Shown piece by piece: positions 1-64,000 of a DNA stretch of 64,000 bases. The DNA lies in the NCBI GenBank assembly GCA_963745025.1, contig CAVUWD010000016.1, forward strand, positions 576,001-640,000, in the 5' to 3' direction. Both the position numbers and the translations under genes were made by a program. The stretch comes from an uncultured delta proteobacterium (lineage in GTDB: Bacteria > Desulfobacterota > Binatia > JACPRU01). The notes below the pieces were generated by a model, which saw nothing but the letters and a program-made list of their open reading frames with translations, was not told the origin of the DNA and ran no database searches. How positions within the stretch are numbered: the first letter of the stretch is position 1; the number at the start of each line of letters is the position of its first letter.

Positions 1-63
1 AGCCACGGAACGCAAGGGTCCGAGCCGGATCGAATCGTTCGCGCCGCTCGAGCGGCCCGTCGT

Positions 64-603
64 TCAGCGAATCGGCAGCGGAGAGCCCGCGGGCTTCCCT
101 TCCCACTTTCCGCCGAACACATGGATCAAGCGCCCGAAGCCGATGAACGCCGCGGCGGCCCAGCCGATCTCCAGGATCTGCTCCTCGCTGAAGTGACGCT
201 GGAGCTCGCCGAGCACGCCGTCGTCGATCGCCTGGTGATTCAACGCGAGAAGCTCCGCGAAGCGCACCGCCGCCTTTTCTGCATCCGTCAGCCGCTCCGA
301 CGACTCGGCCTCGCGAATCGTACAGATCGTGTCCTCCTCCAGGCCTTGCTCCCGCGCCGCGGGAGTGCGGTAGTTCATTCAAACGCTGCAGCCGTTGAGC
401 CCGGCGATCCGCAGGCGGACGATCTCCTTCAGCTTCATCGACACCGCCCCGTCCTTCATCACCTCGCCATAAAACCCCCCCCAGGCCCGCCACATTCCCG
501 GATGATGCCCGAAGATCCGCGCCACGCTGGCCACGGGCGTTGTCGTCCATTCCCGCAGATCCTGCGGTAGCTCCGCGTCGGCGAGCTGCCTCAATCCTGT
601 CAT
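64..603 (-). CDS. AhpD/carboxymuconolactone decarboxylase-like selenoprotein (CxxU, TGA at 379-381 read as Sec)
   Basis: ORFs 379-603 and 64-378 are in the same frame, separated only by TGA in ..LNGCSV(TGA)MNYRT.. at the AhpD CxxC position. SD-like GGGGAGG lies upstream of 603 and a SECIS-like hairpin lies downstream. Confidence 0.85.
349..365 (-). promoter_or_regulatory. Putative bacterial SECIS hairpin
   Basis: CTCCCGC-GGC-GCGGGAG, a 7-bp stem. The apical loop starts with G and begins 20 nt after the TGA. Confidence 0.7.
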
Positions 604-805
604 GGCGCCTCCCCTGTCAGCCGAGAAACTTCGTCACCGCCTGATGGAACTCTACTGGCTTCTCGAGCGGAATCAAATGGCCGCACTCCGGGATGATCTC
701 TAGCGTTGCTCCCGGAATCAGCCGCGGCCCTCGCCGCGCCCCTCGTGGCGCGGGACGAGGCCACTCGCTTGCCCCGTGCTCGCGCGGCGGGAGAAGTCTT
801 CGAGG

Positions 806-1456
806 TCAGCGAGAGCGCGTGACGCCGACGCGCCCGCACAGTCCCTCGAGCGGGCAGCTGCTGCACCACGGCGAGGTCGGCTGACAGAGGTTCTGGCCGA
901 ACGCGACCAGCAGATCGTTGTAGGTTCGCCAGTGCTTGCGGGGAAGCCGCTCGCGGAGCCGCATCTCGGTTTCATGCGCGGACTTCGTCCGTACGTAACC
1001 CCAGCGGTTGCTGATGCGATGCACGTGCGTGTCGACGCAGATGCCGTACTTGCGAAACGCCAGCGTGACCACCAGGTTCGCCGTCTTGCGCCCGACTCCT
1101 TTGAGCTCGAGGAGCGCCTCGATGTCGCCCGGCACGCGTCCACCGTGCCGCTCCACGAGGGCCCGCGAAACCGCGAGAATCGTGCGTGCTTTGGTACGAT
1201 AGAAGCCTACGGGGTAGATCGCCCGCTCGATCCGGCGCGGCGACAAGCGAAGCATCGCGCGCGGGGTGCGTACGAGCCGAAAGAGCCGAGCAGAAGCGGC
1301 GGCGGTGGTCGCATCCTTGGTGCGAAGGCTGAGCAAACAGGAGATCAGCGTCTCGAAGGGATCGTGGCGATACTGACCGACGATCGGCACGCGCCACGGA
1401 CGTACCGCACGTTTGAGGATCGCGACCGCCTCGTCGATGTTCGTGGCGTCGACCAT
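806..1456 (-). CDS. nth: Endonuclease III
   Basis: PFETLIS..LS, HhH motif LKGVGRKTAN, VDTHVHR, and C-terminal 4Fe-4S motif CQPTSPWCSSCPLEGLC. Confidence 0.95.
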   Translation of the reverse strand: MVDATNIDEAVAILKRAVRPWRVPIVGQYRHDPFETLISCLLSLRTKDATTAAASARLFRLVRTPRAMLRLSPRRIERAIYPVGFYRTKARTILAVSRALVERHGGRVPGDIEALLELKGVGRKTANLVVTLAFRKYGICVDTHVHRISNRWGYVRTKSAHETEMRLRERLPRKHWRTYNDLLVAFGQNLCQPTSPWCSSCPLEGLCGRVGVTRSR

Positions 1457-1461
1457 GAGCC

Positions 1462-1530
1462 GCTACCAGCTACCGGCTTCCGGTAAGGAACCCGCGATGC
1501 CTTTGCGGTAGCGGGTAGTCGGAAGCCGGC
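1462..1530. repeat. REP-like hairpin with heptamer arms (GCTACCG)n...(CGGTAGC)n
   Basis: Intergenic inverted arms built from 7-mers; related copies at 7523, 23373, 28191 and 37310. Confidence 0.7.
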
Positions 1531-1536
1531 CGCCTC

Positions 1537-2283
1537 TCAGGTGTGCATCCCCCCGTTGGGGGAGAGAACCTGACCCGTCAGGAAGCTCGCCTCCTCCGAC
1601 ACGATGTATGCGCAACAGGCGGCGATGTCGTCGGGCACGCCGATGCGGCCGACCGGCGTCTGGCCCACGACCGCGGCGATGGTTTCGTCGCGTATCGAGG
1701 ACGCCTCCAGGATCGGCGTGTCGATCAGACCCGGAGCGATCGCGTTCACTGTGATGCCGGAAGAGCCGAGCTCGAGCGCCAGCGCCTTTGAGAACCCGAC
1801 GATCCCGGCCTTGGCGGCCGAATAGTGGACGAACCCCCCCGCGCCCTTGAGCCCCGCCACCGAGGAAATGCCTACCACTCGCCCCCAGTGTGCGTCGATC
1901 ATGTCCAAAATCACCGCGCGGGTGCAGTTGAAGGTGCCCTTGAGATGCACCGCGATCATCCTGTCCCACTGGGCCTCGGTCATCTGCACGAGCGGCGTGA
2001 TTTCCCCATGACCTGCGTTGTTGACGAGGATCGCGACCTTGCCGAGCTCGCGCCGCACACGGTCCGCGGCCGTTTCGGCGTCACCGAAACTCGCCACGTC
2101 GACTTCGACGGCGAGCACGCGCCGTCCGAGCTCGGCGATCTCGGCGGCGACCCTGCGTGCTGCGGAAATGTCGCGGTCCAAGATCGCCACGTTGCAGCCT
2201 TCCCGCGCGAGGCGAAGGCCAATCGCTCGGCCGATTCCCGACGCGCCACCGGTGACGATCGCATTTCTGCCCTTCAAGGCCAC
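1537..2283 (-). CDS. SDR family oxidoreductase (FabG-like)
   Basis: TGGASGIG, NNAG and YSAAK motifs. Confidence 0.92.
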   Translation of the reverse strand: MALKGRNAIVTGGASGIGRAIGLRLAREGCNVAILDRDISAARRVAAEIAELGRRVLAVEVDVASFGDAETAADRVRRELGKVAILVNNAGHGEITPLVQMTEAQWDRMIAVHLKGTFNCTRAVILDMIDAHWGRVVGISSVAGLKGAGGFVHYSAAKAGIVGFSKALALELGSSGITVNAIAPGLIDTPILEASSIRDETIAAVVGQTPVGRIGVPDDIAACCAYIVSEEASFLTGQVLSPNGGMHT

Positions 2284-2335
2284 GAGCCCCCCTTTGGCGT
2301 GCTACGATGCCCCCTTAGCACACCCCGAAAGCGCC

Positions 2336-4021
2336 TCAGCCACCCCGCAGTTCTCGCCTGCGGAAGAGCCACAGGCCCAGAGCGAGGTACAGCGACCCGT
2401 ATCCGTAGAGGACCGCGGTCGGCCACAGGGCGGCCCTTAGGCTCTGACGGCGGATCATCAGGTCATTGTAAGCAGCCATCGCCCACGTCGTCGGGAACGC
2501 CAACGCGACCGAACGCATCCAGCGGGGCTCGAGATCGATCGGCCACCAGCATCCGCCGACCGCGGCCATCGTGACGATGACGATCGAGCCGAGGGGCAGC
2601 ACCGCTTCGCGGGTCGTGGCGGATGCGGCGACCACGAGCCCGAACGCCGTGCCCGCGAAGACGATCCCCGTGGTCGGCAGCAGGAGCGCCCACGGCTCCG
2701 GGCCGAGCGAGATGCCGAACGTCGCGCGGCCCACGGCGAAGAGCAGAACCATCTGGGTCACCCCGACGAGCACTCGCGAGAGAAGCTTCGCGACGAGGAC
2801 CGTCGAAAACGGTGCCGGCATCGAGCGCAGGCGCTCGAACGTGCCCCAGTCACGCTCGTCCAGCAACGCCAGCGACACACCGAGCAGCATGCCGAGAAGC
2901 AGAAAGGTCACGCTGAAGCCGGGCACGTTCTGATCGAACGTGTTGAGTCGTCGCGGCGCGCCGGTCGCGCTCGACTCCTCGATCTCGATCGTGCCGGGCA
3001 AGGCGACGGCCGGCACCTCGGGAAGCGGCGGCAACTCCACACGCGGCGTCTGCGGCACCGCCGGAAGATCGATCTCCGGGAACGGAGGCAGCTCGATCGG
3101 CGGCCCGGCCGGCCCCGCGAGTCGGTCGATCAGCGCCTCGGGCCCATCCGCGGCGAGTCTCCGAAGCTCGAGCGGTAGCTCGGGCGGGGCAGGCGGAGCC
3201 GGCATTCGGTCGGCGAGCGTGCCGGCCTGAACCCGGACCCGGTGGAGCCAGTCCTCGAAGGCGCGCTGCCGCTCGCTGAGAGCCGCGAGAAAGTCTCGTA
3301 CCGGCGCCAGCTCCGCCGAAACCCGTTCGGCGATCTCGCGCCTCCGCTCGGCGCTCGCCCGCGCCAGCCCGTCGCGAAGCTGGCGCTCCGCCCGTTCGCG
3401 GGCCGCCCGGCCCCGCTCCTCTGTCGCGGTTCGGAGCTGCTTGAGGGCAGCTCCGAACGCGTCGATTGCACGTTGCGCCTCTCTCGCCGCCCGAGCGAAT
3501 TCCTTGCGCGTTCGTTCCGCCGCGTCCCTGCCCTCTTCCAGGCGAGCAGCGGCGCGACGGCGAGCTTCTTCCTCGATCGCGTGACGGAGCTCCTGAACGA
3601 GGCCTCGCAGGTTGGCGATCTCGAGGTACTTAACGGGATCGGTGAGCAGCAGGAGAGTCGAGCCCCTGCCCTCTTCCTGTGCGCGGCTCGTCCCGGCGGG
3701 GATGACCAGCGCGGCGCCCGCCTCGCGTCGCTCGAGGAGCGCGAGCGCCTCGGCGCGGCTCGGCGTCAGTCGCAGCGTAATCGCGCTCTCGTGCTCGAGC
3801 CGCTCGCGGATCGCAGCCCCGATGGGCCCGCCGTCCTCGTCGACCAGCGGAAGCACGTATGCCGTAACGCCGCGTGGATCGGCGCCGTACAGGCTGGCGA
3901 GGGACACTCCGGCGACGCTGATGACGATCATCGGCGCCACGGTGAGGAACACGAGCCCGATCCGATCGCGCAGCAGCAGACGCAGATCCTTGGCCAGCGC
4001 CGCACCCAGCGCTCCGAGCAT
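2336..4021 (-). CDS. ABC-2 type exporter permease with large helical/Pro-rich insertion
   Basis: Likely start [20 protein letters not shown] overlaps the upstream stop. N-terminal TM helix, ERDWGTFERL motif and multiple C-terminal TM helices. Confidence 0.85.
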   Translation of the reverse strand: MLGALGAALAKDLRLLLRDRIGLVFLTVAPMIVISVAGVSLASLYGADPRGVTAYVLPLVDEDGGPIGAAIRERLEHESAITLRLTPSRAEALALLERREAGAALVIPAGTSRAQEEGRGSTLLLLTDPVKYLEIANLRGLVQELRHAIEEEARRRAAARLEEGRDAAERTRKEFARAAREAQRAIDAFGAALKQLRTATEERGRAARERAERQLRDGLARASAERRREIAERVSAELAPVRDFLAALSERQRAFEDWLHRVRVQAGTLADRMPAPPAPPELPLELRRLAADGPEALIDRLAGPAGPPIELPPFPEIDLPAVPQTPRVELPPLPEVPAVALPGTIEIEESSATGAPRRLNTFDQNVPGFSVTFLLLGMLLGVSLALLDERDWGTFERLRSMPAPFSTVLVAKLLSRVLVGVTQMVLLFAVGRATFGISLGPEPWALLLPTTGIVFAGTAFGLVVAASATTREAVLPLGSIVIVTMAAVGGCWWPIDLEPRWMRSVALAFPTTWAMAAYNDLMIRRQSLRAALWPTAVLYGYGSLYLALGLWLFRRRELRGG

Positions 4022-5025
4022 CAGCGCGACTCCGCTTCGGAGCGCTCGTCGCGAAGCGCACGGCCCGTCAGTGTGAAGAACACGTCGGCGAGGTTCGGGC
4101 GATGAAGCCGCATGTCGAGAATCTCGCCGCCTGCTTGGACCACCGCAAGCAGCACGGCCGGGACGTCCGCCAGACCGGCCACCTCGATCTCGAGGTCGCC
4201 TGCGCCGTGCCGCACGACCCGCGCGGCCTCGACCTTCGATAGCCACTGCGCGGGCAACGGCCGTGCGGTCGTCAAGCGGATCAACGGACGACTGTGGATC
4301 CCCGCCACCAGCTCCTCCACCGTCCCGGCGGCGACGATCCTCCCCTCGTCGAGCAGCACGACACGCGAGCACAGTCGCTCCACCTCTTCCATGTAGTGGG
4401 TGCTGTAAAGGATCGCGGCGCCCTCGCCCGCGAGGCCCGCGACGGCCTCGAAGATCCGCTCGCGCGACTGCGGATCGACGCCGACGGTGGGTTCGTCGAG
4501 TAGCAGCACGCGAGGCCGGTGGATCATGCCGCAGGCGAGATTGAGGCGCCGACGCATGCCGAGGGAGAAGCCCGCTACGGGCTCATCGGCGCGACCGTCG
4601 AGCGCCACGATCTCCAACACTCGGGCCGACGCCGAGCGCGAGGTCGCGGGATCGAGCTCCGCCATTCGGGCGAAGAACCGCAGGTTCTCCCTGGCCGTCA
4701 ACGGCGGATAGAGCGCTTCGCGCTGCGGGACGTAGCCGATCGTCCGACGCGCCGCACGGGCTTCCGCCGGTAGCCGGTGGCCGCCCACGCGGACCGTGCC
4801 GGCGTCCGCCGACAGGATCGTCGCGAGGATCGATAGCGTCGTCGATTTCCCCGCGCCGTTCGGACCCAGAAGAGCGACGATCTCACCGCGAGCGACCGAG
4901 AAGCTCACGCCGCCGAGCGCTTGGCGGGCGCCGTAACGCTTTTCGAGCGCGTCGACCTCGATCGCCGCATCCACGGCGGCGTATACTGACACACGGGGCG
5001 CAGCGATCCAGCCGTCTCGCCCCAC
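4021..5025 (-). CDS. ABC transporter ATP-binding protein (start may be GTG at 4974)
   Basis: Walker A GPNGAGKS, signature FSLGMRRR, Walker B LLLDEPT. Confidence 0.93.
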
Positions 5026-5072
5026 TCATTGCACGCCGACGCGCGCGTAGCGTCGTCCGAAAGGAGCTGACC

Positions 5073-5693
5073 ATGCCGACAAGCCGCCTTCGTGAGATCC
5101 TGCCCGACGTCTTCACCTGGCCTTGGTTCTCGGAACGCCACGGATACGACTTCAACGGTTATCTCTTTCGTCACTCGTCGGGGAATCTCGCCGTCGATCC
5201 GGTGGAGATGCCAGACAGCGTACTCGGCGAGCTCGCGACGATCGGAGTCGCGACGATCCTCATCACCAACCGCAACCATACACGCGCGAGCCGCCGGCTC
5301 AGCGAGGCGACCGGCGCGCGGGTGGCGATCCACCCGGCGGACGCCGCTCACGCCATCGCGCAGGGCACGGCGATCGACGGCGCGCTACACGTCGGCGAAC
5401 GGATCGGGCCATTCACGGTCCTCTCCGTAGCGGGCAAGTCCCCCGGCGAGGTGGCGCTCCACTGGCCGGAGCGCAAGATACTCGTCGTCGGTGATGCCTG
5501 CGTCGGCAAACCGCCGGGCGAGTGTGCGCTTCTCCCCGAGAGCGTCATGGACGATGCCGCCGCGCTTCGAGGAAGCCTCGTACGTCTCGCGCGCACGACG
5601 GATTTCGACGTGCTGCTCTTGGGGGACGGGGCACCGATTCTTCGCGGCGGGCATGCCGCTCTCGAGCGCCTCGTGGCGAGCTTCGGCGACTGA
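5073..5693 (+). CDS. MBL-fold metallo-hydrolase-like protein with degenerate metal motif
   Basis: LAVDP, ILITNRNHTR, GKSPGE, VGDA and LLGDG pattern; SD AAGGAG. Confidence 0.7.
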   Translation: MPTSRLREILPDVFTWPWFSERHGYDFNGYLFRHSSGNLAVDPVEMPDSVLGELATIGVATILITNRNHTRASRRLSEATGARVAIHPADAAHAIAQGTAIDGALHVGERIGPFTVLSVAGKSPGEVALHWPERKILVVGDACVGKPPGECALLPESVMDDAAALRGSLVRLARTTDFDVLLLGDGAPILRGGHAALERLVASFGD

Positions 5694-5814
5694 GCGAGAG
5701 TTCAGGCGAGGTCGAGACGCGGGAAGGAGACGGCCCGACCCAATCGAATCGTGAAGAGACGAGCATGGCCGCGCTGCTGCGCTGAGTCGATGGACGATCG
5801 ATGAACGGAGCAAC

Positions 5815-5914
5815 GCGAAGCTTCCACCGCAGCCACCACCCGCTGCCGCGTGGCGCGCAAGCCCTTCTCCGCCAGCTCGCGCGCCCTCAGGTGATCGGTC
5901 CTCGACTCTCGCAC
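5815..5914 (-). pseudogene. Possible Fur-family N-terminal fragment
   Basis: ELAEKGLRATRQRVVAAVEA resembles the Fur start (L..GLR.T.QR); similarity is lost after that. Confidence 0.35.
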
Positions 5915-6015
5915 GGACGCTTGGGGTCATCTCACCATCCACCCACCCCACCGCGATGCATCCGACTTGATCCGCCGCGGGGTTCCCTCCACGATCGAGC
6001 CCGGGAGACGCCACG

Positions 6016-6594
6016 ATGGAGAAGCTGTGGAGCGATCTGTTCATTCTCAATCTGCCCGTGGCCGAGAAGATTCTTCGGCCGGTGCTGATTTACTTCTTTT
6101 TGGTGCTCGGCCTGCGGTTCGCCGGAAAGCGCGAGCTCGCGCAGTTGAATCCGTTCGACCTGGTGGTTCTGTTGACGCTCGCGAACACCGTGCAGAACGG
6201 CATCATCGGCGACGACAATTCGGTGACCGGCGCCGTCCTCGGAGCGGGCTCGCTGCTCGTCGTCAACTACGTCGTCGCTCGACTGCTCTTCGGACACCAG
6301 CGGTTGGAGGAGCGGATCGAAGGCGCTCCCGACGTGCTCGTCGACGGGGGCCGAATCCTCCACGATCGCTTGAGGAGCGAGCTCGTCACGCTCCCCGAGC
6401 TCGTGTCGGCGGCTCACAAGCAGGGCTTCGGCAGCCTCGAAGAAGTCGAGCGCGCCGTGCTCGAGCCGGGGGGGACGATCTCGTTCATCGGCAAGAAACC
6501 CGACGTCGCGACGTTGCAATTCCAGGAGGTAACGTCGCGCCTCGACCAGATCGCCCGGCAGGTGGCCGAGCTTGCCGGGCGGCCACCGGCTTGA
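6016..6594 (+). CDS. DUF421/YetF family membrane protein
   Basis: GKRELAQLNPFDLVVLL, three TM helices, AVLEPGGTISFI. Confidence 0.88.
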   Translation: MEKLWSDLFILNLPVAEKILRPVLIYFFLVLGLRFAGKRELAQLNPFDLVVLLTLANTVQNGIIGDDNSVTGAVLGAGSLLVVNYVVARLLFGHQRLEERIEGAPDVLVDGGRILHDRLRSELVTLPELVSAAHKQGFGSLEEVERAVLEPGGTISFIGKKPDVATLQFQEVTSRLDQIARQVAELAGRPPA

Positions 6595-6627
6595 ACCGCC
6601 GCCGCGCGGCAGCTACTCCTCTGCGCC

Positions 6628-7514
<887 letters not shown>

Positions 7515-7522
7515 TGGAGAAT

Positions 7523-7596
7523 CGGCTACCGGCTACCGACTACCGGCTACCGAAAGACTCCGCGGATCCTTCCGGTAGCCGGTAGCGAACCGGTAC
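7523..7596. repeat. REP-like heptamer hairpin
   Basis: About four GCTACCG-like units, then AAAGAC, then inverted CGGTAGC units. Confidence 0.75.
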
Positions 7597-7607
7597 GGCC
7601 CGATCCC

Positions 7608-8810
7608 ATGTTCCTCGATCTCTTCTACGGACTGCGCGACGAGGGCGTCCCGGTCGCGATCCAGGAGTGGCAGGACGCTGCCTCGACGCCGCTCGAGCAG
7701 GGCCTGCACGGCTCGAGCCTGCTGCGCTTCTACCACCTCGGCGCGCGCCTGCCTGGTGAAGAGCGAGACCTACTTCGACGCCTACGACCGCGTGTTCGCG
7801 CGCGTCTTCCAGCGGCGTCGAGGGCGCGCTCGGCGACGAGGTCACGGCCGAGCTCCTCGAGTGGCTGCGCGATCCGAAGAACTTCCCGAGCTCTCGCCCG
7901 AGCAGCTCGCCGAGCTCGAGCGGCTCTCCTCGCGACGAGCTGATGCGCCGCTTCCTCGAGACGCTCGCAGAAGCAGACCGAGCGCCACGACGGCGGCGAC
8001 CGCTGGGTCGGCACCGGCGGCCAGTCGCCGTTCGGCCACGGCGGCCAGCATCCGACCGGGATCCGCGTCGGCGGGCCCGGCGAGAGCCGCTCGGCGATGA
8101 AGGTCGCCGAGGAGCGTCGCTTCCGCGACTACCGCACCGACGCGACCCTCGACGTGCGCCAGATGCAAGGTCGCGCTCCGCCGCCTGCGCCAGCTCACGC
8201 GCATCGGCGAGGCGACCGAGCTCGACCTCGACGAGACGATCGACGAGACCTGCCGCAACGCCGGCGAGATCGAGCTCGTCTTCCGCGCCGCCGCGGCGCA
8301 ACGACGTGCGCCTGCTGCTGCTGATGGACGTCGGCGGCACGATGGACCCGTACTTACGAGCCGGTGAGCCAGCTGCTCACCGCGCTGCACGAGGAGCGCG
8401 GCCTGCGCGACTTCCAGCCCTACTACTTCCACAACTGCATCTACGATCACGTCTACACGAGCGCCCGCATGGCTCGCGCCGACGCGGTGCCGACCGGCGA
8501 CGTGCTGCGCCGCCTCGACAGCCGCTGGAAGGTGGTCATCGTCGGCGACGCGCGCGATGCACCCCGCCGAGCTGCTCGACGCCTACGGCAACATCGATCC
8601 GCGGCGTGACGACCGCAGACGCCGGGGATCGTCTGGCTGCAGCGCATCGCCGACCACTTCGAGCGCGCGGTCTGGATCAACCCGGAACCGGCGACTGCCT
8701 GGGATCGCTGGCAGACGACGCGCCTCGTGCGGCGCCTGTTTCCGATGTTTCCGCTCACCACGGACGGTGTCACCGACGCGATGCGCGCGCTGGTCGGATC
8801 GCGGGTCTAG
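7608..8810 (+). CDS. VWA-domain partner of MoxR ATPase (frameshifted)
   Basis: [49 protein letters not shown] and VWINPE across frames; stop TAG at 8808-8810. Confidence 0.82.
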
Positions 8811-9058
8811 AGTGGGTGGAATCGGAGAGCTGTCCGTTTCGACTGTCGGCGCTCGGCCAAGGCCCCGTTGTTGCGATCGCCGAAGACCGATAGCCGAGTG
8901 CCGTCTTCAATAGCGCGACCGCATTGCCCGTTCTTTGCGTCTTGTGGGCGACGACGATCGCTCGCGGACTTGCACGACAGATCTTCGATTCCATATGGCC
9001 AGACGGCTCGTAAACCGTTCGATCCCCTGGAACGTCTGAAGGGTTGGGAGTCGCTCGC

Positions 9059-9232
9059 GTGACTGACTGGTCAGTAGAGATGCTCCTCGGCATCGTGCGC
9101 GGGGTGCGCGCGGCCCCGCGGCACGGCGCGTCGGCGAATCAGCTCGCCGGGGGCGCGATCGACCTCTTGCTCCGCGGCTTGGCGGCGGACCCGCGGCGGC
9201 GCTCGCGACGGCCGCCCAGGCGCGTGCGATGA
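9059..9232 (+). pseudogene. Internally deleted TetR-like regulator remnant with operator-like palindrome ACTGAC-TG-GTCAGT (9062-9075)
   Basis: VTDWSV start over the palindrome is joined directly to EMLLGIVRG...AIDLLLRGL, which resembles TetR C-terminal helices. The stop overlaps the tolC ATG. Confidence 0.5.
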
Positions 9233-10530
9233 GAACGACCGCTCTTGCGCTCGGCGCTTTGTTGCTGGCGAGCCGGATGGCGGCGCCGGCGCTTGCCGAG
9301 GACGAGCCGAAGAAGACGCTTGCGGAGTGCCTGGCCATCGCCATCGAGCAACACCCCGACCTCAAGGCGGCCCAGGCGGCCGCGCAGGTCGGTCACGAGC
9401 AGACGTGGGAGGTCATTTCCACGGCGCTCCCCCAGATCAATGCCAGCTATGGCGCGCAGCGCCGTCATACCAGCGCGGCGGCGAGCACCGCGGCGCAGAT
9501 CGGCGGCTCCCCGAGCACCTTCGCCTTCTACTCGACGGGCATCACGTTCTCCCAGATCCTCTTCGACTTCGGCCAGAGCCTCGCTGGGATCAAGGCAGCT
9601 CAGGCGACCGAGCGCTCCTTGCAGGCAAACACCGACACGGCGCGGGAGACGGTCCTGTTCAACGTAAAGCAGGGCTACTTCAACCTCCTCCAGGCGAGCC
9701 GTCTGCTCGCCGTGGCCGACGAGAACGTGCGCGCCGATCAGAAGCACCTCGACCTCGCCAATGGGCGATTCGACGTGGGAGTCGCCACGCGCTTCGACAT
9801 TACCCAGGCCGAGGTTCAGCTGATCAACGCGCAACTCGCGCAGCTGAACGCTCGAAACAACGTGGCGCTGGCGCGAGAGACGTTCCGCAACGCCCTCGGG
9901 ATCGACGGGCCTCTCGACTTCGGAATCGCCGACACGCTCGACGTGCACGACGTTCACGTCGAGCCGGACAGAGCGGTCGATCTCGCCTACGATCATCGGC
10001 CCGAGCTGGCGAGCGTGCGGCTCCAAGAAGAATCGGTGAACAACCAGATCACCGCACTCGAACGGAGCTATTTGCCGACCATCAACGGAAACGCCAATTA
10101 CAGCTACACCGGGTCCTCTTATCCGCTGGAGAATTCATGGAACTTCGGGGCCACGGTCAATCTCTCCGTATTCAACGGCGGATTGACGACCGCGCAAGTC
10201 GGGGCGGCCAAGGCCAACCTTGCCCAGCTCAAAGCTCAGGAGCAGAGCCTTCGTCACCAGGTCGCCCTTGAGGTTCGGCAGTCGGTGCTGAACCTCGCTC
10301 AGGCGAGCGAGAGCATCCAGGTTTCGGAAAAGGGGCTGCAGTCGGCCCGGGAGAACCTGGCGATCGCCGAGGGACAATACAGCGCGGGCGTCGGCAACAT
10401 CATCGCCCTCACCGACGCGCAAGCGTTGCTGACCACCGCGAAAGGAAACAACGTGCAAGCTCTTGCAGGATACCACACGGCGGTGGCCGCGCTCGAGCAG
10501 GCGACCGCGCAGAGCTTCGGCGGAGAGTGA
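9229..10530 (+). CDS. TolC family outer membrane efflux protein
   Basis: Signal peptide and two OEP-like repeats; first full gene of a MacAB-type operon. Confidence 0.9.
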   Translation: MRTTALALGALLLASRMAAPALAEDEPKKTLAECLAIAIEQHPDLKAAQAAAQVGHEQTWEVISTALPQINASYGAQRRHTSAAASTAAQIGGSPSTFAFYSTGITFSQILFDFGQSLAGIKAAQATERSLQANTDTARETVLFNVKQGYFNLLQASRLLAVADENVRADQKHLDLANGRFDVGVATRFDITQAEVQLINAQLAQLNARNNVALARETFRNALGIDGPLDFGIADTLDVHDVHVEPDRAVDLAYDHRPELASVRLQEESVNNQITALERSYLPTINGNANYSYTGSSYPLENSWNFGATVNLSVFNGGLTTAQVGAAKANLAQLKAQEQSLRHQVALEVRQSVLNLAQASESIQVSEKGLQSARENLAIAEGQYSAGVGNIIALTDAQALLTTAKGNNVQALAGYHTAVAALEQATAQSFGGE

Positions 10531-10536
10531 CCTGTC

Positions 10537-11763
10537 ATGCACGTCTCCCTTCGTCACGTCGTGGGTGCGGCCATGGTGCTGCTCGTCGCCGCCACGGCCT
10601 ACGCGTACTGGCGGCATCAGCAAGGCATCGGCGGGGAGGGGTACGTCACCGAGATCGTGCAGCGCGGCTCGGTGGCATCGACCGTGACCGCGAACGGCAC
10701 CGTCAATCCGGTGACGACGGTCCAGGTCGGCACTTACGTCTCGGGCCCCATCAAGGCAATCTATGCGGACTTCAACTCGCGAGTGTCCAAGGGACAGATC
10801 GTCGCCAAGATCGATCCCGCCCCGTTCCAGGTGAAGGTGCAATCGGGCGAGGCCGCGGTCGCCAATGCGCGTGCGCAGGTCGGAAAGGACCGGGCCGATC
10901 TCGCTCTCAAGAAGCTCACGCTCGAGCGCAACCGCCAGCTCCTCGGCAAGAACTTGATCTCGCAGAACGACGTGGACACCGCCAAGAGCAACTACGATCA
11001 GGCCGTCGCCCAGCGCGAGCTCGACGAGGCCCGAGTCGAGCAAGCGTTGGCCGATCTCGAAGCGGCCCGCATCAACCTCGCCTACACGGACATCCGGTCG
11101 CCGGTCGACGGAGTCGTGGTCTCGCGCAACGTCGACGTCGGCCAGACCGTGGCCGCGAGCTTCCAGACGCCCACGCTCTTCCTCATCGCCCAGGATCTCA
11201 CCAAGATGCAGGTCGACACCAACGTCAGTGAATCCGACATCGGCGGCGTCGCCACCGGGCAGTCGGTGGTCTTTCACGTCGACGCCTATCCGGGAAAGGA
11301 TTTCCGCGGCAAGGTCGTGCAAGTGCGAAACGCACCGACGACCGTACAGAACGTGGTCACCTACGACGTGGTGATCGGAGTCGACAATCCCGACCTCGAG
11401 CTCCGTCCCGGCATGACGGCGACGGTCACGATCACGACCGCGCGGCGCGACGACGTGCTGAAGGTGCCGCTGCGGGCTCTGCGCTTTCGACCGAGCCGCG
11501 GCGAGGGCGACCGGCGCTCCGACACGGCCGAGGAGAGCATGGCCAAGGGCACGCGGCCGGACTCGGTATTCGTCGTCCAGCCCGATGGGAGGTTGAGCCG
11601 GGTCAAAGTCGCGACCGGCGTCCGCGACGACCGCTACGCGGAGCTCGTCTCCGGCGAGCTCAAGGACAAGGACGTCGTCGCCGTCGCCTACGAGCGTGCC
11701 GAGACTTCGAGCGCGCCGCCACAGCGGCCTCCTTCCTTTGCCGGCGGCGGGCGACGGTTCTGA
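10537..11763 (+). CDS. macA: MacA-type periplasmic adaptor
   Basis: VQVGTYVSG, IRSPVDGVV, GQTVAASFQTP, LRPGMTA. Confidence 0.9.
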   Translation: MHVSLRHVVGAAMVLLVAATAYAYWRHQQGIGGEGYVTEIVQRGSVASTVTANGTVNPVTTVQVGTYVSGPIKAIYADFNSRVSKGQIVAKIDPAPFQVKVQSGEAAVANARAQVGKDRADLALKKLTLERNRQLLGKNLISQNDVDTAKSNYDQAVAQRELDEARVEQALADLEAARINLAYTDIRSPVDGVVVSRNVDVGQTVAASFQTPTLFLIAQDLTKMQVDTNVSESDIGGVATGQSVVFHVDAYPGKDFRGKVVQVRNAPTTVQNVVTYDVVIGVDNPDLELRPGMTATVTITTARRDDVLKVPLRALRFRPSRGEGDRRSDTAEESMAKGTRPDSVFVVQPDGRLSRVKVATGVRDDRYAELVSGELKDKDVVAVAYERAETSSAPPQRPPSFAGGGRRF

Positions 11764-11766
11764 GCC

Positions 11767-12504
11767 ATGGCGCAGGCGCTGATCGAGATCCGAGACCTCT
11801 GGAAAATCTACGAGCTCGGCGACGTGTCGGTGACGGCGCTCGCGAGCGTCTCGCTCGACGTCCGCTACGGGGAGTTCGTGGCCATCATGGGGTCCTCGGG
11901 CTCGGGCAAATCCACGTTGATGAACATCATCGGCTGCCTCGATCGGCCGACCCGCGGTGCCTACCGTCTCGACGGCGCAGACGTCTCGACGCTCTCCCCC
12001 GATGATCGGGCTGAGATTCGCAACACGAAGATCGGCTTCGTTTTCCAGAACTTCAATCTCGTCCCGCGCACGACGGCCGTGGAGAACGTCGAGCTGCCGC
12101 TCTTCTACGGCGATCTTCCCCTCACCGCCCAGCATGAGCGAGCGCGAGCGGCGTTGGCCTCGGTCGGCCTGATCGGCCGGGAACACCACCTGCCGAATCA
12201 GCTCTCGGGGGGTGAGCAGCAGCGAGTCGCGATCGCCCGCGCCCTGGTCAATCGGCCGCCCCTGCTTCTCGCCGACGAGCCGACGGGCAACCTCGATACC
12301 CGCACGTCGATCGAGATTGTCGGAATCTTCCAGGAGCTCAATCGTTCGCAGGGCATCACCGTCATGGTCGTGACGCACGAGACCGACATCGCGCAGTACG
12401 CCGGCCGAGTCGTCACCTTTCGCGACGGCCGCATCGTCTCGGACGTCGCTCAATCCGCGCAGCGCGCCCGGGCCGATTCCGTCGCCGGGGTGGAGGCATC
12501 GTGA
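11767..12504 (+). CDS. MacB/LolD-type ABC ATP-binding protein
   Basis: GSSGSGKS, LSGGEQQRVAIARAL, ADEPTGNLD. Confidence 0.95.
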   Translation: MAQALIEIRDLWKIYELGDVSVTALASVSLDVRYGEFVAIMGSSGSGKSTLMNIIGCLDRPTRGAYRLDGADVSTLSPDDRAEIRNTKIGFVFQNFNLVPRTTAVENVELPLFYGDLPLTAQHERARAALASVGLIGREHHLPNQLSGGEQQRVAIARALVNRPPLLLADEPTGNLDTRTSIEIVGIFQELNRSQGITVMVVTHETDIAQYAGRVVTFRDGRIVSDVAQSAQRARADSVAGVEAS

Positions 12505-13733
12505 AGCTCCTGCGCATGACGCTTCGCGCGGCGCTCGGCGCGCTGCGGCGAAACAAGATGCGCTCCGCCCTGACCATGCTCGGCATCATCATCGGCGTGG
12601 CTGCGGTGATCACCATGGTGAGCGTCGGTCAGGGCGCAAACGAGGCGGTGCAGAGGGAGATCGAGAGCCTCGGCACGAACCTGTTGATGGTCGTTCCCGG
12701 CGCGACCACTGCGGGCGGCGCTCGCTCGGGCTGGGGCGGCGTGTCGACACTCACGCGGAACGACGCGGAGTCGATCCGGCGCGACTGCCCTTCGGTCGGC
12801 GAGGTCACCTACTTCCGCCGCCAAATCGTGCAAGCGATCTACGGCAATCAAAACTGGTCGACGGTCGCTCAAGGCACCACGCCTTCCTATCCGCGAGTCC
12901 GAGATTGGAACGTGTCCGCGGGAAGCTTCTTTTCCCAGCGTGATGACGACGCCGCCAACCGCGTCGCCGTACTCGGCCAGACCGTGGTCAATCAGCTTTT
13001 CGGGCCCGGAGAGGATCCCGTTGGCGCGATGATTCGCATCAAAGAGGTCCCCTTCACGGTGATCGGCGTGCTCGAATCCAAGGGGCAGTCGAGCTACGGC
13101 CAGGATCAAGACGACGTGGTACTCATGCCATTCAATACCGCCATCCGCCGCGTGGTCGGCACGCAATTCGTCGGCACCGTCGACATGATCTTCGTCTCTG
13201 CCGCATCGAATGGCGAGATCGAGCAGGCGCAGGCGGAGATCCACGATCTCTTGCTGGAGCGCCACCACATCCAGAAAGGACAGGACGACGACTTCACGGT
13301 GCGCAACCTGAACGAGATCGCCAAGGCGCGCGAGAGCGCGAGTCAGGTGATGACAACGCTCCTCCTGTCGGTCGCCTCGATCTCGCTGCTCGTCGGCGGG
13401 ATCGGCATCATGAACATCCTGCTGGTCTCCGTGACCGAGCGTACGCGCGAGATCGGTATCCGCATGGCGATCGGCGCCAAGGCACGGCACATCCTGCTTC
13501 AGTTCCTGGTCGAGGCGATCACCTTGAGCACCGTCGGAGGGCTCGCCGGAGCGTTGCTCGGCATCGCCGGCGCCGAGGCGATCTCCTTTTTCGCGAGCTG
13601 GCCGACCGTGGTGTCACCGACCGCGATCCTCGGCTCGGTCGTCTTCTCGGGCGCGGTCGGTGTCTTCTTCGGTTTCTACCCCGCCCGCAAGGCCTCGCGG
13701 CTCGACCCGATCCTGGCGTTGCGTTACGAGTGA
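12501..13733 (+). CDS. MacB-type ABC permease
   Basis: RSALTMLGIIIG, GIGIMNILLVSVTERTREIGIR, PARKASRLDPI. Confidence 0.95.
   Translation: MKLLRMTLRAALGALRRNKMRSALTMLGIIIGVAAVITMVSVGQGANEAVQREIESLGTNLLMVVPGATTAGGARSGWGGVSTLTRNDAESIRRDCPSVGEVTYFRRQIVQAIYGNQNWSTVAQGTTPSYPRVRDWNVSAGSFFSQRDDDAANRVAVLGQTVVNQLFGPGEDPVGAMIRIKEVPFTVIGVLESKGQSSYGQDQDDVVLMPFNTAIRRVVGTQFVGTVDMIFVSAASNGEIEQAQAEIHDLLLERHHIQKGQDDDFTVRNLNEIAKARESASQVMTTLLLSVASISLLVGGIGIMNILLVSVTERTREIGIRMAIGAKARHILLQFLVEAITLSTVGGLAGALLGIAGAEAISFFASWPTVVSPTAILGSVVFSGAVGVFFGFYPARKASRLDPILALRYE
13694..13733 (+). repeat. 40-bp direct repeat A (permease 3' end), copy 1
   Basis: 39/40 identical to 21959-21998. Confidence 0.9.
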
Positions 13734-13873
13734 CCCGCAGCCGAGCCGCACACCGTTTGCTTGCGTGGTGTCGCTCGGGTTCGTCGCGGCGCGGTGGCGC
13801 CGCCGCGAGAGCCGGCGCCCTTCGCCAGTCGCCCCCTCCGGGGTGCCGACCACGCGCACCCGAGCTCGGCGCG

Positions 13874-13913
13874 TTGATTGAACGACCGACACGGGATATG
13901 TGAATGTACATAT
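13874..13913 (+). promoter_or_regulatory. Sigma-70-like promoter TTGATT-N17-TATGTG overlapped by palindrome ATATGT-N6-ACATAT (probable MarR operator)
   Basis: AT-rich palindrome at 13896-13913 immediately before the marR-like gene. Confidence 0.6.
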
Positions 13914-14406
13914 GTTGCTTAAGCAAGCAATTGCGTCGAACGAGCACATCGGCTTCCTGATCGCCGCGGCGCGACGCCGCATCAATCAGGCGCTCGGCGG
14001 GCGCCTGCGACGCTATCGGCTCACGCCGCGGCAGTTCTGGATCCTGATCGCGGTCCACGAACATCCCGGTTTTTCGCTGACGGAGATCGTGGCTCATCTA
14101 CGAATGGACTATCCCACGGCGTCGCGGGTGGTCTTCGCGCTGCGGCGTCGAAGGCTCGTCGCCGTCCGAGAGGACCCGAAGGATAGGCGCCGTTCGCGCT
14201 TGTATCTCGGGCCGGTCGGCGCGACTCTGGCCGCCGAGCTGCATGAGATCGCCGTGTCGATCCGCGGCGCGGTAACGCAAGGACTGAGCGGGTCCGAGCG
14301 CGAGGCGCTGCGCGCCTTGCTCGGCACGATCATCGCCAACATGGATCGATTCCATGACGGTCGACGCACGCACCCGCCGAACCCGGTGAAGAGGGCGACA
14401 CGGTGA
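13912..14406 (+). CDS. MarR family regulator
   Basis: LTPRQFWIL, winged-HTH pattern, DPKDRR. Confidence 0.9.
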
Positions 14407-15644
14407 GCCTACCAAAGCCCTTCGACCGCGGATCGCCCGGCCCGTCCCAAGCGGTGCGCGACCCCGAGGCGCCGTCGCGCCCCGGAGCCCGGGTGCGGCT
14501 CTTGGCGGTCGCCGTGTTACTCGTCGCGGGCATCGGATACGCGTTTTACCGAGCGTCGGCGGAGCGTGCGGCCGCCGGCGCGGCCGCGCGCTCCGCCGCC
14601 CGAAGCGTACCCGTCGTCGCGGTCCCGGCACGCCGCGGAGACATACCGATCGCGCTCTCCGGTCTCGGCACGGTGACGGCGTTCAACACGGTCACGGTGC
14701 GAAGCCGGGTCGACGGGCAGCTCGTCAAGGTGGCCTTTCAGGAAGGACAATTCGTCAAGCAAGGCGAGCTGCTCGCGGAGATCGATCCACGCCCCTTCCA
14801 GGCGCAGCTCACGCAGACCGAAGGCCAGCACGCGCGCGACCTCGCCCAGCTGAAGGACGCACGCATCAACCTCGAGCGGTATCGGCAGCTTCTCGAGAAG
14901 CAGTTCATCTCGAAGCAGCAGTACGACGACCAAGCGGCCAGTGTCGGCCAGTTCGAGGGGGCGGTGAAGGCAGACGAGGGAGCGATCGCCAACGCCGAGC
15001 TGCAGCTCGTCTACTCCAAGATCACCGCGCCGATCGGCGGCCGCATCGGCCTGCGGTTGGTCGACGTCGGCAACATGGTCCACGCCGCCGACCCGACCGG
15101 CCTCGTCGTCATCACCCAGGTCCAGCCGATCGCCGCCGTGTTCACGATCCCGGAGGACGATCTGCCGTCGCTCCTGTCGCGACTGCGCGCCGGAGAGCGT
15201 CTCCCGGTCGAAGCGTACGATCGCTCGGGCAACACGAAAATCGCGACGGGCGAGCTGCTCACCGCCGACAACCAGATCGATCCAACCACCGGCACCGTGA
15301 AGCTCAAGGCGGTCTTCGCCAACGAGGATCACGCGCTGTTTCCGAACCAGTTCGTCAACGTGCGCTTGCTGCTCGACGTTCGGAAGGACGCAACGATCAT
15401 CCCGGCGGCGGCGATCCAGCGCGGGCCGCGGGGAACCTTCGTCTACGTGGTCAGGCCCGACCAGACGGCCGAGGTGCGCGCGATCCGCGTCGGGATCATG
15501 GAAGGGGCCGAGGTGTCCGTCGACTCCGGCCTCTCCGTGGACGAACTCACGGTCGTCGACGGAGCCGACAAGCTCAAAGCGGGCAGCAGCGTCCAGCTTC
15601 AGAAGCCCGAAGCGAGCGGCGCGAGCGCGAAGTCGAGCCGGTGA
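14403..15644 (+). CDS. mdtA: MdtA/MuxA RND periplasmic adaptor
   Basis: [43 protein letters not shown]. Confidence 0.9.
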
Positions 15645-18600
15645 ACCCGTCGCGCTTGTTCATCCTGCGGCCGGTCGCCACCTCGCTCCTGATGGCGGCG
15701 ATCCTGCTCGCGGGCCTGGTCGCGTACCGTGAGCTTCCGGTCTCGGCGCTCCCGCAGGTCGACTATCCGACCATTCAGGTGCTGACCTTCTACCCCGGGG
15801 CGAGCCCCGACGTCATGGCGTCTTCCGTGACGGCGCCGCTCGAGCGGCAGTTCGGCCAGGTGCCGGGTCTCAATCAGATGACATCGACGAGCTCGCTCGG
15901 CAGCTCGGTCGTCACGCTGCAGTTCGCCCTCGATCTCTCGATCGACGTCGCCGAGCAGGAGGTTCAGGCCGCGATCAACGCGGCTGGCACGTTCTTGCCG
16001 CGCGACCTGCCGAATCCGCCGATCTACAGCAAGGTGAATCCGGCGGACACGCCGATCCTGACGCTGGCGCTCACCTCGCGGACGCTGCCGCTTCCCAAGG
16101 TGCAGGACCTCGCCGACACACGGCTTGCGCAGAAGATCTCGCAGCTCCCGGGCGTGGGCTTCGTCTCGATCAGCGGCGGCCAGAAACCCGCGGTGCGCGT
16201 GCGCGCCAACCCGAGCGCGCTCGCCTCCTATGGCCTCGGCCTCGAAGACGTGCGCGCCGCGCTGGCACAGGCGAACGTCAACCAAGCGAAGGGAAGCTTC
16301 GACGGCGAGCGGCAGGCCTACACGATCGGCGCGAACGATCAGATCTCGGCGAGCGCGGACTACAAGCCCCTCGTGATCGCGTATCGCAACGGCGCCCCGG
16401 TGCGGCTCTCGGACGTGGCCGACGTCGTCGACGACGCCGAGAACGTCGAGCAAGCGGCGTGGAGCGGCACCACCCCCGCCGTCATCGTCAACATCCAGCG
16501 GCAGCCCGGCGCCAACATCATCAGCGTCGTCGACCGCGTGCAGGCGGCTCTTGCCGCAGCTCACGGCGTCGCTGCCCTCGTCGATCGACGTCTCCGTCTT
16601 GACCGACCGCACGACCACCATCCGCGCGTCGGTTCGCGACGTCGAGTTCGAGCTCTCGTTGACCGTCGTGCTCGTCGTGCTCGTCATCTTCCTATTCCTG
16701 CGCAACGTCTCGGCGACCATCATTCCGAGCGTCGCCGTGCCGCTGTCGCTCGTCGGCACCTTCGGCGTCATGTACCTGCTCGGCTACAGCCTCGACAATC
16801 TCTCGCTGATGGCGCTGACGATCTCGACCGGCTTCGTCGTCGACGACGCGATCGTGATGATCGAGAACATCGCGCGCTTCATCGAGGAGGGTGACCGGCC
16901 GCTCGAGGCGGCGCTCAAGGGCTCGCAGCAGATCGGCTTCACGATCGTTTCGCTCACCGTCTCGCTGATCGCCGTGCTGATTCCGCTGCTCTTCATGGGC
17001 GACATCGTCGGCCGCCTCTTCCGCGAGTTCGCCGTCACGCTGAGCGTGACGATCCTGGTGTCCGCGGTCGTGTCGCTGACGCTCACGCCGATGATGTCGG
17101 CGAGGCTGCTGCGCCCGCCCTCCGAGCAGGGGCGATTCTATGCGCGCTTCGGAACGGTTCTTTCGCGCGATGATCGACGGCTACGCGCCAGTCCCTCCGC
17201 TGGGTGCTCGGTCACCAGACGCTCACGCTGTGGGTCGCCGCCGCGACGCTGGTCGCGACACTGCTCCTCTACGTGGTCGTTCCGAAGGGCTTCTTCCCGG
17301 TGCAGGACACCGGCGTGATACTCGGCGTCTCCGAGGCGCCGCAGACCATCTCGTTCGCGGCGATGGCCGAGCGGCAGCAGCAGCTCGCCGAAGTCGTGCT
17401 GCGGGATCCGGCGGTCGAGAGCCTCTCTTCGTTCATCGGCGTCGACGGCACGAACACGACCCTGAACAGCGGCCGGATGCAGATCAACTTGAAGCCGCTC
17501 GAGGAGCGACGCACGAGCGCCGTCGACGTCATCCGCCGCCTGCAGCCGGAGCTCGCCCTCGTGAAGGGCATCACGCTCTTCCTCCAGCCGGTCCAGGACC
17601 TGACGATCGAAGACCGCGTGAGCCGCACGCAGTTCCAGTTGAGCCTCGAGTCTGCCGACGCGGCCGACCTCGCGGTTTGGGTCCCCGGCTCGTCGACAAG
17701 CTCGCGGCGCTCGCCGAGCTCCGCGACGTGGCGAGCGATCAGCAGAACGGCGGCTTGGAGGCGTCGCTGGTGATCGATCGTGACACGGCCTCGCGGCTCG
17801 GGGTCACGCCCCAGATGATCGACGACACGCTCTACACGGCGTTCGGCCAGCGCCAGGTCTCGACGATCTTCACCCAGCTGAACCAGTACCACGTGGTGCT
17901 GAGGTCGCCCCGCGCTTCGCGCAAAACCCCGACTCCCTGAAGGACATCTACGTCGGCACGGCGAGCGGCGCACAGGTGCCGCTATCGGTCTTCACTCACT
18001 TCGAGGCCAAGAGCGCCCCGCTCGCTGATCAACCACCAGGGCCAATTTCCGGCCGTCACCGTGTCCTTCAATCTCGCCCCCGGGGCTTCGCTTGGCCAGG
18101 CGGTCGACGCGATCGCCGCCGCCGAGCGCGCGATCGGCCTCCCCGCGTCGATCCACCCGAGCTTCCAGGGAACCGCGCAGGCGTTCCAGGCCTCGCTCAC
18201 GAACGAGCCGTTGCTGATCCTGGCTGCCTTGGTGACCGTCTACATCGTGCTCGGCGTCCTCTACGAGAGCTACATCCATCCGATCACGATCCTCTCGACG
18301 CTGCCCTCGGCCGGAGTCGGCGCGATCCTCGCGCTGCTCGCCTGCCGCAACGATCTCGGCGTCATCGCGCTGATCGGCATCATCCTGTTGATCGGGATCG
18401 TCAAGAAGAACGCCATCATGATGATCGACTTCGCGCTCGAGGCCGAGCGCAAGGACGGCAAGCGCGCCGAAGACGCGATCTACGAAGCATGCCTGCTGCG
18501 TTTCCGCCCGATCATGATGACCACCATGGCGGCCCTGCTCGGCGCGCTGCCGCTCGCGACCGGCACCGGAACGGGCTCCGAGCTTCGCCATCCTCTGGGG

Positions 18601-18753
18601 ATCACGATCGTCGGCGGGCTTCTGGTTTCCCAGCTCCTCACGCTCTACACCACGCCCGTCGTCTACCTGGCGTTCGACCGCTTGGCGAAGCGGTTCGCCG
18701 GACGGCGGGTCGACAGCTTCCTCCGGGAAGAAGCGGAGCCGGACGGCGCGTGA
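15641..18753 (+). CDS. mdtB: MdtB/MuxB RND transporter (frameshifted)
   Basis: [27 protein letters not shown] and [14 protein letters not shown] over several frames. Confidence 0.88.
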
Positions 18754-21700
18754 GCATCTCCGAGCCATTCATCCGCCGACCGGTGGCGACGTCGCTGTTG
18801 ACGATCGCGTTGGCGCTCGGCGGCATCGTCGGCTTCCGTCTGCTCCCGGTCGCACCGCTTCCCCAAGTGGAGTTCCCGACGATCTCGGTCTCCGCGAACC
18901 TGCCGGGGCGAGCCCCGAGACGATGGCCTCGCGGTGGCCATGCCGCTCGAGCGGCAGTTCGGGCGGATCGCCGGCGTCACCGAGATGACCTCGACGAGCT
19001 ACCTCGGCTCGACGTCGGTCACCCTGCAGTTCGATCTCGGCCGCTCGATCGACGCCGCGGCGCGCGACGTGCAGGCGGCGATCAACGCGGCTCGAGGCCA
19101 GCTGCCGACGAACCTTCCGAACAACCCGACCTACCGCAAGATGAATCCCGCCGAGCGCGCCGATCCTGATCTTCGCGCTCACTTCCGACGACGTGGACAC
19201 CGCCCGGATGTACGACGCGGCCTCGTCGATCCTGCAGCAGAAGCTCTCGCAGGTGGAGGGGGTGGGCCAGGTGATCGTCGGCGGCAGCTCGCTCCCGGCG
19301 GTGCGTGTCGAGCTGAACCTGCCCGCCCTCAACCGTTACGGAATCAGCCTCGACCAGGTCGCGGCGGCGCTCGGAGCGGCGAACGCCAACCGCCCAAAGG
19401 GCGCGCTGGCCGACGGCACCACGCGCTGGCAGATCACCACGACGGATCAGCTGCTGCGCGCGGAGCAATACCGGCCGCTCATCGTCGCCGTTCGAAACGG
19501 CGCCGCCGGTGCGCCTGTCGGACGTCGGAGAGGTCGACGACTCGGTCGAGAACCTGCGCAACGCCGGCCTCTCCAACGGCAAGCCCGCCGTCTTGCTGAT
19601 CCTCTTCGCCCAGCCCGGCGCCAACATCATCGACACCGTCGAGCGCGTGCTCGGCCTCATGCCGCAGCTCGAAGCTTCGATCCCCGCGGCCATCCGCCTC
19701 TCGGTCGTCATGGATCGGACGACGACGATTCGGGCGTCGATCCGCGACGTCGAGTTCGCGCTCACCGTGTCGATCGCTCTCGTGGTGCTCGTCGTGTTCG
19801 TCTTCCTGCGCGACCTGCGGGCGACGCTCATTCCGTCGATCGTCGTGCCGCTGTCGCTGGTCGGCACGTTCGGGGCGATGTACCTGCTCGGCTACAGCCT
19901 CGACAATCTCTCGCTGATGGCGCTGACGATCTCGACGGGCTTCGTCGTCGACGACGCGATCGTGGTGATCGAGAACATCACCCGCTACCTGGAGAAGGGA
20001 CTGTCTCCCGTCGAGGCGGCGCTGCGCGGCTCGCGCGAGATCGGCATTCACGGTCTTGTCGATGAGCGCGTCGCTGGTCGCGGTCTTCATCCCGATCCTG
20101 CTGATGGGCGGGATCGTCGGTCGCTCTTCCGCGAATTCGCGGTGACGCTGTCGGTCGCGATCGTCGTCTCGCTCGTCGTCTCGCTCACCACGACCCCGAT
20201 GATGTGCGCCAAGCTGCTGCGCCCGGAGCGGGAGCGACGGCATGGGCGCCTCTACCGAGTCTTCGAGCGGGCCTTCGAGCGGGTCGTCGAGCGATACGCG
20301 GCGGGTCTCCGCCGGGTGCTCCGCCATCCTCGGCTCACGCTCGCCGTCACCGTGCTGACGGTTTGCGTGAACGTCTATCTCTACGCAGTCGTGCCCAAGG
20401 GGTTCTTCCCCGATCAGGACACGGGCCGCCTGATGGGCGGGATCCAGGGTGCGCAGGATGTTTCGTTCCAGGCGCTCGAAAAGAAGCTCGCGCAGTTCGT
20501 GGACATCGTCATGTCGGATCCAGCCGTTGACACACTGGTCGGATTTACCGGCGGACAGGGCGGGACGACCAACACCGGGCGGATGTTCGTCGCTCTGAAA
20601 CCGATCGAAGAGCGGAAGCTTTCGGCCGCGGAGGTAATCGGGCGACTCCGCGGCAAGCTCGCGCGGGTACCCGGAGCAACTCTCTTCCTGCAATCGGTGC
20701 AGGACATCCGCGCGGGCGGCCGCCTGGGCAATGCCGCGTACCAGTACACCCTGCGAGGTGACGACCTGAACGAACTGAACGACTGGTCCCAGCGCATGCT
20801 CGAGGAGCTTCGCAGATTGCCGCTGCTGGCCGACGTGAGCACCGATCAGCAAAACGGCGGATTGGAGGCGGGGCTGGTCATCGACCGCGACACGGCGTCA
20901 CGGCTGGGCATCACGCCGGCGATGATTGACAGCGCGCTCTACGACGCCTTCGGCCAGCGCCAGGTTTCCACGATGTACACGCCGCTCAACCAGTACCACG
21001 TCGTGATGGAGGCGGCGCCGCGCTTCTTGCAGAGGCCCGACTCGCTGAAGGACATCTACGTCGCCTCGCGGAGCGGCGCGGCGGTGCCGCTCGTCAGCGT
21101 TCACGCACTACGCGCCGCGAAGCGCCGCGCTGGCGGTGAATCACCAGGGCCAGTTTCCCGCCGTCACGCTCTCTTTCAATCTGGCGCCCGGAATCGCGCT
21201 CGGTCAGGCTGTGGACGCAATCGACGCGGTCGCGCGCCGCATGGGCTTGCCGGCGAGCATCCATCCGAGCTTTCAGGGCACCGCGCAGGCGTTTCAGTCC
21301 TCGCTCGCCAACGAGCCGCTGCTGATTCTCGCGGCGCTGGTCGCGGTCTACATCGTGCTCGGCGTGCTCTACGAAAGCTACGATCCATCCGATCACGATC
21401 CTCTCGACGCTGCCGTCGGCCGGCGTCGGCGCCCTCGTCGCGCTGCTGCTTTGCCGCACCGATCTCAGCGTGATCGCGCTGATCGGAATCATCTTGCTGA
21501 TCGGCATCGTCAAGAAGAACGCGATCATGATGATCGACTTCGCGCTCGAGGCGGAGCGGAGGAAGGCAAGCCTCCCGAAGAGGCGATCTACGAGGCGTGC
21601 CTCCTGCGCTTCCGGCCGATCCTGATGACGACGATGGCGGCTCTGTTCGGCGGCTTGCCGCTGGCGCTCGGTACCGGTACCGGATCCGAGTTCCGCCGCC

Positions 21701-21860
21701 CGCTCGGTATCACCATCGTCGGGGGCCTCGTACTTTCAGCCAGCTCCTCACCCTCTACACGACCCCGGTGATCTACCTCTATCTCGATCGTCTGCGCCTG
21801 TGGCTCGGCCGCCCGCATCGCTCGCGCAGGTCGCAAGCATGGCTCCGCTCGCACGCGTGA
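18750..21860 (+). CDS. mdtC: MdtC/MuxC RND transporter (frameshifted)
   Basis: GTG start [14 protein letters not shown] overlaps the mdtB stop; [17 protein letters not shown] and [11 protein letters not shown]. Confidence 0.88.
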
Positions 21861-21894
21861 AACAGTGCCCGCCGGGCTGGAAGGTAGGTCACGA

Positions 21895-21929
21895 ATCGCT
21901 CCCGTTGGTCGCGGACCGTCTCCGGCCGA
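21895..21929 (+). repeat. Direct repeat B, copy 1 (ATCGCTCCCGTTGGTCGCG..)
   Basis: 33/35 identical to 23471-23505. Confidence 0.85.
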
Positions 21930-21958
21930 CGCAGCCTGTCGAGCGGGCTTCGAACTGG

Positions 21959-21998
21959 CTCGCGGCTCGACCCGATCCTGGCGTTGCGCTACGAGTGA
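21959..21998 (+). repeat. 40-bp direct repeat A, copy 2 (orphan permease 3' end SRLDPILALRYE*)
   Basis: 39/40 identical to 13694-13733. Confidence 0.9.
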
Positions 21999-22040
21999 GC
22001 CGTCGCTCCCCGGAGCGAGCCCATCGAGGGGGGGTCAAAC

Positions 22041-23121
22041 ATGGAGTTCGGAGTCTTCGTCGCCACCAAGATCGACGACTGGCAGCTCATCCAACACGCC
22101 GAGAATCTCGGCTACGACCGCGCCTGGATCCCCGACTCGCAAATGATCTGGTCGGATTGCTACGCCACGCTCGCGCTTGCCGCGCACAATACCAAGCGCA
22201 TCAAGCTCGGCACCGGCGTCGCCATCCCCGGCACGCGCATCGCTCCGGTGACCGCGCACTCGATCGCCTCGATCAACCGAATCGCCCCGGGCCGCGTCTT
22301 TCTCGGCATCGGCACCGGCCACACGGCGATGCGCGTCATGGGCATGGATCCGATGAAGATCCGCGAGTTCCGCGAATACCTCCGCGTCGTCCGCACGCTG
22401 CTGCGCGGCGAGGAGGTCGACGTACACGCTGAACGGCGTGACCCGAGCGATCCGCTTCCTCCATCAGGATCTCGGCTTCCTCGATCTCACCCATCCGATC
22501 CCGATCTACGTGGCGGCCAACGGGCCCATGGCACTGCGTGCCGTCGGCGAGTTCGGCGACGGACTGGTGTCCGTCGGGAACGAGATCCCGCAGGTGCTGG
22601 CATCCCACATGGCCGGGATCAGCGAAGGAGCGAAGCGCGTCGACCGCGCGCTGCCGAAGGACTTTCACACGGCCACGCTGACCTCCGCGGTCGTGCTGCG
22701 TCCCGGCGAAAAGGCCGGCTCGGACCGCGTGGTCGAGCAATGCGGCTCGCAAGTCGCCGCCGTGCTCCACTTCGCTTACGAGATCGTCAAGCTCACCAAG
22801 AACGAGGCGGCGATCCCGCAGGGCTTCGAGGACGTCTGGCAAGAATACTGCGATCACGTCGAGAAAATGGAGACGCCGAAAGAGAAGCGCTACCTGCAGC
22901 TGCACAACGGCCACTGCACGTTCCTCATGCCCGAGGAGCGCCGCTTCGTGACCGAGAAGACGATCCGCGCCTCCATGCTCGTGGGTGAGCCGGACGAGCT
23001 CGTCGCCCGCATCCGCGAAGCCGAGAAGAGCGGCCTCAAGGAGGTCGGCCTACTGCCCCCGATGGCCGCGGCACGCACGGTCTTCAAGGAGTTCGCCGAG
23101 CAGGTGATTCGTCGCTATTGA
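22041..23121 (+). CDS. LLM-class flavin-dependent oxidoreductase (one frameshift near 22425)
   Basis: AENLGYDRAWIPDSQ, IKLGTGVA, GRVFLGIGTG, IYVAANGP. Confidence 0.88.
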
Positions 23122-23127
23122 CCGTCG

Positions 23128-23367
23128 ATGAGCGCCGAACCGCAAGCCGAGATCGCCTGGTATCACCGGCCCGTCGCCATCGTGCTCCTCGCCGTGTTCG
23201 TGCTCGGGCCGCTGGCCCTCCCGCTCGTATGGCGGACTCCAGCCTGGGGGCCGCGAGGACGCTGGATCGCGACCGCGCTGATCCTCGTCTTCACGGTCCT
23301 ACTCTGCTGGCAAGTCTGGGTCGCCGTCCGGATGGCGCTCGAGGAGATGCAGGGGCTCAAACAATGA
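23128..23367 (+). CDS. Small two-TM membrane protein
   Basis: WYHRP..VLGPLALPLVW, followed by a second hydrophobic helix. Confidence 0.7.
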   Translation: MSAEPQAEIAWYHRPVAIVLLAVFVLGPLALPLVWRTPAWGPRGRWIATALILVFTVLLCWQVWVAVRMALEEMQGLKQ

Positions 23368-23372
23368 GACGA

Positions 23373-23446
23373 CCGGCTACCGGCTGCCGGCTACCGCAAG
23401 AGACTTCTCGATTTTCGTTGCCGGTAGCCGGAGGCCGATAGCCGGT
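23373..23446. repeat. REP-like heptamer hairpin
   Basis: GCTACCG units, GCAAGAGAC, then TTGCCGGTAGCCGG. Confidence 0.75.
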
Positions 23447-23470
23447 GAAGCCGTAGAAGTTGCGCCGCAG

Positions 23471-23505
23471 ATCGCTCCCGTTGGTCGCGAACCGTCTCCG
23501 ACCGA
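23471..23505 (+). repeat. Direct repeat B, copy 2
   Basis: 33/35 identical to 21895-21929. Confidence 0.85.
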
Positions 23506-23523
23506 ACATCCTGCCAAGCGAGC

Positions 23524-24339
23524 CTACTTCTTCCGAAACGAGCTGTCTCGCTCGTCGAGCGCCTGCTTGAGGCCTCGCTCGCGCATCTTCCGCATCTCGG
23601 CCTTGGCGGTCGCGGTCTGATGGGCAATCGCATCGAACTCGGAGGCCGACTGCTCGGCGGCATACACCCCCATGAGCTCGAAAAAGCGGTTCGTGGCCGC
23701 CTTGTGGAGCGTCAGCATGTCCACGGGCACCATGGCGACCCGGCGCGCGTAGGCGAGTGTCTCCTCGTCGAGCCGCTCACGCGGATAGACGCGGTTCACC
23801 AGGCCGTACTCGAGCGCCTGTGCGGCGGTCATCGAGTCGCCGGTGAATAGGAATTCCTTGGTGCGGCGCATGCCGATTAGGTAGGGCCACATCGAGAGCG
23901 TCGGAATCACGCCGAGCGTCCGACCGGCCGGATGTCCGAACTCGGCGTCCTCGGCGGCGAAGACGATGTCACAATGGCCGGCGAGCTCGGTCGCCCCAGC
24001 CAGGCAGTAGCCATGCACCTGCGCGATCGTCGGCTTCGGCAGGTTCCACAAGCGCTGCCAGCGCTCGACGAGCGTTCGCATCGCCCAGCGGTCTTCGGTG
24101 ATCGTGAACCGCCCGCCGCCCTCCCCGCTCGGCGTAAGATCGTATCCCGCCGAGAACGCGCGGCCGGCACCCCGGAGGACGAGCACGCTCGCGTCGGGAT
24201 CGCGCTCGAACGCGGTGAGGGCTGCGTCGAGCTCGCCGAGGAGCCGTGGGCTCATCGCATTGAGCTTCTCGGGACGGTTCAGCGTAATGCGAATGATCCT
24301 CTCTTCGAGCTGCTCGTAGACGATCGTGTCGTACGACAT
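23524..24339 (-). CDS. Enoyl-CoA hydratase/isomerase family
   Basis: ITLNRPEKLNA, AFSAGYDL, KPTIAQVHGYCLAGA. Confidence 0.92.
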   Translation of the reverse strand: MSYDTIVYEQLEERIIRITLNRPEKLNAMSPRLLGELDAALTAFERDPDASVLVLRGAGRAFSAGYDLTPSGEGGGRFTITEDRWAMRTLVERWQRLWNLPKPTIAQVHGYCLAGATELAGHCDIVFAAEDAEFGHPAGRTLGVIPTLSMWPYLIGMRRTKEFLFTGDSMTAAQALEYGLVNRVYPRERLDEETLAYARRVAMVPVDMLTLHKAATNRFFELMGVYAAEQSASEFDAIAHQTATAKAEMRKMRERGLKQALDERDSSFRKK

Positions 24340-24457
24340 GCCGTGTCAGTCCTCCGCGGCATCCCTCTTAGCCGTCGTGCGGCTAGGATTCCACGCCCGA
24401 CTCACCCGCTACTGCCCTTTCCCGCGCCTCGTGCCGGGACTAGAATCGTGGTCCGTC

Positions 24458-26032
24458 GTGAGCCTCCTGCCGATTCTCCTCGCCGCTTCGATGCTCGACC
24501 CGGCTGGCGCCAGTGCGCGCGAGGAGGCTTCGGGACCCGCGACGGGGGAGCCGGTGAGCGAGCTCCGCCAGCTCACCAGCGACCCCGGCATCGACGCCAT
24601 GCCATCCTGGGCTCCCGATGGCCGGCGGATCGTCTTTCATGCCCGCCGTCCTCCCGAAAAAGCGAGCGTGCTGCCCACACGAAAGATCTGGATCATGGAC
24701 CGCGCTGGCAAAAACGCCCGCAAGCTTTCGGAAGGCGCTGCGGACGAGTATCATCCGGTGTTCTCGCCCGACGGCACGAAGATCGCGTTTGTCTCGGAGG
24801 CAAACGGCTCGCGCGACATCTGGATCATGGATGCAGACGGCAAGAATCCTCTCCCGCTCACCGACGATCCCGGGCTCGAAGAGCACCCCTCTTGGTCTCC
24901 GGACGGCCGGCAGATCGCCTACGTGGCGCTCCCCAAGGACGGCGGAAACTTCGATGTCTGGATCATGAACGCGGACGGCAGCGGTAAGCGGAAGCTCACG
25001 TTCAGTGCCGCCAACGAGGTGTTCCCCGCGTGGCACCCGCAGGGCCACACGATCGCCTTCGCCACCGACCTGAACGGCAACTTCGACATTTACGGCATTT
25101 CGCTTCCCGAAGAGAAGACCTTTCCGATCGTCACCGGACCGGCGAACGAAACGCGTCCTGCCTGGTCGCCCGACGGGACGAAGATCGCGTTCACGCGCTG
25201 GCCCGCCGAGGGGCGCAGCACCGACGCTACGCTGTGGGTGGCCAACGCCGACGGCAGCGTTCCCACGGAGCTCGCGATCGCGCCGCCGGCGGTGCATCCC
25301 GCGTGGTCGCCCGATGGCATGACGCTCGCGTTCCAGCGCTCGGCCGACGGCAACTGGAACATCTGGAGCGCACGGCTCTCGAGCGCGTTGGTCAAGGAAG
25401 GGCGCTTGCGCTTGGCGCGCCAGGGGCGCGGCGGCGGCGAGGACGTCGTCAAGATTCGGAGCGCACGCACGCTCTCCGGCTCGATCTCGACGCCCAAGTT
25501 CCGGTTACGTGCTCCCTACGGGCTGGTCGAGCTGCCACGTCGGGCGCTCGCCTCCATCCAGTTCGCCAACATCGAGAAGGGCACCGCGACGTTGGTTCTC
25601 ACCAACGGGGACAGCCTGAGCGGGCTCTTGCTCGACGACGAGATCGAGCTCACCACCCCCCATGGGAAGGAAACCCTCCGCAAGGAGAAGCTCGAGGCGA
25701 TCGGCTTCCGCGTCGAGGCTGGAGAAGCCGCTGCACGCTCCGGCTCGGCGCGCCTGTCGATGCGTAACGGGGATTCCTTCACCGCCGACCTCCGTACCTC
25801 CTCGCTTCGCCTGCAGGTCGGTAGCCAGACACTGGACCTGCCGCTCACCGACGTCGCTCGTGTGGATTTCGGCGAAGAAGGAAAGAAGACTTCGGTGCTG
25901 ACCCGTAAGGGCGACACGCTCGCCGGCACTCTAGAAACGCCGCTCCTCGAGGTGAGCCTGCCGGCGGGCGCCTATCTTGGCCTCTATCCCGCGTACATCC
26001 GAACCCTCACACTGACGGAGGTTTCGCCATGA
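24458..26032 (+). CDS. Secreted TolB-like PD40 beta-propeller protein with repeated C-terminal beta modules
   Basis: Signal-like N-terminus and six P.(W/F)SPDG-type repeats; C-terminal NGD.L.G-like repeats. Confidence 0.8.
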   Translation: MSLLPILLAASMLDPAGASAREEASGPATGEPVSELRQLTSDPGIDAMPSWAPDGRRIVFHARRPPEKASVLPTRKIWIMDRAGKNARKLSEGAADEYHPVFSPDGTKIAFVSEANGSRDIWIMDADGKNPLPLTDDPGLEEHPSWSPDGRQIAYVALPKDGGNFDVWIMNADGSGKRKLTFSAANEVFPAWHPQGHTIAFATDLNGNFDIYGISLPEEKTFPIVTGPANETRPAWSPDGTKIAFTRWPAEGRSTDATLWVANADGSVPTELAIAPPAVHPAWSPDGMTLAFQRSADGNWNIWSARLSSALVKEGRLRLARQGRGGGEDVVKIRSARTLSGSISTPKFRLRAPYGLVELPRRALASIQFANIEKGTATLVLTNGDSLSGLLLDDEIELTTPHGKETLRKEKLEAIGFRVEAGEAAARSGSARLSMRNGDSFTADLRTSSLRLQVGSQTLDLPLTDVARVDFGEEGKKTSVLTRKGDTLAGTLETPLLEVSLPAGAYLGLYPAYIRTLTLTEVSP

Positions 26033-26838
26033 AGCGTATCGCCACCATTACGCTCGCGCTCTTCGCGACCGGCTGTTTTCGGACCACCGGCCTGAATCGC
26101 TTCCAGCCCGACATGTACTCGGTCGACCAAGAGGTCGGCATGGGTCACGAGATGTCGAAGGAGGTGGAGAAGGAGACGACGCTCGTCCGCCATCACGCGC
26201 TCACGCAGGTGGTCCAGGGAATCGGCCAGCGACTGCTCGAGCACTCGAACCGGCCCGAGTTCCGGCTCTATCCCTACACGTTCAAGGTCGTCGACAGCGA
26301 CGAGGTCAACGCGTTTTCGCTCCCGGGAGGGCCGATCTACGTGAACATGGGGCTCGTCGAGCTCGCCGAGAACGAAGACGAGCTGGCGGCGGTGATCGCG
26401 CACGAGATGGGGCACGTGGCCGCGCGCCACGCGACCGAGCAGATGACCACGCTTCAGCTGTCGCAGCTCGCGATGTTCGTCACGCTGTCGGTAGTCCCCG
26501 CACTGCCGCCGGTCGCGATGGAAGGAACGCGGCTCGGCTACATCCTCGGCGTCCTGCGCTACAACCGCAGCATGGAGGGCGAGGCCGACGAACTCGGCCT
26601 CGAGCTCATGGAATCGGCCGGATTCGATCCCCGGGGGATGACGACGATGCTGAGGCACCTCGAGGAGGAGCGGCGCGAAGAGCCGGTCATGCTCGAGCGT
26701 CTGATGTCGAGCCACCCGCTTCCCGACGACCGCATTCAAGCCGTGGAGACCGTGCTGGCGAAGGAACCCGAAGATCGGAGGTCACGGGGCTCATCGGCGA
26801 GCTTCGAGCGAATCAAGGTCCTTTTCGTCAAGGACTGA
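26029..26838 (+). CDS. M48 family Zn-metalloprotease lipoprotein (BepA/LoiP-like)
   Basis: Lipobox ATGC, VNAFSLPGG, HEMGH, EADELG, SSHP. Confidence 0.9.
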   Translation: MKRIATITLALFATGCFRTTGLNRFQPDMYSVDQEVGMGHEMSKEVEKETTLVRHHALTQVVQGIGQRLLEHSNRPEFRLYPYTFKVVDSDEVNAFSLPGGPIYVNMGLVELAENEDELAAVIAHEMGHVAARHATEQMTTLQLSQLAMFVTLSVVPALPPVAMEGTRLGYILGVLRYNRSMEGEADELGLELMESAGFDPRGMTTMLRHLEEERREEPVMLERLMSSHPLPDDRIQAVETVLAKEPEDRRSRGSSASFERIKVLFVKD

Positions 26839-26844
26839 GCCCTC

Positions 26845-27408
26845 TTGGTCTACATCGTCCTGTTCCTTCTCCTCGCCTCCTCCTGCAGGCCGTCGGTGGG
26901 CCCCGAGCGGCCCGAGGTTTCCCACCGTCAACAGAAGCTGGTTCGCGCCAGCTTCGGGGAGGTGTGGCGTGCCACGCACGGCGCCATCGAGGATACGCAC
27001 CTGCGCGTCACCGAGAACGACGAAGCCGGAGGAACGATCCACCTCTCGGTGCGAAAGACGGCGAGGAGCCGGCCCGAGGAGCTCGAGCGGGAGCTCGCGC
27101 GGATCGCGGAGATCGACAAGGCGCGCCAGCAGGGTCTCCAGCAGCTGAGCGAGTACCTGCTCGACTACACCGTCGCCGTCGCGCGACTCGGCGAGCAGGA
27201 GACGCGGCTCGAAGTCTCCACGCGGATCACCGCGGTCGATCGCAGTGAGGTCATGATGATCGTTCCCGGCATTGCGCAGGTCATCCCTCGGACTTTCGAA
27301 GTGCCCTCGAAGGGGATCCTGGAGCGCAACCTCGTCGCGCAGATCGCCGAGCGCTTGTTCCTGAGCGAGGAGATGCTCTATTCCCTCGGCGTGCTCGGCC
27401 GGGAATAG
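26845..27408 (+). CDS. Hypothetical lipoprotein
   Basis: Lipobox LASSC; operonic position; genome-typical codon usage. Confidence 0.65.
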   Translation: MVYIVLFLLLASSCRPSVGPERPEVSHRQQKLVRASFGEVWRATHGAIEDTHLRVTENDEAGGTIHLSVRKTARSRPEELERELARIAEIDKARQQGLQQLSEYLLDYTVAVARLGEQETRLEVSTRITAVDRSEVMMIVPGIAQVIPRTFEVPSKGILERNLVAQIAERLFLSEEMLYSLGVLGRE

Positions 27409-27502
27409 AGGTCGTCGTCAGTCCGTTCGTGGCGAATTCCGTTGGAGCCAATCGGTCGGTCCCACGTTGCATCGCGCCTCTCGATCGTGCATCCACCGAT
27501 GC

Positions 27503-28183
27503 ATGCCCCGTGCCCGGACGAGCGTGCTCGGCGTGGCGATCCTTCTCGTGATGTGCGCCGTCGGATCCGCGCAGTACGGGGTCTCGCCGTATCACACGGG
27601 ACAGCCCGACCTTCGCAGTCCCTACGCAAAGTCGCGTGACGGCTCGACGGTCGAGCAGTACGCGCGGCTTCTCGACTCGCCGGAAGCGAAGCAACGCCTG
27701 TTGGCGGTCGAAGACCTCGGTCAATCGGAGGACCCGCACGCCGTCAACTACCTGCTGAAGGCGATCGACGACGTCGATCTTCGCGTACAGGCGCGCGCCA
27801 TCGATTATCTCGGCACCCGGCGCTCCGCCGACGCCACTCCGCTGCTCGCGCAGAAGCTGTTCTTCACGGGCGCCCCCGGAGCGCTCCGCCAGCGCATCCT
27901 CTCCGCGCTCGGCAAGATCGGCGATCCGAGCGCCAGCCGGGCGATCCTCGATTTCATCGCGCAGGAGCGCAATCCGGACGTGCGCGGCACCGGCTTCTAC
28001 ACGCTCGGCGAGATCGGCGACGTGACGATCCGCGACGATCTGCGGAAGCTCGGGGAGCAGGAGAGCGACCCCCGTCTGAAGCAGCTCGTCGACGAGGCGC
28101 TCGTCAAGATGACCACGATGCGGCGGCCGAAGAAGCAGGACTTCGTACCGCCTTCAGCGGGCGTGGTGCCGCCACTGAGATGA
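27503..28183 (+). CDS. Exported HEAT-repeat protein
   Basis: Hydrophobic N-terminus; repeated R..A...LG.IGD motifs. Confidence 0.8.
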   Translation: MPRARTSVLGVAILLVMCAVGSAQYGVSPYHTGQPDLRSPYAKSRDGSTVEQYARLLDSPEAKQRLLAVEDLGQSEDPHAVNYLLKAIDDVDLRVQARAIDYLGTRRSADATPLLAQKLFFTGAPGALRQRILSALGKIGDPSASRAILDFIAQERNPDVRGTGFYTLGEIGDVTIRDDLRKLGEQESDPRLKQLVDEALVKMTTMRRPKKQDFVPPSAGVVPPLR

Positions 28184-28190
28184 AGGCCTT

Positions 28191-28257
28191 CCGGCTACTG
28201 GCTACCGGCAAAGACTTCACTGCGGCCCTCTTGCGGTAGCCGGTAGTCGGTAGCCGG
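28191..28257. repeat. REP-like heptamer hairpin between convergent genes
   Basis: CCGGCTACTGGCTACCGGCAAAGAC...TTGCGGTAGCCGGTAGTCGGTAGCCGG. Confidence 0.75.
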
Positions 28258-28291
28258 TTCTATCCTCTACGCCGCTCGAGCGCGGCGTGCT

Positions 28292-29473
28292 TCACGTGAC
28301 CTCCTTCAAGAGCTCCTCGGCGATGATCATCTTGCGCACTTCGGTGGTGCCGGCACCGATCTCCAAGAGCTTGATCGTGCGGTAGAGACGGTTGATCTCG
28401 GATTCCCAAATGTAGCCCATTCCCCCGTGAATTTGCACTGCATGGTCGAGCACCGCATTCAAGGAATCGGCCGTGTACATCACCGTCGCGGCGGTCAGCT
28501 TATGGATCGCGCCGCGCCCGCCGCCGCCGGGCTCGAGGTCGTTGCAGGCGGCCAAGCATCGGTGGTTCAGCGTACGCATCGCTTCGAGCCGCGTGTACAT
28601 GTCGGCGAGGCGCGACTGCACCATCTGGAAGCTGCCGATCGGTTTGCCGAATTGCTCGCGGGTCTTGGCGTGCTCCACGGCGAGCGCGAGTGCTCGCTCG
28701 GCGATTCCCACGGCGAGGGGCGCGACCAACGCCCGCTCGAGGTCGAGACCGCTCATCACCACGCGCTTCCCTTCGTTCTCCTCGCCGACGAGGCATTCCG
28801 CCGGAACCCGGCAGTCGTCGAAGACGAGCTCCGCGGTCTGGCTGCCGCGAAATCCCATCTTCTCGAGCTTCTGCGCCACGTTGAATCCCGGCGTGTCGGT
28901 CTCGACCAGGAACGCCGAGATCCCGTGCGCGCCGCGCGCGGGATCGGTTTTGGCATAGACCAGCGCCACGTCCGCTACCGGACCGTTGGTGATGTAGAGC
29001 TTGCGCCCGTTCAGAACGTAGTGGTCTCCCTCGCGCCGCGCCGTCATGCGCATCGAGCCGAGCGCGTCGGAGCCCGCGCCCGGCTCGGTGAGCGCCAAAC
29101 AGCCGATGCGCGAGCCGTCGCAGAGCCCGGGTACCCATCGGCGCCGCTGCTCGTCACTGCCGTTGCGGAGGAGGTTGTTCAAGCAGAGGTTTTCGTGGGC
29201 CACCCAGGAGAGCGCGAGCGCCGGGTTCCAGCGCGCGAATGCCTCGGCGACGAGCCCGCTGGCGAAGAGGTCCAGGCCCGCCCCGCCGAGGTCCGCCGGC
29301 GCGGTGATCCCGAGATATCCGTTCCGCCCGAGAGCTCGGAACTCCTCGTCTGGCCACCACTCCTCTTCGTCCATCCGCGCCGCGAGCGGATAGAGGCGGT
29401 CGCGTCCGTAGCGATCCGCGGCATCGAGGATTCCCTGCCGTTCGCCGTCGAGCTCGAAGCAAATCTGGTTCAC
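28292..29473 (-). CDS. Acyl-CoA dehydrogenase (isovaleryl-CoA dehydrogenase-like)
   Basis: ALTEPGAGSD, YITNG, KMGFRGS, QIHGGMGY, EIGAGTTE. Confidence 0.92.
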   Translation of the reverse strand: MNQICFELDGERQGILDAADRYGRDRLYPLAARMDEEEWWPDEEFRALGRNGYLGITAPADLGGAGLDLFASGLVAEAFARWNPALALSWVAHENLCLNNLLRNGSDEQRRRWVPGLCDGSRIGCLALTEPGAGSDALGSMRMTARREGDHYVLNGRKLYITNGPVADVALVYAKTDPARGAHGISAFLVETDTPGFNVAQKLEKMGFRGSQTAELVFDDCRVPAECLVGEENEGKRVVMSGLDLERALVAPLAVGIAERALALAVEHAKTREQFGKPIGSFQMVQSRLADMYTRLEAMRTLNHRCLAACNDLEPGGGGRGAIHKLTAATVMYTADSLNAVLDHAVQIHGGMGYIWESEINRLYRTIKLLEIGAGTTEVRKMIIAEELLKEVT

Positions 29474-29614
29474 TTGAACCCCCGTCGACGAGCCGTCGAG
29501 GTGCGAGAGCTTGCCTGATCGCACTTCGAAAGGCTACATCGGCCGACGACGCAACGCGAAGCAACGGGAGCGATCTGTGACGGACAGCTCTCGGCTCTGC
29601 GCGCCGCAATCCGC

Positions 29615-31077
29615 ATGAAGAAGCTCCTGATCGCCAACCGGGGTGAGATCGCGGTGCGGATCATCCGCACGCTGCGCGCACTCGGTGTATCGAGCGTCGT
29701 CGTCCACCACGCAGCGGACGCCGAAAGCCTTGCCGTGCGCGAGGCCGACGAGGCCGTCGAGATTGCCGCGACGACGCCGGTCGCCGCCTACCTCGACATC
29801 GAGGCGATCGTCGCCGCCGCCCGAGCGACCGGCGCCGAAGCGATCCATCCCGGATACGGGTTTCTCGCCGAAAATGCCGATTTCGCCGCCGCGGTCGAGG
29901 GCGCAGGGCTTCGTTTCGTCGGTCCGCCCGCCGACGTCGTCCGCCTGCTTGGCGACAAGATCCGCGCGCGCGAGCTCGTCGCGCGCGCGGGATTTCCGGT
30001 CACCCCGTCGGCGGCCGAAGGTCTCGACTCCGGCAAATTTCTCGCCGAGGCCCGCGCCGCTCGGCTTTCCGCTGCTGATCAAGGCGGCCGCCGGCGGCGG
30101 CGGCCGCGGCATGCGCATCGTGCGCGCCTCCGAGGGCCTCGAAGGGGAGATCGAATCGGCGCGCCGGGAAGCCGAGCGCAGCTTCAAGGACGGGCGTGTA
30201 TACGCCGAGCGCTACGTCGAGCGGCCCCGGCACATCGAGGTGCAGATCCTCTCCGATCGACACGGCACGCACCTTCATCTCGGCGAGCGGGAATGCTCCG
30301 TACAGCGCCGCTTCCAGAAGCTGATCGAGGAGACACCCTCGGCGGCGTTGAATCCCGAGCAGCGTCGCCGCCTCTGCGAGAGCGCGGTCGGCATCGCCCG
30401 CACCGTCGGCTACCGAAACGCGGGGACCGTCGAGTTCCTCCTCGCGCCGTCCGGCGAGTTCTATTTCCTCGAGGTCAACACCCGCCTGCAGGTCGAGCAT
30501 CCGGTGACCGAGATGGTCACGGGTTTGGACCTCGTGGCGGAACAGCTGCGAGTCGCCGCGGGCGAGCGGATCTCCTTCCGCCAGGAGGACGTCCGCTCGC
30601 ACGGCCACGCAATCGAGTGCCGAATCTGCGCCGAGGATCCCGCCCGCGGCCACACGCCGACGGCCGGGGAGGTGGCGCTGCTTCGCGCCCCCACCGGCCC
30701 CGGCGTCCGGTTCGACAGCGGCCTCTGCGAGGGGCAGGCGATCACCACCGCCTTCGACTCGATGCTCGCCAAGGTGATCGTCCACGGCTCCGATCGCGCC
30801 CAGGCGATCGCCCGCATGCGACAAGGCGCTGCGCGATCTCGTGCTGCTCGGAGTCGTGCACAACGCGGCCTACCTCGAGCGGGTGCTCGCGCACCCCGCG
30901 TTCGCACGGGGCGAGCTTCACACCCATTTTCTCGAGCAGCACCACCCCGATCTCCTGCCTCCTCCGCCTGCCGGCGCCGAGCTGGCGGCGCTGCTCGCGG
31001 GGGCCACGCTCGTCGACAAGGGCGCCGGCGGCGAGATCCCCGAGCTCTACGCGGCGATCGGCGAGTGGAGAAACTGA
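29615..31077 (+). CDS. Biotin carboxylase subunit of acyl-CoA carboxylase (frameshifted)
   Basis: LIANRGEIA, HPGYGFLAEN, ERECSVQRR, FLEVNTRLQVEH. Confidence 0.9.
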
Positions 31078-31078
31078 C

Positions 31079-31579
31079 GTGAAGCGCATCTTCCGGATCG
31101 GCGAAGACCGTCACGAGCTCCTCGTGCTGCCTCACCGAGGCGGGAAGAGGCTCAGGATCGAGGGTAACGAGCACCTGGCGCGCTTGGCGTCGCTCGGAGC
31201 GTGCGAGTACCGGGTAGAGCTCGATGGAGTCGCCCATCGCGCTTGGATCGTCGTGCGCGGCGACGCGATCCACGTTCATCTCGGTGGCCGCTCGTGGACG
31301 CTCGAGACGATCGATGAGCTCGCCGAGACCTCCGCCCATGGCGGCGGCGCGAGCGACACCGCGGAAGCCCCGATGCCCGGCACGGTGGTCCGTGTCCAGG
31401 TCGGCGTCGGAGACGCGGTGAAGCGCGGCCAGACGCTCGTCGTGATCGAGAGCATGAAAATGGAGACCGCGATCGTCGCCTGGCGCGACGGCATCGTGGC
31501 CGCCGTTCACCGGCCGCTCGGCGCGACCTTCGACCGAAAGGCCCCGCTGGTCTCCCTGGAGCCCGAACCCGCCGCCTAA
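31079..31579 (+). CDS. Biotin carboxyl carrier subunit
   Basis: APMPG and ESMKME biotinyl motif. Confidence 0.88.
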   Translation: MKRIFRIGEDRHELLVLPHRGGKRLRIEGNEHLARLASLGACEYRVELDGVAHRAWIVVRGDAIHVHLGGRSWTLETIDELAETSAHGGGASDTAEAPMPGTVVRVQVGVGDAVKRGQTLVVIESMKMETAIVAWRDGIVAAVHRPLGATFDRKAPLVSLEPEPAA

Positions 31580-31603
31580 GCCGAGCGAAGACCCGAGGCA
31601 ATC

Positions 31604-33217
31604 ATGCGCCGCATCCAATCGAACGTCGACGTCCGCTCCGACACGTTCCGCGCCAACCGCGATCAGAACCGGGCGCTCATCGCCACGCTTCGTCGCCGGC
31701 AGGAGGAGGTCCGCGCCCGCCGCCCGGAGCGCGACCTCGAGCGCCTCGCCCGCCAGGGAAAGCTCTTCGTCCGCGATCGGCTCGCGTTGCTGCTCGATCC
31801 CGGCACGCCGTTCCTCGAGCTCTCGACGCTCGCCGCCAACATGGCCTACGACGGCGAGGTGCCGGGCGCCGGGCAAGTGACGGGCATCGGCATCGTCAGC
31901 GGGCGCGAGGTGATCATGCATGCCGACGACGCTTCGGTGAAGGGCGGCGCGTGGTATCCGCTGTCGGTCAAGAAGATCGTGCGCACGCTCGACATCGCCA
32001 TCGAGAACCGGCTGCCGGTCGTCCACATCTGCGACAGCGCCGGCGGCTTCCTGCCGCTGCAGGCCGAGCTCTTCGCCGACCGCTACTACGCCGGCCGCAT
32101 CTTCCGCAACCAGTGCACGCTCTCGAAGATGGGCGTGCCGCAGGTCGCGATCGTCGCTCGGCCATTGCACGGCCGGCGGCGCCTACATCCCGGCGCTCAG
32201 CGACTACTCGTGATCGTGCGCGGCACCGGCGCCATCTTCCTCGGCGGGCCGCCGCTGGTGAAGGCCGCGACCGGCGAGGTGGTCACGGCCGACGAGCTCG
32301 GCGGCGCCGACGTGCACACGCAGCGTGAGCGGCACGGCGGACTACCCAGCCGCGTCCGAGCAGGAGGCGATCGCCATCGCGCGCGACATCGTCGCCCAGC
32401 TCGCGCGCGCCGCAGAAGGCCGCGATCGACCGCGACGAGCCGGAGCCGCCGCAGCTACGACCCGGAGGAGCTCTACGGGATCATTCCGCGGCGACATGAA
32501 GATCCAGTTCGACATGCGCGAGGTCATCGCCCGCCTCGTCGACGGCAGCCGCTTCCACGAGTACCAGCCGGCCTACGGCACCACGCTGGTCTGCGGCTTC
32601 GCGCGCCTCTGGGGCTACAAGGTCGGCATCCTCGCCAACAACGGCGTGCTCTTCAACGACAGCTCGCTCAAGGGCGCGCACTTCATGGAGCTCTGCGAAC
32701 CAGAACCGCACGCCGCTGCTGTTCCTGCAGAACATCACCGGCTACATGGTCGGCCGCGAGTACGAAGCGCGCGGCATCACCAAGGACGGCGCCAAGATGA
32801 TCATGGCGGTGACGGGCTCGGTGGTGCCGAAGTTCACGGTGATCGTCAACGGCTCGTTCGGCGCCGGCAACTACGGCATGTGCGGGCGCGCCTTCGACGC
32901 GCGCTTCCTCTTCATGTGGCCGCAAGCGCCAGATTTCGGTGATGGGCGGCGAGCAGGCCGCGAACGTGCTCGCCGAGATCAAGATCAAGCAGCTCGAGCG
33001 CGAGGGCCGGAAGCTCTCCGCCGCCGAGATCGCTGCGATCCGCGAGCCGATCCTCGAGGAGTACACGCCGAGCTCGAGCGCCTACTACAGCACGTCGGAG
33101 CTCTGGGACGACGGCCTGCTCGATCCGCTGGACACGCGCAACGCGCTCGGGATCGCTATCTCGTGCGCGCTGAACACACCGATCGGAGAGCCTGGGTACG
33201 GGGTGTTTCGATTCTAG
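31604..33217 (+). CDS. Carboxyltransferase subunit (MccB/LiuB-like, frameshifted)
   Basis: [49 protein letters not shown]. Confidence 0.9.
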
Positions 33218-33384
33218 GAGGGATGCAGGTCTATCGGTTTGTCTCCTTTCGGGGCAGTCGCGATCGTCTTCGAGCGACGCAGCTGCTGAACAAGCCGACT
33301 AAGGAACCACTGGCGCCAATCTTTGGTCAGCCCGGACGGCGCACCGATTGACCAGGACCGCGGAGTCGGCCATTGATGCCGGTC

Positions 33385-34795
33385 ATGGTCGGCATCGTCT
33401 CCTACGGTTCTTACGTGCCCTACCGCCGTCTCAAGCGGTCGGCGATCGCACAAGTCCTCGGAATTCCCGCCAGCAAGGGGGAGCGGGCGGTGGCGAGCTT
33501 CGACGAGGATAGCGTGTCGATGGGCGTCGAGGCAGCGCGCGATGCGTTGCGAGCGACTTCGGCCCCATCGGTCCAGGCGCTGTTCTTCGCGACGACGACC
33601 CCGCCGTACGGCGAGAAGCTGCACGCGGCGATCGTCGGCGCCGCGGCCCGCTTGCCGGTCGAGATTCGCGCCGCGGATTCGACCGGTTCCGTCCGCGCCG
33701 GCCTCGGCGCCCTGCTCCAGGCATCGGACAGCGTGGGCGGTGGCGCGAAGCAGGCGCTGGCCGTGATCGCGGATTGCCGACTCGGCGCGCCCGAGGGTAA
33801 AGCCGAGCAGCAGAACGGCGACGGCGCGGTCGCGTTCGTGCTCGGCTCGGAGAACGTCATCGCGGAGATCGAGGCGAGCGCGTCGCTGACGCGCGAGTTC
33901 CTCGATACTTGGCGCGCGCCCGACGAGCGTTTTGCTCACACCTGGGAGGAGCGATTCGCCCTGACCCAAGCCTACGGACCGCTTCTCGGGAAAGCGGTGC
34001 AGGCGGTCCTCGCAAAGGCGAAGGTGACGCCGAAAGACCTCGCCAAAGTCGTGCTGGATTGTCCGAACCCGCGAGCGGTCGACGAGATCGCACGCGGCAT
34101 GAAGCTCGAGGCCGCTCAGCTCGCCGACCCGCTCGCACTGACGGTCGGGCAGACCGGCGCCACGCATGCCGGCCTGATGCTCGCTTCCGTGCTGCCGGCG
34201 GCGAAGCCTGGAGAGCGGATCCTCGTCGCCACCGCGGCCGATGGCGCGGATGCGATCGTCTTTCGCATCACCGATGCCGCCGCCCGCTACAAGCAGCCGC
34301 GCTCGGTCGGACGGCTGATCGAGTCGAAGGGCGACGTCTCCTACGGAAGCTACCTCAAGTGGCGCGAGATCATCCCGACCGAGCCGCCGCGCCGGCCCGA
34401 CCCCGACCGGCCCGCGGGACCACCGATGCTCCGGTCGTCGAGCTGGAAGTACGGCTTCGTCGGGTCGCGCTGCACGGCGTGCGGCACGCCGCAGCTTCCG
34501 CCGCAGCGCGTGTGCGTGAAGTGCCGCGCGTTCGACCAGATGGAGCCCTACCCGTTCGCCGATCGCACCGCGCGCATCGCCACCTACACGCTCGATCGGC
34601 TCGCGTACTCGCTGCAACCCGCCGACGGTCGCCGTCGTTCTCGACTTCGACGGCGGCGGACGGTTCATCTGCGAGATGACCGATTGCGAGCCGGAGAAGG
34701 TCGCGATCGGCGACGAGGTGGAGATGACGTTCCGCAAGCTCTATACGGCAGGAGGGGTGCACAACTACTTCTGGAAGGCGCGGCCGAAGCGGTGA
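33385..34795 (+). CDS. HMG-CoA synthase-like domain fused to DUF35 Zn-ribbon/OB-fold (frameshift near 34620)
   Basis: YGSYVPYRRL, DEDSVSMGVEA, CTAC..CVKC, VEMTFRK, NYFWKARP. Confidence 0.85.
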
Positions 34796-34837
34796 AACTG
34801 GCGTCGGGCTCCGCAGCCTGAGGCCCCCGGAGGAAAC

Positions 34838-36022
34838 ATGGCCAGCAACGGAATCAAGGACCGCGTCGCGATCGTCGGCATGGGCTGCACGTCGTTCGGC
34901 GAGCACTGGGACAAGGGGCCGGACGATCTCCTCGTCGACGCCGCCTACGAGGCGTACGCGCTCGGCGGGCATCGACCCGAACGACGTCGACGCCTACTGG
35001 CTCGGCACGCTCGGTTCGGGGCTCTCCGGGCTCATGCTCTCCGAGCCGCTGAAGATCCCGTACAAGCCGGTCACACACGTCGAGAACTTCTGCGCGACGG
35101 GCTCCGAGGCGCTGCGCCACGCCTGCTACGCCGTCGCTCGCGGCGCCTACGACGTCGTGATGGCGATCGGCGTCGAGAAGCTCAAGGACTCGGGCTTCTC
35201 GGGGCTCGTCGGCAACGTTCCGCCCAACGACGGCACGCAGAGCACCATGACGGCGCCCGCCTCGTTCTCGCTGCTCGCGCCCGCGTACTTCAAGAAGTAC
35301 GGCCTCGATCCCAAGAAGGGCAAAGAGGTGCTCGCGCGCATCGCCTGGAAGAACCACAAGAACGGCGCGAAGAACCCGAAGGCGCAGTTCCGCAAGGAAG
35401 TGCCGATGGAGACGATCCTGAATTCGCCGAAGGTCGCCGATCCGCTCGGCATCATGGACTGCTCGGGCGTCTCCGACGGCTCGGCGGCGGCGATCGTCGT
35501 CGCGCCGAGGACGCGCACAAGTACCGCAAGGATCCGATCTACATCAAGGCGCTGTCGTTCGTCGCCGGCCCCGGCGAAGGCCACTCCAGGCAGGACTACG
35601 ACTTCACGACCTTCCCCGAGGTGGTGGCGACGGCGCGCGATGCCTACAAGCAGGCCGGCGTCACGAATCCCCGCGCCGAGATCAGCATGGCCGAGGTCCA
35701 CGACTGCTTCACGCCGACCGAGCTCGTGCTCTTGGAGGACCTCGGCTTCCGCGAGCGCGGCACGGCGTGGAAGGACGTGCTCGACGGCCTCTTCGATCTC
35801 GAGGGCCCGCTGCCGGTCAACCCCGACGGCGGGCTCAAGTGGTTCGGCCATCCGATCGGCGCCTCGGGCCTGCGCATGATGTACGAGATGTGGCTCCAGC
35901 TTCGCGGCGAGGCGGGCCCGCGGCAGATCAAGAACCCGAAGCTCGGCCTCACGCACAATCTCGGCGGCGCGCCCGGACGGTGCGTGAGCTTCGTCTCCGT
36001 GGTCGGACGCGACGTCGGCTAA
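34838..36022 (+). CDS. SCP2-type thiolase/acetyl-CoA acyltransferase (frameshifted)
   Basis: VAIVGMG, VENFCATG, DCSGVSDG, EVHDCF, GHPIGASG, HNLGG. Confidence 0.88.
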   Translation: MASNGIKDRVAIVGMGCTSFGEHWDKGPDDLLVDAAYEAYALGGHRPERRRRLLARHARFGALRAHALRAAEDPVQAGHTRRELLRDGLRGAAPRLLRRRSRRLRRRDGDRRREAQGLGLLGARRQRSAQRRHAEHHDGARLVLAARARVLQEVRPRSQEGQRGARAHRLEEPQERREEPEGAVPQGSADGDDPEFAEGRRSARHHGLLGRLRRLGGGDRRRAEDAHKYRKDPIYIKALSFVAGPGEGHSRQDYDFTTFPEVVATARDAYKQAGVTNPRAEISMAEVHDCFTPTELVLLEDLGFRERGTAWKDVLDGLFDLEGPLPVNPDGGLKWFGHPIGASGLRMMYEMWLQLRGEAGPRQIKNPKLGLTHNLGGAPGRCVSFVSVVGRDVG

Positions 36023-36061
36023 GGGCGGTACGATCGACGTCGAGCGCCAAGGCTGATCGGT

Positions 36062-37156
36062 TCAGGCGTTCGCCGGCGGCAGGATCTTCCGCTCGATCAG
36101 TTTGCTGAACCAGTAGCGGAACGTCTCTTCGGTATCGTACGCCTGGCAAAACCCCGCCTGCTTGATCTTCACGGTGCTGACGAACGCCGGCGGCGGGGGA
36201 GCGGTGGCGCCGTACGCGAAGCAGAAGTCGGCGTAGTGATGCGACTCGCCGATCAATTCCGACATCGGCACTTTCCGCAATCCATGTTTGGCGATGATCC
36301 GGTCCCACACGGGCGCCTTGGCCGGCATGAACTCCGCGAGCCTCACGGGATTGTCGGGACCGAGTTTCACACCGAGCACCTCGGCGAACGAAGGCCACAG
36401 GTCACGCCACTCGAACACTTCGCCGTTCGTGAGGTTGAACGTCTCGCCTCTCGCATTGGCGGCCGTCGCTCCCCATACCAAAGCGTCGGCGACGAGCCGC
36501 GTGTCGACCGCTTCCCATACCCACGGGGCTCCGCCGGGGAATCCAAACGGGCGACCCTCTTCGCGGCAGATCGCCGCGAAGGCGCCTATGATGGGCGGAA
36601 GGTTCATCACCACGCCGTAGTTCGGTCCGACGATCAACTGCGGGCGCCAGATGGTGAACGTCCATCCTTCGCGCGCCGACTTGGCGCGGACGTAGTCCTC
36701 CTGCAACCAGTAGAAGTTCTCGTGCGGGTCGCGCGGGAAGCGTTCGCGCGCGGGAATCCGGATCGGGTGGAGGTGCACTCCGTATGCCTTCGTGCCCTGC
36801 AGGAGGCTCACGTGCTTCAAACCGTTCGCATTTCGTGAGAGTGGATCCATCAAGTTTCGCAGCATCTCCAGATTCGTGTCCATCTGGAGTTTTTCGCTCC
36901 ATCCCGGAACCAGACCCGGCAGCTCGAAGACCGCCGTGTACACGACATGCGTCACGGCGCCGCACCCCTTGGCCGTCTCGCGGCATGCCGCGGCGTCGCG
37001 TAGATCGAGCGCCGAGTGCGTGAATGATTTGGCGGTGTCTACTTCCGGACGACGCCGCGACAGCGCGATGACGTCGTATCCGTCGGCGAGAAAGCTCTCA
37101 ACGGTCGCAGCCCCGACGAGACCGCTGGCGCCAGCAATGAGCACGGTTCCCTTCAT
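36062..37156 (-). CDS. Extended SDR, PRISE/progesterone 5-beta-reductase-like
   Basis: GASGLVG, LQGTKAYG, NFYWLQED, FNLTNG. Confidence 0.85.
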   Translation of the reverse strand: MKGTVLIAGASGLVGAATVESFLADGYDVIALSRRRPEVDTAKSFTHSALDLRDAAACRETAKGCGAVTHVVYTAVFELPGLVPGWSEKLQMDTNLEMLRNLMDPLSRNANGLKHVSLLQGTKAYGVHLHPIRIPARERFPRDPHENFYWLQEDYVRAKSAREGWTFTIWRPQLIVGPNYGVVMNLPPIIGAFAAICREEGRPFGFPGGAPWVWEAVDTRLVADALVWGATAANARGETFNLTNGEVFEWRDLWPSFAEVLGVKLGPDNPVRLAEFMPAKAPVWDRIIAKHGLRKVPMSELIGESHHYADFCFAYGATAPPPPAFVSTVKIKQAGFCQAYDTEETFRYWFSKLIERKILPPANA

Positions 37157-37332
37157 GATGTCCCCCAGGCGCGTCGGTTACGCCGCTCCCGCGGCAAGTG
37201 CCCGTAGTGCGAAGTCCCTGTGACGTCGAATCCGACGAAAGTCCCGCGCGTTATGAACACGGTGCCGCCGATTCTCCCACTCCGTGGGGTGCAACGATGG
37301 CGGGTTGTTGCCGGTAGCCGCGTCGGCAGCCG

Positions 37333-38559
<1,227 letters not shown>

Positions 38560-38581
38560 GCGCCCGCCAGACGACGACCCG

Positions 38582-39610
38582 TCAGAACACGCGGTAGACG
38601 ATTGCCGTGAAGCGAGTTCCCTGCGGGCGGTTCAGTGCGTCGAACTCGCGAAGCACCGACAGATCGATGAGGAAGCCACGGAGCACGGCCGTGGCGATCG
38701 GCCCGAGCATGCAGCCTCGCTCGGACGAGTTGCGGATGCGGCTGCCGTCCATGCGGTCGTCGCGATACTGGAAGTCGAAGAACCCTTCGATGCCGAGGTT
38801 TCGCGTATGGGCATGGTCGAGATGAGCAAGCAGCTTGAACATGGCCTGCACGGTCGGGCCCAACTGGTAACGCGAGCGCGTGGCGGTCGCGGGATTGTGA
38901 AAATCGTCGTTCTTGGTGGAGCCGGCGAAGTACAGCGACGGCTCGAAGAAGACGCCGTTGCCGATGCTTCGCAGGTGGACGATGAGATCGTTCGAGTACA
39001 GGTACGTGTAGGTGTCGAAGCTCAGGTTCCGCAGGCCCCCCGGCTGATAGTGGCCGGTCGGTAGGAACACATCGACGTCCATCAAGCCTGCAATTTTCAA
39101 CGCTTCGCTCTCGTAGATCTCCGGGAAATTCAGACCGGTACCCAGCGCCAGGTCGCTCGGGCCCGCGGTGGATGCTGCGGCCTTGCCGACCGCGAAATCC
39201 GTCGCCACGAAGGTCGGTACCGCTTCCACGAAGTGCTGGACTCGCTCGGTGCGGAGCGGTGTCAGCAGAATGATGCGCTCGACGAGCAGGTACGTGCTGA
39301 GATGGAAACGGCCGGGCACGGCGCGCCCGCGGTCGTCGCGAAGCGAATCGGCATAGTAGTATTGATTGTACGTGCCGAGAAAGAGCGTCCACGGCGGCGT
39401 ATCCTTGCTCTGCTCCTGCGTCGCGAAGGAGCTGTGCGCACCGTCCATGTAGGTCGCGAAGAGCGGCAACCCCGCGCCCTTGTGGATTCCCTGGGCGCTG
39501 AGATCGCTGCCCCTCCAGACGAGTGCGGCCTGTGCTGCGCCCGGCGGCCAAAAGAGCAGCGCCAGCGCCGCGAGTGCCAGCCGAGACCCCCGCCGAACTC
39601 CCTTTCGCAT
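38582..39610 (-). CDS. Outer-membrane beta-barrel, SphA/phenol MetA-pathway-like transporter
   Basis: Signal peptide, G..DL..G, PTG.Y motif and terminal aromatic YRVF. Confidence 0.65.
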   Translation of the reverse strand: MRKGVRRGSRLALAALALLFWPPGAAQAALVWRGSDLSAQGIHKGAGLPLFATYMDGAHSSFATQEQSKDTPPWTLFLGTYNQYYYADSLRDDRGRAVPGRFHLSTYLLVERIILLTPLRTERVQHFVEAVPTFVATDFAVGKAAASTAGPSDLALGTGLNFPEIYESEALKIAGLMDVDVFLPTGHYQPGGLRNLSFDTYTYLYSNDLIVHLRSIGNGVFFEPSLYFAGSTKNDDFHNPATATRSRYQLGPTVQAMFKLLAHLDHAHTRNLGIEGFFDFQYRDDRMDGSRIRNSSERGCMLGPIATAVLRGFLIDLSVLREFDALNRPQGTRFTAIVYRVF

Positions 39611-39742
39611 CGCAGGGAAGGCCTAGCAGAAATCTATCGGGCCGGAGACAACTCTTTTGAGATCGCGAGCTCCTCCGGCCGGGTTCGCTGCAGCTCGTTC
39701 CTTCGACGCCACCCGGCTGCGTGGACAGGCGCCGAATCTGCT

Positions 39743-40057
39743 ATGGCGGGGCTCGTGCAGGACCGAGGCTTGCCGCCGGCCGTGTGGGACCAGTACTCGC
39801 AGGCAATCGGCATTTTTCTCAGCGGAGCGACGGTGCCGAGCGCGAGCCGCATCGCTCTCGTCGTCGGCACGTGGCTTAGCCTGATGAACCAAGGGGAGCT
39901 GATCGTGCGCGGCCCCATCCCGTGGATCAAGATTCTCCTCAACTACGCCACTCCGTTCATCGTCGCGAGCCTAGGCTTCCTCGCGGCGCGACGCCGCGCG
40001 AACGTCGAGCGCCTCGTTCGCCTCCTCGGTGACGGTCCGCCGTCGCCGGAGTCGTGA
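39743..40057 (+). CDS. NrtS-like small membrane protein
   Basis: IALVVGT.L..MNQG...NYATPFIVAS pattern. Confidence 0.65.
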   Translation: MAGLVQDRGLPPAVWDQYSQAIGIFLSGATVPSASRIALVVGTWLSLMNQGELIVRGPIPWIKILLNYATPFIVASLGFLAARRRANVERLVRLLGDGPPSPES

Positions 40058-40113
40058 TCGGGGGCTTGAGGTCGCCGCGCGCTTCGGACAATATCCCCGG
40101 CCGTTCGAACATC

Positions 40114-41226
40114 ATGCGCATCGGTGTCCTAAGAGAGACGACTCCGAGCGAGCGCCGGGTGGCGTTGCTTCCCGACGGCATCGGCACGCTCGTCAAGGCC
40201 GGTGTTGAAGTCGTGATCGAAGCGGGCGCCGGCGCCAGCGCGGGTGCATCCGACGAGGCCTACGCTCAGGCCGGGGCGACGATCGCTGCAGATGCCCGCG
40301 GGGCATGCATCGGCGCGGCAGCGGTCGTCAAGGTGCAGCCGCCGACAGTCGAAGAAGCCGGGCGGCTCGACCCGGGAACTCTTCTCGTCAGCCTCCTACC
40401 GACGAGCGAGCGGCAGGATCTCCTCAGGATCCTGGCCGAGCGACGCATCACGGCCCTCGCTCTCGAGCGCGTGCCGCGCATCTCGCGCGCACAATCGATG
40501 GACGTGCTCTCGTCTCAGGCGACGCTCGCCGGTTACAAGGGTGTTTTGCTCGGGGCCTCGTTGCTGCCGCGCATCTTGCCGATGTTGACCACGGCTGCCG
40601 GCAACATCCGCCCCGCCAAAGCTTTCGTGCTCGGCGCCGGCGTGGCTGGCTTGCAGGCGATTGCGACGGCAAAGCGACTCGGTGCCATCGTATCCGCGTT
40701 CGACGTTCGCGCCGCGGCGCGAGAACAGGTGCAAAGCCTCGGCGCCACTTTCGTCGCCGCCGAGCTCGCGTCCGACGCCGCGCAGGACAAGGGCGGCTAC
40801 GCCAAAGCCCAGAGCGAGGACGAGCAACGGCGCGCGCAGGCGCTGCTCGATGCGCACCTGAAGGAGATGGACCTGGTGGTCTCCACCGCCGCGATTCCCG
40901 GACGCCGGGCACCCTTGCTGATCACCGAAGAAATGGTCCGGCACATGAAGCCGGGTTCGGTGATCGTCGACCTCGCTGCCGAGACGGGCGGCAACTGCGC
41001 GCTCACAAAGCCGGGGGAGACGGTCGAGGCCAACGGTGTGCTGATCCTCGGTCCGCTCAACCTGGCGAGCACGGTGCCGGTGCACGCGAGCCAGATGCTC
41101 AACCGCAACGTCCTCACGTTGCTCCAGTACCTGCTGCGCGATGGCGCCCTCGCGATCGATCTCGACGACGAGATCACCGGCGCGATGGCGGTGACCCACG
41201 CCGGAGAGGTGCGGGTCAGCGGCTGA
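40114..41226 (+). CDS. pntA: NAD(P) transhydrogenase alpha subunit, domain I
   Basis: ERRVAL.P, RISRAQSMDVLSSQ, GAGVAGLQA, DLAAETGGNC. Confidence 0.92.
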   Translation: MRIGVLRETTPSERRVALLPDGIGTLVKAGVEVVIEAGAGASAGASDEAYAQAGATIAADARGACIGAAAVVKVQPPTVEEAGRLDPGTLLVSLLPTSERQDLLRILAERRITALALERVPRISRAQSMDVLSSQATLAGYKGVLLGASLLPRILPMLTTAAGNIRPAKAFVLGAGVAGLQAIATAKRLGAIVSAFDVRAAAREQVQSLGATFVAAELASDAAQDKGGYAKAQSEDEQRRAQALLDAHLKEMDLVVSTAAIPGRRAPLLITEEMVRHMKPGSVIVDLAAETGGNCALTKPGETVEANGVLILGPLNLASTVPVHASQMLNRNVLTLLQYLLRDGALAIDLDDEITGAMAVTHAGEVRVSG

Positions 41227-41427
41227 CGGCACGGACCTTCGGGTTCTTCCGGCCCCTCCAACGCCGTCGAGCCATCGCGGAGGCCCCGCCGGTGCGGGGG
41301 AGCGGATGGAGCCGCCATGGAAGGCGCATGCGCTCCGCTCACGGCGCGGTCCGCATCTCGCAGTCACCACGAAGGACGTTTGACGAATAACCAACGATCC
41401 CCGAGAACAAGCCCTTCAGGAGGACTC

Positions 41428-41886
41428 ATGGAGAAGCAGACACTCGACGACTACCAGGTCGGTGAGCGCATTGTCAGTCCCGGCCGGACGATCACCGAGG
41501 CTGACATCGTCAACTTCGCGGGCCTCACGGGCGATTGGCACCCGCTCCACACCGACGTCACCTACGCCGCCACGACGCCGTTCGGCGAGCGCATCGCGCA
41601 CGGCATGCTCGTACTCGCCGCGGGCAGCGCCCTCGCCTTTCGTCTCGGCACGTTCGTGCTGCTGCCGCGATCGTTCATCGCCTTCTACGGCATGGAGCGG
41701 GTGCGCTTCACGACCCCGGTGAAGATCGGCGACACCATCCGCCTCGAGGCCGAGGTCACGTCGATCGAGCACAAGGACGCCACGCGCGGCGTGCTCACCT
41801 GGAACGGCCGGATCGCCAACCAGCGGAACGAGGCCTGCTGCCTGTTCGTGATGAAGTTGCTGTGCGGTCGCGCGGCGCCGGCCTGA
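41428..41886 (+). CDS. MaoC family dehydratase
   Basis: RTITEADI, GDWHPLH, RIAHG, PVKIGDT; SD AGGAGG. Confidence 0.9.
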   Translation: MEKQTLDDYQVGERIVSPGRTITEADIVNFAGLTGDWHPLHTDVTYAATTPFGERIAHGMLVLAAGSALAFRLGTFVLLPRSFIAFYGMERVRFTTPVKIGDTIRLEAEVTSIEHKDATRGVLTWNGRIANQRNEACCLFVMKLLCGRAAPA

Positions 41887-42161
41887 AACCGGCCTGCGTC
41901 GGCGAAAATCACGATCGCGCTGCCGTCCATTTTGTGCCGGCCGCCGCACTGCGGATGATAACTGCCCCTCTTCACCGAGCGCCTGCCCGCGTTGCTGGTC
42001 GGGCCAGTCGCGCGTTCGGTCGGACGGTACCGGGACGCAAACTTTTCCCCGGCAGGCCCTGCGATTCCAGCTGGTTTGGCGAGCGTGAGAAGAATGGGAC
42101 GCCCGGGTTCTCATTTTCGAGATCATGTCGTGCTTTTCCTCGCTAGCATGACCCTCCCCCA

Positions 42162-42177
42162 AGGCATGTCTCTTGCT
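42162..42177 (+). promoter_or_regulatory. Sigma-54 -24/-12 promoter
   Basis: AGGCATGTCTCTTGCT matches TGGCACG-N4-TTGCW, about 90 bp upstream of the PilB-like gene. Confidence 0.6.
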
Positions 42178-42267
42178 GAGGCGTCTGTCCGTGATCGATT
42201 CGCCTAGGCTCTTACCCGCACGAGCAAACCAACGGCCGCCGACAACCCGATGCCGGGAGGTCACTCG

Positions 42268-44673
42268 GTGACGAGAAAGCCAGACGCCAACCATGTGCCC
42301 GCCGCGCCGGATGCGGATCAGAGGCTCCTGAATCTCCTCAAGCGGAGCGCTCGCCTCGACGCGGCGCAAGTCGCGGCTATCGAGCAGCGCATGGTAGCGC
42401 AGCACATGCCGGCGATCGATGCGATCGTTGCGAGCGGCGCTTTGTCCGAGAGCGACCTGGCAGAGGCGATCGCGCGGGAGCTCAAGGTACCTCGCCTCGA
42501 CTTGCATGAGGTGTCCCTCGGCGGCGCGGAAGTGGAGCTGATCGAAGAGTCGGTAGCGCAGCGCCTCGGCGTCGTCCCCATCTGTGTCCAGAACGGAGTC
42601 CTCGTGGTCGCAATGGCGAATCCCCTCGACCGCGAAGCGATTCAGACGCTCGAGTTCTCGACGAGCCTGGCAATCCGCGCGGCGGTCGCACCTCGCAGCG
42701 AAATTCGCGACGCGATCGCTCGGCTCTACACCAGGGAGTCGTCGCTCGGTTCGCTGCTCTCCGGAGTGGATCCGACCTCGAAGCTCGAGGTTCTCCGTGT
42801 CGCCGACCGCGACCCCGCGCCCGTAGACGTGCGCGACATCGCACGTCAGGCGGAGCAGCCGCCGATCGTCAAGATCGTCAATCTCATCCTGTTCGAGGCG
42901 TTCAATACCGGCGCCAGCGACATCCACATCGAGCCGGGTCCCCACGTCGTCCTCGTCCGCTATCGGATCGACGGCGTGCTCGAGGAGAACCTGCAGGTTC
43001 CAAAATGGGTGCAGGCGCCAATCGTCGCGCGGGTGAAAGTCCTGGCCAAGCTCGATATCACCGAGCGCCGGCTGCCGCAGGACGGCCACTTCGCGCTCCG
43101 CGTGGGAGACGCCACGGTCGACGTCCGGGTCTCCTCGATGCCGACGATGTACGGCGAGAAGCTCGTGCTGCGCCTCCTCGATCCGTCACGCGGCGTGCGC
43201 AGGCTCGCCGACATCGGCCTGTCCGCGCGAGACCTGGCCATGCTCCGGCGGCTGATCGAGCGGCCCGAAGGCATGATCCTGGTCACCGGTCCGACCGGTA
43301 GCGGCAAGACGACGACTCTCTACGCGATCATCCAGGAGATCGTCTCGCCCGAGATCAACATCGTGACGATCGAGAATCCGATCGAGTACGAGCTCAAGGG
43401 AGTCACACAGATCCCGATCAACGAGAAGCAAGGATTGACGTTCGCAGAGACGCTCCGTTCCGTCCTGCGCCAGGATCCCGACGTGATCTTCGTCGGCGAG
43501 ATCCGTGATCACGAGACGGCGCTGACCGCCTTCCAAGCGGCGCAGACCGGACATCTCGTGCTCTCGACCGTTCATACCAACGATACCGCCGCGACCGTGA
43601 CGCGGCTCCTCGAGCTGGGCATCGACCCGCACACGATCGGTCCTTCGCTGCTCGCAGTCGTGGCGCAGCGCCTGGTTCGGAAGGTGTGCGTGTCCTGCGC
43701 CGAGCCGGTTCCGCCCGCGGAGCAAGCGCGGGAGCTTCTCGGTCTTCCGGCGGGCCATCCGCTCCGCCGCGGGCGAGGTTGCTCCGTCTGCCGCAAGACC
43801 GGTTTTTCGGGCAGGACAGGCTGCTATGAGGTTCTCGAGGTGACGAAGGGAATCGAGCAGCTGATCGAGAAAAAGGCCCCTGAGAACGAGATCCGCACGC
43901 TGGCCGAGGAACAAGGGATGACGTCCGTGCTCGACGACGCGCGCACGAAGGTTCTCGGCGGGCTCACCACCCCGTCGGAGGTCCTCCGCGTCATCGACCT
44001 CGACTCCGCACGGAAGCTCCTCTGTCCGGCATGCCACTCGACCGTCGAGGAAACCTACACGGTTTGTCCAAACTGTCGGAACCAGCTCCATCTCATCTGC
44101 TCGGGGTGTGGCACGATTCTCAAGAAGGGCTGGACGGCTTGCGCCTTCTGCGGCACCGCCGCCGCGACTGTCGGCGCTCCCCATGCACAGCCGCTCGCCG
44201 CGCCCGCCCGCGCCGACGACCATCGCGGCAGCGTCAAGATCCCCCGCGTGCTCGTCGTCGACGATGACCAGGAAGCTCTCGAGTCGGTCCGCCGGGCGCT
44301 CGCCAAGGCGGAGAAGCCGATCGAGATCGAGGTCGCCGAGAGCGGCGAAGAGGCTCTCGCCAAGATTGCGGCCAGCCGGCCGCACCTGATCGTCCTCGAC
44401 CTCTCGATGCCCGGCCTCGGCGGCTACGAGATCTGCCGCCGCGTCCGCGCCGATCTTAAGACCGCGCTGATTCCGATCATCATGATCGCGGGAGCGGCCG
44501 ATGCCGAAGCGGCGCGCCTCGGCTTCCTCGCGGGCACGGACGACTTCATTGGCAAACCGTTCGACGCCAAGGAATTCCTCGCGCGCGTCGGGCGCCTGCT
44601 CGCGCGCACATACGACTGGTCGAGCCGACTGCCGAAAGAGATCGCAAGCGCCGCCGACGACTCCGCCGCATGA
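42268..44673 (+). CDS. GspE/PilB-type ATPase with double zinc ribbon and C-terminal REC domain
   Basis: ASDIHIEP, GPTGSGKT, LRQDPD, TGHLVLST; CPAC/CPNC/CSGC/CAFC; VLVVDDD..LDLSMP..KPF. Confidence 0.9.
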   Translation: MTRKPDANHVPAAPDADQRLLNLLKRSARLDAAQVAAIEQRMVAQHMPAIDAIVASGALSESDLAEAIARELKVPRLDLHEVSLGGAEVELIEESVAQRLGVVPICVQNGVLVVAMANPLDREAIQTLEFSTSLAIRAAVAPRSEIRDAIARLYTRESSLGSLLSGVDPTSKLEVLRVADRDPAPVDVRDIARQAEQPPIVKIVNLILFEAFNTGASDIHIEPGPHVVLVRYRIDGVLEENLQVPKWVQAPIVARVKVLAKLDITERRLPQDGHFALRVGDATVDVRVSSMPTMYGEKLVLRLLDPSRGVRRLADIGLSARDLAMLRRLIERPEGMILVTGPTGSGKTTTLYAIIQEIVSPEINIVTIENPIEYELKGVTQIPINEKQGLTFAETLRSVLRQDPDVIFVGEIRDHETALTAFQAAQTGHLVLSTVHTNDTAATVTRLLELGIDPHTIGPSLLAVVAQRLVRKVCVSCAEPVPPAEQARELLGLPAGHPLRRGRGCSVCRKTGFSGRTGCYEVLEVTKGIEQLIEKKAPENEIRTLAEEQGMTSVLDDARTKVLGGLTTPSEVLRVIDLDSARKLLCPACHSTVEETYTVCPNCRNQLHLICSGCGTILKKGWTACAFCGTAAATVGAPHAQPLAAPARADDHRGSVKIPRVLVVDDDQEALESVRRALAKAEKPIEIEVAESGEEALAKIAASRPHLIVLDLSMPGLGGYEICRRVRADLKTALIPIIMIAGAADAEAARLGFLAGTDDFIGKPFDAKEFLARVGRLLARTYDWSSRLPKEIASAADDSAA

Positions 44674-44948
44674 GCGGTGAAGCCCCGAGCGGCGATCGAC
44701 GGGAGCGCAACCGAGACAATCGCCCGTGGGCTGATCAGCGAAGCCGACCGGACCGTCAGGGGCGCCTCTAGCAGCTGGCGTCGACCATCGCCACGAGCGC
44801 GAGCGAGGGCATGCGGACCTTCGAGCGCTACCGCCATTGGCTCGACACGAACGACCACCGGCACCGCTTCGACGAGAGCTCGTCTCGCCAGTCGGGAGGT
44901 GCCGAGGCTGATCGCGAAGCTTTGCCGACCGAGCTGAGCAACTGTCTT

Positions 44949-45209
44949 TTACTGCGCTTGCATTCTCGCGGTCGCTTCCCTGTGCTCGGCGATCTCGAAT
45001 TCGCGGAGTCTGCCCGAAGCGGAAAACCGCGCGGGGTTCATGACCGGCTCGCACCCTCCCGACTCGCCTGCCGCATAGCCCGGGTCACAGTGCCAAAAAC
45101 CATCCCTCCCGTAGTGTGCGTGTGCTACCGCCGGCTGCTCGTTCAACGACTGCGCATAGGCATTCGTGACCAGCAGGAGGACTGTCGCGGAAAGCAAGAC
45201 TATTCTCAT
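44949..45209 (-). CDS. Small secreted Cys-motif protein
   Basis: Signal peptide ending AYA, WHCDPGY..C motif, SD and a sigma-54 box upstream. Confidence 0.7.
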   Translation of the reverse strand: MRIVLLSATVLLLVTNAYAQSLNEQPAVAHAHYGRDGFWHCDPGYAAGESGGCEPVMNPARFSASGRLREFEIAEHREATARMQAQ

Positions 45210-45235
45210 CTGCGTCTCCCTTGTACCCTATAACG

Positions 45236-45251
45236 AGCAATCCCTATGCCG
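45236..45251 (-). promoter_or_regulatory. Sigma-54 -24/-12 promoter
   Basis: CGGCATAGGGATTGCT on the minus strand; a TGT-N10-ACA site lies at 45344-45359. Confidence 0.6.
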
Positions 45252-45721
45252 CTGGCACGGCATCGAAAAATTGCGGAAATATACACATTCTTGTGGAGAC
45301 CGATGGCTTTTACTGACGGACACATTTTGTCAATCGTCACTTCTGTCTCGATGGTGACACGGTTTAACCCGCGGATGATGAGCGGTGCTACCGAACGGGG
45401 TCAGAAAGAGAAGAGGTGCTGCGCTCTCCAAAACGTCGCATGGAACGCCTCGTCGATCGGTCGGGCGAACTCGATCCCTCGTTCGCACACACCTCTCGGT
45501 TCGGCAGCCTCACACCCGGGCGGCGCGTTCGCAAGGACAAATCCCACACGGCTTCTACCATGTGCGGCGGGCGAGGGGCGCCGGGTCCGCAAATCGGAGC
45601 GCTCGCGAGCTTGCGAGGGGACGCAAAAGAGAGGCATGAAGACGATTGCGAGGGAGAGCCGGCCTCGACGACTCAAGCGTGCCGTGGTGAAGGCGCTCGG
45701 CCGATTCAGGAGAAGGCGATC

Positions 45722-46363
45722 ATGAAAATCTACGACTGGCGGCTGGCGCCGAACCCGCGACGGGTTCGCATGTATCTCGCCGAAAAAGGCATCGAGGTCC
45801 CGTACGAGGAGGTGGGTGTACCGCAGGAGCTCCGCCTGAAACCGGACTATCTGGCCAAGTACCCCGAGCACGCGATGGTGCCGATGCTCGAGCTCGACGA
45901 CGGCACGTGCATCGGCGAGGCCATGGCGATCTGCCGCTACTTCGAAGAGCTCCATCCCGACCCGCCGCTCATGGGCACCGACGCAAGGGACAAAGCCATC
46001 GTCGACATGTGGGAGCGGCGAGCGTGCGAAGGCATGCTGTCGATGTCCGAGGCTCTCCGCAACGCAAGCCCTGGCTTCGTCGATCGCTCGCTCCCGGGTT
46101 ATCCCGATCGGCCGCTGAAGCAGATTCCCGGCCTGATCGAGCGCGGCAGAGCCCGCCTCGGTCGTTTCTTCTCGACCTTCGACGGGCAGCTTGCCAAGCA
46201 TCGCTACGTCACGGGCGAGCGCTTCACCGTGGCGGACATCACCGCTCTGTGCCTCGTCGATTTCCTTGGCTTCGCGAAGGTGGAGGTTCCCGAGGAATGC
46301 CGCCATCTCCATCGCTGGCACGGGGAGGTAGTCGATCGCCCGAGCGCGCAAGCGTCGCGCTGA
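45722..46363 (+). CDS. Glutathione S-transferase family
   Basis: APNPRRVR..LAEKG, VPMLELDDG, AICRYFE, FTVADI. Confidence 0.92.
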   Translation: MKIYDWRLAPNPRRVRMYLAEKGIEVPYEEVGVPQELRLKPDYLAKYPEHAMVPMLELDDGTCIGEAMAICRYFEELHPDPPLMGTDARDKAIVDMWERRACEGMLSMSEALRNASPGFVDRSLPGYPDRPLKQIPGLIERGRARLGRFFSTFDGQLAKHRYVTGERFTVADITALCLVDFLGFAKVEVPEECRHLHRWHGEVVDRPSAQASR

Positions 46364-46474
46364 CGGCCGCGGGAAGAATCACGCGTTTATGCGGACTCAC
46401 GCGGGCTGCGCCGCAACCTCAAGGGGCTCGCGCGCGCAATTGACTCGCATGCGGTTATCGGGTCTGGTCCGGCG

Positions 46475-47101
46475 ATGGCCCGAGCCGACCACGTCCGCGA
46501 TTCGCGCCCGGCTGGCGCGCTCGCCCATTTTCTCGGTCGCGCGTGGCTACGCGCGTTCGGGCGGCGCGTGGAAGGCCACCTGCCGATGACACCGAAGGTT
46601 GTGGTGATCGCCGCGCCGCACACGAGCAACTGGGATCTCCCCTTCATGCTGGCGACAGCCTTCGTGTTGGGCGTGCGGCCTTCGTGGCTCGGCAAACGAG
46701 AGCTCTTCCGCACCCCCTTCCGCCGGCTCATGTGCTGGCTCGGGGGCGTGCCGGTGGATCGCTCGCGGCGCGCGAACCTGGTCGAGCAGGTGGTCGCGCG
46801 CGCCGAGGCGGAGCGGCTGTTCCTCGTCATCCCGCCGTCCGGGACGCGGCGCCGCGTGCCACACTGGAAGTCCGGCTTCTATCACGTCGCGCGCGGCGCC
46901 GGCGTGCCGATCGTCTGCTCGTTCCTCGATTACGGGCGGCGCGTCGCGGGCATCGGCCCGACCGTGGTGGCGACAGGCGACGTCGGCAAGGACATGGACG
47001 TGGTGCGCGCGTTCTACGCGCCGATCGAGGGTCGGTACCCCGAGAATACGACGCCGATCCGGCTGCCCGAGGAGGATGCGCCGGCGGTGGCGCGCGCTTG
47101 A
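46475..47101 (+). CDS. Lysophospholipid acyltransferase (PlsC family)
   Basis: PHTSNWD, GVPVDR, P.GTR, WKSGFY. Confidence 0.9.
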   Translation: MARADHVRDSRPAGALAHFLGRAWLRAFGRRVEGHLPMTPKVVVIAAPHTSNWDLPFMLATAFVLGVRPSWLGKRELFRTPFRRLMCWLGGVPVDRSRRANLVEQVVARAEAERLFLVIPPSGTRRRVPHWKSGFYHVARGAGVPIVCSFLDYGRRVAGIGPTVVATGDVGKDMDVVRAFYAPIEGRYPENTTPIRLPEEDAPAVARA

Positions 47102-47262
47102 TTCAAGGGACCGCGCTCCTGCCCCCTATTTCCCAGGTGAGCGCGCGGCGCCGTTCGATCTCATCGACTTCCGGTAGCTTCCCGACCCTTGCAGTCGCGA
47201 TCCTTTGTCTGTATTTACGCGTCGGCTGTCGTCGAACTAATGAAGATCTGACGGAGGAAACG

Positions 47263-47694
47263 ATGAGATCGAATCGTCAACGGACCTGGCTGCCCACGCT
47301 CACCATCGTCGGTACCGTCGTCCTCGGCGCGGCGCTGGTCGTCGCCGCAGAGAAGAAGAAGGAGGAATGGAAGGTACCCCCGGCCGAGGCGCAGAAGAAA
47401 AATCCGGTGGCCGTGAGCGACGAGTCTCTCGCCGCGGGCAAGGAGGCCTACAACGGCCAATGCGAAGAGTGTCACGGCGCGAGCGGAAAGAACGACGGCA
47501 AGAAGATTGCCGAGATGAAGAAGGAAGATAAGGACCGGATGACGCTTCTTACGGACCCGTCAGTCGCGAAGCAAACCGACGGCGAGCTCTTCTGGAAGAT
47601 CTCCGAGGGAAAGAAGCCGATGCCCTCGGGCAAGAAGCTCATGGAACCAGACGAGATTTGGAGCGTCGTAAACTACATCCGCACGTTCAAGTAA
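47263..47694 (+). CDS. Monoheme cytochrome c
   Basis: Signal peptide, CEECH, DGELFWKI.EG..PMP; SD GGAGG. Confidence 0.9.
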   Translation: MRSNRQRTWLPTLTIVGTVVLGAALVVAAEKKKEEWKVPPAEAQKKNPVAVSDESLAAGKEAYNGQCEECHGASGKNDGKKIAEMKKEDKDRMTLLTDPSVAKQTDGELFWKISEGKKPMPSGKKLMEPDEIWSVVNYIRTFK

Positions 47695-47745
47695 CGGCGC
47701 GGTCCCGAAAAACACGGGGCGCCCGTGAGCCCGGCCGGCATCGCA

Positions 47746-47880
47746 TCGCGATCATCGTCCTCGAGAAGTCGGACCGGCCGGGCGGAAACGTTCGCACCGA
47801 CTTCATCGGCGGGTACACCTGCGAGCGGGCCCTAGCGACTTTCTCGAAAACGTCCCCGAGACGCTCGAGCTGGCGCGGGC
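47746..47880 (+). pseudogene. Protoporphyrinogen/coproporphyrinogen oxidase (HemY-type) N-terminal fragment
   Basis: IIVLEKSDRPGGNVRTDFIGGYTCE, then GP..FLENVPETLELA after a frame change; truncated at both ends. Confidence 0.6.
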
Positions 47881-48016
47881 CCGGCGGCTACCCTACGCGT
47901 TTGATCTGATACTCGAAACGACCCCGGGTCGGTGCCGTTGAATGAGCGTAGCGTGCCAAAACGGCACGTGGCCGCGCCGGCGTGCCCGGCATGCGCTCCC
48001 CTCAAGCGGCAATTCG

Positions 48017-49627
48017 CTAGGGCTTGTTCTGGGCACGCTCCGCCGCGCGCCGGCGGTCGAGCTCGCGAATCTTCAGCCAGATGATGACAGCAAGGAGCCC
48101 CATCACACCGATCGAGGCGAGCAACCCTTTGCGGCGGAAGGCCCGCTCGGCGTGGGCCTCGGCGATCAGCTTCTCGGTCTTCTCGACCGCCTCGCGCCCG
48201 GCCGTGGCGGCGACGTCGAAGCCTCCCTTGTCGAAGGTGTGAACCCGGGTACGGGCCTGCATGATCGCCTCGTCCAGCTCACCCGCCGAGTTGAGGATCG
48301 GTTCGGTGTCGAGCCCGCGCTCGGCCAGATGTTCGGCCTCGGCCGGAATCGCCTTCTGAACCTTGGTGAGCTCCACCAGGGTGGAGTGGAAGTAGCGGGC
48401 ACCCTTGTTACACTCCGGGTTGTCCTTGGAGTACTCGTCGTGGCAGGAGCCACACAGCCCGTCCTTGGCATCGGAAATGAGGTCGATGCTCGGCTTCTCG
48501 ATGTCGTGCTTGCCGTGGCACTTCGCGCACTCGGGCCACCCGTGCTTCTCGAACGCCAGCTTGTGCTTGCTGCCGTCGAAGAGCGTGCCGTTCATCACGT
48601 GGCAGGTGCGGCACACCTGGGCGACCGAGCTGATCGCGGGCGGCTGCGAGGCGTGGTTGCCATGGCAGTCATTGCAGGCGGGCGCCGAGAGATCGCCCTT
48701 CTCGAGCAGCGCCTTCCCGTGCACCGACTTCTTGAACTCCTCGAGCTGGTTGGTGGGCAGCGGCGAGCCGTCGTCCCGCTTGTAGCCCGCCATGTACTTG
48801 GCGTCAGCGTGGCAGTGGCCGCAGGTCTGGGGAATCGCCTGCGCGTGGACCGTGGAGTTGCGGCTCTTCGGCCCCCGAATGCCGTGCAATCCGTGGCAGC
48901 TCACGCATTGGGCGGCTTTGCGGTCCTTCTCCTTGAGCAGCAGCTCCCCGTGCCGGCTCTCCTGGTACTTGGCGTACTGGTCGGTCGGCATCGAGGGGTT
49001 GAAGTTCCGCATGAAGGTGGGGTCGGCGTGGCAGTGCGCGCAGAACTGCGGAATCCAGTACGGGCGCATGTTCTTGTCAGGCCAGCCTTTGCTGATCTCG
49101 TCCGTCATCTCGAGATCGGTCGTTTTGCCCCCGTGGCACCCCACGCACATCAGCCCGCGGCGAAAGTGCGCGTCAGAGAGCATCGCCTTGAGGTTGAGGC
49201 GCTCCGGGGTGCCCGCCTTCTTCGGGTCGGGCGAGAAGCGGGTCCTCTTGGCATGTCCCGGGTCGGAGTGGCACAGCACGCAATTGTCCGTAAAGATGAG
49301 GTCGGCGCTCTGCGGTGACAGCTCGAGCGAGAGCAGGACCTTGAGATGGTCCGGGCTCGCGATCCTTTCGTCGGCGGCGGCCTGGCCGATCTTCTCGCGC
49401 GTGTGCAAAGGCAGCTTCTTCAGCAGCGCCCGCTCGGCGGCGCCCAGCACCGGATTGCCGTCCTCGCCCTTCTTCTGGAAGAGCGCCTCGACCGCCTCGG
49501 GCAAAGCGCCGTCATCCTTCGGCGGCGTCTTGGCGGCCTCCGCCTTGGGAGCCTCGACCTCGGCGGCCTTGGCGTGCTCGGGCTCGGCCGCGCTCGCCAC
49601 CGCGAACAGCAGCGCGAAGGCAATCAC
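48017..49627 (-). CDS. Membrane-anchored nonaheme cytochrome c (alternative start ATG at 49720)
   Basis: Nine CxxCH motifs (CVLCH, CVGCH, CAHCH, CVSCH, CGHCH, CNDCH, CRTCH, CAKCH, CGSCH), a signal peptide and a C-terminal TM helix. Confidence 0.9.
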   Translation of the reverse strand: MIAFALLFAVASAAEPEHAKAAEVEAPKAEAAKTPPKDDGALPEAVEALFQKKGEDGNPVLGAAERALLKKLPLHTREKIGQAAADERIASPDHLKVLLSLELSPQSADLIFTDNCVLCHSDPGHAKRTRFSPDPKKAGTPERLNLKAMLSDAHFRRGLMCVGCHGGKTTDLEMTDEISKGWPDKNMRPYWIPQFCAHCHADPTFMRNFNPSMPTDQYAKYQESRHGELLLKEKDRKAAQCVSCHGLHGIRGPKSRNSTVHAQAIPQTCGHCHADAKYMAGYKRDDGSPLPTNQLEEFKKSVHGKALLEKGDLSAPACNDCHGNHASQPPAISSVAQVCRTCHVMNGTLFDGSKHKLAFEKHGWPECAKCHGKHDIEKPSIDLISDAKDGLCGSCHDEYSKDNPECNKGARYFHSTLVELTKVQKAIPAEAEHLAERGLDTEPILNSAGELDEAIMQARTRVHTFDKGGFDVAATAGREAVEKTEKLIAEAHAERAFRRKGLLASIGVMGLLAVIIWLKIRELDRRRAAERAQNKP

Positions 49628-49800
49628 ATTGCCTCTCCACGCTCGAGCCGATTCCCGAGGGCGAGCACACCCACCACCGCCAGGGCGATCGCCCCGGCGA
49701 TGCAGGGCAAAGGCAATCATATTGCCTCTCCACGCTCGAGCCGGTTCCCGAGGGCGAGCACACCCACCACCGCCACCGCCAGGGCAATCGCCCCGGCGAT
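49614..49800. repeat. Diverged tandem duplication of the cytochrome b/cytochrome c junction
   Basis: 49614-49701 vs 49707-49800; 93-bp period, one 6-bp indel and a few substitutions. Confidence 0.85.
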
Positions 49801-51099
49801 CAGGTAGTCGAGTCCCGCTAGGCCGTTGAGCACCACCTGCAGCAGCGCGGCCATCGAGAGAATGAACCACCGCCCCTTGTAGGCGATCACGCGCATGATG
49901 GTGATGCTGGCGGAGACCCCGAGAACGATCAGCGAACAGACCCAGGCGGTTGCCTTCGGGTCTGGCTCACCGGCGGGCAGGTGGCCGCCGATGTCCCAGG
50001 CCTTCAGGGTCAGGTACGATAGGAAGATGAGCGCCGCGACCGCCAGGTCGGTGAACATCGGCGACGGTTTGCCGGCCCTCGATTTCCGGTCGAGAAAGGG
50101 CACGAGCGCCCAGGTTCCCATCAGTAGGTTGACCACCATCAGCGCCGCCTGGGGCCCTTCCATGCCGAAGAGGTGCGGCGGAAACTCCTTGAGCAACTGA
50201 TAGATCCACAAGAAGTACCACTCCGGCTTGATCCCCGGGTACGCGGGCGCGAGCGGGTTAGCCTTCTTGCCGAGCTCCCAATCGATCCCGGGCACGCCTG
50301 GCCCGTAAGGCAGCTGGAACACGAGCACCGCCAGCACGATCATGCAGCACAACCAGATCAGCGCGTCGCGCATCATGAAGTCGGGGAAGAACTTCAACCC
50401 CGGCCGGTCGGGCGTCTGCTGCTTCATTGCGGGGGCCATGCCCTGCACCTGAATGAAGGCGAGGTGCACGACGATGATGCCCACGGTCACCAGCGGGAGG
50501 ATGACCACGTGGAGCGCGAAGAAGCGGTAGAGGGTGTTGATGGTGACGTCCGGGCCGCCGCGCAGCACCTCCAGCAGCCACTCTCCCACGAACGGCACGC
50601 TCTTCACCGAGTCGGTACCCACCGAAGTGGCGAAGAAGGCGAGCTCGTTCCACGGCAGCAGGTAGCCGGAGAAGCCGAAGCCGAGCACCACCCCGAACAG
50701 GCTGAAGCCGGTGACCCACGTGAGCTCGCGTGGCTTGCGGTAGGCCTTGAGGAACATGGTGGAGAACATGTGCACCACCAGCGAGAGCGTCATCAGGTGA
50801 GCGCCCCAGCAGTGAATCGAGCGCACCAGCCAGCCGAACGGCACCTTGGTCGTGATGTAACGAATCGACTCGTACGAGGTCGTCTCGCCCGCTTGGTAGT
50901 ACATCAGCAGCAGCGCGCCAGAGACGATCTGCATCGTGAAGAAGAAGAGCGTCGTTCCGCCCAGGTAGTACCAAACCATCGAGTGACCGCCGACCGGCAC
51001 CTCCTTGTGCTTGGCCCAGTCGACGAGCTTCTGAACCCCGAAGCGTTCGTCCAGCCACCCGAACAGGCGCTCGGGCACCGTCGCGTTGGCGGCGCTCAC
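49717..51099 (-). CDS. petB: Cytochrome b of a Rieske/cyt b complex (unsplit)
   Basis: YYLGG, RSIHCWGAH, HMFST, GYLLPW, RFFALHV, PEWY. Confidence 0.92.
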   Translation of the reverse strand: MSAANATVPERLFGWLDERFGVQKLVDWAKHKEVPVGGHSMVWYYLGGTTLFFFTMQIVSGALLLMYYQAGETTSYESIRYITTKVPFGWLVRSIHCWGAHLMTLSLVVHMFSTMFLKAYRKPRELTWVTGFSLFGVVLGFGFSGYLLPWNELAFFATSVGTDSVKSVPFVGEWLLEVLRGGPDVTINTLYRFFALHVVILPLVTVGIIVVHLAFIQVQGMAPAMKQQTPDRPGLKFFPDFMMRDALIWLCCMIVLAVLVFQLPYGPGVPGIDWELGKKANPLAPAYPGIKPEWYFLWIYQLLKEFPPHLFGMEGPQAALMVVNLLMGTWALVPFLDRKSRAGKPSPMFTDLAVAALIFLSYLTLKAWDIGGHLPAGEPDPKATAWVCSLIVLGVSASITIMRVIAYKGRWFILSMAALLQVVLNGLAGLDYLIAGAIALAVAVVGVLALGNRLERGEAI

Positions 51100-51551
51100 A
51101 CTGTTTCCCGCGTGATGGTCACCGCGTCGCCCTCTCTTGTCGCGACCCACATGGTGAGCGGCCGCGGCGGCGGACCCGACAACACGCGTCCGTCGAGATC
51201 GTACTTCCCGTTGTGGCAGGCACAGAGGATCAGCGAGTCGCCCGGCACGTACTGGACCGTGCACCCTTCGTGGGTGCACTTGGCGTCGAGCGCGCGCAGT
51301 TCTCCGTTGACGTCGAAGACAATCGCCTTGCGCGTACCCGAGCGGGCGATCACGAAGTGTTCCTTCTCGATCTTCGCAACTTCTTCAGGGGTGAGCTTCA
51401 ACGGGCCGGTCGCGGTCTCCGAGAGCGGCCGCAGGTAGCGCAACACGGGGTAGAGAATGCTGGCTCCCCACCCCACCACGCTCACACCCAGCAAGACGTT
51501 GAGAAAGCCGCGGCGATTCGGAGCGATCAACGGCCCATCAGTGTCAGACAT
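51096..51551 (-). CDS. Rieske 2Fe-2S protein
   Basis: Tat motif NRRGFL, CTHEGC, CACH, GPPPRPL. Confidence 0.93.
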   Translation of the reverse strand: MSDTDGPLIAPNRRGFLNVLLGVSVVGWGASILYPVLRYLRPLSETATGPLKLTPEEVAKIEKEHFVIARSGTRKAIVFDVNGELRALDAKCTHEGCTVQYVPGDSLILCACHNGKYDLDGRVLSGPPPRPLTMWVATREGDAVTITRETV

Positions 51552-51836
51552 GCCCCCCCCCGATGAGAAAGCTCTTAAGAACTCAAGATGCGACGACGAT
51601 GGCGGAAACGACGAAAACAGAACCGGCAGGCGCGACCCGCAGCACGACGTCAGTTGGCGAGGTCAAGGCGAGCAGACATGGGGAAATGCCGGCGTCCGAG
51701 AATACCCGTTATGCAGCGTTCGGCCGCTTGTGGCGGCTATCCTGATCCTCTCCTCTCGATCCTGGTTTCCAGTTCCTCCGTTTGCGTGCGTCTCTTTGTA
51801 GCATGAGAATCTGATAGCTATAAACGGCGAGGAGAT

Positions 51837-52343
51837 TCAACGTCCCGGAGGGACGGCGGTGTGCTCCGAAAGTTGTTTCGACAAATCCCGCTGGAGACTC
51901 CTCAGCCACAGGGCCTCCACTGTGAGAAATCGTTCTCCAACCACCTCGGCGATCCGTCGCATCAGGAGGTAACCGGAGGACGGGTCGGTTTCGAACAGTC
52001 GATGGAGATCATGACGTGTGAAGGCGAGGAACTCGCTCGGTTCCGTCGCCTTCGCGGAAAGGGCGAAGCGGTACGGCTTGACGAGGGCGGACCAGCCGAT
52101 CGTCTGCCCGGGCAATGCGGACTCGACGCAGACGTCCTCCACAACTCCGCCGAGGGACAACGGTAAGCACAGGTCGACCCTGCCGGAGAGGACCGCGTAG
52201 ATGCGGTCCGCGGCGTCACCGAGCAGAAAGACGTATTCTCCCTTCCGGCAGGATTGGGTTCGGGCAATCGCCGCCAGTCGTAATCGCTGCGATTCGTCCA
52301 GTCCTTCCAGAATATCGATTTTCCGCAAGACGTCCGGGTCCAT
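51837..52343 (-). CDS. Stand-alone cNMP-binding (Crp-like) domain protein
   Basis: GEYVF..GD.AD.IY.V.SG.V and PGQTIGWSAL; no obvious HTH. Confidence 0.85.
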   Translation of the reverse strand: MDPDVLRKIDILEGLDESQRLRLAAIARTQSCRKGEYVFLLGDAADRIYAVLSGRVDLCLPLSLGGVVEDVCVESALPGQTIGWSALVKPYRFALSAKATEPSEFLAFTRHDLHRLFETDPSSGYLLMRRIAEVVGERFLTVEALWLRSLQRDLSKQLSEHTAVPPGR

Positions 52344-52367
52344 GGGCTTTCCTTAATCCACCAACGC

Positions 52368-52706
52368 TTAGTTCGTCGCCGCCTTTCGCATCGCGAACGT
52401 CTCGGAAGCGCGGCAGAGCGTCTCCACAGACGGGCTCGTCACGAACTCATCGGCCGCCGCGCGTTCCCTCGCCAGGTAGTCCTCGATTTGCACGACGACG
52501 GCGCGTCCGACCCGCACCTTCGGATCGACGGAGCCGGGCTTGGCGAAGAAGCGTGGTTCCCTGACGAGTTCTTCCGCCAGATTCCCCTCTTCCGCGGCGC
52601 GGGTCCGTCTTTTCGCCTCGATGCTGAGGTAACCGACGATCAGCATGAGAAAGGTGGGCACGATCATCAGCGCGATGAGTAGAGTCACGAGTACTGGGGT
52701 GGGCAT
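52368..52706 (-). CDS. Small single-TM hypothetical protein
   Basis: SD GAGGAG and an N-terminal TM helix; first gene after the sigma-54 promoter. Confidence 0.7.
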   Translation of the reverse strand: MPTPVLVTLLIALMIVPTFLMLIVGYLSIEAKRRTRAAEEGNLAEELVREPRFFAKPGSVDPKVRVGRAVVVQIEDYLARERAAADEFVTSPSVETLCRASETFAMRKAATN

Positions 52707-52771
52707 GGGGTTTTCTCCTCTGTTGCCGGAGAGGCTTCCCTTCGAAGCCTCTTTTGTTGTCACTAGATGAA

Positions 52772-52787
52772 TGCAACCCACATACCA
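52772..52787 (-). promoter_or_regulatory. Sigma-54 -24/-12 promoter
   Basis: TGGTATGTGGGTTGCA on the minus strand. Confidence 0.75.
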
Positions 52788-52802
52788 GTCGCGTATCCTC
52801 CG

Positions 52803-52815
52803 TAATGCTATGATT
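52803..52815 (-). promoter_or_regulatory. IHF-like site
   Basis: AATCATAGCATTA, one mismatch to WATCAANNNNTTR, lying between the UAS pair and the promoter. Confidence 0.5.
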
Positions 52816-52850
52816 TCACGCCGAATTCAGGCATGGCGCAGAGGACATAT

Positions 52851-52893
52851 CTGACAATCGGTCAGGACGAAAGTTACCGAGACTGACGGAATG

Positions 52894-52897
<4 letters not shown>
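52851..52897. promoter_or_regulatory. Two enhancer-like palindromes CTGAC-N5-GTCAG
   Basis: Copies at 52851-52865 and 52883-52897, 32 bp apart. Confidence 0.7.
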
Positions 52898-54296
<1,399 letters not shown>

Positions 54297-54300
<4 letters not shown>

Positions 54301-56191
54301 GATCCCTCCACGCCTGCACGCCGAAAGATGATCTCGAAGCAGGAACCCACGCCGACTTCGCTCCGCACCATCTGGAGATCGCCTCCGAAGCGGCGCGCGA
54401 AGCTCCGTGAGAGGAATAGGCCAAGTCCCGTCCCATGCCGCTTCGAGCTCCGGAACGGCTCGAACAAGTGCTTGCAAAATTCCGGCGTGATGCCACTCCC
54501 CGTATCACTGACCAGAATCCGCACGTCCTCACCGACACGGAAGCCCACCGTGACCGCCCCTCCCCGGCCGCCGAGCGAATCGATCGCATTCACGAGGAGG
54601 TTCACGAGGACGTGCTGGACGACCTCGACGTTCGCAGTGACCGCGGGAAGCTGCTCATCCCCCGTGACGGAAACGGATGCACCGGCCTCCTTAGCCGTCG
54701 GTGCAACCAGCGCGATGACCGATTCCACGACCGCCCTCAGGTCGATCGGCTCGACGGAAGGCGGAATGCCTCGCGAGAACCGCAGGAACTGCTCGGTGAT
54801 TTTCCGACAGCGGAGGACTTCCTTGCGGATGATGTCCGCGTATTCGCGGATTGCCGAAAGCATCGTCTCCGCGTCGCGTTCGGACCCGGGATCGTCGATT
54901 CGACCGAGGACGGCTTCAGCGCAGATCAGCATCGAAGCCAGCGGCGTGTTCATCTCGTGCGAGAACCCCGAGGCGAGCGCGCCGAGCGACACGAGGCGCT
55001 CGACCTCTGCGAGTCGCTCTTGTTCTTTCACCCGTTCGCTGATGTCGCGCCAGACCTCGACCACCTGCACGACCCTACCGTTGTCGTCGAACACGGGGAA
55101 GAGTGGACTTCCTCCACGACCTCTGTGTCCCGATCTTCCGAACCGACGCGGAACACCGCACGTTGCACCTCGCCGTTCGCCATGCAGTGTGCGGTCAGGC
55201 AGTCGGCGCCGTCCCGTCCGCCATCGAGCATGCACTGAACCGCCTCGCTGCATCGGCGGCCCCGGAGCGTCTCGGGCGGGACACCGAATCGTTTGCAGAA
55301 GGAATTGTTGGCGGCGACCACGCGGTAGTCATCGTCGAGCACCACGAGACCGTCATCGACGCTGTTCAGCACGCTCCGCAGTTGGGCTTCTTGATCGCGC
55401 ACCTCGTTGATGAGGCGCGAGACCGAAGCGGCCATGTTGTTGAACTCTGCGGCCACGGTGGTGATCATGTCGTTGCCATCGACCACGGCCCGCTGCCCCA
55501 GTTCACCGCCGGCGATGGCCCGCGCCGTTCGACCCAGCCGCGCCAGCCGGACGAGGACCAACTGTCGCAAAACGACGGCCATGCCCCCGAGCAGGAGGAG
55601 CGCGAGGCCCACCGTGCCGGCGACGATCCAGCCGGTATCGCGCCGCAGCTGTGCCTGAGCCTCCGCCAGCGAAACGTCGAGGATGAGAATTCCGTTCAGG
55701 CGCTTTTTTGAATCGTGGCAATTTTGACATTCGGGCCGGTTCTCGAGAGGTAGAACTGTCCGCAGCGCGGCGCCTCCCTCGAGCAGGACATCGCGCTTGC
55801 GCTCTTCGGGCTTCAGGGAGTGACACGTCAGGCACGTCCCTTCTTCCTCCGGGGAGAGCTTCTTGTCGACGAGGTCCGCGCGGCTCGCGAAACGGATGAT
55901 GCCTTCGTGATCGAGGATCATCGCGTTTCGCACGTCGGGCTGCGTTCCGATCTCCTCGAGGAGCTTAGAAACCACCTTGTGCTCCCCCCGGACCAACCGC
56001 TGGCGGAGCGCGGTCTGGAGGACGAGGTTCTGCATCTCTGCCGCGCGACGCCGGGCCTCGATCGTGCGCTGCAGATGGAGGCGGGAAAGCGCGAGCAAAC
56101 CGACCGCGAGCGGAACGACGACAAGGAGGGTGATCCCGACGGCGAGTCGGATCGTCAAGGGGTCGACGCCCAAGACTCGACGATTGATCAA
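54297..56191 (-). CDS. Sensor histidine kinase with periplasmic diheme-c domain, HAMP and PAS (frameshift near 55095)
   Basis: Two TM helices flank CLTCH and CQNCH; H-box HEMNTP, NLLVNA, DTGSG, GTGLGL. Confidence 0.88.
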
Positions 56192-56433
56192 CCGGCATCC
56201 TCCCGACAAGTATGGGTCGAAGGCTATCACGCGTCCAATAAGCAATTCAAAGGCCAGCGCTCACTTCGAGGCCAAAGACGTTGCTTCGAGATTCCGGACT
56301 GCTTGATAGGCCTTCGCCACGCTTCGCCCGGCAACGTTACGTGTGACATCGGCGGACGTGGAGGGGCAAGAACGGGGCAAATAGTCATGATCGACTCGAC
56401 AAAGAAGGACGTAACTGCTTGAAATTGCTTTTG

Positions 56434-56507
56434 GCCCCCGTAGCTCAGGTGGATAGAGCACAGGATTCCTAATCCTGGGGTCGCGCGTTCGAGTCGCGCC
56501 GGGGGCA
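56434..56507 (+). tRNA. tRNA-Arg(CCT)
   Basis: Acceptor stem GCCCCCG/CGGGGGC, D-arm TAGCTCAG..GGATAGAGC, anticodon arm CAGGA-TTCCTAA-TCCTG, T-loop GTTCGAGT. Confidence 0.97.
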
Positions 56508-56628
56508 TTGATATTTCAGGCACTTGCGTTCTTCTCCTCACCGCCCTCGCCCTCAAAGTGTCCAGAAAGTGTCCACGACGGTCCACAGAGGAACTTCGTG
56601 AAGGCGGCGACGGCGGTGCGCGGCCGAC

Positions 56629-57006
56629 GTGCTGATTCCTACCGACGCCAAGGTCGTTCGGACCTTCACGATCCCTCGACCGGAGGGTCCGACCTCTCGC
56701 GCGCTATGCCGCGCTTGCGACCTTCCCCACACGGATCTCCTCTGCTCCCACTTCGTCCACGTCGGGATCAAGGGGTTGCGCAATAGCGTCGAGGCATACA
56801 AACGCGACTTCGTGGAGGCGCTCTGCGACCGCGGCGAGCAAGAGCGGCTGAACAGCGCATGGGTGCAATGCGTCGCGGGCGGCAATCCTTGCTGGCAACG
56901 CCGTGTGGAGATCGAGGATCTTGATTTCGCCCTCGAGGTCGCCGGACTCCCGGCGGAGTTCACGGTAGCGCGCCCCTCCCCGACGGGCCCGATGATTTTT
57001 GTTTGA
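56629..57006 (+). CDS. Cys-rich hypothetical protein (possibly a 3' fragment)
   Basis: 125-aa ORF with CRAC, CSH and three more Cys. Confidence 0.45.
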   Translation: MLIPTDAKVVRTFTIPRPEGPTSRALCRACDLPHTDLLCSHFVHVGIKGLRNSVEAYKRDFVEALCDRGEQERLNSAWVQCVAGGNPCWQRRVEIEDLDFALEVAGLPAEFTVARPSPTGPMIFV

Positions 57007-57324
57007 CGGGCGCCTTGTCCGTGCGCCGCCGTAGACACGGGAGTGTCGAAGGACGAATATCGGAGCGTTACGTCAACCAGGCCGCTTGTCCTGGCTAACC
57101 TCTATGAGTGGAGAATCGATCCGGATCGACAGAGTTCTGACGACCCGCTCGCGATTCGTGTGCTCATGAACGCCACCGACTTTTAAAGAGAGCGCGAGTC
57201 TTTACCTATCTCGGCGAACGCTGCGGGTGGTGGGACGGTGGTAACAAAAAGCCATGAGTCGATGAGATCAACAGATTTAATTGTCGATGATCAGTGTTTC
57301 TTTGCGGATCATGGATGAAGGCGC

Positions 57325-57675
57325 ATGAAGGGGCCATCGTTCGTGTGGTTTATGGGAATCACCGCGATGTTCGCGTTGTTCAGCAGCTGCGCGTTCTTCA
57401 GCCATCAACCGACCGGCCATATCTCGGTGAAAGCGGTTTCTTGGAAGCTGGTCCAACAATACGCTGAACCTGAGGCCGGATTGGTGGGGCACAAGATAAC
57501 GATCATCGATCCTTCGGACGGCCGAGTCGTTGCGGAGAAGCTAACGGATAATCTTGGATACGCCATCTTCGACGTGCCCGCTGGCAGCTATACCATAGAG
57601 GGTATCGGCGGTGAGCCTCAAAATGTCATTGTTTCGCCGGGTCAGACAGTCGGGTTTAAGTTGATCGTGCATTAG
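57325..57675 (+). CDS. Hypothetical lipoprotein with beta-sandwich-like domain
   Basis: Lipobox FSSC; TD..G...F.VPAGSYTI pattern; lower GC than the flanks. Confidence 0.7.
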   Translation: MKGPSFVWFMGITAMFALFSSCAFFSHQPTGHISVKAVSWKLVQQYAEPEAGLVGHKITIIDPSDGRVVAEKLTDNLGYAIFDVPAGSYTIEGIGGEPQNVIVSPGQTVGFKLIVH

Positions 57676-58167
57676 TGCCATCTGAAGTGGACGACACAGG
57701 TCGGTCCGGTCCTAGCGCCGCGCGCGAAAGAGGAACCGCGACGGCGCGCGAGGCCGGCTCCCCTGCCCTCTTCGATCGCCGAATCCCGAGCAGGGAGCGT
57801 CCGGTTTATCAACCGGATGGTCCGCCAGAAAACTGTCGCGCGCCCGAGCCCTTTGGGAGCGAGTCGAAAAAACACGAGCCGCGGAGGCGAGCATATTCCT
57901 GTCCGTTGCTACACCCGACCACCGGGGAACCCCACGGGTCGCCCCCCGGTCTGCTAAGTAAGGGGGCCCCCTTCCCGCCTCTCGGCGGCGAGTTTCTCAT
58001 GCGAAAGACATCCGGCGACTCCTGCCGTCGAGGTGTCCACCGGGTGTCCACGAGGTGTCCACCGTGAGCTTTCTTGACCGACGTTGACCTACTACCCGCA
58101 CGGGCTAAACGTCGATTTGCCGCTGTGATACGCTCCGAGCTGCCTTGGCGTGAGCCGGCGCGCTTGT

Positions 58168-58209
58168 TTCCTAATCCTGGGGTCGCGCGTTCGAGTCGCG
58201 CCGGGGGCA
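58168..58209 (+). repeat. att core: copy of tRNA-Arg 3' half
   Basis: 42/42 identical to 56466-56507. Confidence 0.95.
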
Positions 58210-58291
58210 CTTAGGTTTTTTGCTTCTGAACGTTTGTTTGACCAACTATTTTGACCAACTACAGCTTTGAGAAGGCTTAAAGCTCCCGGGC

Positions 58292-58582
58292 TCATCCTCG
58301 GCCTTCTCCGAGAAGCGCCTGCATCTTCGTCGCTGCATCGTGCTTCATTCTGTCGACGACGTGCTGTAGATGACCGTCGTCGATATTTGGCTATGGCCGA
58401 GCATCTGCATGATGGTGCGCTCGTGGACGCCTTGCAGGGCGAGGAGCGTACCCGCGGTGTGGCGGAGGTCGTGAAAGCGCACGGCTGGCAGCCCCGCACT
58501 CTTGAGCAGCGCCTTGAAGTCGCGTCGGAGGTTCCGCGGATGGATCGGCGTCCCGAGTGTGGTCGTGAAAACGAGGCCGTGC
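58292..58582 (-). pseudogene. Tyrosine integrase C-terminal remnant
   Basis: HGLVFTT..GTPIHPRNL..RFHDLRHT..LGHSQISTTVIY, then a frameshift; N-terminal part is missing. Confidence 0.9.
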
Positions 58583-58942
58583 TACCATCCAGCCTTCCTT
58601 GCGGCGGACGACCGATTTCCGGATGCGCACTTCCTCGCGGTATGGGGCGGAGAAGGCGAGTTCGACGAGCTCGAACGGGGGCGCCACAGTGATGAAGGCC
58701 AAAAGTGCGCGGATGAGAAGTGCAAGGCCGCCGCGGCGAACGTCGAAGCGGTCTACGATGAGCTAGAGCGGCGCACCTACGAATTCCTCGACCTCGGCTG
58801 GATTTATGACGCAAAGAACGCCGACCCCGAAGGCTTCGAGGCGCGCATGACGGCGGGCGATCGTCTCGTCGGAATTCCGACTCGCGATGAACTCCTCGAG
58901 GCGAGACGCGCGGCGGGGCTGGCAGCGGAGGTGATGCAGTGA
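58583..58942 (+). pseudogene. 3' part of a hypothetical gene truncated at the deletion junction
   Basis: Open frame ending EVMQ* and coupled to the next gene; its 5' end runs into antisense integrase sequence. Confidence 0.45.
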
Positions 58943-59166
58943 GCCCGGCATGGATCAAGGGGCTAAAGGAGACGCAGGAGCGCCTCATGGCGGAGATCAA
59001 GAGCCACTGCGGGCTGCTGGATAGCGACCAACCGGATCTCTCGAGGCTCAGGATGGGCGATCTTCGCAAGCTCGGGGTCGTCATGGACGACTACATGCAC
59101 AGCACGGTTGCGGAAGCCGAGAAGGAAGCGGGCGAAAACGGCGCCGGCACCGAGGTGACGCAGTGA
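58939..59166 (+). CDS. Small hypothetical protein
   Basis: SD GGAGGT and GTGA overlaps at both ends. Confidence 0.6.
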   Translation: MSPAWIKGLKETQERLMAEIKSHCGLLDSDQPDLSRLRMGDLRKLGVVMDDYMHSTVAEAEKEAGENGAGTEVTQ

Positions 59167-59513
59167 GCGCCGCCGCGCCAGCGATCAAGGTCGGCGACCG
59201 TGTTCGTATTTCGAAGGCCTGGCTCCAGCGGAACGGCGCCGTGAACGATCCGAAGATGCGCGGCGTCCAGTGGTTGCCACGCGAACGATCCGCAAAGAAG
59301 GCAGATTCGCCTCGATCAAGTTTGATGAGTGCGACGAGCCAGAGGAGTGGGGGATCGAGGCGTTCGTGTGGTTTCGATTGATCCGCGGCGGACTCGATGG
59401 AGTCGGGAGCTAGGGGCGATGGCCGTCAAGCTCCGCGAATGGCAGCGCGATGATGTTCGGCGACGGCTTCGCGAACAGGCCACGCCTGACGCGCGTGGGG
59501 GAGGTACCTTACG

Positions 59514-59816
59514 ATGAGATTCAGGAGGGGGCGTTTTTATCTACTGGCAACGATGGTCGCCCTTGCGGCCCTCAACCCGTTTTCACAGCGCATCGCTGTC
59601 GCTCAGATTCCGGATGCGCCCGGAACCTTCACAGATTCAGACGGGGACGGGGTGAGCGACGACGCTGGGGAAGCCGAGCCTCTAGAGAAAGGGGTTAAGC
59701 CCAAATCCAACGAACCCGCGCCCGACCCCGCTCGTGACACGATCGACGAAATGAACAGGGCCACGGAAAGGGCCAGCGGTACCCCGGAGCCAGAACCGAC
59801 ACCAAAGTGGGACTGA
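59514..59816 (+). CDS. Small secreted acidic protein
   Basis: SD GGAGG, signal peptide, DSDGDGVSD Ca-binding-like motif. Confidence 0.6.
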   Translation: MRFRRGRFYLLATMVALAALNPFSQRIAVAQIPDAPGTFTDSDGDGVSDDAGEAEPLEKGVKPKSNEPAPDPARDTIDEMNRATERASGTPEPEPTPKWD

Positions 59817-60106
59817 GCAAGGCGATGTTCGGCGACGGCTTCGAGCAGAGCACCATTAAGGTCGGCCTTCTTCTAATCGTGCTCGTAGCCGCTCAGGGCT
59901 GCGCAACGCACGTCGTGGAGTCCGTCGCCGTCGTGAAGTCGGATCCGCGTTCTGTCATCGTGCATTCGCCGGGGAACGACGCCGCAAAGGCTCAGGAGGT
60001 AGCGGACGCCGAATGCGCCAGAAACTTACTTTTCGCGGTGGCGGTGGAAGCTGATCCCCACGAAGAGAACTACGTGTTCAAATGCGTCGACCGTTTCGGG
60101 AACTGA
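59807..60106 (+). CDS. Small lipoprotein (start uncertain)
   Basis: LLLIVLVAAQGC lipobox and two further Cys. Confidence 0.55.
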   Translation: MGLSKAMFGDGFEQSTIKVGLLLIVLVAAQGCATHVVESVAVVKSDPRSVIVHSPGNDAAKAQEVADAECARNLLFAVAVEADPHEENYVFKCVDRFGN

Positions 60107-60107
60107 C

Positions 60108-60707
60108 ATGCGCACGGCCGCGGGCTTCGCCCTGGTGCTCGTTTTCGCCGCCTGCGCAGCGCCCATGCCGCGCCCTGAGCCCGCGGCGCTGGAGGCGAGG
60201 GCCGAGCTACCTCCGCACGTCGTAGAGGTCGCCTACGGGCTCTACTCGTGCGAGCGCGGCTACGTCATCCGGCAAGGCTGCTGCATCTCGCTCGCTGACA
60301 TCCCGCCAGGGCCTGTCGTGGAGATCTCGAGCCTACCCTCGGCCGGCGACGGGGCGCCGAGAATTTGTCCGAGCGGCGGCTGCGGCTCCTACGTCATGCC
60401 GACCTATTTGACCTCATACTCGGCGCCGGCCTACGGATACCCCTGGTACGGCTACGGCGGCTGGCCCGGCTTCTACTACGGCAGCCGGTTCTGCGCCCCG
60501 CACGTGCGACGCTTTCGCGGAGGCGAGCTGGCCTTCGCCGGGTTCGGCTCGTTCGGGCGGGAGCGGAGGCTCGCGCCGGCCGGATTCTTCGGTGCGCCTC
60601 CGCGTCAGTCGCCCGCGGTGCGCCGCTCCACGGGCGGCAGGTTCTTCGCCGGGAGCTCGCGCGGTGTTGCAGCACAGCGCAGCGCCAGGGGTGGAGCGTG
60701 GCGGTGA
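60108..60707 (+). CDS. Cys- and Gly/Tyr-rich lipoprotein
   Basis: Lipobox FAAC, CERGY..GCC, CPSGGC, YGYPWYGYGG. Confidence 0.65.
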   Translation: MRTAAGFALVLVFAACAAPMPRPEPAALEARAELPPHVVEVAYGLYSCERGYVIRQGCCISLADIPPGPVVEISSLPSAGDGAPRICPSGGCGSYVMPTYLTSYSAPAYGYPWYGYGGWPGFYYGSRFCAPHVRRFRGGELAFAGFGSFGRERRLAPAGFFGAPPRQSPAVRRSTGGRFFAGSSRGVAAQRSARGGAWR

Positions 60708-60880
60708 AGCAACGCTGAACTTCTCCCCTACCCTTTTCGATTCTTGACCAACTATTTGACCAACTACAGCATCATTCGCAGTGGAATCTATGGACGTGCG
60801 ACCCGAGGAGAAACACCTGAAAGCCAGGAAAAACGCGGATTCTGGACGGAGTGGAAGCCAGCGGAAATGCACTATTCGAT

Positions 60881-60922
60881 TTCCTAATCCTGGGGTCGCG
60901 CGTTCGAGTCGCGCCGGGGGCA
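60881..60922 (+). repeat. att core: second copy of tRNA-Arg 3' half
   Basis: 42/42 identical to 56466-56507. Confidence 0.95.
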
Positions 60923-61277
60923 TAATGATTTTGGCTACTTGTTCCGATGCGCGGACTTGCCATCTGAAGCTGTGCCACTGTAGCAGTGGCGGCCGGTGCC
61001 TGTCCCGGGCGGTGCGGAAAGTAGCCGAGCACGTCCCGGTGACGGTGCAAGCGTCTCCCGAGTCGCGGACGGGAGTGTGCCGATAACGGAATTGCGTCAT
61101 GGCGTCATCGTGTAGAGTTGGCTACGCTCTGTCCCTTATGTTGACGTGCAACCCCTCTAGTGTTTCCTATGGTCCGTGCCGGGGGCCTGAACGGGCATCT
61201 GGCCCTCCGCTCCGAACGAGAAAGTAATCGCCGGCGGAGCCCGAGATCTGCGGGCCGTTGCAGAGAGAGGAACCGCC

Positions 61278-62918
61278 ATGACTGCATCAGACACCTCGAC
61301 CGAACTCCGTTTTGAGCCGCCAGGGCCAGGATCGTGGGAGCAAGACCCCGTACACTTCCCGCGCCCGATGACGCGCTACTTCCAGGAGACGCATCCCCCC
61401 TCCTTCAAGAGGGGCACCAACGACTTCGCCCGCTTCTACGGGATGCTCATCGACGGCCTCCAGATCGCCTACGTGAACGGCTTCGGCTACAACCAGGTAC
61501 TGCCGGCTCCGGACGCCGAACTCCCCGGGCGCTTTCAGCGCGCTGAACAAGTCTTCGCGCAGAAGCTCTGGCGGGAGCAGCTTCGCGACTGGGACGAGAA
61601 TCGCAAACCATCCTCCATTGCCACGCACCGGGAGCTGCAGGCCGTCAATCCGGACGCCCTCTCCGACGCGGAGCTGGTCGCCTATCTGACGCGCTGTCGC
61701 GACCACCATTCGGCCATGATCGCCCAGCACATGCGCTTCACCGCCGGTGCCGTGATCCCAACCGGGGACTTCCTCGCACACGTCGGGGACTGGACGGGTC
61801 TGCCGCCATCCGAGCTGCTGGGCCTGATGCGTGGTTCGGCAGTGGTGTCCTCGGGTGGCTCCGACGAGATGGAGCGCCTGAAGAGGACGTTCGCCCAGGA
61901 TCCCGCTGCCCGCGAGGTCCTCGCATCTGACGGCGACCCCGCACAGGTGCTCGCGAGCCTGCGTTCCCTCGGGGGCGAAGCAGGAGCGGCGGTCTCCGGC
62001 TACCTCGACTTGGTCGGCAACCGCCTTATCGACGGCTTCGACATCGCCGAGCCCTCGGCGCTCGAAGTGCCGGACGCACTCCTTAGGGCCATCCGCATCG
62101 CCGTTTCCGGAGAAGCCCAGGCCGCCTCGGACGTCGATGCCCGCATTGCCGAAGTCCGCGCCCAGGTCCCCGCGGCGCACCAGGCCCAGTTCGACGAACT
62201 GCTCGGCGAGGCCCGCCTCACCTACCGCCTCCGCGACGAGCGTGGCGTCTACAGCGACATCTGGGCCTCGGGCCTCATGCGGCGCGCCACCCTTGCGGCT
62301 GGCCGGCGGGTTGCGAGTCGCGGCCGCATCGCCACCCCCCAGCAGATGCTGGACGCCAGCCTCGACGAGATGTGCGCGCTGGTCGCCGGCGCTGGTGGCC
62401 CGTCCGCGGACGAGCTCGCCAAGCGCGCCGAATACCGCGCGACCCACACTGCCAAAGACGTCCCGCCCTTCCTTGGCCCGCCCAAACCGCCCCCGCCTGA
62501 CCTCGCGGCCCTTCCCCCATCGGTCGGCCGCCTCATGCGCGCGACCTTCATCGCCTTGGGCCACCTCTTCGGGAGCTCCCAGGCGCAGAACGAAGAAAAG
62601 ATCCTCTACGGGCTCGCGGCGAGCAAGGGCGTCTACGAAGGGCCCGCGCGCCGCGTCTCCGGCCCCAACGAGTTCGGCCGGATCGCCAAGGGCGACGTGC
62701 TCGTCACCGAGTCGACGACCGAGGCCTTCAACATCCTCCTCCCGCTCCTTGGCGGGATCGTCACCGACAACGGCGGCCTCCTTTCACACGCGGCGATCGT
62801 CTCGCGCGAGTACGGCATCCCCGGCGTCGTCGGGACCCGCGAGGCGACCGAACGCATCGCCGACGGCGTCCTTGTCCGCGTTGACGGCGATGCCGGCGAA
62901 GTCACGGTGCTTGGATGA
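61278..62918 (+). CDS. PEP-utiliser family protein: large N-terminal domain plus swivelling phospho-His domain
   Basis: C-terminal G.AAS.G..EG.AR, GDVLV, GGLLSHAAIVSREYGIPGVVG, VDG..G.V; SD GAGG. Confidence 0.88.
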   Translation: MTASDTSTELRFEPPGPGSWEQDPVHFPRPMTRYFQETHPPSFKRGTNDFARFYGMLIDGLQIAYVNGFGYNQVLPAPDAELPGRFQRAEQVFAQKLWREQLRDWDENRKPSSIATHRELQAVNPDALSDAELVAYLTRCRDHHSAMIAQHMRFTAGAVIPTGDFLAHVGDWTGLPPSELLGLMRGSAVVSSGGSDEMERLKRTFAQDPAAREVLASDGDPAQVLASLRSLGGEAGAAVSGYLDLVGNRLIDGFDIAEPSALEVPDALLRAIRIAVSGEAQAASDVDARIAEVRAQVPAAHQAQFDELLGEARLTYRLRDERGVYSDIWASGLMRRATLAAGRRVASRGRIATPQQMLDASLDEMCALVAGAGGPSADELAKRAEYRATHTAKDVPPFLGPPKPPPPDLAALPPSVGRLMRATFIALGHLFGSSQAQNEEKILYGLAASKGVYEGPARRVSGPNEFGRIAKGDVLVTESTTEAFNILLPLLGGIVTDNGGLLSHAAIVSREYGIPGVVGTREATERIADGVLVRVDGDAGEVTVLG

Positions 62919-64000
62919 AAAAGGTCGTCCCCTTCACGAAGGCGCGCGAGACATCGCTCTATGGGTCGAAGGCCGTGGGGCTCGGCGACGCCGCGCGCCA
63001 GGGCCTCGCGGTACCGCCCGGCGTGGCGCTCTCGGGCGACTTGGTCGAGGCCGTCGCCTCGGGGGAGGACAAGGCCATTGAAAAGGTGGCGAAGGCCGTC
63101 GCCGCCTTGCCGCCCCCGTTCGCCGTCCGGTCGTCGGCCGTCGACGAAGACAGCGCGGCGGCGAGCTTCGCCGGCCAGCACCTCACCGTGCTCAATGTCC
63201 ATTCGGCGGCCGATGTCCCCGGCGCCGTCCGCGAAGTCTGGTGGTCTGCGAACTCGGACTCGGCCATCACCTACCGCCAGCGTGTCGGCCTGTTCACCCG
63301 GCCGAGCGTCGGCGTCGTCGTCCAGACGCTCCTCAACCCCACCGTCGCCGGGGTCATGTTCACCGAGAACCCGGTCACCGGCGCCGATGAGCGCCTGATC
63401 GAAGCGAGTTGGGGCCTCGGTGAAGCCGTGGTCGCCGGCCTCGTCGTCCCGGACCACTTCCGCCTCGACCGTTCCGGCCAAGTGCTGGAGCGCAAGGTCG
63501 GGCGCAAGCGCATCGCGATCCGCTCGCTCCCGAACGGGGGCACCTTCGAGCAGCAAGTGCCACCCGCGCAGGTGAACCAGCTCTGCCTCGACGAGTCCCA
63601 GCTCGTGGCCTTGGGCGAACTCGCCCTGCAGTGCGAGAAGGTCTACGGCCCGCGGCGCGACATCGAATGGGCGTTCCAAGATGGGACGCTCTATCTCCTC
63701 CAGTGCCGCGCCGTCACCACCGGGAAGGCGCGCAGCGAGGCACCCCCACCGGGTCCGCCCCCGCGCGACCCCGTGGCCGCCCTCCGGCGCACCCCCTTCT
63801 TCGCCGATATGGACCGGAGGCAGGCCGAGCAAATCGCCCGCCTGCTCAAGGAGCGCCGCTTCGCGAAGGGCGAGACCGTCATCATGGAGGGCTCCGGAGG
63901 CGCCGCCTTCTTCCTCATCGACTGCGGGGAGGCCACGGTCTCGAGCAAAGGCGTCCACCTCGCCACCTTCGGCCCGGGCGACTGCTTCGGCGAGCTCGCC
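62915..64000 (+). CDS. PPDK_N ATP-grasp domain fused to cNMP-binding domain (runs off window)
   Basis: Manual translation: GSKA..L, AVRSSAVDED..SFAGQ, SWGLGEAVVAG, DIEWA, LLQCR, then F..GETVIMEG..FFLI..G..GPGDCFGELA. Confidence 0.88.
   Translation, partial: MKKVVPFTKARETSLYGSKAVGLGDAARQGLAVPPGVALSGDLVEAVASGEDKAIEKVAKAVAALPPPFAVRSSAVDEDSAAASFAGQHLTVLNVHSAADVPGAVREVWWSANSDSAITYRQRVGLFTRPSVGVVVQTLLNPTVAGVMFTENPVTGADERLIEASWGLGEAVVAGLVVPDHFRLDRSGQVLERKVGRKRIAIRSLPNGGTFEQQVPPAQVNQLCLDESQLVALGELALQCEKVYGPRRDIEWAFQDGTLYLLQCRAVTTGKARSEAPPPGPPPRDPVAALRRTPFFADMDRRQAEQIARLLKERRFAKGETVIMEGSGGAAFFLIDCGEATVSSKGVHLATFGPGDCFGELA

Follow-up and report, generated by a model that had tools for sequence, protein, structure and literature searches.

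Two-component dikinases and their relatives

The HpeHI, CreHI and PpsAB proteins form a two-component dikinase subfamily in which one subunit carries the substrate-binding region and the catalytic histidine and a separate subunit carries the ATP-grasp domain (PMC12167813). According to that 2025 paper, with which a characterised member of the subfamily is already published, HpeHI is the hydroxyphenylethanone dikinase of Rhodococcus rhodochrous GD02, the structure of HpeI is 9GOJ, HpeH has a mass of 71.1 kDa, the motif T/SxxGGxxxH marks the catalytic His of both HpeH and rifampin phosphotransferase (RPH), and the substitution H581Q abolishes activity (PMC12167813). The same split and a pyrophosphoryl-His mechanism are described there for phenylphosphate synthase PpsAB(C), from Thauera aromatica, and for CreHI, from Corynebacterium glutamicum (PMC12167813). 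Each of these two works solely in the breakdown of phenol or 4-methylphenol.

RPH itself is a single chain of ATP-grasp, substrate and swivel domains with a pocket built for rifamycins. PEP synthase and pyruvate phosphate dikinase (PPDK) possess homologous PPDK_N and PEP-utilizers domains and the same His-mediated dikinase chemistry, but in addition need a PEP-utilizers_C barrel. Phenylphosphate synthase has a third subunit, PpsC. A precedent of a different kind is the mycobacterial cAMP-regulated protein acetyltransferase, where a cyclic-nucleotide-binding (cNMP) domain is fused to a GNAT domain and the catalytic domain is autoinhibited until cAMP binds.

How does the gene pair at the end of the present window, a 64,000-nt stretch of the genome of an uncultured delta proteobacterium, compare with these systems? 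Judged by its sequence, the pair belongs to the HpeHI/CreHI/PpsAB kind of two-component dikinase. It resembles HpeHI in (i) its division into two polypeptides, (ii) the T/SxxGGxxxH motif, (iii) an RPH-like fold of rifampin-binding and swivel domains and (iv) the lack of a pyruvate-binding barrel; the split layout proposed in a preliminary description of this DNA is thus that of a published subfamily (PMC12167813). The comparison with PpsAB and CreHI is one by description. What is new is the cNMP domain fused to the ATP-grasp subunit: HpeI and RPH lack it, PpsAB and CreHI have no known second-messenger domain, and a literature search found no paper that pairs a cNMP-binding domain with an ATP-grasp of this type. 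We give a probability of roughly 60% to the reading that the two genes encode an RPH-like, two-component small-molecule dikinase that is gated by a cyclic nucleotide, has spread horizontally and has a detoxifying or resistance-type role. The features of the locus are collected in Table 1.

Table 1. Features of the dikinase gene pair and its leader (window coordinates).
Feature	Position	Strand	Basis or remark
Third exact copy of the 42-nt 3' end of tRNA-Arg(CCT), att-like repeat	60881..60922	+	
Leader travelling with the cassette in closest relatives	61168..61277	+	DNA similarity to other loci starts at 61168-61323
Promoter-like TGGCCC, 17 nt, AGTAAT in leader	61200-61205 and 61223-61228	+	relatives: TTGCCC-N17-AATAAT
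Small hairpin CCCG-AGATCTG-CGGG in leader	61240-61254	+	
RBS-like GAGAGAGG ahead of gene 1	61263-61270	+	
Gene 1 (substrate-binding and phospho-His swivel subunit, HpeH/PpsA-like)	61278..62918	+	ORF, 546 aa
PEP-utilizers mobile (swivel) domain of gene 1, residues 470-540	62685..62897	+	Pfam PF00391, 72.3 bits
Codon of predicted catalytic His504 of gene 1	62787..62789	+	T496-D-N-G-G-L-L-S-H504, read from sequence
Gene 2 (ATP-grasp-cNMP subunit)	62915..64000, continues to window-equivalent 64168	+	417 aa; full ORF at L002 2915-4168
Compact ATP-grasp domain of gene 2, residues 1-270	62915..63724	+	PPDK_N profile positions 79-318 of 328
Pro-rich linker EAPPPGPPPRDP of gene 2, residues 274-285	63734..63769	+	translation
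cNMP-binding domain of gene 2, residues ~286-414	63770..64000, continues to window-equivalent 64156	+	Pfam PF00027

The substrate and swivel subunit

Gene 1 encodes a helical substrate domain followed by a phospho-His swivel domain at the C terminus, which agrees with the preliminary description of a domain of about 440 residues joined to a swivel domain. The latter is the sole Pfam match in the protein and holds the motif TDNGGLLSHAAIVSRE (T496xxGGxxxH504), of which H504 and G499 are invariant and T496 and G500 at least 90% conserved among 89 aligned relatives. His504 lies 42 residues from the C terminus, in keeping with the subfamily, where the catalytic His falls within about 50 residues of it. 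The position two residues before it is a Leu and not the regulatory Thr of PEP synthase. Sequence matches to the PDB are confined to residues 435-545. Homologues of gene 1 are 87-97% identical to it in all 120 cases among the matches listed.

The AlphaFold model of gene 1 (pLDDT 95.5) finds only one full-length structural counterpart with Foldseek, the Listeria enzyme RPH-Lm (TM 0.63 on the query, E 1.5e-17, 18% identity). The six RPH-Lm entries, 5FBT, 5FBU and 5HV1 among them, occupy the top six rows with 588-609 columns and are the sole ones to span most of the model, the best four at TM 0.59-0.63; all remaining rows have a TM below 0.2 and lie mainly over the swivel part. The predicted N-terminal domain is thus one that shares the fold of the RPH rifampin-binding domain, and the likeness to RPH proposed earlier extends over the whole length of the modelled subunit and to the three-domain logic. 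PF27448 is precomputed in the source databases on gene 1 and on RPH-like chains. Neither subunit approaches the RPH models at their own cut-offs, gene 1 and gene 2 scoring 87 and 178 bits against 999 for NF041857, and 63 and 126 bits against 1700 for NF000283. With HpeH, which at 71 kDa is larger than the 546-aa gene 1 product, the likeness rests on layout, motif and fold.

The automatic names in the source databases are 'pyruvate, water dikinase' and, for gene 1, also 'rifampicin phosphotransferase'. The first name, together with weak NCBIfam matches to PEP synthase models, would suit an ordinary PEP synthase or PPDK in pieces, with its pyruvate-binding part encoded elsewhere. The domain content refutes this, leaving it a negligible probability. 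Only six residues separate the swivel domain from the end of gene 1, and a Pfam search found PEP-utilizers_C (PF02896) in neither gene nor in their neighbours; reading past position 64000 showed that the gene after gene 2 is an NnrS-family membrane protein gene on the opposite strand and not a pyruvate-binding subunit. The preliminary description had already noted that no pyruvate-binding barrel comes after the His domain within gene 1. None of the genome's five PEP-utilizers_C genes is on this contig, and each has a swivel domain of its own next to it. To this are added the RPH substrate-domain fold of gene 1 and the profile scores, all far under the cut-offs: the best PEP-synthase-named NCBIfam model gives gene 1 105.3 where 883 is required and gene 2 195.9 where 945 is required, and TIGR01418 gives them 87 and 152 bits, its cut-off being 739.75.

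The ATP-grasp subunit and its cNMP domain

The start codon of gene 2 lies within cttggATGAaaa, where its ATG overlaps the TGA of gene 1 (ATGA), and the gene runs past the window edge to a stop read from the contig. The full protein bears out the anticipated succession of a compact ATP-grasp domain, a Pro linker and a cNMP domain. PPDK_N matches residues 41-276 with 214 bits, and the N-terminal part is short: about 67 residues precede the PFAVRSS motif as opposed to about 107-142 in RPH, PEP synthase and HpeI (some 142 in HpeI), as measured from the alignment offsets of gene 2 to 9GOJ, 5FBS and 8A8E. At the ATP site, R72, S73, S74, E78, D79, E251, Q263 and R265 do not vary among 50 relatives. 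In the PDB, HpeI (9GOJ) is the closest to gene 2 by sequence (E 9.8e-39), though HpeI, PEP synthase and RPH all lie at about the same distance from it (E 1e-38 to 1e-35; the RPH ATP-grasp at E 6e-35).

In cNMP domains the residues of the phosphate-binding cassette, a Gly-Glu pair and then Arg-[S/T/A]-Ala, have known roles. In gene 2 this cassette, FGELALIDGGPRAATV, begins at 63986, and as the window cuts the domain the Pfam match from the window alone reaches only 28.2 bits; in the full protein cNMP_binding covers residues 313-396 and profile positions 1-89 of 89 with 57.5 bits, against a cut-off of 27.5. G359, E360, R369 and T372 are invariant in the 50 relatives. By its sequence the domain is therefore complete with its cassette intact, and the degeneration downstream of GELA that the preliminary description had allowed for is not found. 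The residue after the cassette Arg is Ala in the window copy and Ser in most relatives, on account of which no specificity for cAMP or cGMP is assigned. In the PDB the domain matches those of PKG, PKA-R and CRP, at best with E 2e-31.

Could the enzyme nevertheless be constitutive, with the cNMP-like domain binding another ligand or serving only for dimerisation or scaffolding? CRP/FNR-type domains do bind varied ligands, and the gene-2 model (pLDDT 76.5, pTM 0.61) has a flexible linker, with pLDDT below 50 at residues 269-280, and a low-confidence placement of the cNMP domain against the ATP-grasp. This explanation is nonetheless unlikely, given that 50 sequences, which are under purifying selection, show no change or only conservative changes in the Gly-Glu and Arg-Ser/Ala-Ala-Thr of the cassette and that the best sequence matches of the domain are the true cNMP-binding domains of PKG and PKA. 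What the flexible linker of about 15 residues argues against is a rigid allosteric coupling.

The position that the cNMP domain occupies on the ATP-grasp subunit is an accessory one that is variably filled, by nothing, a cNMP sensor or an MFS transporter. In sister lineages the same ATP-grasp is found alone, as a 284-aa protein, on a Streptomyces plasmid, and fused to an MFS transporter in 14 of 120 longer homologues among the matches listed, with a gene-1 homologue directly upstream of the fusion in all seven full metagenome loci. There are also single chains ordered A-B-cNMP (P0395, P0396). An Atlas search returned nothing beyond the cluster of the protein's own kind.

The locus and its neighbours

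The preliminary description had placed the pair beside an integration hotspot, and this is borne out by a tRNA-Arg(CCT) at 56434-56507 whose 42-nt 3' end (56466-56507, within the tRNA) recurs exactly at 58168-58209 and again in the att-like repeat of Table 1, which lies 246 nt upstream of the left edge of the cassette. The leader between that edge and gene 1 is kept in only a subset of 43 aligned loci. A promoter and terminator scan of L002 700-4600 gave no promoter-like sites, and hence no sigma-70-like site in the window's leader, and one irrelevant terminator-like site. A riboswitch in the leader was considered and dropped, as an Rfam search of 60700-61400 (E up to 1) gave no matches and many of the aligned loci do not share the leader.

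A survey of related loci found the genes adjacent and in the same order in all 80 of them, with no conserved neighbour family: the commonest family recurs in 9 of 81 loci, and the commonest Pfam family among 85 immediate neighbours has three occurrences. Nothing in the Pfam content of these 85 neighbours hints at a substrate, and they do not place the pair in a cluster of genes for aromatic catabolism.

This bears on the explanation that the pair is a catabolic phenolic dikinase in the manner of HpeHI, CreHI and PpsAB, one that traps a diffusible aromatic growth substrate and is linked by cAMP to carbon status. The control of catabolism by cAMP is a common theme. The subunit layout and motifs are those of HpeHI, and the characterised two-component relatives are catabolic phenol kinases, which speaks against a resistance role (PMC12167813). 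HpeHI, however, is placed there in a catabolic pathway, whereas neither the 85 immediate neighbours nor the neighbour clusters of the 81 loci show conserved carboxylase, phosphatase or ring-cleavage genes beside the present pair. With gene 1 at 546 aa against the 71.1 kDa reported for HpeH (PMC12167813), and with gene 2 about equidistant from HpeI, RPH and PEP synthase, a catabolic phenolic role is improbable.

Distribution and probable horizontal spread

The 3-kb pair is 72-96% identical at the DNA level in all 80 fetched loci, whose titles name at least eight phyla, and in every one of them the similarity ends at the edges of the cassette. Species representatives hold 266 confirmed stretches, and metagenomes thousands of copies. 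The horizontal spread of this unit, which the preliminary description had not seen, is indicated by this cross-phylum identity and its limitation to the edges, by a synonymous divergence between copies as low as dS 0.10, and by the rarity of carriers within the window's own phylum (2 of 301 genomes). The dN/dS of 0.08-0.31 for the cassette proteins denotes purifying selection.

Errors of binning, chimeric metagenome contigs or incorrect taxon labels could in principle give the same picture. Most loci are from metagenome-assembled genomes named by their submitters; a 3.4-kb 'Vicinamibacterales' contig (L075) has a flank in common with a Rhodoferax locus, and the host genome (G000) has an estimated contamination of 7.6%. 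Such an artefact is very unlikely to account for the pattern, for some copies are embedded in long contigs, the longest of 3.65 Mb, and others come from three isolates in culture, the flanks vary between loci in sequence and GC, and the flank ORFs of the closest copies (L005, L007 and L008) have best matches in the host genome of only 29-39% median identity. Moreover, three copies that bear other phylum labels are closer to the window copy (dS 0.10-0.11) than is the one from the same genus (dS 0.14), which occupies a different site, and an AU test rejects a single clade of Verrucomicrobiota copies (p 1e-7). The carriers in culture are Variovorax ginsengisoli CGMCC 1.12090, Variovorax sp. YR216 and Mesorhizobium sp. 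KR9-304.

In a search for a vehicle, no plasmid, phage or viral contig with the cassette was found. A plasmid search gave seven records with a match, none over at least 80% of the query, the best being a Streptomyces pair with 66.7% over 38%; a phage search gave eight weak partial protein matches only, and IMG/VR held no relatives. A tRNA scan of eight close loci returned one unrelated tRNA-Lys only, and there is no integrase or transposase family among the best 25 of 126 neighbour Pfam families. To locate an empty site and with it the exact insertion boundaries, the window flanks were compared with the same-genus, same-family and same-class carriers (G301, G304 and G326), but gave only short paralogue-level matches.

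As a mobile unit of two genes next to a tRNA integration site, and one that PADLOC matches to its PycTIR and TIR effector models (at best E 2.6e-14), the pair also recalls an anti-phage effector whose cNMP domain senses a cyclic nucleotide made in defence, as in Pycsar. The PADLOC matches are limited to residues 299-414, the shared cNMP domain, and for this reason the defence reading is set aside. It is further made highly improbable by the finding that a cyclase is adjacent in no locus, by the lack of copies in viral contigs, and by the unusual conservation of the proteins, unlike that of fast-evolving defence genes.

Proposed mechanism and role

For the cyclic-nucleotide-gated dikinase favoured here, the catalytic cycle can be drawn from characterised relatives. 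Mg-ATP would be bound by the compact ATP-grasp domain of gene 2, on which the swivel domain of gene 1 would dock so that His504 attacks the beta-phosphate; release of the gamma-phosphate as Pi would then leave phospho-His504. The swivel domain would swing back to the helical domain of gene 1, the presumed counterpart of the rifampin-binding domain of RPH, where the hydroxyl of a small molecule would be phosphorylated to give, overall, AMP, Pi and the phospho-substrate.

The cNMP domain, tethered to the ATP-grasp through the flexible Pro linker, may act as an autoinhibitory or docking switch, which cAMP or cGMP would flip such that turnover tracks second-messenger levels. Since the placement of the cNMP domain on the ATP-grasp is not confidently modelled, the gating and its direction are what we infer. 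The mycobacterial acetyltransferase offers a template in being a bacterial enzyme under a fused cNMP domain, although its catalytic domain and chemistry are unrelated and its sensor is N-terminal, in an enzyme that consists of one chain only. Searches of the host genome gave 50 matches to class-III cyclases and 15 to cNMP domains.

The pair would require no neighbouring gene, and in part of its range it brings its own promoter-like leader. That a 3-kb unit has spread horizontally among soil bacteria is best explained if the pair acts on its own to modify some common compound of soils, in detoxification or in a resistance-type role. More speculatively, the cassette may be a self-contained, second-messenger-gated phosphotransferase of the soil resistome or detoxome, one that recently swept at least eight phyla as a bare 3-kb unit and that inactivates or traps a widespread soil compound only on a cAMP or cGMP signal; this is offered as a tentative possibility.

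Implications

Because of the RPH-like automatic naming, resistome surveys may be counting an abundant gene pair as a rifampicin resistance gene without evidence. As a pair with up to 96% DNA identity across phylum labels, under purifying selection and with no conserved neighbours, it clearly exemplifies recent gene flow over long range in soil, and such spread implies a strong and portable selective benefit. The variable module on the ATP-grasp subunit constitutes a natural experiment on how RPH-type dikinases are controlled or are coupled to transport. The direct enzyme targets of cAMP and cGMP in bacteria are few, and a cNMP-gated dikinase would add a new kind of output as well as a tractable system, since its two proteins are soluble and three of its hosts are in culture. 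If the resistome or detoxome reading is true, this would be a new output class of bacterial cyclic-nucleotide signalling, and in the sister system with the MFS fusion the same kinase would be linked directly to transport across the membrane.

Architecture of the gene pair

The two genes, which together span about 3 kb, divide between them the parts of a phosphotransferase, with gene 1 carrying the substrate and phospho-histidine swivel part and gene 2 an ATP-grasp domain joined to a cyclic-nucleotide-binding (cNMP) domain. The swivel (PEP-utilizers) is the sole Pfam domain of gene 1 (residues 470-540, 72.3 bits), and gene 2 starts in cttggATGAaaa, overlapping the stop of gene 1. Once the sequence past 64000 is read, gene 2 closes as a full-length ORF in which Pfam places PPDK_N at residues 41-276 (214 bits, profile positions 79-318 of 328) and cNMP_binding at residues 313-396 (57.5 bits, profile positions 1-89 of 89). 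The two domains are separated by EAPPPGPPPRDP, and the AlphaFold model has a pLDDT below 50 at residues 269-280. The layout of both genes in the preliminary description thus stands, from the swivel domain of gene 1 to the overlap, ATP-grasp, linker and cNMP domain of gene 2. It had also been considered that a pyruvate-binding subunit might lie downstream; the next gene is of the NnrS family and on the opposite strand.

Features of the pair, its surroundings and related loci (window coordinates unless a contig or locus is named)
Feature	Position	Strand	Remark
Gene 1	61278-62918	+	ORF, 546 aa
Gene 2	62915 to window-equivalent 64168	+	ORF, 417 aa, runs past window end
tRNA-Arg(CCT) and 3'-end repeats	56434-60922		exact 42-nt copies at 58168, 60881
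Tyrosine-integrase fragment	58354-58596	-	in-frame TAG
Fourth repeat copy, degenerate	C16:710778 (window-equivalent 134778, outside window)		not in tRNA
Two adjacent small ORFs	59450-59860		common 27-nt repeat (59452, 59824); MFGDGF start
Match to the small ORFs in a same-genus genome (G301)	C2:54385-54795		81% DNA match
Leader region (alignment A3)	61200-61270		TTGCCC-N17-AATAAT and short hairpin before RBS
Repeat beside same-genus copy	L011 4273-4373		about 50-100 nt, just downstream
Insertion in one Acidobacteriota locus	L047 7037-8043		about 1 kb, exactly at gene 1 / gene 2 junction
MFS sister pair	L097-L101, L103, L104, about 2340-6150 in most		proteins P0400, P0401, P0409, P0421

Gene 1 and the relation to known dikinases

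All named NCBIfam models fall far under their cut-offs for both genes, including those for rifampin phosphotransferase (RPH; 87 bits for gene 1 and 178 for gene 2, against 999) and PEP synthase (TIGR01418; 87 and 152 bits, against 739.75). A housekeeping enzyme is ruled out, as the swivel domain of gene 1, the sixth in the host genome, is the only one without a PEP-utilizers_C barrel; the five genes with the barrel lie on other contigs, each adjoining its own swivel domain.

The structure model of gene 1, built with 89 relatives at 36-97% identity, has a mean pLDDT of 95.5 and a pTM of 0.94. Among 350,542 PDB chains searched, the Listeria RPH entries alone align across most of the model (best E 1.5e-17, TM 0.63 on the query, about 600 columns, 18% identity), so that the comparison with RPH proposed in the preliminary description gives a near full-length match. 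The remaining structure matches have TM below 0.2 and cover mostly the swivel part, and PDB sequence matches are confined to residues 435-545. Within the swivel motif, T496-D-N-G-G-L-L-S-H504, both H504 and G499 are invariant across the 89-relative alignment. PEP synthase has a regulatory threonine two residues before the histidine, whereas gene 1 has leucine there, and that the pair is a split PEP synthase is extremely improbable.

The split two-subunit architecture is already known, since HpeHI, characterised in 2025, is grouped with CreHI and PpsAB as two-component dikinases (PMC12167813). There, HpeI resembles the RPH ATP-grasp and HpeH its rifampin-binding and swivel domains; the H581Q change abolishes activity, and a stable complex was not seen. 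What distinguishes gene 2 is its cNMP domain, which is found in none of these three systems. No paper pairing PPDK_N or PEP synthase with a cNMP domain was found in a literature search outside which some 1.7 million PMC articles lay.

The ATP-grasp and the cyclic-nucleotide sensor

In PDB sequence matches, the ATP-grasp of gene 2 is close to HpeI (9GOJ, E 9.8e-39), PEP synthase (8A8E, E 8.3e-36) and RPH (5HV6 and 5FBS, E about 5e-35). It was rightly called compact, because the stretch before the conserved PFAVRSS strand is only about 67 residues long, compared with about 107-142 in those three enzymes. Across 50 sequences, the motifs of the ATP site do not vary.

Degeneration of the cNMP pocket had been raised as a possibility, and the pocket proves intact. 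The isolated domain matches PKG, PKA regulatory subunits, CRP-family regulators and the MloK1 channel domain (E from 2e-31), and its phosphate-binding cassette reads FGELALIDGGPRAATV, with G359, E360, R369 and T372 invariant in 50 relatives at 75-95% identity. We take the cassette glutamate to be the ribose contact and the arginine the phosphate contact; the residue that follows the arginine is alanine in the window copy and serine in most of the 50 relatives. It is unlikely that the domain is merely cNMP-like, with another ligand or a scaffold role. Ligand supply in the host is plausible, given 50 class-III cyclase-domain and 15 cNMP-domain matches in its genome. This signalling complement is unusually large.

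Sister systems

Across the family, one position on the ATP-grasp takes different modules. For instance, 14 of the 120 longer gene 2 homologues listed are this compact ATP-grasp (43-59% identity over the grasp) with a C-terminal MFS transporter fusion, the domain order having been checked in four. One such fusion has 27 related metagenome loci, seven of them with the fusion complete or almost so. All seven have a gene-1 homologue (41-43% identity, residues 11/12 to 542/545) that stops 3-12 nt before the fusion gene, which suggests phosphorylation coupled to membrane transport. We know of no description of such a two-gene system. The MFS part bears the EmrB/QacA name.

The form with no added module occurs on a Streptomyces plasmid, as genes of 569 and 284 aa with a 4-nt overlap. 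Single chains occur in three domain orders: gene-1-like, gene-2-like and cNMP parts in P0395 (1054 aa) and P0396 (973 aa), where the cNMP match of 26 bits is just under cut-off; the first two parts only in P0367; and the RPH order in P0271, P0304 and P0355 (36-41% identity to gene 1). The wider gene-1 family comprises 1014 clusters at 50% identity (E up to 1e-30).

Distribution and local setting

All gene 2 homologues listed (at least 120) are 85-93% identical and have both domains, and all gene 1 homologues listed (at least 120) are 87-97% identical. Sampling a single genome from each species gave 297 candidate stretches, of which 266 encode a relative; the best 80 of these form the locus set. 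Their titles name Binatia, Acidobacteriota, Verrucomicrobiota, Alpha- and Betaproteobacteria, Chloroflexota, Rokubacteria, NC10 and Planctomycetota. Near-identity across phyla might reflect an assembly artefact, which is very unlikely; carrier contigs in this set reach 3.65 Mb, and three loci come from cultured isolates (two Variovorax, one Mesorhizobium).

We interpret the distribution as the outcome of several horizontal transfers of the pair on its own, after which it was inherited vertically. In 80/80 loci gene 2 comes immediately after gene 1, whose match is longer than 400 residues in 68, the others being cut by contig ends or fragmented. The pair has 72-96% DNA similarity to the window, beginning at 61168-61323 where gene 1 is complete and stopping at 64140-64203, with none elsewhere in the 8-10 kb flanks. 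Flanks are shared only between loci of the same phylum label, the one exception being a short contig, probably assigned to the wrong bin. GC of the pair exceeds that of the flanks in 68 of 74 loci (means 0.679 and 0.632). In 62 loci, dS against the window is 0.10-1.86 and dN/dS 0.08-0.31; dS is lowest (0.10-0.11) for loci with NC10, Rokubacteria and Verrucomicrobiia in their titles, whose flank ORFs have best host-genome matches at just 29-39% median identity. Eight phylum labels change 14 times on the 63-row tree (minimum 7, shuffled mean 28.2), and forcing together the eight Verrucomicrobiota rows, a group picked after the tree was seen, alters the log-likelihood by -157.8 units (AU p 1e-7).

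Near the host, the gene 1 family (E up to 1e-60) is found in 2/301 sampled genomes of the phylum (the host and a 59% relative) and in 4/41 near relatives, host included: the one other genome of the genus (94%), one of six further family members (78%; the five that lack it have a completeness of 74-84%) and one of 33 genomes from the class (87%). Within the genus, the second copy is at a different site, its flank mapping to other host contigs; the repeat beside it recurs in host contigs C7, C8 (three places) and C14.

Between the tRNA and the two exact repeat copies lie remnants of 1.7 and 2.7 kb. Since the left edge of the pair is 246 nt past the third copy (60881), the pair may be located on the margin of a large, old island, for which the evidence is thin: up to the fourth copy, 74 kb further downstream and with a short internal duplication, no further integrase was found and the GC dip is slight. 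The leader elements are conserved in a subset of loci, and on visual inspection the changes in the hairpin stem seem to compensate for one another between copies.

Proposed role

We consider the pair, with a probability of roughly 60%, to be a cNMP-switched two-component small-molecule dikinase. The dikinase chemistry would be that of HpeHI, PpsAB and RPH. The cNMP switch is suggested by the intact sensor together with functional modules at the same ATP-grasp position in sister systems. The weakest step is a stand-alone detoxifying or resistance-type role, which is proposed because mobility and the lack of conserved neighbours would fit it; the survey of neighbours called for earlier, run across related loci, found none conserved. 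A catabolic phenol kinase is improbable, and a defence effector much more so.

Many gene-1 homologues are named 'rifampicin phosphotransferase' by source pipelines, though they have no ATP-grasp and come nowhere near the RPH model cut-off. Homologues misnamed in this way may lead to overestimates in resistome surveys.
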